Below, in pieces: positions 1-64,000 of a DNA stretch of 64,000 bases. The first letter of the stretch is position 1. Every line of letters starts with the position of its first letter. Source of the stretch: an uncultured Chloroflexia bacterium (lineage in GTDB: Bacteria; Chloroflexota; Limnocylindria; Limnocylindrales; CSP1-4); assembly GCA_963748625.1 (NCBI GenBank), contig CAVVJT010000007.1, forward strand, positions 320,001 to 384,000, read 5' to 3'. A model generated the notes under the pieces. The model ran no database searches. It was not told where the DNA came from and worked only from the letters and a program-made list of their open reading frames with translations. The translations under genes and the position numbers were made by a program.

Positions 1-1
1 T

Positions 2-1096
2 CAGCTTCTTGCGCAGTGCGACAAGGAGCTGCTGCTGGCGGGCCGCACGCGTGAAGTCCGAGTCACCCGCCCCCTGGCGTGAGCGTACGTAGGCAAGCGC
101 CGTGCGGCCATCGAGATTCACCTTGCCGGCGTCAAGGTAGAAGCCGTGGGTGCCGTCAAGCCAGGCGTACTGCGGGTCGTTGATGGCCTTCTCGTTGTCC
201 ACGGTGACCCCGCCCACGGCATCGATCATCTTGCGGAACCCCTCGAGGTCGACGGCCGCGAAGTAGTGGATGGGCACGCCGATGATGTGGCCCACCGTGT
301 CGAGCAGCTCGGGGAACGGCTTCTGGTCGAAGTCCTCCGGGTGCCTGCGCACCCAGGTCATGAACGAGTTGATCTTGCCCTCGTACGTTCGACCGTCCGG
401 CAGCTCGAAGTTCGAGATGTCGCGCGGGATGCTCAGCATGGCCACGGAGCCGTCCGCCGGGTTGACGCTCACCACGAGCAGCGTGTCGGTGAGGGCGGTC
501 GTGCGTGACTCGGCCGAGTCCACGCCGGTCAGGAGGATGTTGATGCGCGAATCCGCGGTCTCGGGCGTGGCAACAGGCTCGACCTGGTAGTCGTCCGTGG
601 GCTCCGGCGTCGTGCCGCCGCTGCCGCCCGGCGCGCCCGACGGGTCCGCCGTCCCGCCGGAGGGGACCTGCTCTCCGTCGTCCGGTCCGCCGACGACAAA
701 GATGCGCGAACCCGCGTCGTAGACCGAGTAGGCCACGTAGCCTGCCGCGCCGTGGGGCACGATGACCAGCACCGCGAGGAACACGGTCACGACGACCGAT
801 ACGGCCGACAGGCCTCCATGCCGTCGCATGTACAACACCGCGTCCAGCATCGCGAAGAGGCGCCATGCCATGACCGCGAACACGAGGACCAGCCCCGTCA
901 TCGCACCCGAGGGCGTGATCAGGAACCCGAGGGCCGAGTTGGAATCCAGGATCCCGCCCACGAGGAGCGCCCCGGTGACGAGCAGGGCCGGAACGCCGAA
1001 GATGGCCGCCTCCCGGCGCCGGCCGAGATACAGGTGGCCGAGGCCCGGGAAGATGAAGGACAGCAGGGCGGCGACAGCCGCGGACTTCTTGGTCAT
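2..1096 (-). CDS. LCP (LytR-CpsA-Psr) family cell-wall glycopolymer transferase, 3' end runs off the window
   Basis: Manual translation from ATG at 1096: N-terminal TM segments (MTKKSAAVAALLSFIFPGLGHLYLG), then INILLTGVDS, TDTLLVVSVNP, MLSIPRD, GKINS, VDLEGFRKMIDAVGGV, ALAYVRSR, SDFTRAARQQQLL. Confidence 0.9.
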   Translation of the reverse strand, partial: MTKKSAAVAALLSFIFPGLGHLYLGRRREAAIFGVPALLVTGALLVGGILDSNSALGFLITPSGAMTGLVLVFAVMAWRLFAMLDAVLYMRRHGGLSAVSVVVTVFLAVLVIVPHGAAGYVAYSVYDAGSRIFVVGGPDDGEQVPSGGTADPSGAPGGSGGTTPEPTDDYQVEPVATPETADSRINILLTGVDSAESRTTALTDTLLVVSVNPADGSVAMLSIPRDISNFELPDGRTYEGKINSFMTWVRRHPEDFDQKPFPELLDTVGHIIGVPIHYFAAVDLEGFRKMIDAVGGVTVDNEKAINDPQYAWLDGTHGFYLDAGKVNLDGRTALAYVRSRQGAGDSDFTRAARQQQLLVALRKKL

Positions 1097-1222
1097 ATCC
1101 CCCACTTGAGAACGTGGCAGCAGGCGGTGAGGCGGATCGGGAGCGTATCCCGTGCTGACTGCACCAGACACCACCCAAACGTACCAGTCCCGCGGCTCCC
1201 CACAGCCTCAAGACCGGGTGCG

Positions 1223-1228
1223 AGTATA
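1223..1228 (-). promoter_or_regulatory. Putative -10 element (TATACT) for the LCP gene
   Basis: Near-consensus AT-rich hexamer in a GC-rich intergenic region, about 125 nt upstream of the LCP start. Confidence 0.45.
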
Positions 1229-1310
1229 GCCGCAACCTTCGTCAGTGCCGTCCGGGCCGTATGGCACGTTTCGCCCCGGCGAGGATGCCTGCGGCCGCAT
1301 GCCCCAGCGG

Positions 1311-1895
1311 CTACGCGCCCCACCGGAACCGCTCCGCCTCCGGACGGGCGAGCCAGTCCGCAAGGGTCCCGGCGGCGGCATCCTTGGGCGAGAGCTGGGC
1401 TGCACCGGCGTCCACGGGCCACGCGATCCCGAGCGCCGGGTCGTCCCAGCGGATGCCCGTCTCGGCGGCCGGGTTGTAGCCCGCCGTGCAGAAGTACTCG
1501 ATCTCGGTCACGTCGGCGAGCGCACAGAAGCCGCGGGCGAACGTGGCCGGCGCCCAGAACAGGACGGGCTCGTCCGCGGAGCCCTCGAGGGTCACCACCT
1601 GCCCCAGCGTGGGCGAGCCGGGCCGGATGTCGGCGGCGACCATGAGGGCACGGCCGGTCACCACGCGCATGAGCTTGCCCTGCGGTGGATCCCACTGGAA
1701 GTGCAGGCCGCGGACCACGCCGCGCGTGGAGCGCGACTGGTTGACCTGGACGAACCGGGTCGGGAGGCCGAGACCGAGCGTCTCGAACTGGTCGGTCTGG
1801 GCGATCTCGGCGAACCAGCCGCGCTCGTCGCCGAAGCGGCGGGGACGGACGACCAGGACGTCCGGGATTGCCGTCCGCTCGATCTCGAAGGGCAT
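1311..1895 (-). CDS. rfbC: dTDP-4-dehydrorhamnose 3,5-epimerase
   Basis: FGDERGWFAE, QVNQSRSTRGVVRGLHFQ, QGKLMRV, DIRPGSPT, IRWDDPALGIAWP motifs. Confidence 0.92.
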   Translation of the reverse strand: MPFEIERTAIPDVLVVRPRRFGDERGWFAEIAQTDQFETLGLGLPTRFVQVNQSRSTRGVVRGLHFQWDPPQGKLMRVVTGRALMVAADIRPGSPTLGQVVTLEGSADEPVLFWAPATFARGFCALADVTEIEYFCTAGYNPAAETGIRWDDPALGIAWPVDAGAAQLSPKDAAAGTLADWLARPEAERFRWGA

Positions 1896-1897
1896 GG

Positions 1898-2647
1898 CTA
1901 CATCATCACCAGGCCGCCGTCCACCGCGAGCACCTGGCCCGTGATGTACGCCGCCTCGTCAGAGGCGAGGAACGCGACCGCGTTGGCGATCTCCTCGGTC
2001 GTGCCGAAGCGGCCCAGCGGCGTGCGCTCGGTGATCTGCGCCATGAGGGCCTCGGGCAGATCCTGTGTGAGCTCGGTGAGGACGAACCCCGGGGCAACGG
2101 CATTCACCGTGATGCCGCGCGACGCGAGTTCCCTGGCGGCGGCCTTCGTGAGGCCGATCAGGCCGGCCTTGGCGGACGAGTAGTTGGCCTGGCCCATCTG
2201 GCCGGCCTGCCCCGAGACGGACGTGATGTTGATGATCCGTCCGCTGCGGGCCTTGAGCATGGGGCGGGTCACGGCCTTGAGCGCCCAGAACGCACCGGAG
2301 AGGTTCGTCTCCAGCACGTCGATCCACTCGTCGGCGCCCATCCGCATGATGAGGTTGTCGCGCGTGATGCCGGCGTTGTTGACCAGGATGTCGATCTTGC
2401 CGAAGGCCTCCAGCACGGCCTTGACGAGCGCCTCGGCGCCCGCCTGCTCCCGGGCATCGGCCTGGACGGCCAGCGCCTTGCGGCCCAGGGCCTCGACGGC
2501 CGCGACCACCTCGCCGGCCGCGGCGGCATTGCCCTTGTAGCTGAACGCCACATCGGCGCCCTGCGTGGCGAGGCGCAGGACGATCGCCCGGCCGATGCCC
2601 CGCGAGCCTCCGGTGACGAGTGCGGTCTTGCCGGTCAGGTCGATCAT
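1898..2647 (-). CDS. fabG: 3-oxoacyl-ACP reductase
   Basis: Start MIDLTGKTALVTGGSRGIG; NNAGITRD, GQANYSSAKAG (YxxxK), NAVAPGF; fab operon context. Confidence 0.95.
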   Translation of the reverse strand: MIDLTGKTALVTGGSRGIGRAIVLRLATQGADVAFSYKGNAAAAGEVVAAVEALGRKALAVQADAREQAGAEALVKAVLEAFGKIDILVNNAGITRDNLIMRMGADEWIDVLETNLSGAFWALKAVTRPMLKARSGRIINITSVSGQAGQMGQANYSSAKAGLIGLTKAAARELASRGITVNAVAPGFVLTELTQDLPEALMAQITERTPLGRFGTTEEIANAVAFLASDEAAYITGQVLAVDGGLVMM

Positions 2648-2664
2648 GGGACGGTTCCTCGGGT

Positions 2665-3855
2665 TCAGCGGAGGTGGGCGTGCTCGGGCTCGCCGGGCAC
2701 GACGTCGGAGAGGTCCAGGTGGCCGGGCAGCGGGCGGTCGAGCACCTCGGCGAGGACCGCCGGGATGGGATCCACGGAGTCCCGGTTCAACGGCAGCCTG
2801 ACGTGGACATCCTCGGGGCGGACGGCGTCGTCGGCGTCGCGCCCCCGAGCCGGGTCCGCCGTCCACTCGAGGGCCACGGCCCCCGACGTGAAGCCGGCCC
2901 CGAAGGCGACGAAGACGAGCTTGTCGCCAACCCGCACGCGCCCCTCGTTGACCGCCTCGGCGAGCGCGATCGGCACGGACGCCGCGGACGTGTTGCCGTA
3001 GCGGTGGAGGTTCACGTAGATCTTGTCCATCGAGAGGTCGAGGCCCTTGGCCACCGCCTCGATGATCCGCATGTTCGCCTGGTGCGGGATGATCAGGTCC
3101 ACGTCGTCCTGGGTCCAGCCGGCCTTGCCGACCGCGGCCAGCGCGGTGGAGGCGAGCGTCCGGGTCGCGAACCGGTACGTCTCCTTGCCCTCCATCCGGA
3201 TCTTGTGCTCCTTGCGGTCGATCGTGCCGGAGGACGGCGGGCTCGCGGACCCCCCGGCGGGCAGCCAGATCATGTAGGCGCCCTGGGGATCGGTGGTGAG
3301 CTCGATGCCCACGGTGGATGTCGGCTCGTCGGTGGCCGAGAGGACCACGGCGCCCGCGCCGTCGCCGAAGAGGATGCAGGTGCCCCGGTCCTCGTAGTCG
3401 AGGAAGCGGGTCAGCAGCTCCGCGCCGATGACCAGGACATGGTTCGCCATCCCGGCCTGGAGGTACGCGGTTGCCGTCGAGTAGGCGAAGACGAAGCCCG
3501 AGCAGGCCGCCGACACGTCGAACGCCGGCGCCCGGGTGTTGCCGATCGCCTCCTTGACCAGCGCCGCGGTGGAGGGCATCCAGTAATCCGGCGTCAGCGT
3601 GGCAAGCACGATCAGGTCGATGTCGTCGGGAACGAGGCCGGCCGTGTGGATGGCCCGCAGGCCGGCGACCGCGGCCATGGAGGCCGTGGTCTCGTCCCGT
3701 CCGGCGACCCGCCGCTCGCGGATGCCGGTGCGGGTGACGATCCACTCGTCGGAGGTGTCCACCATCCGCTCGAGGTCCGCGTTCGTGAGCACCTGCGCCG
3801 GGGCGTAGCGGCCCCAGCCCGTGAGCCGGACGGCGCGGGTGGGTGCGCCGGTCAT
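2665..3855 (-). CDS. fabH: beta-ketoacyl-ACP synthase III, with a C-terminal extension
   Basis: DTSDEWIVTRTGIRERR, AACSGF, ILFGDGAGA, PHQANMRII, GNTSAASVP, FGAGFT. Confidence 0.95.
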   Translation of the reverse strand: MTGAPTRAVRLTGWGRYAPAQVLTNADLERMVDTSDEWIVTRTGIRERRVAGRDETTASMAAVAGLRAIHTAGLVPDDIDLIVLATLTPDYWMPSTAALVKEAIGNTRAPAFDVSAACSGFVFAYSTATAYLQAGMANHVLVIGAELLTRFLDYEDRGTCILFGDGAGAVVLSATDEPTSTVGIELTTDPQGAYMIWLPAGGSASPPSSGTIDRKEHKIRMEGKETYRFATRTLASTALAAVGKAGWTQDDVDLIIPHQANMRIIEAVAKGLDLSMDKIYVNLHRYGNTSAASVPIALAEAVNEGRVRVGDKLVFVAFGAGFTSGAVALEWTADPARGRDADDAVRPEDVHVRLPLNRDSVDPIPAVLAEVLDRPLPGHLDLSDVVPGEPEHAHLR

Positions 3856-4427
3856 GCGGGCTCCACCTCGATCAGCGGGCTCTTCGCCTTGACCAGGGCG
3901 CCGTTCTCGGCACAGATCCGCACGACGCGCCCGGCAAGGTCGCTCTTGATCTCGTTGAACAGCTTCATGGCCTCGATCAGCCCGATGATCTGGCCGACCG
4001 ACACGTGGTCGCCCACCTTGACGTACGCCGTGGCTCCGGGGGAGGGGGCGCCGTAGTAGATGCCGGTGAGCGGCGCCTTGACGGAGGGCTTCACGGCCGC
4101 CGGTGCAGCGCTGGCTGCAGCAGCCGCGTGCGCCGCCGTCGAGGGGGCGTGCATGAGGGCTGTGGCGGCCTCGTGCGGGCCTGCCTCCGCGGCGGCGACC
4201 GCCGCGACGACGGGCCGCTCCAGCGATGCGGCGGAGCGCAGGATCACGGTCGTCCCGCCCGCGGTGACCTCCAGCTCGCCGAGGTCGCTCTTCTCGAGCA
4301 CGGCGGCGAGCCGGTCCACGAGGGCCAGGAGCGACGCGTCGCCACCGGCCGCGGCGCTCGCAGCCTGGCTGACCTCGCGCTGGCCGTCCTCGGCGGGCTC
4401 CTCGCGCGGTTCCTGCTGCTCGCTCAT
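3852..4427 (-). CDS. accB: Acetyl-CoA carboxylase biotin carboxyl carrier protein (biotinylatable copy)
   Basis: LGELEV N-terminal motif, Ala-rich linker, APLTGIYYGAPSPG thumb, IEAMKLFNEI biotin lysine motif. Confidence 0.92.
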   Translation of the reverse strand: MSEQQEPREEPAEDGQREVSQAASAAAGGDASLLALVDRLAAVLEKSDLGELEVTAGGTTVILRSAASLERPVVAAVAAAEAGPHEAATALMHAPSTAAHAAAAASAAPAAVKPSVKAPLTGIYYGAPSPGATAYVKVGDHVSVGQIIGLIEAMKLFNEIKSDLAGRVVRICAENGALVKAKSPLIEVEPA

Positions 4428-5695
4428 GCGTCCCACCTCCGGAAGACCAGGGCGGTGTTCTGGCCGCCGAACCCGAACGAGTTGGACATCGCGACGGGGA
4501 TGTCGCGACGGGCGGCCGAGCCGGGCGTCAGGTCGAGGCCCTCGGCGTAGTCGTCGGGATTCTCCAGGTTGAGCGTGGGCGGCACCACGCCGTCGCGCAT
4601 CGCCAGGATGGTGACGATCGCCTCCACCGCACCCGCGGCACCCAGCGTGTGCCCCAGCGCGGACTTGGTGGCGGTGACCGCGACGGCACCGGCGTGCTCG
4701 CCGAAGATGGTCCGGATCGCCTGCAGCTCCGCCTTGTCGCCCTCGGGTGTGGAGGTGGCGTGGGCGTTCACGTGCAGGACCTCGGACGGGTCGATCCCCG
4801 CCTTCGCCAGGGCCTTGCGTGCCGCGCGCACCGCGCCGATCCCGCCCGGGGCCGGCAGCGTGATGTGGGAGGCGTCGGCGGTGGCCCCGTAGCCCACCAG
4901 CTCGGCGAGCGGGGTCGCCCCACGGGCCTCGGCATGCTCGAGCGCCTCGAGCACCACGACCCCGCAGCCCTCGCCCAGCACGAAGCCGTCGCGGCCCTTG
5001 TCGAACGGGCGCGAGGCGCGCTCGGGGGCGTCGTTGCGGGTGGAGAGCGCCTTCATCGACGAGAAGCCGCCGACCGTCGCCTCGTGGACGCCGGCCTCGA
5101 CCCCACCTGCGAGCATCACGTCCGCGTCGCCGCGGCGGATGGTCTCCCAGGCCTCGCCCAGCGCGTGGCCCCCCGTCGCACAGGCCGAGACCGTGGCGAA
5201 GTTCGGACCGATGGCCCCGGTCGCGATCGCGATCTGCCCGGCGCCGACGTTGGAGATGCCCATCGGGATGAAGAAGGGGCTGATCCGGTCCGGGCCCTGC
5301 TCGCCCATCTTGAGCACGTTGTCGAACAGCGTGTGGACGCCCCCCAGGCCGGAGCCAAGGATCACGCCCGTGCGCTCGGCCAGCTCGTCCTCAAGCCGCT
5401 CCGGAAGGCCAGCCTGGTCCATCGCCTGGCGCGCGCACACGAGGCCGAACTGGATGTAGCGATCCGTCCGGCGCATCTCCTTGCGATCGAGGACGGCCGA
5501 CGGGTCGAAGTCTTTCACCTCGCCGGCGATCTTCGAGTCCACCCGGGCAGGGTCGAACTGCGCGATCACGGCGACGCCGGAGCGGCCCGCGACGAGCGCC
5601 TCCCACGTTGTGGCGACGTCGTTGCCCAAGGCCGACACCATGCCCATGCCCGTGACGACGACACGCCGCGGCTGCAGCGGCCAGGACCAGCTCAT
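4424..5695 (-). CDS. fabF: beta-ketoacyl-ACP synthase II
   Basis: RRVVVTGMG, SACATG, ASRPFDKGRDGFVLGEG, NAHATST, KSALGHTLGAAG, SNSFGFGGQN; ATGA overlap with upstream stop. Confidence 0.95.
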   Translation of the reverse strand: MSWSWPLQPRRVVVTGMGMVSALGNDVATTWEALVAGRSGVAVIAQFDPARVDSKIAGEVKDFDPSAVLDRKEMRRTDRYIQFGLVCARQAMDQAGLPERLEDELAERTGVILGSGLGGVHTLFDNVLKMGEQGPDRISPFFIPMGISNVGAGQIAIATGAIGPNFATVSACATGGHALGEAWETIRRGDADVMLAGGVEAGVHEATVGGFSSMKALSTRNDAPERASRPFDKGRDGFVLGEGCGVVVLEALEHAEARGATPLAELVGYGATADASHITLPAPGGIGAVRAARKALAKAGIDPSEVLHVNAHATSTPEGDKAELQAIRTIFGEHAGAVAVTATKSALGHTLGAAGAVEAIVTILAMRDGVVPPTLNLENPDDYAEGLDLTPGSAARRDIPVAMSNSFGFGGQNTALVFRRWDA

Positions 5696-6438
5696 CGGAC
5701 CAGCTTCCCCGTGCGGACGGTGGCGGCGCGGTAGACATCGCCAGGCAGGCCCCGCGCCGAGATCGCATTGGCGACCGGGAGCACGTCGTAGGGCGTGCGC
5801 TTGATCTCCGCGGTCACGTTGCCCTCGTGGATGTCCACCATCGCCCAGGATGCGGTCGGGTCCCCGTCGAACACGTAGCCCGCCGACCCGGCGTTGACGA
5901 TGACCTTCCAGCCGAGGTCGCGGACCTCGGGCACGTGCGTGTGGCCCACACAGATCACGCGGGCGTCGGTGCCGGCGGCCCGTTCGAAGATGATGTTGGC
6001 GTCGAGCGCCTGGTCGAAACCGCGGGTCTGGGACCCGGGCGATCCGTGGACCACGAGGACCAGGGTGTCGTCCACGGTGCGCATCCGGCGCTCGGCCGGG
6101 AGGCGGCGGAGCCAGTCCAACTGGGCATCGCCCAGCTCGTCGTGCGCCCATTCGGCAGCCGCCGTGACGATCTCGGGGACCCCGTCCTGGTACTGCGGGA
6201 ACGCGGCGCCGTAGTCGAAGTCACCCACGGCGATATCCGTGTTGCCCGACACGATCAGCGCACCTTCGGACTCGAGGAAGCGCAGGGCGTCCACGCAGCC
6301 GTTGGGATCGGGCCCGTTGAGGACAAGGTCCCCCGCCACCAGCACGCCGTCGGGCTTGATGCGCCGGATCTCGGCGGCAACCGCCTCGAGGGCGGCCAGG
6401 TTGCCGTGGATGTCGGAGAGGACGGCGATGCGGGTCAC
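5692..6438 (-). CDS. Calcineurin-like metallophosphoesterase (YfcE/MJ0912 type)
   Basis: SDIHGNLAALEAV, GDLV, GNTD, HGSP, GHTH, NAGSAG motifs. Confidence 0.88.
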   Translation of the reverse strand: MTRIAVLSDIHGNLAALEAVAAEIRRIKPDGVLVAGDLVLNGPDPNGCVDALRFLESEGALIVSGNTDIAVGDFDYGAAFPQYQDGVPEIVTAAAEWAHDELGDAQLDWLRRLPAERRMRTVDDTLVLVVHGSPGSQTRGFDQALDANIIFERAAGTDARVICVGHTHVPEVRDLGWKVIVNAGSAGYVFDGDPTASWAMVDIHEGNVTAEIKRTPYDVLPVANAISARGLPGDVYRAATVRTGKLVR

Positions 6439-6556
6439 TGGGCCACCTCCCGGGCCTGCCAGGACGGTGCAGCGCAAGGCGGAGCCGAGCACCGGAGCGA
6501 GCGCACCCGCAGGTGCGTGAGCGAGGAAGCGGAGGCGACAACGCCGCGATGTGCCG

Positions 6557-7072
6557 TCATCGCAGGACCCCGGCCGGAGGGATGATGAAGGAGAGGAGGC
6601 CCTCGCAGGCCACTTCCCCATCGACCGTCGCGACGCCGCGGCCCTTGCCGAAGCGGCTGCCGAGCTTCTCCATCGTGATCTCGAGGCGGAGCACATCGCC
6701 CGGCACGACGACCCGCTTGAACCGGACGTCGTCGATGCCGGCGAACAGCCCGATCCTGTCGCCGAAGCCCGGCTGGTTCGCGACGTAGCAGGCCATGACC
6801 TGGGCGAGCGCCTCCACCTGGAGGACGCCCGGCATCACCGGCAGGCCCGGGAAGTGGCCCCCGAAGAACCACTCGGTCGCGGTGACGGCCTTGATGCCGA
6901 CGATGCGCTTGGCTGCCGGCTCGTACTCCACGACGCGGTCAACGAGCAGGAACGGCCAGCGGTGCGGAATGAGGCTCTCGATCTGGCGGACCGAGAACGG
7001 CGCGGCCATCGAGGGCGCGGCTGCGTCGGGCGGCGAAGCGTTGGGCGAGGCGTCAGGCGTGGCGTCGGTCAC
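6557..7072 (-). CDS. fabZ: 3-hydroxyacyl-ACP dehydratase
   Basis: IPHRWPFLLVDRV, FFGGHFPGLPVMPGVLQVEALAQ, RFKRVVVPGD; start uncertain (7072 GTG or 7084 TTG). Confidence 0.94.
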   Translation of the reverse strand: MTDATPDASPNASPPDAAAPSMAAPFSVRQIESLIPHRWPFLLVDRVVEYEPAAKRIVGIKAVTATEWFFGGHFPGLPVMPGVLQVEALAQVMACYVANQPGFGDRIGLFAGIDDVRFKRVVVPGDVLRLEITMEKLGSRFGKGRGVATVDGEVACEGLLSFIIPPAGVLR

Positions 7073-7176
7073 GAGCGGCTCCAAGGGGTTGTCAGCGGGG
7101 GGAAGCGTGCGGGATCGGGGCGGCCACGGGCATGCGGGTCCGTGCAGGGCTGCACGTGCCGTGGGCGGCCCGGCGG

Positions 7177-7223
7177 ATCACGAGGACCGCTCCGCGGCGC
7201 ATCAAGAGGACCGCTCCGCGGCG
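7177..7223. repeat. 24-bp-period tandem duplication of the accC 3' end
   Basis: atcacgaggaccgctccgcggcg (7177-7199) versus atcaagaggaccgctccgcggcg (7201-7223). Confidence 0.8.
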
Positions 7224-8572
7224 GCCAGGAAGGCGGCGCTGCCGATGCGGTCCATGAGATTCGTGGTGAAGCGGCCTTCCAGGAAGGGCTCGGAGACGAG
7301 CAGTGCGCGGTGGATCGCGGTGTTGGTCACCACGCCCTCGATCACCAGCTCGCTCAGGGCGGCCTTGCCGCGGGCGATCGCCGCCTCGCGCGTGGGCGCC
7401 CAGACGATCAGCTTGCCCAGGAGCGAGTCGTAGTAGGGCGGGATCTCGTAGCCGGAGTAGGCGTGCGAATCGAAGCGCACCCCGGGCCCGCCCGGGGCGT
7501 TGAAGCGCTCGATGGTGCCCGCGCCCGGCCGGAAGTCGTGCTCGGGGTCCTCAGCGTTGATCCGGAACTCGATGGCGTGGCCATCCTGGCGGACGTCGGC
7601 CTGGGTGAAGCCGAGTGGCTCGCCGGCCGCGATCCGGATCTGGGTTGCCACGAGGTCGATGCCGGTCAGCATCTCGGTGACCGGGTGCTCCACCTGGATG
7701 CGGCAGTTGATCTCGATGAAGTAGGCGTTCCCGTCGTTGTCAACGAGGAACTCCAGCGTGCCCACGTTCTCGTAGCCCGCGGCGACCACCGCCTTGATGG
7801 CGCGGTCGGCGAGCGCCGCGCGCCCGGCCGGGGTCATCGCGGGGGATGGGGACTCCTCGAGGATCTTCTGGTGGCGGCGCTGGATGGAGCAGTCGCGCTC
7901 CCAGAGGTGCACGCCGTTCCCGTGCTGGTCCACGGCCACCTGGATCTCGACGTGGCGGTTGTCCTCCAGCCACTTCTCGAGGTACAGGGCGTCGTCGCCG
8001 AAGGCCGCCTTGGCCTCCGACCGGCAGATCGGCAGGACCGCGGCCAGCTCGCGCGCGGAGCGGACCATGCGCATGCCCTTGCCACCGCCGCCCGCGGAGG
8101 GCTTGAGCAGGACGGGATAGCCCACGCGCTCCGCGGCCTCGAGGGCGTCGGCCTCGTCGGCCAGGAGTCCAGAGCCGGGGACGGTCGGCAGGCCGTGGGC
8201 GGCCAGCAGGCGGCGCACCTCCTCCTTGGAGGCGAACCGCTCGAGGACGCCCGCCGACGGGCCGATGAAGGTGAGGCCATGGGCGCGCACCGCGTCGGCG
8301 AAGGCGTCGTCCTCCGAGAGGAAGCCGTAGCCCGGGTGGATCGCGTCACAGCCGGTGACCAGGGCGGCCGAGATGACGGCCGGCGCCGAGAGGTACGAGC
8401 GACGCGCGTCCGCGGGCCCGATGCAGATCGCCTCGTCGGCGAGGAGCGCGGCCAGCGAGTGGCGGTCGGCCTCGGAGTAGGCCACGACGGCCTCGATGCC
8501 CAGCGTGCGGCAGGCGCGCAGGATGCGCAGCGCGATCTCGCCCCGGTTGGCGATGAGGACGCGGCTGATCAC
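7202..8572 (-). CDS. accC: Acetyl-CoA carboxylase biotin carboxylase subunit
   Basis: LIANRGEIALR, IHPGYGFLSE, GGGGKGMR, ERDCSIQRRHQK, RIQVEHPVTE, YYDSLLGKLI. Confidence 0.96.
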   Translation of the reverse strand: MISRVLIANRGEIALRILRACRTLGIEAVVAYSEADRHSLAALLADEAICIGPADARRSYLSAPAVISAALVTGCDAIHPGYGFLSEDDAFADAVRAHGLTFIGPSAGVLERFASKEEVRRLLAAHGLPTVPGSGLLADEADALEAAERVGYPVLLKPSAGGGGKGMRMVRSARELAAVLPICRSEAKAAFGDDALYLEKWLEDNRHVEIQVAVDQHGNGVHLWERDCSIQRRHQKILEESPSPAMTPAGRAALADRAIKAVVAAGYENVGTLEFLVDNDGNAYFIEINCRIQVEHPVTEMLTGIDLVATQIRIAAGEPLGFTQADVRQDGHAIEFRINAEDPEHDFRPGAGTIERFNAPGGPGVRFDSHAYSGYEIPPYYDSLLGKLIVWAPTREAAIARGKAALSELVIEGVVTNTAIHRALLVSEPFLEGRFTTNLMDRIGSAAFLAAAERSS

Positions 8573-9123
8573 GAGCCGCCCTCCTCGCTGCCGTCATCGT
8601 CGGGATCGTGGAGCTCCACGGGTGCCTCGACGGCGGCGATCTCCTCGCCGTACTCGACCGCCTCGCCGGTCTGGACGAAGACCTCCACGACGGTGCCGTC
8701 GATGGGTGCCACGACGTCCTGCGGGATCCCGAGGAGGTCCACCGTGGCGATCCGGTCGCCAGTGCGGACGCGGGCACCCACCTGCGCGATCGCCTTGAAC
8801 ACCCCGACGGTGGGGGCGGTGGCGACGCCGCGCTTGCGATCGCTCGCGGGGGTGGTGGCGGCATGCGGCACGGTCGGGCGTTCGGCCGCGACCGGCGCGT
8901 TGGGCCGGGCGCGCTCGCTCCGCCTGGCAGCCGGCGTCGCGTGGGGGGTGCGGCGGAGCCGGATCCTCCAGTCGCCCTCGTGGATCTCCAGCTCGCCCAG
9001 GCCGGACGTCGAGAGCTTGGCGACAAGGGCCGGCACGAGGGTGTCGGAGAGATGGGCGAGCGAGGCATGGTCGGCCTGCCGGTCTGCGGCGGTCCGGTCG
9101 CTCAGGTGGCGCGGTTCGGGCAT
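8569..9123 (-). CDS. BCCP-like biotinyl/lipoyl-fold protein lacking the biotin-accepting lysine (BADC-like)
   Basis: BCCP N-terminal motif LGELEIHEGDWRIRLRR; C-terminal APTVGVF...VDLLGIPQDVVAPIDGTVVEVFVQTGEAVEYG, where LLG replaces AMK; lies between accA and accC. Confidence 0.85.
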   Translation of the reverse strand: MPEPRHLSDRTAADRQADHASLAHLSDTLVPALVAKLSTSGLGELEIHEGDWRIRLRRTPHATPAARRSERARPNAPVAAERPTVPHAATTPASDRKRGVATAPTVGVFKAIAQVGARVRTGDRIATVDLLGIPQDVVAPIDGTVVEVFVQTGEAVEYGEEIAAVEAPVELHDPDDDGSEEGGS

Positions 9124-9126
9124 CGG

Positions 9127-10167
9127 CTAGGCGTCCTCGGGGTCTTGGTCGTCGGTCCTGCGGCCCACCTGGAGCGGGGCCGGCAGGCTGCGCGCACCGG
9201 CCTCGAACAGGCCGCGGATGCGGTCGGTGAAGCTTGGCCGCGACGGGATGGTCGGGGTGGTGGGAGGCACCGGCACGGCGATCTCGTCGTACGGCCCAAG
9301 GGCCCGGTAGCGGCGGTACCGCATCTCGAGCAGCTCGTCCACGGGGATCGCACCCAGCCGGTCGAGCTCACGCACGATGGCAGCCTTGAGGCGGCGGGCA
9401 GTCTCGGGGACGTCGGTGTGGGCGCCGTCGGGCGGCTCGGCGATGACCTCGTCCACGACGCCAAGCGCCTGCTGGTCGCCGGCACTCATGCGCATTGCGA
9501 GCGCGGCGGTCGCGGCCTCATCGGTGGTCCGCCACAGGATGCTCGCGCAGCCCTCCGGGGAGATGACCGAGTAGACGGCGTTCTCGAGCGCGAGCACCAC
9601 GTCGCCCACGGCGATCGCGAGCGCGCCGCCCGAGCCGCCCTCGCCGGTGATCACGGTCACGATCGGCGTGCGCAGGCGGGTCATGAGGCCCACGGAACGG
9701 GCGATGGCCTCGGCGATGCCGCGCTCCTCGGACTCGGGGCCGGGATGGGCGCCGGGCACGTCCACGAACGTGACGACCGGGAGGCCGGAGCGCTCGGCGA
9801 GCTCCATGATCCGCATCGCCTTGCGGTATCCCTCCGGATGGGGCATGCCGAAGCTGCGCCGGACGTTCTCCTCGGTGTCGGCGCCCTTCTGCTGGCCGAT
9901 GACGGCCACCCGGTGGCCGCCGATGCGGGCGAACCCGGCGACGATGGCCTCGTCATCACCAAAGACGCGATCGCCGTGGAGCTCCACGAACTCGTCGGCC
10001 ATGACGGCGAGGAGCTCGAGGATCCGCGGCCGGCGCAGGTTCCGTGCGAGCTGGACCCGGCTCCAGACCTCGGCCTTGCGGTCGGCGGGCTCGGCTTCGG
10101 GGCTGGGCGCGTCGGTCGTGTCGGGCGCGGCGGTGGCGTCGCGGCCCCGCAGGAGGCGGTCAACCAC
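9127..10167 (-). CDS. accA: Acetyl-CoA carboxylase carboxyltransferase alpha subunit
   Basis: ELHGDRVFGDD, FGMPHPEGYRKAMR, EERGIAEAIA, GEGGSGGALA, YSVISPEGCASILW; GTG start overlaps accD stop. Confidence 0.95.
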   Translation of the reverse strand: MVDRLLRGRDATAAPDTTDAPSPEAEPADRKAEVWSRVQLARNLRRPRILELLAVMADEFVELHGDRVFGDDEAIVAGFARIGGHRVAVIGQQKGADTEENVRRSFGMPHPEGYRKAMRIMELAERSGLPVVTFVDVPGAHPGPESEERGIAEAIARSVGLMTRLRTPIVTVITGEGGSGGALAIAVGDVVLALENAVYSVISPEGCASILWRTTDEAATAALAMRMSAGDQQALGVVDEVIAEPPDGAHTDVPETARRLKAAIVRELDRLGAIPVDELLEMRYRRYRALGPYDEIAVPVPPTTPTIPSRPSFTDRIRGLFEAGARSLPAPLQVGRRTDDQDPEDA

Positions 10168-11011
10168 GGGTGGCCTCCACGGGCTGGGGCGCGAGGAAGC
10201 GCAGGATCTGGGCGAGCTCCGGGCGCAGGTCGGCGCGAGTGACGACGCGATCCACGAAGCCATGGCGGTAGAGGAACTCGGAGCGCTGGAACCCGGGTGG
10301 CAGCTCCTGGCCGATGGTGCCCGCGCCCACCCGCGCGCCCGCGAAGCCGATCAGGGCGTTGGGCTCCGCAAGGTTGATGTCGCCCATGGCGGCGTACGAG
10401 GCGAACACGCCACCCGTGGTGGGGTCGGACATGATCGAGACGTAGGGCACCTTGCCGGCGCGCAGGCGCTCCAGGGCCGCCATGGTCTTCGCGAGCTGCA
10501 TCAGCGCCAGCGTCCCCTCCTGCATCCGCGCCCCGCCCGACGCGGAGACGATGACCAGCGGCACCCGTTCGGCAAGGGCGCCCTCGGCGGATCGGGCGAC
10601 CTTCTCGCCCACGACGGCGCCCATCGAGCCGCCCATGAACCCGAAGTCCATCACCAGGATGGCGATCCGCTGGCCCTCGATGCGGCCGAAGCCCCAGACG
10701 GCGGCGTCGCGCAGGCCCGTGGCGACCTGGGCGGCCGCGACGCGATCGGGGTACGGCTTCTGGTCCACGAACCCGAGCGGGTCCACGGACACCAGCCCCG
10801 GGTCACGCTCCTCGAAGGTCCCCTCGTCGAGGAGCTGGCCGAGGCGGGCGGTCGCCGGGAGGCGGAAGTGGTGCCCGCAGGACGGGCACACGTGCATCGC
10901 CTTCTCGAGCGCCTTGTTGAACAGCTGCTCCTGGCACGAGGGACAGCGGGTCCACATCTTCTCGGGGAAGCTGTCCCGGCGGGACCGGAACTGCGGGAAG
11001 TTGACGGGCAT
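10160..11011 (-). CDS. accD: Acetyl-CoA carboxylase carboxyltransferase beta subunit
   Basis: Zn finger CPSC...CPSC, FMGGSMG, SGGARMQEG, LMQLAK, PTTGGV, IGFAGARV. Confidence 0.96.
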   Translation of the reverse strand: MPVNFPQFRSRRDSFPEKMWTRCPSCQEQLFNKALEKAMHVCPSCGHHFRLPATARLGQLLDEGTFEERDPGLVSVDPLGFVDQKPYPDRVAAAQVATGLRDAAVWGFGRIEGQRIAILVMDFGFMGGSMGAVVGEKVARSAEGALAERVPLVIVSASGGARMQEGTLALMQLAKTMAALERLRAGKVPYVSIMSDPTTGGVFASYAAMGDINLAEPNALIGFAGARVGAGTIGQELPPGFQRSEFLYRHGFVDRVVTRADLRPELAQILRFLAPQPVEATRG

Positions 11012-11622
11012 CAGGCAGGGCCTCCAAGGCCGGCTCCGGCGAGCGCCGCGTGGGCGGCCCGGCGGGCATGGGCGGTGCGGGCGGCGCGGCGCATGAGCGC
11101 CTCCGCGGTGCGGGCGTCGCCGTGGGCCGCGCGCCAGGCGACCCAGGCCACACCCACGATGGAGATGGCGGCAGAGGTGATCGCCGCGCCACCCACGACG
11201 TAAAGCGGGGTGCGGCTGGCGGTATCCCCGGCGGCGCGGGCGACGGCGTCCGCATCCGACGGGTCGAGCTCGCCGGTCAGGACGGCGGCGAGGAGCGGGT
11301 CGTCAAGGCGGCCGGGAGGTACGGCGCCCGGGAACGGGATGAGGGCGCCGCCGCCCACCGCCATGGCAGGAGCTGCCTGCGCGGCGGCCAGCTCGGCAAG
11401 GCGTCCGGCGAGGCGCTCCTCGAAGCGGAACGAGGGGTGGATGCGGACGAGCGAGGCCTGCAGGACGCGAGCGGCATGGCGGAGGCCGGGATCGAGAGCG
11501 GCGTCGGCAGGAACGTCCTCCGCGCGGCGCTCGGCCGCAGCGAGCAGATCCTCGAGGTAGCGATCGGCGACAAGGGCGTCGACCTGGTCTCCATCGCGGT
11601 CGGGCAGGCGCGGCACGGTCAT
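11011..11622 (-). CDS. Putative single-TM anti-sigma factor
   Basis: ATGA-coupled directly after an ECF sigma gene; N-terminal helical region (PSFRFEERL) and one TM segment followed by a short basic tail. Confidence 0.6.
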   Translation of the reverse strand: MTVPRLPDRDGDQVDALVADRYLEDLLAAAERRAEDVPADAALDPGLRHAARVLQASLVRIHPSFRFEERLAGRLAELAAAQAAPAMAVGGGALIPFPGAVPPGRLDDPLLAAVLTGELDPSDADAVARAAGDTASRTPLYVVGGAAITSAAISIVGVAWVAWRAAHGDARTAEALMRRAARTAHARRAAHAALAGAGLGGPA

Positions 11623-12329
11623 GCGCGGCTGCCCCGGTCCCGACCGGGCTGGGTGCCCCCGTCACGACGAAGCCCGGTGCCCCGGTCCCGGCTGAGCGCG
11701 GTGCCCCGGTCCCGCCCGAGCTCCTTGGCGACGGCCCCGAGCGCCCGGTGGATCAGGACGCGGACGGCGCCCTCGGACCTGCCCAGGACGCCGGCGATCT
11801 CCGCGGTGCTCATCTCCTCCACGAACCGCAGTTCCAGGGCGCGGCGCCGGTCGTCGGGCAGGGAGCGCAGCGCCCGCAGGGCCTCGGTGGCCTCGTCGCG
11901 GGTCACCGCGTCATGCTCCAGGTCCGTGGTGTCCGCGAGGGCGAGCCCCGCGCCGAGCGCGAGGTCCAGCGAGTCGGCGGGCTTGCGGTTGCGGGTCCGG
12001 CGCTCGTTGGCAATCACGTTGCGCGCGATCCGGAACAGCCACACGCGGAACGTGGAGGCCTCGGGGCCGTCCTCGGCGCGGGCCTGCTCCCGGAAACGCG
12101 GCAGCGCCGCCAGCGCCCGCAGGAAGGTCCGCTCGGTGGCGTCCTCCGCGGCGTGGTGGTCGGCGAGCTCGTAGAGCGCGAACGCATACACCTGGGCGAG
12201 GTACTTCCGGTACAGGGCGTCGAACTGGGCGGGGTCCCGGCGTGCCGCCTCCACGAGGCGCCGGTCGCGATCGAGCGCGACGACGCCCTCGCCGGCGCGC
12301 TCCTGCCTACCAAACACCGGGCGGACCAT
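11619..12329 (-). CDS. ECF-family RNA polymerase sigma factor
   Basis: Region 2: FDALYRKY...AEDATERTFLRA...FRVWLFRIARN; region 4: LPDDRRRALELRFVEEMSTAEIAGVLGRSEGAVRVLIHRA. Confidence 0.93.
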   Translation of the reverse strand: MVRPVFGRQERAGEGVVALDRDRRLVEAARRDPAQFDALYRKYLAQVYAFALYELADHHAAEDATERTFLRALAALPRFREQARAEDGPEASTFRVWLFRIARNVIANERRTRNRKPADSLDLALGAGLALADTTDLEHDAVTRDEATEALRALRSLPDDRRRALELRFVEEMSTAEIAGVLGRSEGAVRVLIHRALGAVAKELGRDRGTALSRDRGTGLRRDGGTQPGRDRGSRA

Positions 12330-12333
12330 CGCG

Positions 12334-13278
12334 TTACACCCCGTCCCGCTGGGCGGGCGTGTCCTGGTCGGCGGCGGCGTCCCCGCGGTCGGAGTCGGGC
12401 GGCGCGGCCAGGCGCACACGGACGACCTCGCCGGCGTGAACGTGGCGCTCCCCGCCCGGCACCTCGTCGTCGGCCAGGACCAGCGCGCCGCTGGAGCCGT
12501 CCACACCGAGAGCCGGCAGCGGCTCGGTGGCCGACCCGTCGGGTGCCTCGAGGGTCACCAGGCGTCCGGTGGTGACCTGGCGCCGCGTCCAGGTGTCCAC
12601 GTCGAACCAGCCGGCACGCAGGGCCTCGTGCCGGCCGGCCAGCCGGTCGGCGAACGCGTCGAACAGGGCGTCCCGATCGATCGGACGGCCGCCGGACGCC
12701 TCGCGCAGGCTCGTCATGGTGTGGGCGATGTCGGGCGGGAAGGCGTCCTGCGTCCAGTCGGTGTTGATCCCGATGCCCACCACCACCCGCGGGTTGTCGG
12801 TGCCCAGGCCATCGCTCTCGCCGAGGACCCCCGCGAGCTTCTGCAGCCGCAGCGGCGCGGCCAGGCGCTCGGAGGCCTCGTCGGCGGACAGGAGGCCCGT
12901 CAGCAGTGCGTTCGGCCCAGCGGTCTCGATCACGAGGTCGTTCGGCCACTTCAGGCGGATGGCGCCCTCGGGGAGTCCTGCGGTGTCCTCGGCGGCATCG
13001 CACATGGCGAGGGCCACCGTGGCGGCGACGCGCCAGGCGCGGTCGGGCGGGAGATACGCGGGCCGGAAGCCGAGCGAGCAGAGAAGCGCCGCTCCGGGGG
13101 GCGCCGTCCACGTGCGGCCGTGGCGCCCGCGCCCGGCGGTCTGCTCATCGGCGAGCGCGCAGCACACCTCGGGCGTGGCGTCGAGCAGCCACGTCCGCAC
13201 GATGTCATTGGTGCTGCCGGTGGACGGGTACCGCTCGACCCGGCTGAAGACCGAACCGCCGGCAGGAGCCTCGGTCAC
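12334..13278 (-). CDS. birA: Biotin--protein ligase (no N-terminal HTH, class I)
   Basis: TGSTND, ADEQTAGRGRHGRTW, LKWPND, KLAGVLGE, VVGIGIN, AGEV. Confidence 0.92.
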   Translation of the reverse strand: MTEAPAGGSVFSRVERYPSTGSTNDIVRTWLLDATPEVCCALADEQTAGRGRHGRTWTAPPGAALLCSLGFRPAYLPPDRAWRVAATVALAMCDAAEDTAGLPEGAIRLKWPNDLVIETAGPNALLTGLLSADEASERLAAPLRLQKLAGVLGESDGLGTDNPRVVVGIGINTDWTQDAFPPDIAHTMTSLREASGGRPIDRDALFDAFADRLAGRHEALRAGWFDVDTWTRRQVTTGRLVTLEAPDGSATEPLPALGVDGSSGALVLADDEVPGGERHVHAGEVVRVRLAAPPDSDRGDAAADQDTPAQRDGV

Positions 13279-14585
13279 CGAGCCTCGGCCGGCGCAGTGC
13301 CCGCGGTGTCTGGCGCCTCAGGCTGCTCCAGCTGGAACGCGGCGTGCAGGGCGCGCACGGCGTCCTCCACGCGATCCTCGGCGATGATCGTGGTGATCCG
13401 GATCTCCGACGTGGAGATCATCTCGATGTTGATCCCGGTGTCCGCGAGCACGCCGAACATCTTGGCCGCGTAGCCCGGCGCGTTCTGGATGCCCGCACCC
13501 ACGATCGACACCTTGGCCACCGACGAGTCCGTGGTCATGTCGCGGAAGCCCAGCTCACGGATGAGCGGCTCAAGCATGCGCTTGGCCTTGGCCAGCTCCA
13601 CGCGGGGGATCGTGAACGAGATGTCCGTGGCGCCGCCGTGGCCCACGTTCTGGACGATCATGTCGACGTTGATCCCGGCCTCGGCGAGCGGGCCGAAGAC
13701 GTCATGGGCGACGCCCGGCTTGTCCGGCACGTCCACGAGCGTGATCTTGGCCACGTTCCGGTCGTGAGCGAGGCCGCGCACCTTGTTCCGCTGCTCCACG
13801 CGCGGGTCCTCCTTGATCAGGGTTCCGGGGGCGTCCTCGAACGAGCTGAGGACCTCGATGACGACGTCGTTGACCCAGCCGAGCTCCACGGCGCGCACCT
13901 GCATCACCTGGGCTCCCTGATTGGCGAGCTCCATCATCTCCTCGTAGCCGATGACGGGGAGCTGGGTGGCGTCGGACGCGATCCGCGGATCCGCGGTGTA
14001 GATGCCCTTGACGTCGGTGTAGATCTGGCAGCGGTCCGCCTGCAGCTGGGCTGCGAGGGCGACCGCGGTGGTGTCGGAGCCGCCCCGGCCGAGCGTGGTG
14101 ATCTCGGCGGCGTGGACGTCGCTGGCGGTGTCACTTGCCTCGAGCCGGCCGGCCTTGACCGACATGCCCTGGAAGCCGGCGACGATGACGACCTTGCCGG
14201 CGCCGATCTCGGCACGGACCCTTCGGGGGTCGATGCCGGCGATCCGGGCCTTGCCGTAGCGCCCGTCGGTGGTGATGCCGGCCTGGGGGCCGGTCAGGCT
14301 GATCGCCGGGACGCCGAGTGAGTGGAGTGCCATCGACATGAGCGTGGCGCTCTGGTGCTCGCCGGTGGCGAGGAGGACATCGAGCTCGCGGGCGTCGGGG
14401 TCGTCGGTGATGGCAGCGGCGAGCGCGAGAAGCTCGTCGGTCGTGTCGCCCATCGCGGAGACGACGACCACCAGGTCGGAGCCATTGGCGCGTTCCCGGG
14501 CGATGCGCCGCGCGACGCGCTTGATGCGCTCCGCATTGCCAACGGACGAGCCGCCGAACTTCATGACGACGAGGGGGCTGGACAT
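13275..14585 (-). CDS. lysC: Aspartate kinase
   Basis: VMKFGGSSV, VVSAMGDTTD, TTLGRGGSDTTA, YTDVKGIYTADPR, two ACT domains ending MISTSEIRI. Confidence 0.96.
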   Translation of the reverse strand: MSSPLVVMKFGGSSVGNAERIKRVARRIARERANGSDLVVVVSAMGDTTDELLALAAAITDDPDARELDVLLATGEHQSATLMSMALHSLGVPAISLTGPQAGITTDGRYGKARIAGIDPRRVRAEIGAGKVVIVAGFQGMSVKAGRLEASDTASDVHAAEITTLGRGGSDTTAVALAAQLQADRCQIYTDVKGIYTADPRIASDATQLPVIGYEEMMELANQGAQVMQVRAVELGWVNDVVIEVLSSFEDAPGTLIKEDPRVEQRNKVRGLAHDRNVAKITLVDVPDKPGVAHDVFGPLAEAGINVDMIVQNVGHGGATDISFTIPRVELAKAKRMLEPLIRELGFRDMTTDSSVAKVSIVGAGIQNAPGYAAKMFGVLADTGINIEMISTSEIRITTIIAEDRVEDAVRALHAAFQLEQPEAPDTAGTAPAEAR

Positions 14586-14592
14586 GGCGGGC

Positions 14593-14598
14593 ATTCTA
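14593..14598 (-). promoter_or_regulatory. -10 element (TAGAAT) of a probably leaderless lysC transcript
   Basis: TAGAAT-GCCCGCC-ATG with no Shine-Dalgarno sequence. Confidence 0.65.
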
Positions 14599-14664
14599 GC
14601 GCGGGAGGTTGCGGTTCCTCCGTTGCGAGTCGGTGTCGGCGCCACCCGGACGCGCGCGGGTGGC

Positions 14665-14728
14665 TCCCGGGGACACGAGGCGCCCGGCTCCGCCGCGGGC
14701 GGCGTCCCGGGGACACGAGGCGCCCGGC
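14665..14728. repeat. 24-bp direct repeat (2 copies)
   Basis: tcccggggacacgaggcgcccggc at 14665-14688 and 14705-14728. Confidence 0.85.
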
Positions 14729-14732
14729 GCCG

Positions 14733-14906
14733 CGTTTCATCCGCACAAGGATGGTTTGGCCGTTCCTATCCTTGTGGGGATCGTTTCCGAATGGTGCGTG
14801 CAGGGATCAGACCACGAAGTCGGGGTTCGGTGCCCGACCTCCGCACGCCGGTGGCCGTTTCCATCCGCACGAGGATGCTTTGCCGATCCCATCCCCGTGG
14901 GGATGA
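14733..14906. repeat. Two related REP-like imperfect palindromes
   Basis: catccgcacaaggatg...atccttgtggggat (~14738-14781) and catccgcacgaggatg...catccccgtggggatg (~14862-14905). Confidence 0.7.
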
Positions 14907-15047
14907 TTTCGGGGCCGGGCGGCAGGGGCCGGCGGAGGGGGCTTTGCGGCCGCCCGCACAGGCGCGACAATCCCGGTGCGCACCGTGGACCCCCGCGCCC
15001 CGCCAGACCAGCCAGCCAGCCGCCCCGCCCCGTGAGGACCAGCGCCC

Positions 15048-15815
15048 ATGTGCTTCGACCACGACTCCCGCCCCCCGATCGAGCCCATCGAGGGCGGCGC
15101 GCTCGACGCAGGCGAGATCGAGCTGGTCTCCGCCGACGGGACGCGCTTCGCGGCCTACCTCGCCCAGGCGGCAGAGCCGACGGGGGCCGGGATCGTGATC
15201 CTGCCCGACGTACGCGGCCTGCACGAGTACTACCGCGAGCTCGCCCTGCGCTTCGCGGAGCACGGCGTCGACGCGATCGCCATCGACTACTTCGGGCGGA
15301 CCGCCGGCATCGGTAACCGGGGGCCGGGCTTCGACTGGGCGCCGCACGTGCCCCAGACCACGTACGAGGGGCTGCGCGACGACGTCAGTGCCGCCGGCGC
15401 GCACCTGCGCCTTGCCACGGGTGCGACCCGGATCCACACGATCGGGTTCTGCATGGGCGGGCGGCTCGCGCTCCTCTCGGCCGGGTTCGGGCTGGACCTC
15501 GCGGGTGTCGTCGGCTTCTACGGGTGGCCGGTGGGTCCCGCGCGCAACGGCACGCCGGCGCCGGCGGAGGTCGCAGCCACGTTCGCCAGCCCGGTCCTGG
15601 CGATCTTCGGCGGGGCCGACGAGGGGATCCCGGCCACCGCGATCGAGACCTTCGAACGAGAGCTGGAGCTCGCGGGCGTGGACCACCGGGTCGTGACGTA
15701 CCCGGGCGCGCCGCACTCCTTCTTCGACCGCAAGGCCGAGGAGTTCGCGGCGACATCGGCGAGTGCCTGGGACGAGGTCACCAGGTTCCTGGGCCTCGGC
15801 GCCGGCCCGTCGTGA
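15048..15815 (+). CDS. Dienelactone hydrolase family protein
   Basis: PDVRGLHEYY, nucleophile elbow GFCMGG, FGGADEGI, YPGAPHSFFDR. Confidence 0.9.
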   Translation: MCFDHDSRPPIEPIEGGALDAGEIELVSADGTRFAAYLAQAAEPTGAGIVILPDVRGLHEYYRELALRFAEHGVDAIAIDYFGRTAGIGNRGPGFDWAPHVPQTTYEGLRDDVSAAGAHLRLATGATRIHTIGFCMGGRLALLSAGFGLDLAGVVGFYGWPVGPARNGTPAPAEVAATFASPVLAIFGGADEGIPATAIETFERELELAGVDHRVVTYPGAPHSFFDRKAEEFAATSASAWDEVTRFLGLGAGPS

Positions 15816-16060
15816 GCTTCCTGCGCCGGCTGGTCGGCGGATCGGGGGCGCCCAGACCGGCTGAGCCCGCACCAACACCTGCCGAGGTGCAGGCGGCTGA
15901 CCAGGCCTACGAGCGCCAGCTGCTGCGCGACGAGGCCGAGCGCCTCTCCTCCGAGCTGCTCCAGCGCCAGATGCGGTACGCGGACAGGTCGTGGACGCCG
16001 CCGGCCCAAGGTGGCGATGTGCGCGCGACCCTCGGTGGAGACGACCCAGCGTCCAGCTGA
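15812..16060 (+). CDS. Small hypothetical protein
   Basis: GTGA-coupled to the hydrolase stop; MSFLRRLVGG start and a charged helical core. Confidence 0.6.
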   Translation: MSFLRRLVGGSGAPRPAEPAPTPAEVQAADQAYERQLLRDEAERLSSELLQRQMRYADRSWTPPAQGGDVRATLGGDDPASS

Positions 16061-16173
16061 GAAGCAGACCCGGCCGCGATGCGTTTGGCGCAACTGGCGC
16101 ATTGCCAGCGCGCCCGATCGCGGCCATCATCGCGGCCTGCCGTCGCCGGACCATCGCCACCCATGGGAGTCAC

Positions 16174-18010
16174 GTGAACGCTGCTGCCCGCACCCTCGTC
16201 TCGATCCTCGTCGCCCTCGCGGTGCTTCCGCTCGGCGCCGGTCCGGCGAGCGCCACCAGCCCGCTCAGCGGCACGGTGACCATCAACGGCGACACCACGA
16301 CGCCGGTCAACGGCTCCATCTACGCGACCGTGCCGGGGTCCGGGTATGCGTCGGGCTGGACGATCACCAACGGCACCTTCTCCGTCCCCGCCGCCGCTGA
16401 CGGCGACTACAAGTTCTTCGTCACGATCTCCACGATGGACGGCCTGCGGCGCTACTACAAGGAAGGCGACCCGGCCGGCGTCCCAGACGAGGCCTCCGCC
16501 ACGCTGGTCCACCTGGCGTCCGCCCCCAAGACCCTGGACTGGCAGCTGGCCCCGATCGCCACCCTGTCCGGCACGGTCAAGGACGGCGACGGCACCGGGC
16601 TCGCCGCCGCCGACGTGTTCATCAATCGCCTCGGCATGGTGCGGTCCACCAAGACCGACGGCTCGGGTGCCTACACCTTCGGATACGTGCAATCAGGGAC
16701 GGTCACGATGACGGCGCGGGGACCCGAGACGCTCTCGGGCTCCACCCGGAAGGTCGTGCTCCCGGCCAGCGGGTCTGCGGTCGAGAACTTCGTGCTGCTG
16801 CCCAAGGGGCACATCGAGGGCACGGTGACCGATGCTGCCTCCGGCGACCCGATCGCCTACATCGACGTGAGCGCCTTCACCACGCTCCACAACTACAACA
16901 ACTCGGCCACCACGGATGCCAACGGCCACTTCGCGTTCGACGTCGACCCCGACTCGTACGTGCTGCGGTTCGACGATTTCGGCCTTCGCCAGCTACCCGG
17001 GCACGTTCAATGGCGGGGCGCTGGTCATCGACGATGCGACCCCCTTCGCGGTGGCGTCGGAAGCGACGGTCACCCACGACGAGGTCCTGACGGCCAACCC
17101 GGATCCGCGCCTGGTCGCCCATGCCCTCAGCGGCGTGGTCACGGACACCGGCAGTCCCCCGGCGCCGCTCGGCGGCATTGAGGTCACGGCCTCGCACGGC
17201 GTCGACATGTACACCACGACCACGGACCGCCTGGGCCGGTGGGCGCTCGGCACGCCGGACGCTCCCCTCCCCGACCAGGACTACCAGCTGCGGGCCGAGC
17301 AGGGCTGGCGGCTCATCAACCTGCACCCAGACCTCGTCCCGTGGTTCCCGGAGCTCTATCCGGATGCCTGGACGGCCGCCACGGCGACCACGATCACGGT
17401 CGCGGGCAACACGCAGGACAACCTCGACATGGCTCTCGACCGGGCGGCGCGCATTGCGGTCACCGCGTCCGCGGCCGGGACCGGCACCCTGCACACGGGC
17501 TACCGGGTGATGACCCCGGCCGGCGCAGTCGTGGCGGACGTGCCCGCGACCACCTCGAGCCCTGCCAGCCCGATCGCCGTGCTACTGCGAACCGGGACGT
17601 GGAAGATCCTTGCCTCGGGCTTCCGGGGCGACACGGCGCCGGGCACCCGCCTCCTGCCGCAGTGGCTCGGGGGCGGCGCCTCGTTGTCGACGGCGGGCTT
17701 GTTCGCCGTCACCTCGGGCCAGGACAGCACGACGACGGTCACGCTGCCGAGTGCCCTGCGCGCGACCACGGCCCCTCGGATCACGGGCAAGCCCAAGGTT
17801 GGCCGGAAGCTCGTCGCGACGACGGGAACGTGGAACCTGATGACCGCGACGACCTTCACGTTCAAGTGGCTGCGCGGCACCAAGGTGATCGGCCGGACGG
17901 CCACGCATCGGGTCGTGTCGGCCGATCGGGGCCGGACCCTCAAGGTGCGCGTGACGGCGGTCAACGGGACATTCCGGACCACGATCACCCGCAAGATCAA
18001 AGTGCCCTGA
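16174..18010 (+). pseudogene. Secreted carboxypeptidase-regulatory-like/Ig-repeat surface protein, frameshifted near 16978
   Basis: Signal peptide (VNAAARTLVSILVALAVLPLGAGPASA), repeated GTVKD..TxTDGxGxY modules; coding signal switches frame at GATTTCG; C-terminal PRITGKPKVG...FKWLRG domain. Confidence 0.75.
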
Positions 18011-18092
18011 TCGCGTCGACCCGGACGGGGCGCTGACGAGGATCCGGGTGCCCTGGTCTCGAGCGCCGGCGGGCTCGCCCGGTCAGGCGCCG

Positions 18093-18126
18093 GCGCGCCC
18101 GCTCAGATGCGTGCGCGCCCGCTCAG
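18093..18126. repeat. 14-bp direct repeat at the MFS gene 3' end
   Basis: gcgcgcccgctcag at 18093-18106 and 18113-18126. Confidence 0.7.
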
Positions 18127-19305
18127 CCACGCGGCGCCGCCCGCCGCGAAGGCGAGCAGGGCGGTGCCCACCATCGCCACCTGCAAGTCCGCGGCCACCG
18201 AGATGAACCCGATCGCAGGCGGGTAGACGATCGCTCCGAGGACGGCCGCGAAGATCAGCGTCGTGGCCACCGTGGCCGATCGACCCGGCAGGCGCGAACC
18301 CGCCGCCGCCACCATCAGCGGGAAGAACGGCCCGAAGGCGACGCCGACGCCTCCGAACAGGAACGGGGTCCAGCCACCTACCGGCAGCAGGAACGCCACG
18401 AGGAGCACGACGCCGCCGACGGGCGCCAGGATCGCCGCCGCCCGGAGCGGCTCGACCCGGCTCCCGATCCGCGCGAACACCACGCGTCCCACCGCGATCC
18501 CTGCCCAGAACAGGGTGAGGGCGAGGCTCGCCGCGGTCACCGGCAGGTCGTCGAGGTAGCGGACCAGCCAGTCCGACACGCCCGCCTCCGACGCCACGTA
18601 GCAGCCCGTCCCGAGGGCCATGACCACCAGGAACAGGGGAAGCCGGCGGGGGTCGGGTCGGTCGGCGCCGTCCGAGGTCCCTTCGCGCGGGTCGCGCGGC
18701 TGCGGCAGGCGGCCATGCGGGACGGTGACCAGGATCGCCACCGCCAGCAGGCCCGCGAGGACGCCACTGACCAGCATCGGCACCTGCCAGTCGATCCCAG
18801 CGGACACCACAGCCGCCAGCGCGAGCGGAGCCACCAGCGCTCCGACGCTGTACATCACGTGCAGGAGGTTGAGCGCTCGGCCGCGCGAGTCCGGGAACAG
18901 GTCGAGCACGAGCGAGTTGATGCCGATGTCGGCCGCGGATGCCCCCAGGCTGACGAGCACGCCCAGTGCCGCGAACGCGACCCAGTCCGCCGTGACGCCC
19001 TGGAAGCCGAGGCCGGCGCACATGGCGAGCATTGCCAGCGCCACCGCGATCCGCGGGCCCCGCGCCCGGACGAACCGTCCACCGGCCAGGACACCCACGC
19101 CGTACGCGACGGCCGTCACGAGGAAGTAGGCACCCATGCCCGCATCGTCCTGGCCGAACGCCGGCTGCACGGAGCGGATCATCGACGGGACCAGGAGCCC
19201 TCGCCATCCGATCAGGGCATACGCGAACCCTACGACGATCCCGGCGCGCAGCGCCCGGTCCGACGCCGTCGGCGGCACAGGGCCCGGCGCGTCGGGGTGG
19301 TGCAT
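18103..19305 (-). CDS. MFS transporter (fucose permease/TsgA-like)
   Basis: About 12 hydrophobic segments; ALNLLHVMYSVGALVAP, YVASEAGVSDW, FWAGIAVGR; TAGCAT 6 nt upstream of ATG 19305. Confidence 0.9.
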   Translation of the reverse strand: MHHPDAPGPVPPTASDRALRAGIVVGFAYALIGWRGLLVPSMIRSVQPAFGQDDAGMGAYFLVTAVAYGVGVLAGGRFVRARGPRIAVALAMLAMCAGLGFQGVTADWVAFAALGVLVSLGASAADIGINSLVLDLFPDSRGRALNLLHVMYSVGALVAPLALAAVVSAGIDWQVPMLVSGVLAGLLAVAILVTVPHGRLPQPRDPREGTSDGADRPDPRRLPLFLVVMALGTGCYVASEAGVSDWLVRYLDDLPVTAASLALTLFWAGIAVGRVVFARIGSRVEPLRAAAILAPVGGVVLLVAFLLPVGGWTPFLFGGVGVAFGPFFPLMVAAAGSRLPGRSATVATTLIFAAVLGAIVYPPAIGFISVAADLQVAMVGTALLAFAAGGAAWLSGRARI

Positions 19306-19414
19306 CACACGATGCTATCGGCCGGCCGGCTCCGACGCCCAGCGGCCCACACGCACCCGCGACGGCGCGTACCCTGTGCCTGCAGGAACTCCGCATACCA
19401 CCGCGAGGGCAGCC

Positions 19415-19639
19415 ATGAAGGAACGGCTCATCGGCGACGACCAGCTCCTGGTCACAGCCGACACCACGCTCGGCGATCCGCTCTGGGACTGGGTTGCGGC
19501 TGACGCCGCCCGGCGCGCGCCCGACGGCTGGCGCATCGCCAACATCGGCGCGGTGCCGACCGGTGCCCCGGCGGCCCAGCCCTACGGTTATGCGCCGCAG
19601 CCCACGGGCGTCACCATGTGGGTCGTCTACCGCCGGTGA
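19415..19639 (+). CDS. Small hypothetical protein
   Basis: GAGGG SD-like sequence, ATG start, GTGA-coupled to the next gene, GC3-biased codons. Confidence 0.55.
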   Translation: MKERLIGDDQLLVTADTTLGDPLWDWVAADAARRAPDGWRIANIGAVPTGAPAAQPYGYAPQPTGVTMWVVYRR

Positions 19640-20316
19640 GCGCCTACGACGCGCCGGGCGACGGGTCAGCCGCATCGCCCGATGCCGGGCCTGCCTCGGA
19701 CCGTGTCCAGCTCCGGCGCAAGGCGAAGCGCGGGCACTACGACGCCGAGACCATCCACGCGATCGTGGACCAGGCGATCGTGGGGTACGTGGGCTGGGTC
19801 AGGGACGGCCAGCCCTACGTGACGCCGGTCAACGTCTGGCGCGCCGGTGACCGCCTCCTGTGGCACGCGTCGGTCGGCAGCGGCATGGGACTGGCCATGG
19901 ACGGCGCCCCCGTGTGCGTGACGGTCAGCCACGTCGACTCGCTCGTCCTCGCCCGCAGCGCCACCAACCACTCGGTGGACTACCGCTCGGTGATGGCGCT
20001 CGGAACGGCGCACCGCATCCGCGACGACGAGGAGCTCGAGGCGGCCCTGGAGGGCCTGATCGAGAGCCTGTTCCCCGGTCGCTGGGCACAGCTGCGCCCG
20101 ATGACCGACGCGGAACGGCGCGCGACCGCGGTCTTCTGGATCCCCCTCGACGAGGCATCGGCGAAGGTGCGCGACAGCGGCCTGATCGAGGATCCTGGCG
20201 ACGAGACGTGGCCCGCCTGGGGCGGCGTGCTTCCGGTGCGGACGGTCCGTGGCGAGCTCCAGCCGGACGAGCACGTCAAGCCCGACGTGCCGCTGCCTGA
20301 GATCCGGCTGCCGTAG
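19636..20316 (+). CDS. Pyridoxamine 5'-phosphate oxidase-like flavin-binding protein (NimA-like)
   Basis: RGHYD, PYVTP, VCVTVSHVDSLVLARSATNHSVDYRSV, SAKVR, WGGVLP. Confidence 0.88.
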   Translation: MSAYDAPGDGSAASPDAGPASDRVQLRRKAKRGHYDAETIHAIVDQAIVGYVGWVRDGQPYVTPVNVWRAGDRLLWHASVGSGMGLAMDGAPVCVTVSHVDSLVLARSATNHSVDYRSVMALGTAHRIRDDEELEAALEGLIESLFPGRWAQLRPMTDAERRATAVFWIPLDEASAKVRDSGLIEDPGDETWPAWGGVLPVRTVRGELQPDEHVKPDVPLPEIRLP

Positions 20317-20505
20317 TCCGCAGCAGGTCGGTTGCCCTGCCCAGCCGGGGCCCTGCCCCACCTTGGACGCGGCGCCCATGAATCCTCGGTCCCGTCCGCC
20401 CCAGACACGCCTCCCCCGGGTTTCGTGGGAGCGCCGCGTCTTCGAAACGGCCCCGAAGGACCGGCGGAGCCCGCGTACGCCGCGCATAAGCAAAGCGAGG
20501 AGTGT

Positions 20506-21069
20506 CTACGCGCCGCGACCCGGATTCGCTCCGACGATCGTCGGGGCGAGGCGGACGTAGAAGTGGCCGTCCTCGGGATTGCCTTCGCGGTCCGTGTCCC
20601 ATGCCCGTCGCACACCCTCGAAGTCGAAGCCTGCACGACGCGCGACGGCACCCGACGCAGCGTTGTCAGGGTGCGTGAACAGCTCGAGACGGAGCAACCC
20701 CGCATCGAACGACCAGTCAGCCAACAAGCGAAGGGCGCGGGTGGCGAGCCCACGGCGCCGGGCCCAAGGGGCGAGCCAGTAGCCCACCTCGGCACGGTGC
20801 GCGGCACGAAGGTGGCGGGCGATGGAACCGAGCACCTCGCCCGTTGCGGCGTCGGTGATGGCGAACGACCGCTCGTCGTCGGTATCCCAGTCCGCCCGGC
20901 GAACGGCGACAAATTCGCGGGCGACCTCCTCGGTATACGGCTGGGGAATGGGCAGGAAGCGGGCGATCTCCGGGTCCTGGCAGGCGGCGAGCACGGAGTC
21001 GGCATCGTCCAGCTCCCAGCGGCGTAGGAGAATGACGCCATCGCCAAGTCGAACCGGTGCCTCGCTCAC
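20506..21069 (-). CDS. GNAT family N-acetyltransferase (RimJ/RimL type)
   Basis: EVGYWLAPWARRRGLATRA, NAASGAVARRAGFDFEG; GTGA-coupled to thrB. Confidence 0.9.
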   Translation of the reverse strand: MSEAPVRLGDGVILLRRWELDDADSVLAACQDPEIARFLPIPQPYTEEVAREFVAVRRADWDTDDERSFAITDAATGEVLGSIARHLRAAHRAEVGYWLAPWARRRGLATRALRLLADWSFDAGLLRLELFTHPDNAASGAVARRAGFDFEGVRRAWDTDREGNPEDGHFYVRLAPTIVGANPGRGA

Positions 21070-22091
21070 GCGTCCTCGACCAGTGCCGGACCCGTGTTCC
21101 GCGGGTTCACGATCGCCGTCCGCCCGACAAGGTCCACGGACGCGGCCGCATCGGCCAGCGCACGCTCGACCGGCTCCGCATCGGCACCCGGCGCCACGAA
21201 GGCGAGCACCGTGGACCCGGCGCCCGACAGGAACGCACCCAGCGCCCCCGCCGCACGCGCCGCACCCGTGAGCCGCGGCAGCTGGGGATAGGCCACAGAC
21301 CGGTACGGCTCGTGGATCCGGTCGACGGTCAGGTCCGCCAGCAGCTCGAAGCGACCGCTGGCGATCCCCGCCACACCGATCGCGATCCGGCTCATGTTGG
21401 ACACGGCGTCCCGCAACGGGACCTCGGCCGGGAGCACGCGGCGCATGTCTGCCGTGGAGAGCCGGCGGTCCGGGATGAAGAGCACCGCGCGCAGGCCGTC
21501 GGGCGCCGGGAAGCGCACGGCCTCCACGCGCTCGCCCAGGTGGGCGGACACCACGAACCCGCCCAGCAGCGCCGCCGAGGCGTTGTCCGGGTGCCCCTCG
21601 AGCGCCGTGGACATGACGAGCAGCTGGCCCTCGGTCAGGCGCCCGCCGCCCAGGAGGTTGCCGGTCCACACGCCGCCCACGGACGCCGCCGCGGACGAGC
21701 CCATGCCGCGTGAGAGTGGAATGCGGTTGTGCATCGCCAGGCGCCAGCCGATGTGCGCCGGTCGCGGTCCGATCACCGCCTCGAGCGCGTCCTCCAGCCC
21801 TTGGACGAACCGGTTCGACCGGACAGCCGGCAGCTCGCCCTCGCCCTCGCCGGTGACATCCAGCGTCAGGCCACCGTCATCGGTGACCTCCACGGTCACC
21901 GTGTTGCAGACGTCGAGCGCCATGCCCAGGCAGTCGTAGCCCGCGCCGAGGTTTGCGGTGGACGCGGGCACGTCGACCACCACCCGCCGCCCCACCAGGG
22001 CCGACCAGGCTGCGGCATCCAGCGGCGCCGCCGGGAGCCTCGGCGGGTTCGCGATCGGGACCTTGCCCGGGACGGGCTGCGGCTGCATCAC
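21066..22091 (-). CDS. thrB: Homoserine kinase
   Basis: VPASTANLGAGYD, IPLSRGMGSSAAA (GHMP), EGHPDN, DRIHEPYR, LSGAGST. Confidence 0.95.
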   Translation of the reverse strand: MMQPQPVPGKVPIANPPRLPAAPLDAAAWSALVGRRVVVDVPASTANLGAGYDCLGMALDVCNTVTVEVTDDGGLTLDVTGEGEGELPAVRSNRFVQGLEDALEAVIGPRPAHIGWRLAMHNRIPLSRGMGSSAAASVGGVWTGNLLGGGRLTEGQLLVMSTALEGHPDNASAALLGGFVVSAHLGERVEAVRFPAPDGLRAVLFIPDRRLSTADMRRVLPAEVPLRDAVSNMSRIAIGVAGIASGRFELLADLTVDRIHEPYRSVAYPQLPRLTGAARAAGALGAFLSGAGSTVLAFVAPGADAEPVERALADAAASVDLVGRTAIVNPRNTGPALVEDA

Positions 22092-22107
22092 CGGCTCACC
22101 ATGCGCG

Positions 22108-23187
<1,080 letters not shown>

Positions 23188-23192
23188 GGCAA

Positions 23193-24314
23193 TCAGTCCC
23201 CGACGGGGTAGCAGGCGCCGGACGGCGCGACCACGCATTCGGCAGCCACGGGGCGCACTGGAAGGCCCGACACCTCGGTGGCGGCGGCGAGGCCGGCCCA
23301 CGTGGAGCCGACGCCGCGGGCGACCGCGACCAGGTCCGACAGGACGGCAGCGCCGGCGGCAGGACCACCGGCGCCCGGACCCTCGAACGCGACCCGGCCG
23401 ACGGGCAGGCCATCGACCTCCACGCGGTTGAGGACGCCGTCGCACCGGCCGAACGGCGAAGACGCCGGGACCGCGGTGGGGACGACGGAAGCCTCGATGG
23501 CCCCGTCCTCCGCGAGGACGGTGGTGGCGATCAGGCGCAGGACGCGGCCCTCGTTCGCCATGGCGGCGACGTCCTCGGCGGTGACACCGGTGATGCCAGG
23601 CAGGCCCGGCGCTCCGGTCGTGGTGCCGGGGCGGTTGCCCACGCTGTCGCAGGAGATCCAGGCACCGAAGGCGAGGCGGGCAAGGATCACGAGCTTGTTG
23701 AGCGCGTCGAGCCCCTCGACGTCGGCGGTGGGGTCGGCCTCGGCGTAGCCGCGCGACTGGGCGTCGGCGAGGACCTCGGCGTAGTCGCGGCCCTCGCGGG
23801 TCATCGCCGTGAGCATGTAGTTGGTGGTGCCGTTGACGATGCCGCGGACACGGCCGATCCGGTTGGCGGCAAGATCGAGGGCGATCGGACCCAGCAGCGG
23901 GATGCCGCCGCCCACCGCCGCCTCGAAGCGCAGCGAGGCGCCCGTGGCGCGGGCGATCCCCTCCAGCTCCGGACCGTAGTGCGCGATCACGTGCTTGTTC
24001 GCGGTGACCACGCTCTTGCCGGCCTCCAGGGCGGCACGGATCAGCGTGTGGGCCGGCTCGTCACCGCCCATCGTCTCCACGATCACGTCGATGTCCGGGT
24101 CGGCCACCATGTGTGCCGGCGCGTCGGTGAGGATGGCCTCCGGGATGCCGAAGGCGATCGCCCGATCGGTGAACTTCTCCGCCACGGCGGCAAGGACGAG
24201 CGGCCTGCCGTCCGGGGGCGCCAGGCGGGTGGACCCGTCGAGGAACGCGCGAACGACCTCGCGGCCGACGGTTCCGGCGCCGATGACACCGACGCGCAGG
24301 GGCTGAACGCTCAC
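23193..24314 (-). CDS. hom: Homoserine dehydrogenase (no ACT domain)
   Basis: [50 protein letters not shown]. Confidence 0.95.
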
Positions 24315-24688
24315 AGGTGGGCTCTCACAGTGGGGGTCGGGAGTGTGGGGGCGATGGTAGCGAACGATGCCGCGCACACGCGAGGAGGTGCGTTGAGGGA
24401 TCTGCTCGCGCGTGGGCCGGCCGCCACATGCGTGTTCGCTGTGGCCGAGCGAACCAGCCACCACGCCGTCGAAGCGCTCGGTGTGGCGAACGGAGTGACC
24501 GGTCTGGGCCGTCGACGGGCCTCGAAACGGTCAATGTGTTCGGCGCAGGGCGAGCAACTCGACGCGTGCCATCGAAATCGCTCCGTCCGGCCGAGCAGGC
24601 CTCGTGGTCCGGCCGAGCAGGCCCATACGCCACGGCAACGCCCGTACCTGCCGACGGGTGGCCGCGCTTCGGTACACTCCGGCCCACG

Positions 24689-25708
24689 ATGACCGTCGAG
24701 CTCGCCCCCCTCCCCTCACCCGCCGCATCCTCCGCCTCACGTCCCCGGATCTTCTCCGGGATCCAGCCGTCCGGGATCGTCCACCTCGGCAATGACCTCG
24801 GCGCGATCCGGAACTACGTGATGCTCCAGTACGAGTACGAGGCGATCTACTGCATCGTCGACTACCACGCGCTCACGAGCACCCATGATGCGGCGCTGCT
24901 CCGGCGGCGCACCCGCGAGATGGCCGCGAGCCTGCTCGCGCTGGGCCTCAGCCCCGACCACTGCACGCTCTTCGTCCAGAGCCACCGCCCCGAACACGCC
25001 GAGCTCATGTGGCTGCTCGCCACGGTCACGCCTGTCAGCTGGCTCGAGCGGACGCCCACGTACAAGGACAAGGTCGCCAACCAGCCCGACGACGTGAACC
25101 ACGGCCTGCTGACCTACCCGGTCCTCCAGGCCGCCGACATCGTCATCTACAAGGCCACCAAGGTGCCGGTGGGCAAGGACCAGGCGGCGCACCTGGAGCT
25201 GAGCCGCGAGATCGTGCGCGCCTTCAACTACCGCTACGGCGAGACGTTCCCCGAGCCGCAGGCCGTCTACACGAGCGCCCCGGTGGTGCTCGGGACGGAC
25301 GGGGTCAAGAAGATGTCCAAGTCCGTCGGGAACACCATCGAGATCCTTGCCTCGCCCGACGAGATCCGCAAGCAGGTCATGTCGATGGTGACCGATACCG
25401 AGCGGATCAAGCGCACGGACCCGGGCCGCCCCGACATCTGCAACGTCTGCGGGCTCCACCGCTTCTTCGGCGACGACTTCGAGGAGATCTGGGACGGCGA
25501 GCGGACCGCGCGGACCGGCTGCGTCGACACGAAGAAGCTCCTTGCCCAGCGGATCATCGACCGGTACGCGGACGCCCGCGAGAAGTACGCGGAGCTGATG
25601 GCGAACCCCAAGGAGGTCGACGGCGTCCTCGAAGCGGGTGCCGACCGCCTCAAGCCCAAGGCCGAGGCCACGCTGGCCGAGGTCAAGGAGAAGATGGGCC
25701 TCCGCTAG
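24689..25708 (+). CDS. trpS: Tryptophan--tRNA ligase
   Basis: FSGIQPSG, HLGN, YPVLQAADI, VPVGKDQ, KMSKS; TACACT -10 at 24673-24678. Confidence 0.96.
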   Translation: MTVELAPLPSPAASSASRPRIFSGIQPSGIVHLGNDLGAIRNYVMLQYEYEAIYCIVDYHALTSTHDAALLRRRTREMAASLLALGLSPDHCTLFVQSHRPEHAELMWLLATVTPVSWLERTPTYKDKVANQPDDVNHGLLTYPVLQAADIVIYKATKVPVGKDQAAHLELSREIVRAFNYRYGETFPEPQAVYTSAPVVLGTDGVKKMSKSVGNTIEILASPDEIRKQVMSMVTDTERIKRTDPGRPDICNVCGLHRFFGDDFEEIWDGERTARTGCVDTKKLLAQRIIDRYADAREKYAELMANPKEVDGVLEAGADRLKPKAEATLAEVKEKMGLR

Positions 25709-25840
25709 GCCCACCGACCCGGTCGGCGCGTCCGGCCGGCTGCCCGCGCGCGCCCTGGCTTGACAGGCATGGTTGTATTGCGCGGCCGACCTGGCGCCCT
25801 CCGCGTCGGACCCGTCGGCATTCGCCCGGGGAGACGACGC

Positions 25841-27589
25841 GTGATCGCGAACCACCGTACGCCGCTGGCGCGCATGCTCCCCGCGGCCCTCGCGGTCGTG
25901 CTCGCCGCGTGTGGCGGGGCCGCACCCGGGTCTCCCCTCGCACCTGACCAGTCGGGTGCGGGCGCACCCACCGCAGCCGCGACTGTCCCGGCTCCGGCCG
26001 CGCCGGCTGCAGGCTCCGGCGTGGTCGAGCTCCCGGCCGACATCCCCGGCGCGACGCTGGACGTCGTCGTGGATGGTGTCCTCGCCAGCGGCGAGATCAC
26101 GCCCGAGCGCGGCGGGACCATCACCGCGACCACCCAGGAAGGCGTGACCTGGACCCTGGTCGTCGGGCCTTGGGCGGTGCGGAAACCGGTCACGGTGGAG
26201 CTCCGACCGATGGCGGGCGGGTCCACGCTGGGGCGCGTCATCGCCGGCGTCGACCTGGCGCCTGCCGGCCTGCGCCTGGCGGAGCCGGCCACACTGACCG
26301 CGGAGGGCCTCGACGTGGCGCCCACCGTCGTGGCGCTGGAGTTCGCGGGTCAGGCCGATGGAGCCGACGCTCGCCTCGTCATCGGGCCCGCGGTCGGCAG
26401 CAGGTCGCTGGCCTTCTCCGTCGCCCACTTCTCCGGGAACGTCGCGATCGACGTGGGCAACGATGCCAACGCGCTGTTCGAGAAGTGGTCTGCCGCCCGG
26501 GGCGACGACACGACCGGCGGGCGCCAGGCCGCCGCCGAGACGCGATACGCCGCCGCGGCCCTCGCTGAGCGGAACGGTCGCATCTCGCAGGAGACCGCCC
26601 GCGAGATCCAGGCACGCGCCATGGCCGAGTGGATGCGGGCGGAGGCGGACCGCCTGGAGGCGGATCCGGCGCTGGCGAAGCTCGCGGAGAGCGGAGATCC
26701 TCGTGACCTCGACGTCATCGACGCGGAGATCAGCCGGATCCTGCAGGTCGAGCACCAGCTCGCGGTCCTCGGCGACGAGTCCCCGAGGGAGGGCCTGGTC
26801 AAGGTCGTGGAGATCCTCCAGACGTACGAGGCCGCGATCATCAGCAAGGTCATCGACAGCCAGCGGATCCAGGAGGCGGCCAGCTCCGGGCTCGTGTCTG
26901 AGATGGGCGAGGTCGTCGACCTCATCGGTGTCGTGCTCTCCCTGGAGCGCAGGATCATGCTCCTGGGTGGCGAGGGCTCCGATGTCATGGCCAAGGTCCT
27001 CAAGCTGCTCGAGAACCTGCGGACCGGCCTCCTCGCGTCGTGCGCCAAGGCACCGCTGGACCCGGCGATCGTGCTCGGGCTCGAGCGGATGGTGCAGCTG
27101 CTGGGCGGCGCCGGCAGCGCCAGCATCGCCGACGTCATCAAGTGCGCCGCGCCGCAAGGCTGGCTGGTCACGGCAGAGGACGACTACATCGCGGGGTCGC
27201 AGCGGCTGTGTGCCACCAACCCGCTCGACCCCGATCCCGACATCGGTGGCGCGGGCGTCTACGTGGAGTCAAACGGAGGCATGCCGGACGACTGGCCCCC
27301 TGACAAGGTCTACGAGCTCGCGGATGGCATCCTCCTCGACTTCTCGGGGGGGACATACAGCGTGTACTTCGCAAAGGGGACCGCGAAGCACGGCACGATC
27401 TACGAGTTCAATGGTCGGCTCACGGTGCAGGTGGATGCCGCAGGCCTGCCCCTCAAGGGGAGCGGCTCCGGCAAGGGGCGCATCCTGTACCCGAACGGTG
27501 ACGTGAAGAATGGCGTTCCGGACACCCTCACCATCACCTTCAGCCGCATCCCCGAGCCCGCCTGGTGCACCGAACCGATCCCGGAGTAG
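25841..27589 (+). CDS. Lipoprotein with a ZU5-like domain ending in HFS, a helical domain and a distinct C-terminal beta domain
   Basis: Lipobox LAAC; ITPERGGTI...LVVGPWAV...LAPAGLRLAEPATL...VAHFSG resembles the ZU5 consensus; start may be 25841 or 25874. Confidence 0.7.
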   Translation: MIANHRTPLARMLPAALAVVLAACGGAAPGSPLAPDQSGAGAPTAAATVPAPAAPAAGSGVVELPADIPGATLDVVVDGVLASGEITPERGGTITATTQEGVTWTLVVGPWAVRKPVTVELRPMAGGSTLGRVIAGVDLAPAGLRLAEPATLTAEGLDVAPTVVALEFAGQADGADARLVIGPAVGSRSLAFSVAHFSGNVAIDVGNDANALFEKWSAARGDDTTGGRQAAAETRYAAAALAERNGRISQETAREIQARAMAEWMRAEADRLEADPALAKLAESGDPRDLDVIDAEISRILQVEHQLAVLGDESPREGLVKVVEILQTYEAAIISKVIDSQRIQEAASSGLVSEMGEVVDLIGVVLSLERRIMLLGGEGSDVMAKVLKLLENLRTGLLASCAKAPLDPAIVLGLERMVQLLGGAGSASIADVIKCAAPQGWLVTAEDDYIAGSQRLCATNPLDPDPDIGGAGVYVESNGGMPDDWPPDKVYELADGILLDFSGGTYSVYFAKGTAKHGTIYEFNGRLTVQVDAAGLPLKGSGSGKGRILYPNGDVKNGVPDTLTITFSRIPEPAWCTEPIPE

Positions 27590-27645
27590 GCGTAACCTAC
27601 GGCGACCACGTGCGCGGGACGGGCGCCACGTCGTAGGCTTCGCAT

Positions 27646-29034
27646 ATGCCCAATGACCTGATCACCGAGCGCCAGCGCAGGCTCATCGACGTCGCCCTGG
27701 TCCTGGCGGTGGTTGCCCTCGCCTTCGTCGTCCTCGGCTTCCTGGGCGGCTTCTGGGCTGCCTTCGGCGACCTCGTCCTGACATTCTTCCTCGCGTGGCT
27801 GCTCTCGTTCGCGCTGCGCCCGCTCATCGGCGGCGTGCAGCGGGTGGTCCCGAGGCTGGGCCAGTCGGGCGCGGTCCTCGTCGTCTACCTGTCGATCGTC
27901 GGCATCATGCTCCTGGTCCTCGTGCAGGTCTCGGCGTCGCTCGCCACCTCCATCAACGAGCTGCTGGCCGACCTCCCCAACCTCGAGAGCTCGCTCACCG
28001 CGCTCGTGACCTCGCTGCAGGAGCGGCTCACCGCGCTCGGCTTCCAGGTGGACCTCGTCCGACAGGTGCCCGACGTGATCAAGGGCCTCCAGACCGGAGC
28101 GACCGAGCTCATCGGGCCGCTCCAGCAGTTCGCCGTCGCGAGCATCGGGATCTTCGGGAACATCCTCATGGTCGTGATCCTGTCGATCTACATCGCGATC
28201 GACCGCCAGGACATCGGCGCGTTCCTGCTGCGCCTGGTACCACCGTCGTTCGGGTCCGGCGCCCGGCTGCTCGATGCCTCGGTGAGCCGGTCCTTCGCCG
28301 GGTTCCTGCGGACGCAGCTCGTGATGGGCGTGTCGTTCGGCCTCATCTCGTTCTCGACGGACGTCGTCTTCGGGCTCCCCTACGCGGTCGTCACCGCGGT
28401 CGCCGTCGGCGTGCTGCACGCGATCCCCTTCTTCGGCCCGTTCGTGTCGTGGCTGCCGCCGGTCCTCGTCGCGATCCTCTTCAAGCCCGAGGTCGCCCTC
28501 CCGGTCCTGATCATCATGGGCATCGGCTGGTTCGTGACGATGAACGTGCTCCAGCCGCGGCTGATGGCAGGGTCGGTGGGCATCCACCCGATCGTGGTCC
28601 TCGCCTCGGTCCTCATCGGCGCCAAGATCGCGGGTATCGCCGGGGCGGTCTTCGGCATCCCGATCGCAGCGGTGGTCTCGGCGATGTTCTTCAGCTGGTT
28701 CGAGCGCTCCAGGGACGGCGTGACGGTGGCCGACCGGGCGACGAAGCGAGTGGCCGCACGGGAAGGCAGACCGGTCCGCCGGCCGATGGAACCGGTGGGC
28801 GGGGTGGACCAGGACCTCGACGAGGTGGTCGCAGCCCGGGAGCGGAGGGCCCACCCTGACCAGGCCCACCCGATCGCGGCTGCCGCGGACGGGGAGGCCC
28901 AAGCCGATGCCGACATGACAGGGGCCGAGACGCGGGCGAGCGCGGAGGCGCCGTCCGACACTGCGCCGTCCGACCCCACGTCGTCCGATATCGCGACACC
29001 CGACACCGTGGTCTCGTCGGACCCCGGGGCATGA
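27646..29034 (+). CDS. AI-2E family transporter
   Basis: Multiple TM segments; FLRTQL, IPFFGP, NVLQPRLMAGSVGIHP, GAVFGIPIAA. Confidence 0.9.
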   Translation: MPNDLITERQRRLIDVALVLAVVALAFVVLGFLGGFWAAFGDLVLTFFLAWLLSFALRPLIGGVQRVVPRLGQSGAVLVVYLSIVGIMLLVLVQVSASLATSINELLADLPNLESSLTALVTSLQERLTALGFQVDLVRQVPDVIKGLQTGATELIGPLQQFAVASIGIFGNILMVVILSIYIAIDRQDIGAFLLRLVPPSFGSGARLLDASVSRSFAGFLRTQLVMGVSFGLISFSTDVVFGLPYAVVTAVAVGVLHAIPFFGPFVSWLPPVLVAILFKPEVALPVLIIMGIGWFVTMNVLQPRLMAGSVGIHPIVVLASVLIGAKIAGIAGAVFGIPIAAVVSAMFFSWFERSRDGVTVADRATKRVAAREGRPVRRPMEPVGGVDQDLDEVVAARERRAHPDQAHPIAAAADGEAQADADMTGAETRASAEAPSDTAPSDPTSSDIATPDTVVSSDPGA

Positions 29035-30083
29035 CCGAGGACCCCACCGGGGGTGGTGGCGCCGGGGCCCAGCGCCCGGACATGACCCGTGAGCGCGCTC
29101 GCACGGAGCGGCGCGACCTTGACAAGGAGCGCGGCGAGCCGGTTGCGGGGTCGCGCGGCCAGCACCGGTCGATCAAGCGCCTGGGTCGTCCGCTGGGCGA
29201 CTGGTCCAGGCGGCCGCGGATCCTGGTCACCAACGACGACGGTATCGAGTCGCAGGGTCTCATGGCGCTCAAGCTCGCCCTCGACCCGATCGGTGACGTC
29301 ACCGTGGTCGCGCCCGACCTCAACCAGTCCGCCGTCGGCCACCAGAAGACCCTGATGCGGCCGTTGCGGGTGCGCGAGCGTCCGCTGCCCGACGGCTCGA
29401 CCGGCTACTCGGTGGACGGCTCCCCCACCGACTGCGTGAGCCTCGCCTTCCTGGGCTTCTTCGAGCACCGGTTCGACCTTGTCGCGTCCGGCATCAACTA
29501 CGGCGCGAACCTGGGCGACGACATCACCTACTCGGGCACCGTGGCGGCGGCGATGGAGGCCGTGATCAACAACTGCCCCGCCTTCGGCATCTCGCTCGAG
29601 TACGGCGACCAGGTGGACTTCACGCTGTCGTCCCTCGCGGCCGCCGTGGTTGCGCGCAACATCCTCGAGCACGGGCTGCACAAGGGCGAGCTGCTCTCGG
29701 TCAACGTCCCCGCGGCAAGTGTCGAGGCGTGCGAGGGCTTCGAGGTCACGCGGGTCGGCAAGCGCGTCTACCAGGACCAGCTCATCCGGCGCGTCGACCC
29801 GCGCGGGCTGCCGTACTACTGGATCGGGGGGCTGCCGCCGTCGGGGATCAGCGTGCCCGGCACGGACTTCCACGCGGTGGTCAACCGGCGCATCTCCGTG
29901 ACCCCGGTCCACCTGGACCTCACCGGCCGGCGGCTGATCCGCGAGGCGAAAACCTGGGACTGGTCGATGCCAGCCATCGGTCCGGGCGAGGGCGAGGTGC
30001 CGGTCGAGGCGGTCGAGGTGCCGATCGCCCTGGAGGCCGAGCAGGCGCTCCTGATCGCCGAGGCGAAGGCCGAGCGCCGGTAG
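29031..30083 (+). CDS. surE: 5'/3'-nucleotidase SurE
   Basis: ILVTNDDGI, VVAPDLNQSA, GSPTDCV, SGINYGANLG, YSGTVAAA, YYWIGG. Confidence 0.95.
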   Translation: MTEDPTGGGGAGAQRPDMTRERARTERRDLDKERGEPVAGSRGQHRSIKRLGRPLGDWSRRPRILVTNDDGIESQGLMALKLALDPIGDVTVVAPDLNQSAVGHQKTLMRPLRVRERPLPDGSTGYSVDGSPTDCVSLAFLGFFEHRFDLVASGINYGANLGDDITYSGTVAAAMEAVINNCPAFGISLEYGDQVDFTLSSLAAAVVARNILEHGLHKGELLSVNVPAASVEACEGFEVTRVGKRVYQDQLIRRVDPRGLPYYWIGGLPPSGISVPGTDFHAVVNRRISVTPVHLDLTGRRLIREAKTWDWSMPAIGPGEGEVPVEAVEVPIALEAEQALLIAEAKAERR

Positions 30084-30088
30084 CGACG

Positions 30089-30934
30089 CTACCCGCGGGG
30101 CGGACCCGCCTGCACGCGCGCGAACACGTCCCCCGTGGTGCCCCGGAAGCCGTGGATGCCCTCGAGCCACCACGTCGCTCCAGCATCGGCCCAGCGCGTG
30201 GCCTTCGCGATGGCGTCCGGACCCGTGCCCGTGGTCTCCCCGTGCACACCGACCGTGAACGGTGCCTCGGGTGCGAGCCCCGCCTGCGCCCGGAGTCCGT
30301 GGATCTCCGCGATGGCGGCCCGCAGCTCGTCCGGGGTCATCTCATCGTTGCCCTGCTGGTCGACGGCGTACGGGATCCAACCGTCGTGGCGGGCTGCACG
30401 GCGTCGCGCGGCCGCACTATGCCCACCGATCCACACCGGCACCGGGTCCTGCAGCGGGAGCGGCGCCAGCGTCACTCCCTCCACCGTGCACGCCGCACCC
30501 CGATGCGTCACGGTCTCGCCGGCCAGCAGGGGCCGGACCATCGAGAGCATCTCGTCCGTCCGGGCCGCCCGTTCACGGAGGTCCTCGGGCTCGCCCGCGG
30601 CCCGGTATTCCTCCGCGGCGCCCCCGATCCCTACCCCGAGGACCAGGCGCCCGCCGGACAGCCGGTCGATCGTGGCCACGCGGTTCGCGAACGGCAGCGG
30701 CCGCTCCCGCGCGATCACCGCGACGTCCGTACCCACCAGCAGACGCTCCGTCGCCAGAGCACAGGCTGTGACCAGCGTCCACGGGTCGCCGGAGGGCGGA
30801 CCCCAGGTGAACGCGAGGTGGTCCCAGACGAGCAGCGCCTCCCACCCGGCAGCCTCAGCAGACCGGGCCAGGTCGACCATGACCCGCGCCTCAGCGAAGT
30901 CACCGAAGTTCATCACCGAGAGTCCGTAGTGCAC
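30089..30934 (-). CDS. LLM-class (luciferase-like) flavin/F420-dependent oxidoreductase
   Basis: AEAAGWEALLVWDH, DPWTLV, IDRLSGGRLVLGVGIG, PVWIGG, DGWIP; GAGGAG SD. Confidence 0.9.
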   Translation of the reverse strand: MHYGLSVMNFGDFAEARVMVDLARSAEAAGWEALLVWDHLAFTWGPPSGDPWTLVTACALATERLLVGTDVAVIARERPLPFANRVATIDRLSGGRLVLGVGIGGAAEEYRAAGEPEDLRERAARTDEMLSMVRPLLAGETVTHRGAACTVEGVTLAPLPLQDPVPVWIGGHSAAARRRAARHDGWIPYAVDQQGNDEMTPDELRAAIAEIHGLRAQAGLAPEAPFTVGVHGETTGTGPDAIAKATRWADAGATWWLEGIHGFRGTTGDVFARVQAGPPRG

Positions 30935-31011
30935 GCGAGTCTCCTCTTCGACGCCATGTGCACGCGGGAACCGCCCGGCGCCCCGAGGGATCCGCCAGCC
31001 GGGGAACGCTG

Positions 31012-32625
31012 CTACGTGCGCTTCCTCTTCCGGTCCGCGATGACCTGGCTCGCAGCATTCCTGCCCGGCAGCGCCGTGACGCCGCCGCCCGGGTGCGCGC
31101 CCGATCCGGCGAGATACAGCCCCTCGACCGGCATCCGGTAGCGGGCCCAGCCCAGCAGCGGCCGCCACAGGAAGAACGAGTCCAGCCCGGGTTCCGCGTG
31201 GAGCGGGTGGCCACCGGTGAGCCCGTACTCGGACGCAAGGTCGGCCGGCGTCAGCACCTGTCGTGCGCGCACTCGTGAGCCCAGCCCCGGCGCCACCGAC
31301 TCGAGCGTCCGCACGGCGAGATCGCCAACCGCCTCGCGCTGTGCAGCCCAGAACGCCTCCTCCTGCTTGGGCGGCATCCACTGCATCACGATGCTGATGA
31401 CGTGCGTGCCCTCCGGCGCGCCGGCGACCAGCGAGGGATCGACCAGCGATGGGATGGTCGCCTCGAGGACGGGCTCCTCCGGGATGCGCCCGTACTTCGA
31501 CGCGTCGAAGGCGTGCTCCATGTGGTCGATGGAGGAGGCACCCACGAGGATCCGGCCGCGCAGCTTGCGCGCATCGCCGTCCGCAGCCGGGAACTCCGGC
31601 AGCCCGTCCACGACCAGGTTGACCTTGGCCACGGTGCCGGGCGTGCGGATGTTGCCGGCGCGCCAGCGCATCGAGGGGCCCACGGTCACCGGATCGATGA
31701 GCCTGGTGAGCAGCTGCTTGGGATCGATGCCGCCGACGATCGTCGACGCTGCGATCTCCTCGCCCGAGGCGAGCACGACGCCCGTGACCGCGCCCTCGGC
31801 CGTGGTGATCCTGACCACGCGCGTGCCGGTGCGGATCTCGGCCCCGGCGGCCTGCGCGGCTGCGGCGAGCGCGCCCGACAGCGCGGACGGCCCGCCCTTG
31901 ACGAACACGGTTTCCCCAGCAGCCCCGCCGTCGTTGCCGGCGGCATCGGCCAGGAGCCAGGAGGTGGACCCGGCCGACCAGGGGCCGGTGGCGGTGTAGC
32001 GGACCGCGCGCCAGGCCATGGCCGCGCGCACCGGCTCGCTCTCGAACGACTCGGACACGAAGTCCGCAGCCGCCATCGCAAGCACGCGCAGGATCGCCCG
32101 GCCATCGTCCTTGCCGAGGCCGCGGAACGCGCGACCCAGCCGCAGGCCCAGGAGCGCGTCGCCAAAGCCCGGACCGGCGATGTCCGGCGGGATCTCGTCG
32201 CCGAGATCCGCGAGGAAGCGGGACAGGGACCGCACGCGGCGGTCGTACTCGACCAGCGAGGCGGCGTCGTTCTCGGAGAAGACCCGCATCGCCTCGACGC
32301 TGCTGGCGAGGTCCGAGTAGAGCGTGACCGCGCGGCCGTCGGGCTGCGGCGCGAACAGCCGGACCTCCGGCGCCACGAGCGAGAGGCCGTACTTGGCCAG
32401 CTCCAGCTCGCGGACCACGGACGGCTTGAGCCGCCCGACCGTGTGCGCCAGCGTGGGAACCCGGACCCCGCCCAGCTCCTCCGTGACCGCGGCGCCGCCG
32501 ACGATCGGACGCGCCTCGAGCACGAGCACCCGCAGGCCCGAGCGGGCGATGTAGGCGGCGGCGGTCAGACCGTTGTGGCCGGCCCCGACGACGATCGCGT
32601 CGTACTGGTTCATCAGCGTCGTCAT
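31012..32625 (-). CDS. Phytoene-desaturase-like FAD-dependent oxidoreductase (PYROXD2 family), subunit 2
   Basis: DAIVVGAGHNGL, GGAAVTEE, LTPADL, GLTGGHPLH, YLAGSGAHPGGGVTALPG. Confidence 0.88.
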   Translation of the reverse strand: MTTLMNQYDAIVVGAGHNGLTAAAYIARSGLRVLVLEARPIVGGAAVTEELGGVRVPTLAHTVGRLKPSVVRELELAKYGLSLVAPEVRLFAPQPDGRAVTLYSDLASSVEAMRVFSENDAASLVEYDRRVRSLSRFLADLGDEIPPDIAGPGFGDALLGLRLGRAFRGLGKDDGRAILRVLAMAAADFVSESFESEPVRAAMAWRAVRYTATGPWSAGSTSWLLADAAGNDGGAAGETVFVKGGPSALSGALAAAAQAAGAEIRTGTRVVRITTAEGAVTGVVLASGEEIAASTIVGGIDPKQLLTRLIDPVTVGPSMRWRAGNIRTPGTVAKVNLVVDGLPEFPAADGDARKLRGRILVGASSIDHMEHAFDASKYGRIPEEPVLEATIPSLVDPSLVAGAPEGTHVISIVMQWMPPKQEEAFWAAQREAVGDLAVRTLESVAPGLGSRVRARQVLTPADLASEYGLTGGHPLHAEPGLDSFFLWRPLLGWARYRMPVEGLYLAGSGAHPGGGVTALPGRNAASQVIADRKRKRT

Positions 32626-32627
32626 CG

Positions 32628-34256
32628 TCAGGCCACCTTCCGGCCGCGGGACTTGAGGACCTCGAGCGCGGCGAGGCGCCCGTTGGCGCCCATCAGGCCA
32701 CCGCCGGGGTGGGTGGACGAGCCCGAGAGCCACAGGCCCTGGATTGGGGTCTTGAAGCGGGCCCAGCCCGGGACCGGCCGGTTGAAGAACAGCTGCTCGA
32801 GGCTGAGCTCGCCCTGGAAGATGTTGCCCTCGGTCAGGCCCATCGTCCGCTCGATGTCGAGCGGGGTCAGGACCTGGCGGCCGATGATGATGTCGCGGAT
32901 GTTCGGCGCGAACTCGCTGATGCGGTTGATGACCGCGTCCCCGAACTTGTCCCGGTTGCCGTTGTCATCCCAGGTGCCCAGCTCTGGCGCCAGCTTGTAC
33001 GGCGCGTACTGGACGAAGCACGAGATCACGTGCTTGCCTGGTGGTGCCATCTGGGGATCGACCAGCGTCGGGATGATCATGTCGATGTACGGCTTCTCGC
33101 TCCAGCGGCCGTACTTGGCATCGTCGTACGCCTGCTCCATCTCCACCGTCGACGGCGAGTAGGAGATCGCGCCGCGCAGGTGCTCGCCCACGCCCGAGAT
33201 GGACGTGAACTCGGGCAGCCGGTCCACCGCGAGGTTGACCTTGCCGGAGCTGCCGCGGAACTTGAAGCGTCGGATACCCGCCTCGAACTCCGGGTCGAGC
33301 GTGTTGGGCTCGAGCAGGTCGAGGAAGGTCACCTTCGCGTCGGCGGAGCTCAGCACCACCGAGGCCTCGATCTCCTCGCCGGACTCCAGCGCGACGCCCG
33401 TGGCCTTGCCGTTCTTGACGATGATCCGGGCGACCGGAGCCTCGGTGCGGATCTCGGCGCCGAGGGCCTGGGCGGCCCGCGCGATCGAGTACGACACGCC
33501 ACCGGTGCCGCCCTTCGGGATGCCCCACGCGCGGAAGGCGCCGTCGATCTCGCCCATGTAGTGGTGCAGGAGGACGTACGCCGTGCCGGGCGAGTTGATG
33601 CCCTGGTACGTGCCGATGATCCCAGAGGCGGACATCGTTGCCTTGAGCGGGTCGGTCTCGAACCACTGGTCGAGGAAGTCCTTGGCCGACATCGTCATCA
33701 GCTGGACGAAGACCGCCTGCTGGCGCTCCGGCAGCTGGCTGAAGCGCTTCATGAGCGATGCCAGGGGCATCAGCGGCCGCGGGTCATTGTCGGTGGGGTC
33801 CGCCGGCACGATCCCGAGGATCGGCTTGATGAAGCGGGCCATCTCCACCATGAGCTGGCCGTATTCCTCGTACGCCTCGGCGTCGCTCTTGGACCAGCGG
33901 CGCAGCTCGCGGATGGTGCGGCCGTGGTCGTTGACACGCCACAGGTAGTCGCCGCCGCCGGCTTTCGGTCCTTCGCCGGGGCGGAGCGGGGTGAACGTGC
34001 CGTCGAGCGGAAGGATGTCCAGGCCGAACTTGGGCAGGTTCAGCTCGCGGATGACCTCGGGCCGCAGCAGCGAGACCACGTAGCTCGCGACCGAGAACTT
34101 GAACCCCGGGATGATCTCCTCGGTGACGGCGGCGCCGCCGAGGACGTACCGGCGCTCCAGCACCAGCGTCTTGAGCCCGGCACGCGCCAGGTACGCGGCG
34201 GAGATGAGCCCGTTGTGGCCTCCACCGATGATCACCGCGTCGTAGCGCTGCGGCAC
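32628..34256 (-). CDS. Phytoene-desaturase-like FAD-dependent oxidoreductase (PYROXD2 family), subunit 1
   Basis: DAVIIGGGHNGL, SPGTAYVLLHHYMG, GLTEGNIFQGEL, GSSTHPGGGLMGANG; AGGAGG SD. Confidence 0.9.
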   Translation of the reverse strand: MPQRYDAVIIGGGHNGLISAAYLARAGLKTLVLERRYVLGGAAVTEEIIPGFKFSVASYVVSLLRPEVIRELNLPKFGLDILPLDGTFTPLRPGEGPKAGGGDYLWRVNDHGRTIRELRRWSKSDAEAYEEYGQLMVEMARFIKPILGIVPADPTDNDPRPLMPLASLMKRFSQLPERQQAVFVQLMTMSAKDFLDQWFETDPLKATMSASGIIGTYQGINSPGTAYVLLHHYMGEIDGAFRAWGIPKGGTGGVSYSIARAAQALGAEIRTEAPVARIIVKNGKATGVALESGEEIEASVVLSSADAKVTFLDLLEPNTLDPEFEAGIRRFKFRGSSGKVNLAVDRLPEFTSISGVGEHLRGAISYSPSTVEMEQAYDDAKYGRWSEKPYIDMIIPTLVDPQMAPPGKHVISCFVQYAPYKLAPELGTWDDNGNRDKFGDAVINRISEFAPNIRDIIIGRQVLTPLDIERTMGLTEGNIFQGELSLEQLFFNRPVPGWARFKTPIQGLWLSGSSTHPGGGLMGANGRLAALEVLKSRGRKVA

Positions 34257-34317
34257 GCGACCCTCCTGGTTGACCCGCGAGCGGGGGCATCGCGCGCGAG
34301 CGCCCGCTGCTATTCAC

Positions 34318-34337
34318 CCTGCATAGCGTTGATGCAG
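34318..34337. promoter_or_regulatory. Palindromic operator TGCAT-N7-ATGCA (copy 1), adjacent to a TAGACT -10
   Basis: cctgcatagcgttgatgcag; a matching site lies at 39637-39656. Confidence 0.6.
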
Positions 34338-34438
34338 TCTAGCCGACGCCACCGGCGCGGGGGCCGCCGGGGTTGCGCGTCCGGCAGGTGCGCGCGGCGC
34401 CGGGTTGCGCGCCCCGTCGTGTGCGCTAGCGTGGCCGC

Positions 34439-34936
34439 ATGCGCACGCTGCAGCGGCCGGACGACCGCAACCCTGCCAGCGCTCCGGCGGACCGGCTGGC
34501 CGCGCTCGAGGCCGCTCTGTCCCGTCTCGCGGATGCCGCTCGGGCCCTTCCGGACGTCGACATCCCGGCCACGGGAACGTGGTCCGCTCGGATGGTGCTC
34601 GCGCACGTGGTGTTCTGGCACGAGAGCTTCGCGCGCAACGTGGCCGACATCGCGGCCGGGCGGCGACCGACGCCCCTGCGCGGCACCTATGCAGTCCTGG
34701 CCGGGCGGGCACGGGCGGAGCTGGGCGACCTGGACGTTCCCGAGCTCCTGGAGAGGGTGGCGGCCGCGCAGGCGGTGATCCGCCGGCACATCGGGGAGCC
34801 GGGCATCGACCTGATCCCCTACCGGCAGGGCTCCCGGCCGTACACGCCGGCCGAGCATCTTCGCGTGACGGCCGACCACGTCCGGCAGCATGCGGCAGAG
34901 CTGGAACGCGCCTACCCGGGGCCGGCGAGCGGGTGA
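34439..34936 (+). CDS. DinB/YfiT-like four-helix-bundle protein
   Basis: WSARMVLAHVVFW and C-terminal HVRQH metal-ligand pattern; TAGCGT 6 nt before ATG. Confidence 0.75.
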   Translation: MRTLQRPDDRNPASAPADRLAALEAALSRLADAARALPDVDIPATGTWSARMVLAHVVFWHESFARNVADIAAGRRPTPLRGTYAVLAGRARAELGDLDVPELLERVAAAQAVIRRHIGEPGIDLIPYRQGSRPYTPAEHLRVTADHVRQHAAELERAYPGPASG

Positions 34937-34938
34937 CC

Positions 34939-35025
34939 CGCAGGCGGCCGGATCGCAGGCGGCCGGATCGCAGGCGGCCGGATCGCAGGCGGCCGGATCG
35001 CAGTCGGCCGGATCGCAGTCGGCCG
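34939..35025. repeat. 15-bp tandem repeat, about 5.8 copies
   Basis: cgcaggcggccggat x4, then cgcagtcggccggat and a partial copy. Confidence 0.92.
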
Positions 35026-35080
35026 CCGCAGCGCCGCGTCGAGGTCGGCCTGGCGGCCCGCCGCGGCCATCGTGGCAGCA

Positions 35081-35130
35081 GATGTGTGTACGTCCGTGTG
35101 CTAGCATGTGTGCATCGCTCAGCACACATC
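35081..35130 (+). promoter_or_regulatory. Promoter/autoregulatory operator of toxin-antitoxin module 1
   Basis: Inverted repeat gatgtgtg/cacacatc, internal GTGTG repeats, TAGCAT -10 at 35102-35107. Confidence 0.55.
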
Positions 35131-35140
35131 GGAGCACACC

Positions 35141-35434
35141 ATGAGCCTGGTCCGCACGAACATCACCATCCCCAAGGACGTCATGGACATGCTCGATGAG
35201 GTTGCAGGCCCCCGGGGGCGGTCTGCCTACATCAGCGAGCTCGTCGCCCGCGAGGTCAAGCGCCAACGGTCTCTCAAGATCATCCGGGAGACCGCGGGCG
35301 CACTGGAGGGCAACTCGGCCTGGGGCGCCACGCCGGAGGAGCGTGACGCGAACCTGCGCGAGGTCCGCGACAGCTGGGACCGCGACGACCGCATCTGGCC
35401 GACGCAGGAGGCAGCGGATGCCGTATCTGCTTGA
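35141..35434 (+). CDS. Ribbon-helix-helix antitoxin (VapB/CopG-like)
   Basis: VRTNITIPKDVMDMLDEVAGPRGRSAYISELV RHH pattern; overlaps the downstream PIN gene. Confidence 0.85.
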   Translation: MSLVRTNITIPKDVMDMLDEVAGPRGRSAYISELVAREVKRQRSLKIIRETAGALEGNSAWGATPEERDANLREVRDSWDRDDRIWPTQEAADAVSA

Positions 35435-35810
35435 CACGACGGTCATCGCCGATCACGTGGACGGGATCCACGGTGCGCCCGGGGTACTCGAGCGGTTGTT
35501 CGCAGAGACTGGCGACATCTACATCTGTGATGCGACCGTCGCCGAGGTGATGTCAAAGGGGTCGGAGATGCAGCTTTCGCAGGCGGATCGGCTGCTCGGG
35601 GCGTTCGAGTACGTCTCGACGAGCCCGAAGGCTGCGCGGCGCGCAGGAGCCCTGAGGCGCGCGCGAGGACAGACGTCACACCGGCGGCTGGGAGATTCAC
35701 TGATCGCCGCAGTGGCCTGGTCACTGGACGCCACCGTGGTCACGCGCAATCCGAAGGACTTCGAGGGCTACGGAGTCCAAGTCCTGGCCTACGGTCAGAC
35801 GTCCGGCTGA
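35418..35810 (+). CDS. vapC: PIN-domain toxin (VapC-like)
   Basis: YLLDTTVI, VAEV, LGDSLIAAVA, VVTRNPKDF. Confidence 0.9.
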   Translation: MPYLLDTTVIADHVDGIHGAPGVLERLFAETGDIYICDATVAEVMSKGSEMQLSQADRLLGAFEYVSTSPKAARRAGALRRARGQTSHRRLGDSLIAAVAWSLDATVVTRNPKDFEGYGVQVLAYGQTSG

Positions 35811-35822
35811 GGAGGCGCCGGG

Positions 35823-38777
35823 CTACCAGCCCTCGGCCAGCGTCCGGTCCAGCGCGTCCACCACCACGTCGGCGCTCTCCCGGGTGATGCACAGCGGCGG
35901 CTTCACCTTGAGCACGTTGTTGCCGTCGCCGGTGGGCTGGATCACCACGCCCAGCTCCAGCATCCGCTCGCAGATCGCGATGGCCTCCTCGGTCGCGGGC
36001 TCCAGGGTCTCCGGATCACGGACCAGCTCAACGCCCAGGTAGAGGCCCATCCCGTGCACGGCGCCCACGATCTCGGGGTGCCGGGCGGCGACCACCGAGA
36101 GACCAGCCTTCAGGTGCCCGCCGACGACCCGCGCGTTCTCCTGCAGCCGCTCCCGATCCATCGTCTCGAGCACCGTGATGCCGGCGGCGCAGCCCACGGG
36201 TGAACCGCCCACCGACGAGAAGAACGAGCCCTCCGCGGCGAACGCGTCGGCGATCGCGCGCGTCGTGACAACGGCGCCCACGGCCATCCCGTTGCCGGCG
36301 GCCTTGGCGACCGACACGATGTCCGGGACGACACCCTGCTGCTCGAATGCCCACTGGTACGCACCCAGCCTGCCGTACCCGGTCTGGACCTCGTCGGCGA
36401 TGGAAACGCCGCCGGCCGCACGCACGTCGCGGTAGACCTGGGCGAGGTAGCCGTCGGGAAGGACGATGCCGCCCGCGTTGCCGAACAGCGGTTCCGCGAT
36501 GAAGGCGGCGGGCGCCCTCCCCTCCGCGGCCAGGCCGGCCAGCGACGCGCGAACGTCATCCGCGTACCGGTCGCCTGCGTCGGGGCCGCGGAACGCGCCT
36601 CGGTAGGTGTTCGGTGCTTCGACAAGGCGTACCCAGCCCGGCCTGGTCCCGATCGCGCGCGGATTGTCGAGGTGCGACGTCGTGATCGCGTCGGTCGCGC
36701 CGGTCCAGCCGTGGTACGCGCCACGGACGGCGAGCACATCGTCGTTGCCCGTCGCGCAGCGCGCCAGGCGCAGGGCCAGCTCATTCGCCTCGGAGCCGGT
36801 GTTGACGAGGAAGACGGTGTCGAGCGGGTCAGGGAAGCGGGCCGCGAGCGCCTCGGCGAACTCCACCATGACGCCGTAGAGGAACCTGGAGTTCGTGTTC
36901 AGGCGGGCAAGCTGGTGCAGGACCGCCCGCTCGACGGCCGGGTGGCTGTGGCCCAGGACCGCCACGTTGTTGACGACGTCGATCCGGGCTCGGCCACGCG
37001 TGTCCACGAGGTGCTGCCGCCAGCCACGTTCGATGCGGGGAGGTGTCGCGTAGTAGTGCTCCTGGGTGGCCGCCAGCACGTGGCCGCGCCGTTCGAGGAG
37101 GGCGGCCGCATCGTCGGGCGGGGCGACCGCAAGCCCGGCGGGCAGGCCCAGCAGCGCCGACGGGTCAGGGCAGAGCTGCAGCCACGCGTCCGCGAGCGAT
37201 GGCACGGCCCGTCGGGGCGCGTCAAGTCCCGGCAGCGCCACGAGTTGGACGTGCAGGAGCGACGGCCGGTTCAGCGGGCCGTGCGGGTCCACGTCCCCCA
37301 CGATGTCGCCCGCCTGAACGGCCGTACCGGCGTCCACCGTCAGCACGACGCCGTCCAGCCGCACGTCGAAGTCGGGCGTTCCCAGGACGAGGCCCGCGGG
37401 CGTGGGCCGGACGACCCCCGCGACCGGGGCGCGGACCGCGAGCCCGGCCGGCAGGTAGAGATCCACGCCCAGGTGGACCGTGGCCGCCTCGATGGTCGCG
37501 TCGAGCTCCACGTCGGTGAGGCGCGCCTCGCCCCAGCGGCCCACAGGCATCAGCCCGTCATCCCGGATCCCTGTGACCAGCTCGCCGATCCGCTCCGGAT
37601 CGCCCGTCGCGCGCCCGGGCAGGGCGTCGGACGTGGTGGACAGGTCGAGCGCCTTGAGCAGGCGCGGATCCAGCACGACCGGGGACACGGCGCCTGCGGG
37701 CACGCTGAACCGGCGTGCCGGACCCAGCCCCGCCGCCTCGCGCAGCACGGCCTCCGCAAGCGGATACGGCATGGCCGCCACCGCCTCGAATGCGGCCCAC
37801 TCCTCATCCCGGACGGCGAGGACGTAGGTGTTGTCGGGCTCCAGTGCCGCTTGCTGGTCGCCACTCACGGCGACGGACGCTGCCCGGGCGACCACCATGG
37901 GCCAGATCGCGGCAATCTCCGCGTCCACGAGCGGCAGCAGGTCCATGAACCCCCTGGAGATCTCGCGCGCGAGCTGGAGCGGCTCCTCCAACGCGTGGAA
38001 GCTGTCGGCAGCGATCGTCACCGCGAGGTCCGACGCGATCCACGTCCGCGACAGGTCCCCGAAGTCGATGAGGCCGGTGGGCATCGGCCGTCCGGCGCGA
38101 TCCCGACGCGTGACCGTGTTGACGTCCGTCACGTCCGCGTGGATCGCACGAATGCGGAGGTCGGGTGCCAGCCGCTCCAGGGCGACCGCCGCGTCGGCCG
38201 TGGCCCGCTCGGCGAGCGCCCGGCGGGCCGGGGTGGAGCTGAACCGCGCCAGCGCGTCCACCACGTGGGCCGCGAACCGCAGGTCCCACTGGAGCTCCCG
38301 ATCCAGCGCCGGGTGGTCCCAGTCCTCGAGCGCCAGCGACATGCGGGCCGCCATCGCGCCATGCAGGCGGAGGACCGAGGGCGCCAGGTAGCCGGCGCCG
38401 TCCATCGGCTCACCGTCGAGATAGGTGACCAGCCGCACGTCGTGGCGGTCCCCGGCCAGCGTGCTCACGCTCGCGACCAGCGCCCCATCGAGCGCCGCCT
38501 GCGGCACGGGCACCTCGAACGGCAGGTCTGCGGCGGCCGCGCGCAGCATCGCCTCGTTCTCCGCCTCGAGCTCGGAGCGCGTGATCCCCTGGCGGGCCAC
38601 CTTCAGCACGAACCGCTCCCCCTCCGGGGTGTCCACCCGGAAGTTGCGGTCCTGGTGGGATCCCAGCTCGCGCAGGAGCCCGGTACGCCCGAAGGTGTGC
38701 TCGAGGAGGACGAGCGCCTCGTCGGCCTCGACGGCGGGCCGGCGGTGCTCATGACCGAGGAACGGGTTGTCCGACAT
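35823..38777 (-). CDS. Fusion of APH-like kinase, degenerate M23-like segment and class III PLP aminotransferase/phospho-lyase
   Basis: ELGSHQDRNF, IHADVTDVN, GLIDFGD; VHLGVDLY..PVAG; NNVAVLGHSHP, NTGSEANELA, ADEVQTGYGR, VAKAAGNG, VLKVKPP. Confidence 0.9.
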   Translation of the reverse strand: MSDNPFLGHEHRRPAVEADEALVLLEHTFGRTGLLRELGSHQDRNFRVDTPEGERFVLKVARQGITRSELEAENEAMLRAAAADLPFEVPVPQAALDGALVASVSTLAGDRHDVRLVTYLDGEPMDGAGYLAPSVLRLHGAMAARMSLALEDWDHPALDRELQWDLRFAAHVVDALARFSSTPARRALAERATADAAVALERLAPDLRIRAIHADVTDVNTVTRRDRAGRPMPTGLIDFGDLSRTWIASDLAVTIAADSFHALEEPLQLAREISRGFMDLLPLVDAEIAAIWPMVVARAASVAVSGDQQAALEPDNTYVLAVRDEEWAAFEAVAAMPYPLAEAVLREAAGLGPARRFSVPAGAVSPVVLDPRLLKALDLSTTSDALPGRATGDPERIGELVTGIRDDGLMPVGRWGEARLTDVELDATIEAATVHLGVDLYLPAGLAVRAPVAGVVRPTPAGLVLGTPDFDVRLDGVVLTVDAGTAVQAGDIVGDVDPHGPLNRPSLLHVQLVALPGLDAPRRAVPSLADAWLQLCPDPSALLGLPAGLAVAPPDDAAALLERRGHVLAATQEHYYATPPRIERGWRQHLVDTRGRARIDVVNNVAVLGHSHPAVERAVLHQLARLNTNSRFLYGVMVEFAEALAARFPDPLDTVFLVNTGSEANELALRLARCATGNDDVLAVRGAYHGWTGATDAITTSHLDNPRAIGTRPGWVRLVEAPNTYRGAFRGPDAGDRYADDVRASLAGLAAEGRAPAAFIAEPLFGNAGGIVLPDGYLAQVYRDVRAAGGVSIADEVQTGYGRLGAYQWAFEQQGVVPDIVSVAKAAGNGMAVGAVVTTRAIADAFAAEGSFFSSVGGSPVGCAAGITVLETMDRERLQENARVVGGHLKAGLSVVAARHPEIVGAVHGMGLYLGVELVRDPETLEPATEEAIAICERMLELGVVIQPTGDGNNVLKVKPPLCITRESADVVVDALDRTLAEGW

Positions 38778-38824
38778 GGACGCATCGTCGCAGATCGCGG
38801 CCCGATCACACACGGCCAATCGAC

Positions 38825-38847
38825 GGCCAATCTTGACAAGAGTGGCC
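38825..38847. promoter_or_regulatory. Imperfect 23-bp palindrome containing TTGACA in the divergent promoter region
   Basis: ggccaatcttgacaagagtggcc; preceded by an acggccaatc direct repeat. Confidence 0.4.
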
Positions 38848-38921
38848 GGCGACCCCGACCTTGCTGTAGGTTCGCCACATCGTCATACTTACTCTACAGT
38901 TTCATACCGTGGCGGTGACAT

Positions 38922-39212
38922 ATGTCGAATGTTGTGGGCGAGCGGTACCAGATCACGATCGAGAAACGAGTACGGGAGCAGCTCGGGATCAAGCCCGGGG
39001 ACCGCGCCGTGGAGCGCGTGGAGGACGGGCGGCTCGTTATCGAGTTCCTCCCGGCTCCCCACCGGGATTCGATGCTGGGGATCTTCCATCGCCCCGGCAT
39101 GGAGCCGATCACGGACTGGCAGGCGGTGAAGGATCGAGCGTGGGCTGCCCGGACCGAGGAGATCATGGAGGTGCTCCGCGAGGACAGCCGGCGCCACCGG
39201 GGCGAGGAATGA
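38922..39212 (+). CDS. AbrB/MazE/SpoVT-family antitoxin
   Basis: VGERYQITIEKRVREQLGIKPGD; TCATAC direct repeats upstream (38883, 38902). Confidence 0.88.
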   Translation: MSNVVGERYQITIEKRVREQLGIKPGDRAVERVEDGRLVIEFLPAPHRDSMLGIFHRPGMEPITDWQAVKDRAWAARTEEIMEVLREDSRRHRGEE

Positions 39213-39616
39213 CCGCCCAGCGTGTCTTCTGCGACACGAGTGTCCTCGTGCGGTACTTCGCTGAGGACGACCCCCCGCGGGCGTTCGCTGCGGCCGGGCT
39301 CATCGAGAGCGACGCCACCCTCGTGATCTCGACCGGCTCGCTGGTCGAGCTGGTGCATGTGCTGCGCACCCAACATCGGATCGAGAACCCGGAACTCGGC
39401 GAGGGCCTGATCCGCTTCCTCGCCCGTGACAATGTGGACCTCGTCGACGCCGACGAGGGGACGACGGTCGCCGCGATCCGGTGGGCCCTCCGGGCGTCAG
39501 CCCGGCGCATTCCAGATGCGATCCTGGCGGCCGCAGCGGAGTACGCCCGGTGCGACTGGATCGCCACGTTCGACGAGCGCATGGCGTCGCCGACGGTGCC
39601 GGTCAGGACGGTCTGA
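39209..39616 (+). CDS. PIN-domain toxin (VapC-like)
   Basis: VFCDTSVLVRY, LVELVHVL, IPDAILAA, IATFDE; ATGA-coupled to the antitoxin. Confidence 0.88.
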   Translation: MTAQRVFCDTSVLVRYFAEDDPPRAFAAAGLIESDATLVISTGSLVELVHVLRTQHRIENPELGEGLIRFLARDNVDLVDADEGTTVAAIRWALRASARRIPDAILAAAAEYARCDWIATFDERMASPTVPVRTV

Positions 39617-39636
39617 GCGTGGGACCCGGCATCCAG

Positions 39637-39659
39637 CCTGCATAGTCCTCATGCATACT
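39637..39659 (+). promoter_or_regulatory. Palindromic operator TGCAT-N7-ATGCA (copy 2) overlapping a CATACT -10
   Basis: cctgcatagtcctcatgcatact upstream of the AGGAGG SD of the GcvT-like gene. Confidence 0.6.
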
Positions 39660-39687
39660 CTCGGGGACATCAGTCCAGGAGGTCCTC

Positions 39688-40878
39688 GTGAGCGTCGGCA
39701 CCCCGTTCCATCCGCGCGCCGCGGCCATGAATCGCAAGATGCAGTGGCGCGAGTGGGCGGGCTATTTCGCGTCCTCGGTCTACGCCGACTTCCACGACAT
39801 CGAGTACAACGCGATCCGCGAGGCGGCCGCCGTCATCGACGTCAGCCCGCTGTACAAGTACCGGGTCACCGGGCCGGACGCGCTCGCGCTCACCGACCGC
39901 GTGATCACCCGCGACGCGACGAGGATGCAGGTCGGCCAGGTGGTCTACACCCCCTGGTGCGACGAGCACGGCAAGGTCATCGACGACGGCACGGTGCATC
40001 GCGTCTCCGAGACGGAGATCCGCTGGACCGCCGCGGACCCGCAGTACCGCTGGCTGACCATGAACGCGGCAGGTCTCGACGTGCAGGTCGAGGACGTCAC
40101 CGAGGCGCTTGGCGCGCTCGCGCTGCAGGGACCCTACAGCCGCGCCGTGCTGGAGGCCGCGACCGGGGAGAGCTTCGCGGACCTCAAGTACTTCCGCCGC
40201 CGCGCCAGCTCGATCGGCGGCGTGGCCATCGACGTGTCGCGGACCGGCTACACCGGCGACCTGGGCTACGAGCTGTGGGTGCCGGCTGAGGCCGCCCCAG
40301 ACGTCTGGGATGCGATCTTCGCCGCCGGACAGGCCTACGCCATCCGCCCGGCCGGCATGCACGCGCTCGACGTCGTCCGGCTCGAGGCCGGGATGATCAT
40401 GCTCGACGTGGACTACACCTCCGCGCGCCATGCGATGAACCCGGAGCAGAGCTACAGCCCCTACGAGCTCGGCCTGGGCAGGCTCGTGTCCTTCGACAAG
40501 GGCGACTACGTGGGCAGACGCGCGCTCGCCGCCGAGGTCGCGTCCGGCGGCCCGGCCCGCCGCCTCGTCGGCCTCCAGCTCGACTGGTACGACATTGAGG
40601 GGCTCTACGACGCCCAGGGTCTGCCACCCGGCATCTCGCCGTACGTCGACCGCTCGCCGGTCCCGGTCTTCGCCGACGGCAGGCAGGTGGGCAAGTCCAC
40701 CTCGCACGGCTGGAGCCCGATCCTGAAGCAGGCGCTGGCGCTCGCGCTCGTGGCGCCGCGGTACGAGAAGGTCGGCTCCCGGCTGCAGGTGGAGTGGACC
40801 GTCGAGGGCCGCCGCGGCAGGGTCAACGCGACGGTCGTGGAGCTTCCGTTCCTCGATCTCGATCGCAAGCGCGCATGA
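39688..40878 (+). CDS. GcvT-family aminomethyltransferase (folate-binding)
   Basis: TPFHPR, EYNAIR, DVSPLYKY, GKVIDDGT, LALQGP, SRTGYTGDLGYE, RLEAG; no gcvH or gcvP nearby. Confidence 0.9.
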   Translation: MSVGTPFHPRAAAMNRKMQWREWAGYFASSVYADFHDIEYNAIREAAAVIDVSPLYKYRVTGPDALALTDRVITRDATRMQVGQVVYTPWCDEHGKVIDDGTVHRVSETEIRWTAADPQYRWLTMNAAGLDVQVEDVTEALGALALQGPYSRAVLEAATGESFADLKYFRRRASSIGGVAIDVSRTGYTGDLGYELWVPAEAAPDVWDAIFAAGQAYAIRPAGMHALDVVRLEAGMIMLDVDYTSARHAMNPEQSYSPYELGLGRLVSFDKGDYVGRRALAAEVASGGPARRLVGLQLDWYDIEGLYDAQGLPPGISPYVDRSPVPVFADGRQVGKSTSHGWSPILKQALALALVAPRYEKVGSRLQVEWTVEGRRGRVNATVVELPFLDLDRKRA

Positions 40879-42320
40879 GCGGCGACGACCCGATGACCGG
40901 CGCCACCGGGATGCCCGGCGCCGTCCCTGAAGCCGGCGTCGCCACCGACTTCACCGCCTTCGACCGCCTCGTGGAGGAGCGTCTCGGCGGCTGGGTGGAG
41001 GAGCTGCGCGAGTTCCTGCGGATCCCGTCCGTGGGCGGCGACGACGCCGCACTGCGCGACGCCGCCGCGTGGACGGCCGAGCGCCTCCGTCGCGCCGGCG
41101 CCACGGTGGACGTGGTGGAGCTGGCCGGCGCTCCCCCGCTGGTCGTCGGTGAGATGGGCGACGGCCCGCGCACGCTGCTCAACGTCGTCCATTACGACGT
41201 GCAGCCGGTGGAGCCGCTGGAGCTCTGGACGGACCCGCCGTACGACCCGGTGGTCCGCGACGGCCGCGTCTACGCCCGCGGCGCCACGGACAACAAGGGG
41301 GAGATGCTGCCCCGCATCTGGGCGCTCGAGGCCTATCGCGACGCCATCGGCCCCCTGCCCGTCCGGGTCCGCCACCTCGTGGAGGGCCAGGAGGAGACCG
41401 GGAGCGGCGCGCTCGACGCACTCCTTGACCTGCGCCCCCACTACCGGGAGGGCGACGCGGCCCTGATCGAAGGCGGCGACCTCGACTTCGAGGGGCGGGC
41501 CACCGTCTACGGCGGCGGCAAGGGCATGGTCGTGCTCGAGCTCGTCTGCCGGACCATCGCCCACGACGCCCACTCCAGCGCCTCGGTCGTGCTGCCCAAC
41601 GCCGCCCATCGCCTGGTCAAGGCGCTCGCCACCTGCTGGGATGACGAGGGGCGACCGGCCATCGAGGGGCTTTCCGCCGGCGCCCGCACCCCGACACCCG
41701 ACCAGCTCGAGGCCATCCGGACCACCGACCTGCAGCTGCTCGCCGACATTCGCGCGGAGTTCGGCGTGGAGCAGTTCGTGGGCGGGCTCGATGGGGTCGA
41801 TGCGCTCGAGGCGCTGACGTTCCAGACGACGCTCAACATCCAGGGCCTGTGGTCGGGTCATACGGACGCGACGCCCAAGACGGTCACGCCCGCGGAGGCA
41901 CGCGTCCGCCTCGACATCCGGATCATCCCGGACCAGGACCCGCCCGAGGTCACCGCGGCCGTGCGCCGCCACCTCGAGCGCCACGGCTTCGGCGACATCA
42001 ACGTCATCGAGCGCGAGGGCGAGCGCGCCTGGTGGACGCCACCCGCCCATCCCGTCGTGCAGCTGGCCAAGGTGGTGTCCGAGGAGGTCACGGGCATGCC
42101 CGCCAGCGTGGGGGTGTCGATGCCCGGGACCGTGCCGATGTACCAGGTGTGCGCGCTGCACCGGGTGCCCGCCACCATGCTGGGCGCCGGGCGCGCCGAC
42201 GGGAACCTGCACGCGCCCGATGAGAACATCCGGATCGAGGACCTGGCGACGGCCGTGCGAATGATGGGCCGGTTCGTGGACGCGCTCGCGCGTCTCCCCG
42301 AGGTGCCGAGGGTTCCCTGA
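40875..42320 (+). CDS. M20/M25/M40 family metallohydrolase
   Basis: HYDVQP, ARGATDNKG, EGQEETGS, HAPDENI. Confidence 0.9.
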   Translation: MSGDDPMTGATGMPGAVPEAGVATDFTAFDRLVEERLGGWVEELREFLRIPSVGGDDAALRDAAAWTAERLRRAGATVDVVELAGAPPLVVGEMGDGPRTLLNVVHYDVQPVEPLELWTDPPYDPVVRDGRVYARGATDNKGEMLPRIWALEAYRDAIGPLPVRVRHLVEGQEETGSGALDALLDLRPHYREGDAALIEGGDLDFEGRATVYGGGKGMVVLELVCRTIAHDAHSSASVVLPNAAHRLVKALATCWDDEGRPAIEGLSAGARTPTPDQLEAIRTTDLQLLADIRAEFGVEQFVGGLDGVDALEALTFQTTLNIQGLWSGHTDATPKTVTPAEARVRLDIRIIPDQDPPEVTAAVRRHLERHGFGDINVIEREGERAWWTPPAHPVVQLAKVVSEEVTGMPASVGVSMPGTVPMYQVCALHRVPATMLGAGRADGNLHAPDENIRIEDLATAVRMMGRFVDALARLPEVPRVP

Positions 42321-42323
42321 CCG

Positions 42324-43028
42324 CTACGGGATCTGGACCGAGCCGCCCCCTGCGACCTCGACGGTCTGGCTGGCCGGCTGCTGGGTCAGCGTGAGCGTTG
42401 AGCCGCCTTCGGCGGCACCGGAGACCGACCCGCTGATCGACATGGTGGCAGCCGAGCCATCGGTCAGCTTGACCGTGGCGTCCACCACCTTGAACTCCGC
42501 GAGCTCGGCGTGGGATCCCTGGGCCATGGACAGCGTGACGTTGGGCGAGTCGCCGATCGCGGTCAGGATGGCCCCGCCCGAGATGTCGAGGCGGATGTCG
42601 TCAACCGTGGATTCGAGGGTGCCGATGCTTCCGCCGGCGATCGCGACGGACGTGATCGAGATCGCGTGGATGGTGATCCGCGGGTAGTTCTCGTCGCTGG
42701 TGGTGAAGCCCGGGGAGACCATGCTCACCACCAGCTGGCCGTCCACGATCTCGGTGCTCAGGAGCGGAAGCACGTTCTCCTGCGCCTCGACCGTGACCTT
42801 GGCCTCGTTCGCCTCACCGATCACCACCTTCACGGGCGCGCTGACGCTGATGCGCGTGAACTCGCCCTGCGTGCGGTCCTCGGTGACCATGCCGCCTTCC
42901 CCGGCGACGGGGGTGGCCGCCGGCGCCCACGAGATGTCGCCACAGCCGGCGAGGACACCGGTCAGCGAGAGCGCGGCGGCGGCAACGAGCAGGAGGCGGG
43001 TGACGCGGCGGGGCGCGCGTGCTGGCAT
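42324..43028 (-). CDS. Lipoprotein with a DUF2807 (GIN beta-helix) domain
   Basis: Lipobox LAGC; GEGGMVTEDR..FTRISV, VTVEAQENVLP, repeated ISGG/GS rungs. Confidence 0.75.
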   Translation of the reverse strand: MPARAPRRVTRLLLVAAAALSLTGVLAGCGDISWAPAATPVAGEGGMVTEDRTQGEFTRISVSAPVKVVIGEANEAKVTVEAQENVLPLLSTEIVDGQLVVSMVSPGFTTSDENYPRITIHAISITSVAIAGGSIGTLESTVDDIRLDISGGAILTAIGDSPNVTLSMAQGSHAELAEFKVVDATVKLTDGSAATMSISGSVSGAAEGGSTLTLTQQPASQTVEVAGGGSVQIP

Positions 43029-43221
43029 GGTGTGACTCCGAGCGGCAGGACCACCGAGAGGATGCCCTGCCGCGGTCCGGCGAGGACGGGCCGGATCGGC
43101 CCCTTCGGGGGGCCGCAGGTCCGTACATGGCGGGCCGGTCGGGCCGGCGCCTCGTGCCAGTGCGGCCGAGCCAGGACCTTCGAGCCGGCCCTGCGCCCGA
43201 CGCCGGGGTCAGTCGGCAGGA

Positions 43222-43941
43222 TTAGCCCTCGACCTCCACCATCGCGTCGCCCAACGCGAGGACGGTGGGCTGGTCGAGGCCGGAGGCGACGAGCAGCCAG
43301 CTGGGGCTGAGGCCACGGTCCACGACGATCGCGAGACCACCGTCATCGAGACCCACCAGCGTGCCGCCGAGGTTGCCGAGTCCGGCTTCCCCCAGCTCGC
43401 CACCCGCCGGGACGCAGCCGTCATCATCGCTGCAGAACGCGCCCTCCGAGAGCGACAGCGTGGCACCGCCGGGCCCCTTGTACGAGATCAGGACCTTGCC
43501 CCCGTTCGCCTTGCGGTAGGAGCCCTCGGACACGAACCATCCCTTGGGCAGCACGGCGCACAGGACCGGCCAGTCCACGGCGTTCGCGGCCGCCTGGAAG
43601 AAGGAGCGGTTGGCATCGCTGCCGCTGCAGGCGGCAGCGCCGGTGGCGGTCACGGACGGCGAGGCTGCCTCGGTCTCCGGGGGCGCTTCGGTCCCGGTCG
43701 GTGCCTCGGTCTGCGCGAGGGTCGGCTCCCCGGTCTCGACTGCTGGGTCATCGGTCGCCGGGACCACGGGCGTTGCCTCGCCGGAGGCGGGGCCATCGGT
43801 CGAGCCGGCGCCTGCCGTCGCGGCGGGTGTCGTGCCCGGCGCACCGCTGCCAGTCGCGGCAGGCGTGGCGGACGTGCCGCCACTGCAGGCAGCGAGCACG
43901 AGGGCCAGCGCGACGATCAGGCTCGGACGGAGGTGACGCAC
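43222..43941 (-). CDS. Hypothetical lipoprotein
   Basis: Lipobox LAAC, Thr/Pro/Ala linker, Cys-containing globular C-domain; TACGCT 6 nt before GTG. Confidence 0.75.
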   Translation of the reverse strand: MRHLRPSLIVALALVLAACSGGTSATPAATGSGAPGTTPAATAGAGSTDGPASGEATPVVPATDDPAVETGEPTLAQTEAPTGTEAPPETEAASPSVTATGAAACSGSDANRSFFQAAANAVDWPVLCAVLPKGWFVSEGSYRKANGGKVLISYKGPGGATLSLSEGAFCSDDDGCVPAGGELGEAGLGNLGGTLVGLDDGGLAIVVDRGLSPSWLLVASGLDQPTVLALGDAMVEVEG

Positions 43942-43975
43942 AAAGGGAGCGTACCGGCAGCGCGGTGAAGGCGCT

Positions 43976-44794
43976 TCAGGAGGGGCCGAACGACCGGGCC
44001 ACGCCGAACGCGGCACGCCGCGCGGCACGCCGGAGCGTCAGCAGGACCGCCGATCCGACCAGCGCGATCAGCAGGACGTTGGTGACGGCACGCCCGATGT
44101 TCCAGGCCATCGAGGTGATCAGCGAGAAGAGGAGCAGACGACGCAGGTTCTCCTCCACTGGCGCGCCGGGGACGAACGAGAGCGCCGGATCCTCGGCGAC
44201 GACGAAGGGCCAGAACCAGAGGTCCATCAGCAGTCCGAAGGCGACGGACGCGACCGCGCAGTAGACCATGAGCATCACGATCTCGGCCTTGCCGCGCAGC
44301 GGCGGGAGCAGCCCGGCCCCAAGTCCCACCCATGACGCCGCGAGCATCTGGAACGGGAGCCACGGGCCGATGCCGCCGCTCAGCAGCGCGGACGTGAAGA
44401 GCGTCGTCGAGCCGAGGACGAACCCGAACCCGGGTCCGAACACGCGCCCCGCGAGGACGAGCAGGAAGAAGACCGCCTCGATACCGGCGGTCCCAGCGCC
44501 CAGTGGTCGCAGGGCCGCCCCCATCGCCGACAGCACGCCCAGCATGGCCAGCGCCTTGGTGTCGATGCCCCCGGAGGAGAGCTGGCTCATCATCACCACC
44601 AGGAGGACCGGGAGGACGAGCACGAACACGAACGGCGCATCCGAGCCGTGGCCGATCCCGGCGCCGGCCACGGGGGCGGGCGCGATGAACAGCGGCCAGA
44701 AGAAGGCCGCGAGCGACGCGACCGACGCGACGATGAGGACGAGGCGCGCCTGGCGCCCCACGGCGACCGCGCCCGCCGGCCGGCCCGCGTTCAT
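43976..44794 (-). CDS. ECF transporter S component (CbrT-like, cobalamin)
   Basis: KALAMLGVL, LRPLGAGTAGIE, GPGFGFVLG, GIGPWLPFQM; riboswitch operon context. Confidence 0.88.
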   Translation of the reverse strand: MNAGRPAGAVAVGRQARLVLIVASVASLAAFFWPLFIAPAPVAGAGIGHGSDAPFVFVLVLPVLLVVMMSQLSSGGIDTKALAMLGVLSAMGAALRPLGAGTAGIEAVFFLLVLAGRVFGPGFGFVLGSTTLFTSALLSGGIGPWLPFQMLAASWVGLGAGLLPPLRGKAEIVMLMVYCAVASVAFGLLMDLWFWPFVVAEDPALSFVPGAPVEENLRRLLLFSLITSMAWNIGRAVTNVLLIALVGSAVLLTLRRAARRAAFGVARSFGPS

Positions 44795-46485
44795 GGTGCG
44801 GCGTCCGGTGCGGCGTCCGGTGCGGTGTCCGGTGCGGCGTCCGGTGCGGTGTCCGGTGCGGTGTCCGGTGCGGTGCGGCCCAGCGCCTCGGCAACGTCGT
44901 CCACGCAGAGCCACCGCTCTGGGGCGAGGATCCGGGCGACCTGCGGTGCGAAGGCGGGCGATGCGGTCAGGATCTCCGTGGCCGGCCCTGCGGCGATGAT
45001 CTCGCCCTGCGCCATCACGATGACGTCCGTGGCGACCGTCGCGACGAACTCGACGTCATGCGTCGAGAGGAGGATCGGCCGACCCTGGCCGGCCAGCGTC
45101 CGGATGATCTCCGCGAGCCGTGTCTTGGCGACGTAGTCGAGGCCGCGCGTGGGCTCGTCGAGGAGGAAGACCCGGGGGTCCGCGATGAGCTGGATCGCGA
45201 GCACGAGCGCGAGACGCTGTCCCTCGGACAGGTCGCGCGGGTGGCTCGCGGGGTCGATCCCGGTCACCAGCCTGTCGAGCAGCGCATGGCAGCTCCCGGC
45301 CTCGGCCCCGGTCTCACGATCCGCCTGCCGGCACTCGGCGTCGACCGAGTCGAGGTACAGCAGGTCGGACGGCGACTGCGGCACAAGCCCCACCAGCCGC
45401 CGTGCCTCGGCCGGCCCGAGCGTGGCCGGGTCGCGGCCGTCCACTGCGACCGTCCCAGCGTGGCGGCGGCCGGAGCCCTGCACGGCCCACAGGAGCGACG
45501 ACTTGCCGGAGCCGTTGCGGCCCATGAGCGCCGTCACGGCTCCCGGGCGCAGGGTGAGGTCCACCGACCTGACCGCGGCGACGTCCCCGTACCGGACCGA
45601 GACGCCGCGGGCCACCAGCACGGGTGCGGCCGTTGTGCTCGCGCCGGTCTCGTGCGGGCGAACGGGCTCGAGGCCGGCCAGCCGCGCACGCAGCTGCGGG
45701 GCGCGTCGACGCGCATCCCGCACCGAGAGGGGCGGCGGCTCCCAGCCCGCGAGACGGCCAAGCTCGATCACCGCCGGCACACGATCCATGCCCGCCAGGA
45801 TTGCGGCCGGCGTGCCGGTGACCACCGATCCGTCGCCGCTGACGTGCAGCATCTGGTCGGCAAAGCCGATGACGCGCTCCAGCCGGTGCTCGGCCAGGAT
45901 CACGGTCAGGCCGAGATCGTGGACGAGGCGCGTGATCGCCGAGAGCACCTCCTCGGCGGCCGTCGGGTCCAGGGCGGACGTCGGCTCGTCCAGGACGAGG
46001 ATCCGGGGGTGGGCGGTCAGGGCCGCGCCGATGGCGACCCGCTGCTGCTGGCCGCCCGACAGGGTCCGCATCGGCCGGTCGCGCAGGTCCGCGATGCCCA
46101 GGAGGTCCAGCGTCTCCTCGACCCGCTTGCGCATGGTGGACGGCGGAACGGCCAGGTGCTCCATGACGTACGCGAGCTCGTCCTCCACGCGATCGGTGAC
46201 GAAACCCGAGAGGGGGTCCTGCCCGACGTAGCCCACCACGTCGGCGAGCTCGCGCGGCGGATGATCCCGGGTCTCGCGGCCCGCCACGAGCACGCGTCCC
46301 TCGAGACGGCCACCCGTGAAGTGCGGGACGAGGCCGTTGACCGCTCCGAGCAGCGTGGACTTGCCGGACCCGGTCGGGCCGACGACCACGCACAGGGTGC
46401 CCTCGTCGACCTGCACATCGACATCGCGCAGCACTGGCTGTCGGGCGTCCGGGTAGGTGACCGACACACGGTCGAACGTGATCAT
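44791..46485 (-). CDS. ECF transporter duplicated ATPase (A-A' fusion)
   Basis: Two Walker A motifs (GPTGSGKST, GRNGSGKSS), LSGGQQQR/LSEGQR, two LDEPT. Confidence 0.93.
   Translation of the reverse strand: MITFDRVSVTYPDARQPVLRDVDVQVDEGTLCVVVGPTGSGKSTLLGAVNGLVPHFTGGRLEGRVLVAGRETRDHPPRELADVVGYVGQDPLSGFVTDRVEDELAYVMEHLAVPPSTMRKRVEETLDLLGIADLRDRPMRTLSGGQQQRVAIGAALTAHPRILVLDEPTSALDPTAAEEVLSAITRLVHDLGLTVILAEHRLERVIGFADQMLHVSGDGSVVTGTPAAILAGMDRVPAVIELGRLAGWEPPPLSVRDARRRAPQLRARLAGLEPVRPHETGASTTAAPVLVARGVSVRYGDVAAVRSVDLTLRPGAVTALMGRNGSGKSSLLWAVQGSGRRHAGTVAVDGRDPATLGPAEARRLVGLVPQSPSDLLYLDSVDAECRQADRETGAEAGSCHALLDRLVTGIDPASHPRDLSEGQRLALVLAIQLIADPRVFLLDEPTRGLDYVAKTRLAEIIRTLAGQGRPILLSTHDVEFVATVATDVIVMAQGEIIAAGPATEILTASPAFAPQVARILAPERWLCVDDVAEALGRTAPDTAPDTAPDAAPDTAPDAAPDAAP
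44795..44874. repeat. 12-bp tandem repeat (6+ copies) encoding a (T/A)APD tail of the ATPase
   Basis: ggtgcggYgtcc repeated 44795-44866 plus a partial copy. Confidence 0.92.
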
Positions 46486-47651
46486 GTCGCCGTCGCTCCC
46501 GGGCGACCCACCAGGGCCGGGGCATCGCTCGCCACGGGGGCCGCCAGGCGGACGGGAGGCGCGACCCACGCGGGCAGCATGGCCACGAGGATGCCGGCCG
46601 AGGCGAGGGGCACGAAGACCGGCCACTCGAGCGGCACGATTGACGGATGGAGGGCGGCCGGGTCGATGCTGCCCGCGGCGAACATGGCGATGGCGCTCGT
46701 CACGCCCGTGAGGGCCACGATCGTCTCCGGGATGTGCCAGGTGTCCGGGCGGTAGGCCGTCCGCTGGATCCGCCGGCCACCGAGCCACATCCCGGCCATG
46801 CCCATCGTGACCCCGAGCACCATCATCGGCAGGCCGAGCCAGCCAGGTGACGATCCGTCCAGCAGCCCGTAGAGCCCGACACAGATGCCCCCGAGCCCTG
46901 CGATCACCAGGCCGCCGGTCAACCGGCGCGTGCGGACCGGCACGTGCGCCATCCGGCCGTACCCCCGGGCGTCCATGGCAGCCGCGAGGCTGAGCGACCG
47001 GTCAAGCGCATCCTGCAGGACGGGCATGAACAACCCGAGCATGGCCCGGAAGCCCTTGGTGCTGCCACCGCGGATCCGACGCGCGCGCCTGACCCGGAGC
47101 ACGCTCTCGATCAGCTGTGGGGCCATCGTCAGGGCGACGACGAGGGTGGAGCCGATCTCGTAGAGGGCATTGGGGACGAGGCGCAGGAGACGCCTCGCGT
47201 CCGCCAGCACGTTGGCGGCGCCGATGCACAGGATCAGCGTTGCGAGCCGCAGGCCATCATAGAACGCGGCGAGGATGCTCTCGAGGGTGACGGGTCCCCC
47301 GAACCCGATGCCCTCCATCCAGTCCGGCAGCGGGAGCTCCGGCAGCACGAAGATCACGTGGGTGCCGTAGTCGCCACCGAAGAGGACCCGGAGCCCGACG
47401 CGCAGCGCGACGACGACGCCGGCAAGGATGAGGTACGCCCCGAAATAGCGGGCCCACGGGGCATCGCTGCGGCGCTCGTTCACCACGACGAGCAGGACCG
47501 CGATGATCAGCCCGAGGAGCAGCGGATTGGTCGTGTGACTTGCCGCGGCCGCAAGCCCCAGGGCCCAGGTCCACCACGCGAGCGGGTGGAGCGCACGTGG
47601 AAGCCGCCCCCCTGCAGCGCCGCGGTCCCGCTGGACGTCGGACGTCGTCAG
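46482..47651 (-). CDS. ECF transporter T component (CbiQ/EcfT family), probable CTG start
   Basis: Frame is open upstream of GTG 47486 with [26 protein letters not shown]; ARRIRG and AMDARGYG coupling motifs; GGAGG 5 nt before CTG 47651. Confidence 0.85.
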
Positions 47652-48583
47652 GTCCTCCTCCGGCGGCCCATGATGCCGAGGCCCAGGACGAGCACGACGA
47701 TCACGAGCGCGATACCCAGGAGGGTCCCGACCGGTGGCGCCGATGCGGCGGGGGATGGGTCGGGAGCGGGGGCGTCGCCCGGTGGTGTGCTGTCGGCCGG
47801 CGGTCCGGACGGCGCGCCGGCCACGACGCCGGCCACGGCCGAGGACGACGGGTCCGGCCCGGCCGGGGAGCCGTCGGGCATCGGGACCGATGTTGGCGTG
47901 GGCGTTGGGTCAGCGTCGGGCGAGGGTGTCGGGACGGGTGACACGGCCAGACCAGGCGTCGCCTGCGGCTTCGACGACGGCGTTCGGGTGGGCTTCGGCG
48001 TCGGCTTGGGCGTGGGCTTGGGCGTGGGCTTCGGCGTGAGCTTCGGGCTGGGTGTCGGCTTGGGCGTGGGCTTGGGCGTGGGCTTGGGCGTGGCAGCTGC
48101 GACCTTCGGCGGGTCGATGCCCGGCGGCGGCGGACCACTGCCGGCCGTGTCCTCCGCCCACGACCAGCCCTCGACCGTCCCGGGGGCGGGCGTGCGGCTG
48201 CCGGGACCCTTCTGCCCGTACTTCCACGTCCCGCCGGCGTCCGCATTCCAGTACGACCAGTACGCGTTGGCCGGCGGCGTGTTGACGCATGCCTCACGGT
48301 CGGGGCCAGGCTGGCCGTCAAGCCGGCACACGAACCCCGGCATGCTCGAGGGCTGGACGACGGTGAATCCGGCCTTCGCCAGCGTCTCGAAGCCGTTCCC
48401 GGGCGTGCCCTTGGCACAGCGCACCACGACGCCACCACCCAGCTGGTGGAAGTCCACCACCACCGTGACCCCGGTCGTCCCGGGACACGCACCGCTGGAC
48501 GCATGCACGCTGGGCGTCGTCCAGGCCGCCACACTGGTGACCAGCGCGAGCGCCACGAGCAGCGAGGCGAGTCGACGTGACAT
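47648..48583 (-). CDS. Membrane-anchored surface protein with a DUF4430/transcobalamin-beta-like (SCO2322-like) domain
   Basis: Signal peptide; [31 protein letters not shown]; PKPT stalk; C-terminal TM plus RRRR. Confidence 0.8.
47985..48092. repeat. Degenerate 12-bp repeats encoding (PKPT)n
   Basis: gggcttgggcgt units. Confidence 0.8.
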
Positions 48584-48647
48584 CGCGTGCACCCTCACAG
48601 CAGGGATCCGCGCCCGCCGGACGAACGGGCGCGAACCTCCTGCGCTC

Positions 48648-50576
48648 TCACTTCACGATGACGAGCGCGTCCACATCGATCCGTGGCTGCCCTGCGGTCC
48701 CGTTGGCCACGATCCGCAGGGTGTGCCTGTTGCTCGATGCGAACGACTTCGCGTAGACGAGGATCCGGCTGGCGGCCGGGTCGCTCAGGTTGACCGTCCC
48801 GACCTTCCTGCCGTCGAGGAAGAGCGTGGCCTTGCCACGGTTCCTCCCCTCGGGGGCGACCCAGGCGATGCCACGCCCGGTGAAGGTGATCGAAGCGGAC
48901 GCGCCTCGCGACGTGGTGGAGTGCAGGGTCGCTCCCGATGCCGACGCCGGCGCGGAGGTGGTCCAGGCACCCTTGTAGGTGACTTTCGCGCTGCGGTCGT
49001 CGACCAGCGAGACCGTGAGCGCCGGGCCGGTCTTCCAGGCCGACGTGTTGCCGGAGGCATCTGTGGCCTTGAGGCGGTAGCGGTGGCTCGCCGCGCCGGC
49101 GGCCAGGGTCGCGGTGCGGGAGTTGGCAGTCGGTGACGACAGCGTGACGCCCGCGTACGTGGTCCCTCCATCCGCGGAGCGCTCGAGCGTGAATGCGTCG
49201 ATGCCGGCGACGTTGTCCGTGCCGGACCAGGCGACCTTGACCGGGACGGCGGTGCCGGTGAGCTGCTGGCCGACGCGCAGGCTGACGACGGGCGTCGTGA
49301 CCACGGGCGCGGTGGTGTCAACGGTGACCCGGTTCGACAGCTCCGAGGACGGGCTCATCCCCGCATCGCTGATGGCGACCACGGAGAACCGGTACTTGCC
49401 ATCGGGAAGGCCCGTGACGACGCACATGCCCGCCGTGATCGGTCGCGGCGTGCATGCGTGCGAACCGGACTCCGACTGGGCGAGGTAGGTGAGGATCGGG
49501 CTGCCGCCATCCTGCGCCGGCGCCGTCCACAGCACCGTCGCCTGGCCGACGCCCGCGATGGCGGTGACGGCGGTCGGGGCATCGGGCGGGCACGCGAGGG
49601 TCGGAGCCGTCGCGGTTGCGCCCGCGATGCTGAGCTGGTCGAGGCGCCCGGCCCCGAACCCGAGGACGGCCTGCGGGGTGGACATCAGGAGGTAGTCGGT
49701 GCCACCGGCTGCCCACGGGATCGCGCCGATGTTCGCTGCCGCGGCGTCGCACCCGAGCTGCACGCTGGCGGTCCAGGCTGCGGCCCGGTCTGCCTCGGCG
49801 GTGTGGCCGAGGACGCGGTACGCCTGGCCGGCAGCGGCGGTGCTGCTGGAGTTCGCGGTGCCGAAGGAGGACAGGGAGCCGTCTGCCGCCTGCTGGGCCA
49901 GCAGCCAGGCGTCGGCCTTGCCGAGGGCGGTCGTCTCGCCGGCGGCCTGGAGGGCCTGGATGGCGATGGCGGTGCTGTCCGGATCCGGGGACCAGCTGGG
50001 GCAGCTGCCGTCGTACGAGTAGTCGCCGTCGGTGCACTGCCGGTCGGCAAGCCAGCCAACTGCCTCGTCGGGGATGCCGTTACCGGTCGCGGAAAGCGCG
50101 AGAATGCCGATCGCCTGCTCGAACACCTGCGCGCCGCCGATGTGGCCCTCGTCATCGCCGGTGCCGGCGACAAGGCTGCGAAGCTCGGCCTCGAGGTCGT
50201 GGCCACCGAAGGCGTGGATGTCACCTCCGCCGGCGGCGACCGCGAGCAGGACCTTGCCGAGGGCGCCGGCCTGACTCGTCCCAGGGGCGATGTACGAGTC
50301 GACCTTGGCCTCCAACTGGCCCAGCGCGGCCGTGGCGGCATCAGCCCCCACGCCTGCGGCCGCGAACGCGATGACCGCGTCCGCGAGGTTGCTCGCTGTG
50401 AGCTCTCCCGCGGCGACCTGCCCGGCCAGCCAGCCGGCGGCGGCCTGGCCCGGGTCGGCGGTCCTGGCCGGCAACGGTGTCGCGCCGACCGGCGTGGCGG
50501 CAAGCGGTGAGATGACCAGTACGCCCGTGAGCAGGATCGCCCGCCCGACGCGCACCCATGTCCGCGGAGTGCCCAA
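48648..50576 (-). CDS. Secreted prenyltransferase/squalene-oxidase-repeat (alpha/alpha barrel) protein with FN3 and a C-terminal beta module
   Basis: Signal peptide; [39 protein letters not shown] repeats; FN3 [15 protein letters not shown]. Confidence 0.8.
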
Positions 50577-50699
50577 CGTCGTTCTCCTTGACGAGGGCCG
50601 CCGGAGTTGCGGTCGGGACCCGGGCCCGCCGAGTGGCCAAGGAAATCGCCCACCCGTCAGCCGACGAATGGGCGAGGTCAGTGGTTCAGTCTGCGTTCC

Positions 50700-50840
50700 G
50701 GACTCCGCCCGCTAACCTCGACGGGTGTGGAGTCGAGCCTCATCGGGCAGGCATTCCGGCTCGCCGTGGGATCACGGCATACGGTTGCGGGTCAGCGCCG
50801 GCGTCACACCGGCTTCCCCTGCCTGACAAGGCATTGTCGT
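50700..50840 (-). ncRNA. Cobalamin riboswitch (short form)
   Basis: Minus strand AGGGGAAGCCGGTGTGACGCCGGCGCTGACCCGCAACCGTA...GAGCCGGAATGCCTGCC matches the B12-element core; upstream of an ECF operon; TAGGCT -10 at 50851-50856. Confidence 0.9.
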
Positions 50841-50991
50841 TACGCGCCGAAGCCTACACCTCGACAGGGGCGCGCGCGACCCCTTCCGACGCGACGATCC
50901 GGCATAAGTGGCGCATAAGGCGGCCTGCCCACACTGGCCACCTCGCCCTCCTCCCGCCACTAGCCAACACCCGCCGGAGGAGGTCCATTCG

Positions 50992-52063
50992 ATGGAGCTC
51001 GATCGTTGTCGCCGTCTCGTCCCCCTCGCGGGACTCGCCCTTGCGGGCGCGCTGGCACTGGGTGGCTCGCCGCTGCTGGCGGCGGCCCCGCGACCGTGGG
51101 TGCCGGCAGCGTGCGGGGACGGCGGGGCGCCGCCGGGAGCAGGCAGCACGTGGTACCGGCTGGACCCGGTGCTCGACGGTGCCGGGTCCCTGGCGGGGAT
51201 GCGGCTGCAGGCCGGCGACGGGTTTGGACCGGTACGGGCGCTCGGGCTCCCCGCCGAGGCGTTCGCGAGCGGCCCGGTGCAGGGTCGGGTGATCGCCGGC
51301 GAGGACGACGGGTCGCGATCCCTGGTCCGGGCGCTGGACCCGGCACGGGGTTGCGCCACGGTGGTCGCGCAGGTGCGATGACGCGGTGGTCCGGAGCGCC
51401 GTGGCGAGCGCTGACGGGCGCGCGTTGTACGAGCACCGCGTGGACCGGCGGACGCGCGCGGACCTGGGCGTGTGGCGGCGCGAGCTGGTCGGCTGGAAGA
51501 CCGCGGGGCCGGGCAGACGTGTGCTCGATCCCCTGCCTGCAGATCCGCTCTACGGTCCCACGTTCACGACTGGACTCCTCGTGACCCAGGACGGCGCGAT
51601 CGTCGCGTCATCGTGCGGGGAGCGGACATGCCGCGTCCGGGTGCTGGCACGCGACGGGACGGTGCGGGTCATCGGGCCCACCGGACCGGCGGTGGGCGCC
51701 GCGGGGGACGTCGTGGTGGCGCGCGAGGCCTGCAGCGGCCTGCCCTGCCCAGTCGTCGCGCACCACGCGGACGGATCCAGGCGGGTCCTCTCGCCGGATG
51801 CGCGCCTCGCGGCCCTGGGTGGGGCCGGAGGGGCAACGCTCGTCATCGAAGGGGACGGAGGGCGCCTGCAGGCCGTCGACGTGCGATCCGGGGCGACCAC
51901 CGCCCTCGATGCGGTCGGGCTGCTCCCCGTGGAAGGAGGCTCCCTCGCGACCAGCGGCGCCGCTTCCGCACCTGGCGAGATCGTGCTCGCACCGGCCGGC
52001 CGGGCTTCCGGCTCGGCTGCCGTCCGCCGCATCCTGCCCGCCGCCAAGGAGGTGGCTCCGTGA
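50992..52063 (+). pseudogene. Secreted hypothetical (beta-propeller-like) protein, frameshifted near 51376
   Basis: GGAGGAGG SD and signal peptide; first frame stops at 51381 while coding signal continues as DDAVVRSAVAS in another frame. Confidence 0.7.
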
Positions 52064-53115
52064 TCCGCAGGCTCTCCACCACGACGCGTCTTGGGCGGGC
52101 AGTGGTGCTCGCGGCAGGCGTCCTCGCCGCCCTCCCGGCGGTGCTGGGCACGGTCTCGGCGCATTCGCCCGATCCCATGCTCGACGGTGGGCTGTACGCC
52201 CAGAACCAGGCACTCGACTATCGCTGGGCGAACGGCGGCACGCCGCCCTCGGCGATGAAGACAGCGATCAACGCGGCGGCCGACGACAGCAACGCGTCGC
52301 GCCGGAGCAAGGCGCCCGTCTTCGACTACGTGACAGGCGCGTCGAACACCATCTACTACGGCGTCGATGCCCAGTGCGGCGTGAACGGCCTCGCCTGCTT
52401 CAGCCGCAGCGCTCCCGACGGCTTCCGCATGTGGCTGCGCGAGAACGGCCATCGCTATGACTGGGGCACGCTGCGCTGGTGCGAGATGACGGGCGATCCG
52501 GACGGGTGTTACGAGGCAGAGACGATCACGCTCGACGAGTTCGGCCATGTCCTCGGGCTCAACCATCATGTGAACTTTGCCGACGACTCCGACTACGAGG
52601 ATGCCGTCGTCCAGACCTACTCCCGGACGAAGCCGCGCGCCGGCTGGAACGCCCACGTCTTCGGCCGATGTGACATCGCCGCGCTCCAGCAGGCGTATGA
52701 CGTGCTGGCCACGACCACGCTCTACTCGACCTGCCTGGACCTGCCGAGCGTGCTCACGCTCTCAGCGTCGAAGACCAGCGTCATCGAGGGTTCGGTCGTG
52801 ACGTTCACGGCGACCCTCAAGAGCGCCGGCACAGGACGCCTGTCCAACAACTTCGTCAGCGGCCGGACCGTGGTCCTGCAGCGCCGCGTGGCAGCGGGGT
52901 GGACGGACATGCAGGCGATGGCAACGGGATCCACGGGCACGTACACGACGCAGGTCGTGATGTGGAAGGACATGGAGCTGCGGGCCCTGTTCCGCAAGCC
53001 CGCGAACGAGGGGCTGCGGGCGGATGCGTCCGGCGCAGTGACGATCGGGGTGAGCGCGGCGTGCACGGACCTGCTGTGCCCGCTTGGCTCCGGGAGCACG
53101 GAGGTGGAGCAGTGA
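52060..53115 (+). CDS. Secreted metzincin/matrixin-like protein with a variant DExxH zinc motif and an Ig-like C-domain
   Basis: Signal peptide; ETITLDEFGHVLGLNHH; GTGA coupling at both ends. Confidence 0.75.
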   Translation: MIRRLSTTTRLGRAVVLAAGVLAALPAVLGTVSAHSPDPMLDGGLYAQNQALDYRWANGGTPPSAMKTAINAAADDSNASRRSKAPVFDYVTGASNTIYYGVDAQCGVNGLACFSRSAPDGFRMWLRENGHRYDWGTLRWCEMTGDPDGCYEAETITLDEFGHVLGLNHHVNFADDSDYEDAVVQTYSRTKPRAGWNAHVFGRCDIAALQQAYDVLATTTLYSTCLDLPSVLTLSASKTSVIEGSVVTFTATLKSAGTGRLSNNFVSGRTVVLQRRVAAGWTDMQAMATGSTGTYTTQVVMWKDMELRALFRKPANEGLRADASGAVTIGVSAACTDLLCPLGSGSTEVEQ

Positions 53116-53629
53116 GATGGGGTGTGACCATGCCGGCGCTCGTGCTGGCCGCGGTGCTGGCGACCGGGTGCGGAACGGGGCCGGAGAGCGCGACCGCGTC
53201 TCCGCCGGCAGCGGCGTCCGGTCCTTCAGGCGCGCCCACGCCGATCGCCGGTGAAGGTCCGCCAGCCGCGTTCCTGCATGGCTGCTGGCCTGGGTCGAGA
53301 AGGGCGCGCCCGGAGCCGAGGGCTCGTACACCTGGAACGGGCAGGGCTCGGACACACCGTGGATCGTCATGCCCGAGGCCGCGGCCCGCGGGCGCAGGTC
53401 CGTGGAGTGTGACCTTCGACCCGGGCTGCCCGTGGGCCAGTGGATGGCGCGCTGGGCGCCTGTGCGCGACGGAGATGCCGGCGATCCCGGAGGCAGGCGC
53501 CGCCGGGGCTGGCTCCCTCATCGTGGTGCCGGCGCCGTCCGCTCCGGGCACGTGGAGCCTGCAGTTGGAGGCGTCGTTCGGCCCGGCCGCGATGCGTCCT
53601 GGTACTGGACGGTGGACGTCCTGCCCTGA
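53112..53629 (+). pseudogene. Lipoprotein with about five apparent frameshifts
   Basis: Lipobox LATGC; plausible segments alternate between two frames (GSYTWNGQGSDTPW, PWSVTFDP, WMARWAP, PGTWSLQLEASF, ASWYWTVDV). Confidence 0.65.
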
Positions 53630-53724
53630 ACGCACGGATGCCGCCGGGACATCCCGGCGGCATCCGCTCTCTGGATCTCTGTCGCGACAGGTGTGACGCG
53701 GGCGGCCTCGGGCCCGCGGCGGTC

Positions 53725-54003
53725 TCAGGCGAGGGCGCCCACCGGCTGGGCGTCGAACATCGAGACCTGCGCCTCCTCGGGCAGCATCACGCCGAAGATC
53801 TTCTGGAGGGCCAGAAGGTGGACGCAGGAACCCCAGCTCTCGAAGTAGTGGCAGGTGCAGTGCCACTGGCCGGCATCGAGGCTGACGTGATGGGTGTCGT
53901 TGTCACCGCGGAACGTCAGGGCGACACGCTCGAGCGAGATGCGGTCCAGCTCACGAGCGTAGCGATTCGCCTTCTCGACCTTGCCGATGAGAGAGGAGTG
54001 CAT
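53725..54003 (-). CDS. Small SWIM zinc-finger protein (Chloroflexota-type)
   Basis: MHSSLIGKVEKANRYA...FRGDNDTH...CTCHYF..GSCVH; GGAGGT SD. Confidence 0.85.
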   Translation of the reverse strand: MHSSLIGKVEKANRYARELDRISLERVALTFRGDNDTHHVSLDAGQWHCTCHYFESWGSCVHLLALQKIFGVMLPEEAQVSMFDAQPVGALA

Positions 54004-54147
54004 CGCCGATCAACCTCCAGTCGCCCTGGTTTCGGGCGTCTACGAGGGCCGCCGTCCGGCTGGACCAGCGCGCCGGTGATGGCGGTCTTCACCACGAAGC
54101 CTACACCCGTCGGCGGCCGGCGGTCAGCCCCCAATCGGGCGCGTTCC

Positions 54148-54258
54148 GGCCCACGTGGGGGGCGTTTCGCCCCGGCCTGAGCACGGCCTGCGTCGAGAAC
54201 CTGGGCTTTCCTGCCCGGCCCACGCTCAGGTCGGGCCATTCTGGCCCCCACGTGGGGC
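54148..54258. repeat. Long imperfect inverted repeat (REP-like hairpin)
   Basis: ggcccacgtgggggc / gcccccacgtggggc arms, with inner cggcctgagc / gctcaggtcg arms. Confidence 0.6.
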
Positions 54259-54324
54259 GCCGGTGATCGGTGATCGGCGTGGGGAGCCGGTGACGGGCGT
54301 GGGACGTGGGACGCCGGCGATCGG

Positions 54325-55806
54325 TCAGGAACCGCGGACGATCTGCTCCCCGGTGACGACCAGCTCGTCACGCAGCTCCGGCGATGAGGCCTCGGTGTAG
54401 ACGCGGACCAGGGGCTCCGTCCCCGACGCCCGCACGAGCAGCCACGAGCCGTCGGCGAGGAACCACTTGAAGCCATCCTTGGTGGTCAGCACCTGCGTGC
54501 GGACGATCGCCTCGCCCGCGAGCGAGCCAGGCGGCGTGGCCGCGAGATCCACCAGCAGCCGCTTCTTGACCCCGTCGTACAGCGCGCGCTCCACGTGGAC
54601 GTCGATGCGCCGGTAGAACGACGGCCCGGCGAGCTCGTGGAACAGCTCCACCGCGCGCGAGACAGGCCAGTTGCCGCGCGCGCGCTCCTTGAGGAACAGG
54701 TCCAGCAGCATCAGGTCGGCGTAGATGCCGTCGCGCTCGGGGAGGTGCATCCCGAACCCGAATCCGCCGGACTCCTCGCCACCCATCATGGCGCCCGTCT
54801 CGATCATCCGTGGGGCGATGAACTTGAACCCGACCGGGACCTCGTGGATCTGGATGCCGTAGTGCGCGCCCAGGGTCGCCACGGTGGAGGTGTTGTTCAC
54901 CGAGACCACGACCGGCTCACGGAGACCGCGGTACTCGGCGAGGTAGTACATGAGCAGGCCCGTGACCTCCAGCTGGTGGATGAACACGCCACGCTCGTCG
55001 GCCGCGCCCGCGCGATCCGCGTCACCATCGAGCAGCAGCCCGATGTCGAACCCGCCCGCCGCGATCCGCGCGAGGGCCTCGTCCACGTGCGGCCGGATCG
55101 GCTCCGGGTTGACCCCGCCGAAGTAGGGGTTCCGCTCGCCGTGGATCTCGGTCACCCGGATGCGACCGCCCGCAAGGAGGCGCGGGATCCAGCCGGCACC
55201 TGAGCCATACAGCGGGTCGACCAGGACGGACACATCCGCCGCGCGCAGCTCGTCAAGGTCCAGGGTCCGCCGGACGTAGGCCTCATACCCGTCGAACGGG
55301 TCGAACCACTCGACCAGGCCTGCCGCCTCAGCGTCGGCGAACGGCCGGCGCTCGATCAGCGTGCCCCCGTTGGCGGCGATGCCGGCCTCGATCGTCTTGA
55401 GCATCTCGGCGCCGCCCGCCGCTCCCGTGGGCGCCTTGACCTTGAACCCGTTGTCGACCCACGGGTTGTGCGAGGCGGTGATCACCACGCCCGCCGCCGC
55501 CCCGCGCTGGACGACCTCGTACGAGCACATCTGGGTGGGGACCGCGGTCCGGCTGATCGCGATCGGGACGTCGTGGGCGAGCAGGACCTCCGCCGCTGCC
55601 TGGGCGAAGTGCTCCGACTGGAAGCGGCGGTCGTAGGCGATGACCACGCCTTTCGCCTGCTCACCTCGCTCCACCACGTAGCGGGCGACGCCATCGGCGC
55701 ACCTGCGCACGTTCTCGAAGGTGTAGTCCTCGGCGACCCGGGCCCGCCAGCCGTCGGTACCGAAGACGATCCGGGTCGGTGTGGGCACCACTGCCTCGTT
55801 GGTCAC
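54325..55806 (-). CDS. Phosphoglucomutase/phosphomannomutase family protein
   Basis: FGTDGWR, ITASHNP, DGDADR, VGFKFI, GGEESGG, RASGTEP. Confidence 0.95.
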   Translation of the reverse strand: MTNEAVVPTPTRIVFGTDGWRARVAEDYTFENVRRCADGVARYVVERGEQAKGVVIAYDRRFQSEHFAQAAAEVLLAHDVPIAISRTAVPTQMCSYEVVQRGAAAGVVITASHNPWVDNGFKVKAPTGAAGGAEMLKTIEAGIAANGGTLIERRPFADAEAAGLVEWFDPFDGYEAYVRRTLDLDELRAADVSVLVDPLYGSGAGWIPRLLAGGRIRVTEIHGERNPYFGGVNPEPIRPHVDEALARIAAGGFDIGLLLDGDADRAGAADERGVFIHQLEVTGLLMYYLAEYRGLREPVVVSVNNTSTVATLGAHYGIQIHEVPVGFKFIAPRMIETGAMMGGEESGGFGFGMHLPERDGIYADLMLLDLFLKERARGNWPVSRAVELFHELAGPSFYRRIDVHVERALYDGVKKRLLVDLAATPPGSLAGEAIVRTQVLTTKDGFKWFLADGSWLLVRASGTEPLVRVYTEASSPELRDELVVTGEQIVRGS

Positions 55807-56888
55807 TGGCGAGCCTCCGCTGCAGCACATCGGTCGAGCAGGGCCTGCACGACGTCGAACGCGTCACGCGCCCCGCGCAGGACGGCGACGGGACGATCGG
55901 GAACCATCCTACCCGCGGTGCCGTGGCGGACCGCCAGGGTCCCACCTTCGGACTGGACAAGCAGGTCGTCCTCGCCCAGGACCACGGACTGTCCCGGCTG
56001 CACGACGCCGCCGTCGGCCGGATGCCCGAGGGCATCGAGCAGGGCCGGCCACCCGCCGAGATCGCTCCAGCCCACGTCGAGCGCAGCCATCACGACCTGG
56101 CGGTCGCGAGCGGCACCCTCCATCACGGCGTGGTCGATGGAGAGCGGCTGGATCCGCTCGTAGGCCACGGCCAGTGCCGCCGCCGACACGAGGGCGGGCT
56201 CGAGCACCGTGGGCAGCATGGTGTATCGCTCGAGGGCCGCGCGGATCGCCCGACGGCGCCACAGGAACATGCCGGCGTTCCAGGCGACGCCCGCCGTTTC
56301 AAGCAGCTCCCGTGCCCGGCCCGCGACCGGCTTCTCCTCGAACGCGCGCAGCGGGTACGCCGAGAGCCCGAGGACCTGCTGCCCCTCATCCGCCCGGGGC
56401 ACGAGGTAGCCGTACTCGGTGGCTGCGTGCGTGGGGTGAACACCCAGCGTCACCAGCGGCGAGTCGATCCCGAAAGCACCCCCCGCAAGTCCGCTGGCCG
56501 CGTCGGCCAGAACGCGCCGGAAGTCGGCCTCGCGCTCGGGGTCGATGCGGTGGTCGGCCGGCAGGACGACCATCACGTCGTCGTCGTCGCGGTCGATGGC
56601 CAGCGCCGCGAGGGCGACGGCGGCTGCCGTGTTGCGCCCGGCCGGCTCCGAGATGACCCGCACGCCTTCGAGCTGCTCGCGGACGAGCGTGGCGTAGCGG
56701 CGATCGGTGACGACCGCGATCGAGGAGCGGTCCAGGCCACCGAGCTCCGGGCCCTCGACGAGGCGCCTGACCGTGGACTGGAGCAGCGTCTCATCGCCGG
56801 TGAGGGGCAGGAACGGCTTCGGCCGGTCTGGACGGGAGAGCGGCCAGAGGCGGGTTCCGCCTCCCCCCGCCATGATCACGACATACAT
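55803..56888 (-). CDS. manC: Mannose-1-phosphate guanylyltransferase
   Basis: IMAGGGGTRLWPLSRPDRPKPF, EPAGRNTAAA, LPADH, FEEKP, WNAGMF, GWSDLG; TAGAAT 7 nt upstream of ATG. Confidence 0.92.
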   Translation of the reverse strand: MYVVIMAGGGGTRLWPLSRPDRPKPFLPLTGDETLLQSTVRRLVEGPELGGLDRSSIAVVTDRRYATLVREQLEGVRVISEPAGRNTAAAVALAALAIDRDDDDVMVVLPADHRIDPEREADFRRVLADAASGLAGGAFGIDSPLVTLGVHPTHAATEYGYLVPRADEGQQVLGLSAYPLRAFEEKPVAGRARELLETAGVAWNAGMFLWRRRAIRAALERYTMLPTVLEPALVSAAALAVAYERIQPLSIDHAVMEGAARDRQVVMAALDVGWSDLGGWPALLDALGHPADGGVVQPGQSVVLGEDDLLVQSEGGTLAVRHGTAGRMVPDRPVAVLRGARDAFDVVQALLDRCAAAEARQ

Positions 56889-57034
56889 ACCCGTCATTCT
56901 ACGGGCCACACGCTACTGCCCCGAGGCCGTGACGACGTTGCGCCCAGCGGCACGCTCCGCGGCCCCAGGCGCGAGATTCGCAGCCCGATGAAGGGAACGC
57001 AACGAAGTTCGCATCGCGAGTGACGCATTTCGCG

Positions 57035-57063
57035 TTGACGCGGGCCGTTCGGCTCCCTACGAT
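57035..57063 (+). promoter_or_regulatory. sigma70-type promoter of the polyamine ABC operon
   Basis: TTGACG-17 bp-TACGAT. Confidence 0.7.
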
Positions 57064-57114
57064 GCGGCGACCGATGGCCCCGGGGATCCATCCCCCGAAG
57101 TCGAGGATGCCCGC

Positions 57115-58353
57115 TTGACCAACCCGGCGCAGTCCGACCCGTCCTCCACGTCCCACACGCACCTCCCCGAGGGCGCGGTCCCCGCCGAGCACCCCAATTC
57201 CCTGCGCCACCCGGGCGGCGTCCACCACGCCCACGACGTCAGGCCGGACGTGGAGATCAGCCGCGTCACCAAGCGCTTCGGGGACGTGATCGCGGTCGAT
57301 GAGATGACGCTCGCCGTCGAGGCGGGCTCCTTCTACTCGTTCCTCGGGCCGTCCGGCTGCGGCAAGACGACCACCCTGCGCATGATCGCGGGCTTCGAGC
57401 AGCCGACATCGGGCGAGATCTACCTCGCCGGCACCCCGGTCGCGGGCGTCCCGCCGTACCGCCGGAACGTCAACACCGTGTTCCAGCACTACGCGCTGTT
57501 CCCGCACATGGACGTCGCGCAGAACGTCGCCTACGGCCTCAAGCAGAAGAAGGTGTCCAAGGGCGACATCACGCGCCGCGTCGGCGAGGCGCTGGAGCTC
57601 GTCCGGCTCGGCGGCTATGAGCGGCGGCGCACCTGGGAGCTCTCGGGCGGCCAGCAGCAGCGCGTCGCCCTCGCCCGCGCCCTCGTCAACCATCCCACCG
57701 TGCTCCTCCTCGACGAGCCCCTCGGCGCCCTGGACCTCAAGCTGCGCAAGGAGATGCAGCTCGAGCTCAAGGCGCTCCAGCGGGAGGTCGGGATCACGTT
57801 CGTGTACGTGACCCACGACCAGGAGGAGGCCCTCACCATGAGCGACACCATCGTCGTCATGCACCACGGCCGCATCCAGCAGCAGGGCCAGCCGGCGGAC
57901 CTCTACGAGCGTCCGGTCAACCGGTTCGTCGCCAACTTCATCGGGGTGTCCAACCCCATCGATGGCAAGCTCCTCGAGCTCGATCCGGCCTCTGGCCGGG
58001 CCACCGTCGAGAGCGACCGCGGCATGCACCTGACCGGGATCGTGACGGATCCCGAGGCGCGGCCGACCCCCGGCACGCACGTCATCGTGGCCGTGCGCCC
58101 GGAACGCATGCGCGTGGAGCCCGCGGCTCACGCGGCGCCCACGGGGGAAGGCTGGAGCAGCATCGAGGGCCGTGTCCACCAGGGCACCTACCTCGGTGAC
58201 CAGACGGAGTTCCGCATCACCACGGACGCGGCCGGCGAGGTGGTGGTACGACGCCAGAACGCGGCAGGCGCGGCTGATCTCTCGGGCATCGGCCCGGGGG
58301 ATGCCGTCGTCGTCCGCTGGGAAGACTCGGCCAACCTGATCCTCGTCGCCTGA
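57115..58353 (+). CDS. potA: Polyamine ABC transporter ATP-binding protein
   Basis: GPSGCGKTT, VNTVFQHYALFPHM, LSGGQQQR, LDEPLGALDLKLR, TOBE domain. Confidence 0.9.
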   Translation: MTNPAQSDPSSTSHTHLPEGAVPAEHPNSLRHPGGVHHAHDVRPDVEISRVTKRFGDVIAVDEMTLAVEAGSFYSFLGPSGCGKTTTLRMIAGFEQPTSGEIYLAGTPVAGVPPYRRNVNTVFQHYALFPHMDVAQNVAYGLKQKKVSKGDITRRVGEALELVRLGGYERRRTWELSGGQQQRVALARALVNHPTVLLLDEPLGALDLKLRKEMQLELKALQREVGITFVYVTHDQEEALTMSDTIVVMHHGRIQQQGQPADLYERPVNRFVANFIGVSNPIDGKLLELDPASGRATVESDRGMHLTGIVTDPEARPTPGTHVIVAVRPERMRVEPAAHAAPTGEGWSSIEGRVHQGTYLGDQTEFRITTDAAGEVVVRRQNAAGAADLSGIGPGDAVVVRWEDSANLILVA

Positions 58354-58398
58354 CGAGGGCATCGCCCCATCGCCTATCTCTGGAGGAGGAGACGGACA

Positions 58399-59586
58399 AT
58401 GGCGGAGAGCCTTGACGACATCCTGAAGCGCGCATCCGCGAACCGCGTTCCGCGACGGAGCTTCCTGGCGGCCTCAGGTCTGCTGGGCGCCGGCGCGGTC
58501 CTGGCGGCCTGCGGCGGCGGCTCGGGCAGTGCAACCGCGGCCCCGGCCGCATCCAGCGGGGGTGGCGGCGCAACGGCGGCCCCGGCGGGCGACGTCGAGA
58601 AGCAGCTGTTCATGTACAACTGGTCCGACTACGTCAGCCCCGACAACATGGCGAAGTTCCAGGAGCAGTTCGGCGTCGAGCAGTTCCAGTACGACACCTT
58701 CGCCAACAACGAGGAGCTCCTCGCCAAGCTCCAGGCCGGGGCCACGGGCTACGACATCGCGGCTCCCACCGCCGAGTACGTGCCCGCCATGGTCGATGGC
58801 GGCTACATCCAGAAGCTGGACTGGAGCCGCATCCCCAACCAGCAGTTCATCAACCCGGCGTTCAAGGGCCAGGGCTGGGACCCCAACGACGAGTGGCAGC
58901 TGCCCAAGGACTTCGGCACGACCGGCATCCTCTACCGGAGCAAGGTCGTCAAGGAGCCCGTGACATCGTGGAAGGAGTTCCTCGATCTCGCCAAGGGCAA
59001 GTACTCGGGCAAGGTGGTCCTGGTGGACTCGATGGGCGACGTCTTCGTGATGCCGCTCAAGATGCTGGGCAAGTCCCTCAACTCCACCGAGAAGGCGGAT
59101 CTCGACGAGGCTCGCAAGATCCTGCTCGACCTGGCGCCGCACGTGCTCGCGCTGGACTCCGACACATACCAGGACAAGCTCGCCTCAGAGGAGGCGGTCC
59201 TGAGCCTTGCCTGGACCGGCCCGATCGTGGAGCTGCGCGCGAACCCGGATACGGCGGACATCGCGTACACCGTCCCGTCGGAGGGGTCGTTGTACTGGCT
59301 GGACACCTGGGTGCTGGTCAAGGACGCGCCGAATCCAAACGCGGCCTATGCCTTCCTCAACTTCATCCACGAGCCGGAGATCCAGGCCGAGGAGACGAAC
59401 TTCACCGGATACGGCTCGCCCAATGACGAGGCCAAGAAGTACATCGATCCGGCAGTGCTCAACGACCCGGCGATCTTCCCGCCGGCTGACGTGATGGCGA
59501 GCCTCGAGGGGGCGGTCGACACGTCCTCCAGCCAGCAGCGCATTGACATCTGGCAGGAGTTCAAGTCCAAGATCGGCCAGGGCTGA
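58399..59586 (+). CDS. potD: Polyamine ABC transporter substrate-binding Tat lipoprotein
   Basis: RRSFL Tat motif, LAAC lipobox, YNWSDY, NEELLAKL, PSEGS, AYAFLNF. Confidence 0.88.
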   Translation: MAESLDDILKRASANRVPRRSFLAASGLLGAGAVLAACGGGSGSATAAPAASSGGGGATAAPAGDVEKQLFMYNWSDYVSPDNMAKFQEQFGVEQFQYDTFANNEELLAKLQAGATGYDIAAPTAEYVPAMVDGGYIQKLDWSRIPNQQFINPAFKGQGWDPNDEWQLPKDFGTTGILYRSKVVKEPVTSWKEFLDLAKGKYSGKVVLVDSMGDVFVMPLKMLGKSLNSTEKADLDEARKILLDLAPHVLALDSDTYQDKLASEEAVLSLAWTGPIVELRANPDTADIAYTVPSEGSLYWLDTWVLVKDAPNPNAAYAFLNFIHEPEIQAEETNFTGYGSPNDEAKKYIDPAVLNDPAIFPPADVMASLEGAVDTSSSQQRIDIWQEFKSKIGQG

Positions 59587-59605
59587 TCAGGACCACCCCA
59601 GGACG

Positions 59606-60523
59606 ATGGCAGCGGCAGGCGACGACATCACCAGCGCCCGGGCGATCAGCGGCACGGGCAGCAAGGCGAAGGCCCGGCTGCTCACGGCCGCGCTGGTCGC
59701 GCCCGCGGGGCTCTGGTACCTCGTGCTGCTCGTGCTGCCGCTGACCATCGTTCTCGTGTTCTCGTTCGGGACCCGGGCTCCCAACGGCGGCTACCAGCCC
59801 GCATTCACCTTCGACAACTACCTCACGCTGATCACCCAGCCCCAGCGGCTGGAGCCGTTCATCACGTCGCTCTGGATGGCGATCGCGGGCACGATCGGCT
59901 GTCTCGTCGTGGGCCTGCCGCTCGCCTACTTCATGGCCAGCCGGGCGGGCAGGCGCAAGGGCCTGCTCGTCCTGCTGCTGGTCATCCCGTTCTGGACATC
60001 CTTCCTGATCCGGACCTACTCCTGGCTGATCATCCTGGGCAGGGAGAACATCGGCGGGTTCATCGGCGCGGCCATCGGCGACCCCGACTTCCGCATCCTG
60101 GGCACGCCGTTCGCGGTGCTGATGGGCCTGGTCTACGGCTATCTGCCGTTGATGGTGTTCCCGCTCTACGTGACCCTCGAGCGGATGGACTGGACGCTGG
60201 TGGAGGCGTCGAAGGACCTGGGTGCCGCCCGCTGGGCCACCTTCCGCCAGATCACGCTGCCGATCGTGCTGCCCGGCGTGATCACCGGCTCGATCCTGGT
60301 GTTCATCCCGATGATGGGCGAGTACGTCATCCCGGCGATCCTGGGCTATGGGCGCACGTTCCTCGCGGGCAACGCCCTCGTGGACGCCTTCATCCAGACC
60401 CGCAACTGGCCGTTCGGCTCCGCGATGGCGGTGGGCCTGATCCTGATCATGCTGGTCTCGGTGTCCTTCTACGTCTGGTTCGTCAACCGGGGACGGGCCG
60501 GACGTGAGGTGAGCGTCCTGTGA
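59606..60523 (+). CDS. potB: Polyamine ABC transporter permease
   Basis: IPFWTSFLIRTYSW, YLPLMVFPLY, LVEASKDLGA, RNWPFGSA. Confidence 0.88.
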   Translation: MAAAGDDITSARAISGTGSKAKARLLTAALVAPAGLWYLVLLVLPLTIVLVFSFGTRAPNGGYQPAFTFDNYLTLITQPQRLEPFITSLWMAIAGTIGCLVVGLPLAYFMASRAGRRKGLLVLLLVIPFWTSFLIRTYSWLIILGRENIGGFIGAAIGDPDFRILGTPFAVLMGLVYGYLPLMVFPLYVTLERMDWTLVEASKDLGAARWATFRQITLPIVLPGVITGSILVFIPMMGEYVIPAILGYGRTFLAGNALVDAFIQTRNWPFGSAMAVGLILIMLVSVSFYVWFVNRGRAGREVSVL

Positions 60524-61431
60524 CCGCATCGCGTTCCGCCGGCGGCGCCGGTGCCAAGGCGGGTGTCGACCGCTGGGCGGGGTTCGTGGAGTTCTGGCTC
60601 CGCGCCCACACGACGCTGGTCTACACGTTCCTCTACCTGCCGATCGTCATCGTGGTGATCTTCAGCTTCAACGCGAACCAGCTGGCCACGATCTGGACCG
60701 GCTTCACCACCGACTGGTACGGCATCGCCCTCGGCGACAAGGTCGTCATGGCGGCACTGCGCAACAGCTTCTTCGTGGCACTCCCCACAGCGATCCTGTC
60801 GACCCTGTTCGGGACGATGGCGGCCCTTGGCCTGCAACGCGTGCCCAAGCGCTTGCGGATCGGCTTCGACGCCATGACCTACGTCTCGATCATCGTGCCC
60901 GAGATCGTCATCGCGCTCGCAACGCTGGTCATGTTCGCGTCGAGCTTCGTGATCATCAACGAGACGTTCGGGACCAGGCTCCAGCTGGGCATCCCCACCA
61001 TCGTGGCCGCCCACATGCTGTTCAACATCAGCTTCGTGCTGCTCCTGGTCCGGGCCCGGCTCTCGGGCATGGACCGGACGATGGTGGAGGCCTCGTTCGA
61101 CCTCTACGCGACACCGTGGCGCACGTTCCGCCAGATCACGTTCCCGCAGCTGCTGCCGGCGATCATCGCCGGCTTCCTGCTCTCGTTCACGTTCAGCTTC
61201 GACGACTACGTGATCACGTCGTTCGTGTCCGGCCCGGGATCGTCCACGCTGCCGATCTTCATCTTCGGCCAGGTCAAGCGCGGCGTGACGCCGGAGACCA
61301 ACGCGGTCGCCACGATGATGCTGCTGACCACGCTGGCGATGCTGGCGGTGGGCCAGCTGCTGCTCAAGAAGACCTCGTCGAGCGGGGCGAGCGGCGGCGA
61401 GAGCATGGCCTCGATGATCGCGGAGCGCTAG
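60520..61431 (+). CDS. potC: Polyamine ABC transporter permease
   Basis: FLYLPI, FSFN, GFTTDWY, PEIV, SFDDYVIT, TLPIFI. Confidence 0.88.
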   Translation: MTASRSAGGAGAKAGVDRWAGFVEFWLRAHTTLVYTFLYLPIVIVVIFSFNANQLATIWTGFTTDWYGIALGDKVVMAALRNSFFVALPTAILSTLFGTMAALGLQRVPKRLRIGFDAMTYVSIIVPEIVIALATLVMFASSFVIINETFGTRLQLGIPTIVAAHMLFNISFVLLLVRARLSGMDRTMVEASFDLYATPWRTFRQITFPQLLPAIIAGFLLSFTFSFDDYVITSFVSGPGSSTLPIFIFGQVKRGVTPETNAVATMMLLTTLAMLAVGQLLLKKTSSSGASGGESMASMIAER

Positions 61432-61457
61432 GAGCCGACCAGGCACACGCGCACTCG

Positions 61458-61500
61458 CAGACGTCCCCGTGGTCCCCCCAGACGTCCCGCGTGGTCCCCC
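61458..61500. repeat. Short tandem duplication after the potC stop
   Basis: cagacgtccccgtggtccccc / cagacgtcccgcgtggtccccc. Confidence 0.7.
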
Positions 61501-61851
61501 ACCATAGGGGCGATTCCCGGCATCGCCTGTACGGCTCATCGACAGATTCAACGATCCGTCGGTTGAGTCACGAGGGCCCCTGGTCGAATGGCCCCAGAGG
61601 TGGAGGAAGAGCGGCTGGCGGCTGGTGGCCGGCGCGTCGGGGGTTCGGCGTCGGGGGTTCGGCGCACCACCGAGTGCTGGGGCCACTGCTGTCCACCGAT
61701 TTGGCCGGATCCCGCGCCAGGCAGCAGCCCGGAACATAGGTGGCGCGCGATACACCCCTCGGCGTGGATACGAGCGCTGTGGCTGCTGCCTGATGCGGCG
61801 TGGCGCCGTGGCGGGGGCGAGACCGCATCAGGGCCGCACCTCCGCATGGCG

Positions 61852-61886
61852 ACGCCGGGGTCCCCTGCAACGGGGAGCCCCGGCGT
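61852..61886. terminator. GC-rich hairpin between convergent genes (likely terminator)
   Basis: acgccggggtcccc-loop-ggggagccccggcgt about 15 nt past the stop at 61902; no U-tract. Confidence 0.5.
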
Positions 61887-61901
61887 GCGAGTCGCAGCGA
61901 G

Positions 61902-63419
61902 CTAGTTGAGCGTCGCGATTGCGTCCAGGTCAACCCGGGGTCGGCCGAACGTTCCTTCGACCACGAGCTTGATGGTCCGCGGCGCGGCGTTCGTCCAGGC
62001 CGTCTGCCAGACGACCACGCGGTACCTGGTCGATGCGGACTTCAGGTTGTAGCGGCCCTGGAGGACGCCATTGACGTAGACCCTGACGTAACCGCGATTG
62101 CGAGCGGTCGTCGTCACTAGGGCAATGGACTTGGCGTTCGTCGTGGTGGTGGTGGCGGACGCCTTGGCTGCACTGGCGAACCTGACGCTGCGGGCGCTGA
62201 AGCGGCTGTCCCGCTGGCGCGTCCACTTGCCCTTGTAGACAACCGCGGAGCTGGCGTCCTGGGTGAGGCGCGGGGTGATGGCGGCCGTGGTGACCCAGTC
62301 ACCGATGTTGCCGGCCACATCCACGGCGCGGACCCGGAACAGGATCGAGCCCGAGGAGGACACGGTCATCCTAGTGGAACTCGCTGCGGTCGACGCGGTC
62401 ACGACGGCCCAGGTGGATCCCTCGTCCAGGGACTTCGAGAGTTCGAAGTGGGCGATGCCGGAGCCACCCGTGTCGCTTCCGCTCCAGCGGATCGTGACCG
62501 GGATCGCCGTGCCGAACAGGGCAGCACCGGAACGGATCGCGACCGTCGGCACGGTGGCCACCGGCTTGGTGGTATCCGTCGGATCAGGCGTCGGGGTCGG
62601 GGTCGGGCTGGGGGTCGGGCTGAGCGAGGGGCTCGGCGTCGGCGGGACCGGGGTGGGCGTCGGCGGGACCGGGGTGGGCGTCGGCGGGACCGGGGTGGGC
62701 GTCGGCGGGACCGGGGTGGGCGTCGGCGGGACCGGGGTGGGCGTCGGCGGGACCGGGGTGGGCGTCGGCGGGACCGGGGTGGGCGTCGGCGGGACCGGGG
62801 TGGGCGTCGGCGGGACCGGGGTGGGCGTCGGCGGGACCGGGGTGGGCGTCGGCGGGACCGGGGTGGGCGTCGGCGGGACCGGGGTGGGCGTCGGCGCAGC
62901 GGCCGGATCGATCAGGCCGATGTTGGACGGCGGCAGGTTTCCCGTCGAGACGAGCGACCCGTCGCCCACGTCGTACAACGTGTTGTTGGGACCATCCCGC
63001 CATCCCGGCTGGGCGTTGGCGGCGATCTCCTGGGCGTTCGTCAGGCCACCGGAATCGCCATCACTGTTGGCGCCACCGATCGCCAGGATCTGTGCAGCCG
63101 AGGTGCCGCCGTCCTGAATCGCCTTGCCGTACGCGTTGAGCAGACTCGTGTCGTCATCGGGCCCGTGGCACAGCGTGCAACTGGCATTGTCGTCCGAGAG
63201 GGACGTCGGATAGTCCGAGCGCCAGCTCGTGAGGAAGCCGCTCCTGCCGATGGCGCCGACCGGCAGGGCCATCACGACGACGAGCGCCGCCACCAGGAGC
63301 GTCGTGAGGCGGATGCCTCGGACCGCCCGAGCACGTGCGGTGTTGCGCATCTGCGAACTCCCTGTGGGCGTTGCAGGTGCTGGTGATGTGGGCGGCTGCG
63401 GGCGGGTATTGCCTGTCAT
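61902..63419 (-). CDS. Secreted single-CXXCH (putative c-type heme) protein on a Pro/Thr stalk with a C-terminal beta module
   Basis: GGAGG SD; hydrophobic signal; CTLCH...LNAYG...[17 protein letters not shown]; (PTPTPVP)12; C-terminal module homologous to that of 48648..50576; alternative start 63350. Confidence 0.8.
62635..62896. repeat. Perfect 21-bp tandem repeat, 12 copies plus a partial
   Basis: ggcgtcggcgggaccggggtg x12, encoding PTPTPVP on the minus strand. Confidence 0.96.
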
Positions 63420-63565
63420 ACGCCGTTCCTCCGTGAGACCCAGGCGGGACGATCCCCCGGGTCGCGCCGCGGCGCTTCGTGGCGCCGCGATCTCACGAGT
63501 TTCGGCAAGCCGCACGGATCGGCCTATGGAGAGGGCGGCACAGTTCCGGCCCCGATGCCCGCAGC

Positions 63566-63589
63566 TTTGTACCGGTGTTTTTGTACCGG
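63566..63589. promoter_or_regulatory. 10-bp direct repeat upstream of the CXXCH gene (candidate transcription-factor site)
   Basis: tttgtaccgg at 63566-63575 and 63580-63589, an AT-rich island in intergenic DNA. Confidence 0.4.
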
Positions 63590-63659
63590 ATGGGCGAAAC
63601 CCAGCCGATCGTCCTGTGCCGTCCGGTCCTCTTCCCGTCTCCTGTGATCGCTCGGGCCG

Positions 63660-63998
63660 TCAGGACGGGAGCGTGATCCCCGCGTCGGAGGCCAGGGCCG
63701 CGGCGCGGTCGGTGCGCTCCCACGGCAGGTCGAGATCCGGGCGGCCGAAGTGGCCGTACGCCGCGGTCTGCCGGTAGATCGGCCGGAGCAGGTCCAGGTC
63801 ACGGATGATGGCCGCGGGCCGCAGATCGAAGTGCCGCTCGACCAGCTCCAGGATCCGCTCGTCGGACACCTTGCCCGTGCCGAAGCTGTCCACGGAGAGC
63901 GACAGCGGCCGGGCGATGCCGATGCCGTACGCCACCTCCACCTCGAAGCGGTCCGCGAGACCGGCCGCCACCACGTTCTTCGCCACCCAGCGCGCGGC
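63660..63998 (-). CDS. metK: S-adenosylmethionine synthetase, C-terminal part (5' end beyond the window)
   Basis: [52 protein letters not shown]. Confidence 0.95.
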
Positions 63999-64000
63999 GT

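Follow-up and report, generated by a model that had tools for sequence, protein, structure and literature searches.

The heteromeric acetyl-CoA carboxylase (ACC) of bacteria, a target for both antibiotics and engineering, is regarded as the product of four genes. The closest described parallels to the protein reported here, which we will refer to as X, are the BADC proteins of plants and algae, whose hairpin in plants is DQFG-like; BADC and X are both homologues of the biotin carboxyl carrier protein (BCCP) lacking the biotinyl lysine and coexisting with a true BCCP of a heteromeric ACC. BADC is proposed to bind biotin carboxylase (BC) and/or BCCP, as an inhibitor or as an assembly 'glue' (PMC11926652, PMC7212373). 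In the literature searched, accounts of such BCCP look-alikes that are not biotinylated are confined to plant and algal plastids, and whether their role is one of inhibition or of assembly is disputed; our full-text search, whose coverage did not extend to key plant papers, returned plant BADC papers only and no report of a lysine-less BCCP from bacteria. The epsilon subunits of actinobacterial acyl-CoA carboxylases resemble X in concept, being small non-catalytic assembly subunits for a BC complex, and we know of no relationship between them and X in sequence or fold. These 'glue' subunits are cited as a parallel to BADC in one of the above papers (PMC11926652). The ACC of Chloroflexus, as presented in PMC11077971, is a lysine-bearing fused BC-BCCP, which is a protein other than X.

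The gene for X was found in a window (the whole stretch of DNA that was analysed, 64,000 nucleotides in length) from an uncultured member of the Chloroflexota, and the genes surrounding it are given below in their order on the minus strand, with the parts of X following X itself.

12334..13278, minus strand: biotin-protein ligase of the birA type, upstream and in the same orientation (TIGR00121, 96.7 bits, cut-off 83.1)
11619..12506, minus strand: ECF-type sigma factor
11011..11622, minus strand: ORF without a Pfam match
10160..11011, minus strand: accD, carboxyltransferase beta with zinc ribbon (PF01039 and PF17848)
9127..10263, minus strand: accA, carboxyltransferase alpha (PF03255, 1.4e-110, residues 65-323); the ORF runs about 100 nt into accD, which leaves its start uncertain
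8569..9123, minus strand: X, lysine-less BCCP paralogue of 184 aa (ORF, PF00364, full-length alignment to E. coli BCCP, fold, conserved family)
8953..9090, minus strand: X residues 12-57, AccB-like N-terminal helix and beta-hairpin, GLGELEI..GDWRIRLRR (AlphaFold model and alignments)
8833..8952, minus strand: X residues 58-97, Pro/Ala/Arg-rich linker (low pLDDT; variable in length and sequence among orthologues)
8626..8832, minus strand: X residues 98-166, barrel-sandwich domain of the biotinyl type that lacks the thumb (pLDDT about 97; 1bdo match; 8-residue gap)
8719..8742, minus strand: X hairpin V128-D-L-L-G-I-P-Q135 (alignments, coding sequence)
8728..8733, minus strand: X L131-G132, in place of the Met-Lys of carriers (alignments)
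8647..8658, minus strand: X V156-E-Y-G159, invariant motif and predicted AccC contact, replaced in the lysine-bearing AccB (family alignment, complex model)
7202..8572, minus strand: accC, biotin carboxylase (three BC domains; NF006367, 639 bits, cut-off 597)
6557..7084, minus strand: fabZ, downstream of accC (PF07977, 4.5e-31)
between fabZ and fabF, minus strand: YfcE-like phosphoesterase
4424..5707, minus strand: fabF, directly upstream of accB (TIGR03150, 576 bits, cut-off 493.75)
3852..4436, minus strand: accB, lysine-bearing carrier with IEAMKLFNEI and the thumb PSPGA (TIGR00531, 111.5 bits, cut-off 115.2)
2665..3855, minus strand: fabH, directly downstream of accB (TIGR00747, 397 bits, cut-off 292.1)
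1898..2650, minus strand: fabG

The first-pass annotation of this DNA had described a gene located between accA and accC and overlapping the accC start, with the full architecture of a BCCP, a VDLLGIP hairpin without an acceptor lysine, and a true accB about 4 kb downstream, and each of these observations was upheld. Read along the coding strand, accA ends in TAG, after which come CCG and the ATG of X (a spacing of 3 nt, with GAGGA 10 nt upstream of the ATG), the stop codon TGA of X overlaps the GTG start of accC as GTGA (8569-8572), and the identity of both neighbours is given by their Pfam and NF matches. The true accB lies 4.1 kb downstream of X, where it is flanked by fabF and fabH. Only two BC genes are present in this genome, viz. 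accC and one that is fused to its own biotinyl domain.

With respect to its architecture, X shows the biotinyl domain (PF00364, 30.1 bits, cut-off 22.1) and also the N-terminal domain and Pro/Ala-rich linker of a BCCP, as seen from the TIGR00531 profile, the structural model and an end-to-end alignment with E. coli BCCP (4hr7_B, E 9.5e-11, query 24-166) that includes the N-terminal part; this part also aligns with the N-terminal part of the AccB in the window. The AlphaFold model, which was built from an alignment of 45 sequences, contains a helix (12-40), two strands (44-49 and 52-57), a disordered linker (62-94, where pLDDT falls below 50 over residues 62-72 and 74-94) and a domain spanning residues 98-166 whose pLDDT is about 97, and its top Foldseek match was 1bdo (TM 0.77 on target, rmsd 1.7). 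X thus shares with the canonical BCCP/AccB (TIGR00531; 4HR7, 1BDO) a three-part architecture, the fold, a V-E-[YF] close to the C-terminus and a predicted docking on the same BC helix, but it differs from it in being without the acceptor lysine and the thumb and in scoring only 51.3 bits against the TIGR00531 cut-off of 115.2, with profile positions 8-155 aligned. In the alignment with 4hr7_B, the sequence VDLLGIPQDV of X stands opposite VEAMKMMNQI, where carriers read EAMK, so that L131-G132 take the place of the M-K of the (A/V)MKM hairpin, and there is an 8-residue gap in X at the position of the E. coli 'thumb', a feature of ACC-type BCCPs. Because the acceptor Met-Lys is replaced by Leu-Gly, X, as judged from these alignments, cannot be biotinylated, and as the lysine and thumb are both absent and its score falls below the cut-off, it does not count functionally as a BCCP. 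A role as a lipoyl or GcvH protein was considered and ruled out, since there is no lysine and the matches to these families were below their cut-offs.

The replacement of Met-Lys by Leu-Gly is a conserved characteristic of the X family. In a word-indexed protein search (660 matches at E <= 1e-3), the hairpin was read in the best 120 of the 660, and Leu-Gly was present in all 120 of these listed homologues, which are 55-100% identical to X. When 1.84 billion cluster representatives were searched in full with an HMM (139 clusters at E <= 1e-30), Leu-Gly was similarly read in 147 of the top 150 representatives (clusters at 50% identity); of the other three, two stop short of the hairpin and one, a 546-aa protein, has MM. 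All 27 orthologues from the class to which this genome belongs (27 loci, four families) also contain Leu-Gly, and L131 and G132 are shared by 45/45 sequences of the family alignment. Residues V106, G107, V156, E157, and G159 are likewise invariant and Y158 is nearly so, and L29, E44, E46, and V47 in the N-terminal part are invariant or nearly invariant, while no invariant or nearly invariant lysine was found in any column of this alignment. The dN/dS values for X (8 orthologue pairs, linker included) are 0.15-0.37 versus 0.04-0.13 for accC, and X is under purifying selection. No internal stop codon was seen in any of the 12 best genome matches. An ESM Atlas search with X gave only clusters from Chloroflexota and Armatimonadota, which carry PF00364. 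Some close homologues bear the source label 'Candidatus Limnocylindrales' (two source names), and proteins of this type are labelled as biotin carboxyl carrier protein by one source.

Within the class, X was matched in 195 of 201 genomes, as was the lysine-bearing AccB, and the two were found together in 190. Nine of these 201 genomes are flagged as unpublished, and without them the corresponding numbers are 188/192 for X, 186/192 for AccB and 183/192 for both. The X profile was also matched in all 46 class genomes that were sampled. The order of genes was examined in 27 loci from four families (f1-f4). The order accA-X-accC was present in 12/12 loci from f1, and in both of the f2 loci X is located between a fused accD-accA gene and accC. 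Among the eight f4 loci, X and accC lie about 950 bp apart in six, there is no gap in one (L017), and in L018 the gap is unreadable because accC is in pieces; in L013, the sole locus tested, the gap corresponds to fabD. The X that comes after accA at the f3 loci is more divergent. The biotin-protein ligase upstream of accD is conserved in the f2 and f4 loci, and the sequence EAMKLFNEI is present in 14/14 AccB sequences from the class.

In the solved complex 4HR7, E. coli BCCP binds to helix 64-73 of BC, according to a preprint (10.64898/2025.12.30.697075). Another paper indicates that in active tubes of E. coli ACC, BCCP is found at a non-catalytic site on BC, beside the N-terminus of AccD, and that the N-terminal alpha/beta/beta motif of BCCP is predicted to oligomerise (PMC11160672). 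The N-terminal part of X forms the same alpha/beta/beta motif in its model. When AccC and X were modelled as a complex, ipSAE values of 0.80, 0.80, and 0.81 were obtained versus 0.00 for the best of three controls, which passes a mark that 116 of 157 solved complexes attained, as did 2 of 215 mismatched pairs; because the pair resembles the solved complex 4HR7, this pass may reflect likeness to the E. coli BC-BCCP complex and not binding. The different runs had at least 53% of their contacts in common, with a partner pLDDT of at least 67. The informative part of this model is the predicted location of the contact, which involves residues 105-108, 130-131, 133, and 155-160 of X and residues 34, 49-53, 59, 64-65, 67-69, 71-73, and 98 of AccC. 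The predicted contact residues of X coincide with the invariant columns of its family (V106, G107, L131, and VEYG156-159). X and the other lysine-less proteins of the Chloroflexota retain V at 106 and E-Y-G at 157-159, whereas the lysine-bearing AccB linked to fabF in the same genomes has T at 106 (10/13) and K/R-A/R-x at 157-159 but retains the thumb. The presence of VEYG in the canonical BCCPs used for comparison is by construction, as this set was picked by means of a pattern containing VEYGQP, and the VEF of E. coli BCCP is the only canonical comparison that is independent of this pattern.

Based upon these results X is probably a functional fifth component of ACC, and the reading that we favor, with a probability of roughly 60%, is that it serves as a non-catalytic, BC-docking subunit analogous to plant BADC, with X acting as the anchor and AccB carrying the biotin. 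In such an arrangement, the biotinyl-like domain of X would sit on the non-catalytic BCCP docking site of BC (helix 64-73), which in the complex model would be contacted through V106/G107, the L131 hairpin and VEYG156-159, and its AccB-like N-terminal helix-hairpin may co-oligomerise with the N-terminal domain of AccB. The two jobs of an ancestral BCCP would then have been split, docking and assembly going to X, and the thumb and biotin to AccB; AccB would be the carrier that swings between BC and carboxyltransferase, and X a docked, oligomerising anchor on BC. We infer this division of labor from the patterns of residues in the two proteins. The first-pass annotation had proposed a five-subunit ACC with regulation of the BADC type and had listed homologues that retain Met-Lys, a lack of purifying selection, or a lack of binding as evidence that would speak against it. 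The conservation of Leu-Gly and the dN/dS values reported above go the other way on the first two of these, and on the third the controlled AccC-X model supports docking at the level of a prediction. The part of that proposal which stands is the presence of a conserved, non-biotinylatable BCCP paralogue within the ACC operon and beside a true accB; the word 'regulated' is unproven, and a regulator and a constitutive scaffold are inseparable from the sequence. Plant BADC has its nearest bacterial analogue in X, which differs from it in being bacterial, encoded in an operon between accA and accC, part of a clade that extends across the Chloroflexota, and without the thumb.

The alternative that best survives, which we nevertheless regard as unlikely, is that X is a competitive negative regulator as envisaged in the inhibitor model for plant BADC, i.e., that it occupies the BCCP site(s) on BC and lowers ACC activity to an extent set by the ratio of X to AccB. 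The docking site predicted for X is indeed that of BCCP, X is unable to carry biotin, and plant BADCs are described as inhibitors that displace BCCP in PMC7212373, although the opposite, assembly-promoting model for BADC is also found there. However, in the window X is translationally coupled to accC in one operon with catalytic genes, which points to a fixed stoichiometry rather than an adjustable dosage, and its universal occurrence in the class (195/201, and all of the 46 sampled) argues against a negative regulator. Further, as the docking residues that X has kept are lost in the lysine-bearing AccB, the two proteins may not compete for the site. We think it more likely that X has a constitutive role, as an anchor or in assembly, than that it only inhibits.

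Outside the class, the profile matches of 70-98 bits from other Chloroflexota classes are a mixture of lysine-less and lysine-bearing proteins. Of 20 such loci, 14 are lysine-less, with LG (8), LN (4), LA (1), or LR (1) in the hairpin, and the other six encode lysine-bearing proteins. No accC match was detected within 4 kb of the gene in any of these 20 loci, and the linkage to the accC operon is therefore special to the class. In five of six scanned loci from other classes (Pfam scan of 106 of the 137 ORFs of the fetched loci, excluding L046) the lysine-less gene directly follows efp, in the order pepP-efp-X-like. A scan of named genomes, based upon an alignment of 8 sequences and a VEYGQP pattern that biases which BCCPs are recovered, retained 80 loci, 24 of them lysine-less. 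The lysine-less carriers include Thermogemmatispora aurantia, T. tikiterensis, T. carboxidivorans and Dictyobacter arantiisoli, with E-A/S-L-N-V in the hairpin, and three of the 24 loci come from other or unnamed phyla. Lysine-less and lysine-bearing BCCPs from outside the class both score 56-99 bits on the profile, and hence its tally of 174/401 is not a count of lysine-less genes. In all three genomes examined outside the class, including T. carboxidivorans, the lysine-less gene was accompanied by a lysine-bearing accB right after fabF, and none of five genomes with a lysine-bearing VEYGQ-type BCCP shows a lysine-less copy among their 11 TIGR00531 matches.

In an unrooted maximum-likelihood tree, for which the five hairpin columns were taken out to leave 79 rows and 158 columns, the 36 lysine-less rows from Chloroflexota were on one side of a branch that was supported by UFBoot and SH-aLRT values of 96 and 96, and 13 fabF-linked AccBs were on one side of another (99 and 98, respectively). 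The branching of these sequences places X in a clade of BCCP paralogues without the lysine whose members come from several classes of Chloroflexota, the cultured Thermogemmatispora and Dictyobacter among them. The initial description of X as a protein bound to the ACC operon is correct in so far as X is linked to accC within the class, but it proved too narrow, X being one member of a lysine-less clade found across the phylum. A single ancient loss of the lysine in this clade is supported by the tree but falls short of proof, given the lack of a root and the shortness of the proteins.

The occurrence of the lysine-less gene without an adjacent acc gene in five loci of other classes could also be taken to indicate that X acts outside ACC catalysis, whether as a transcriptional autoregulator through its N-terminal domain, as a partner of the fused BC-BCCP carboxylase, or as something that a PII-type regulator binds, either as its target or as a decoy. 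The N-terminus of E. coli AccB is discussed as a regulator of expression in PMC11160672, plant PII binds BADC according to PMC12706156, and the genome does contain a second BC fused to a biotinyl domain. Nevertheless, the most conserved residues of X are located on the biotinyl-like domain at the predicted contact with AccC and not solely in the N-terminal part, and across the class X is tightly embedded between accA and accC, so that a role of this kind appears improbable. That X is merely a decaying or neutral duplicate of accB, as its lost catalytic lysine and low score against the BCCP model might suggest, was rejected as highly implausible, since the replacement Leu-Gly hairpin is itself invariant, the gene is under purifying selection and free of internal stops in its 12 best matches, and the clade extends over several classes.

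The reading of X as a BC-docking fifth subunit can be extended beyond the class, an extension that we consider tentative and give somewhat less than even odds. It holds that a five-subunit ACC has arisen in several classes of Chloroflexota by subfunctionalisation of BCCP, with the ancient X paralogue, of single origin, having retained the surface that docks on BC together with the oligomerising N-terminus and lost biotin, and the fabF-linked paralogue having kept biotin and the thumb and lost the docking motif.

If X is a subunit of ACC, the annotation of the subunits of this enzyme, in which it now goes under the name of the carrier protein in one source, would have to be altered. A conserved bacterial counterpart of BADC would offer simple operon genetics, clear invariant contact residues and cultured relatives, which would make the question of its role testable in vitro. 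If the wider reading is true, a subfunctionalised five-subunit ACC would give the BADC system of plants a counterpart in bacteria that can be cultivated (Thermogemmatispora, Dictyobacter), and such a system could settle whether these 'dummy carriers' assemble or inhibit ACC.

Further features noted around the lysine-less BCCP paralogue X, in the window, in related loci of the same class and elsewhere in the source genome (G000), include:

window 11011-12506, (-), ECF-type sigma factor and 203-aa ORF, directly upstream of accD
window 5692-6450, (-), YfcE-like metallophosphoesterase, between fabZ and fabF
L019 3515-4321 and L020 3534-4340, its family f2 counterparts
L019 6598-8634, (-), fused accD-accA ORF, f2
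L020 6617-8623, (-), fused accD-accA ORF, f2
L013 4904-5854, (-), fabD (TIGR00128, 287 bits)
L018 3513-5560, (-), accC in four pieces in differing frames, genome G102
G000:C4:624150-624413, (-), another short ORF with a biotinyl domain, the third in this genome (TIGR00531, 43.5 bits, matching only over the C-terminal part)

In family f2, whose genomes are small (1.0-1.4 Mb), accD and accA are fused into a single ORF of 679 aa, within which the accD match covers residues 37-298 and the accA match residues 372-637. The metallophosphoesterase of the fatty-acid operon is also kept in this family, with 50% identity. X and accC of family f4 are separated by a gene some 950 bp long, which in L013 is fabD; at L014, L015, L016, L021 and L022 the insert was judged by gap size alone, which is similar to that in L013. 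The four-piece accC of G102 could be due to frameshifts or assembly errors.

Directly upstream of accD in the window, the ECF-type sigma factor contains both Sigma70 r2 and r4 domains, and the 203-aa ORF, whose end abuts or overlaps the accD start, had no match in Pfam or NCBIfam. These two genes may constitute a sigma/anti-sigma pair that is co-transcribed with the carboxylase operon.

In other Chloroflexota classes, the lysine-less gene is found in the order pepP-efp-X (L043, L044, L047, L048 and L060), followed in L043, L047 and L048 by xseA. Beyond this phylum, lysine-less BCCP-like genes with the hairpins V-M-G-V and S-M-N-I are present in two unclassified "bacterium" MAGs (L108 and L139) and an Armatimonadia MAG (L117). 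Two Armatimonadota BCCPs (L083 and L098) possess an unusual hairpin, S-L-K-V-P, where Leu replaces Met and the lysine is retained. Because the L108, L139 and L117 proteins were placed among lysine-bearing BCCPs in the 79-row unrooted tree, their branching suggests that the lysine was lost in these lineages in separate events.
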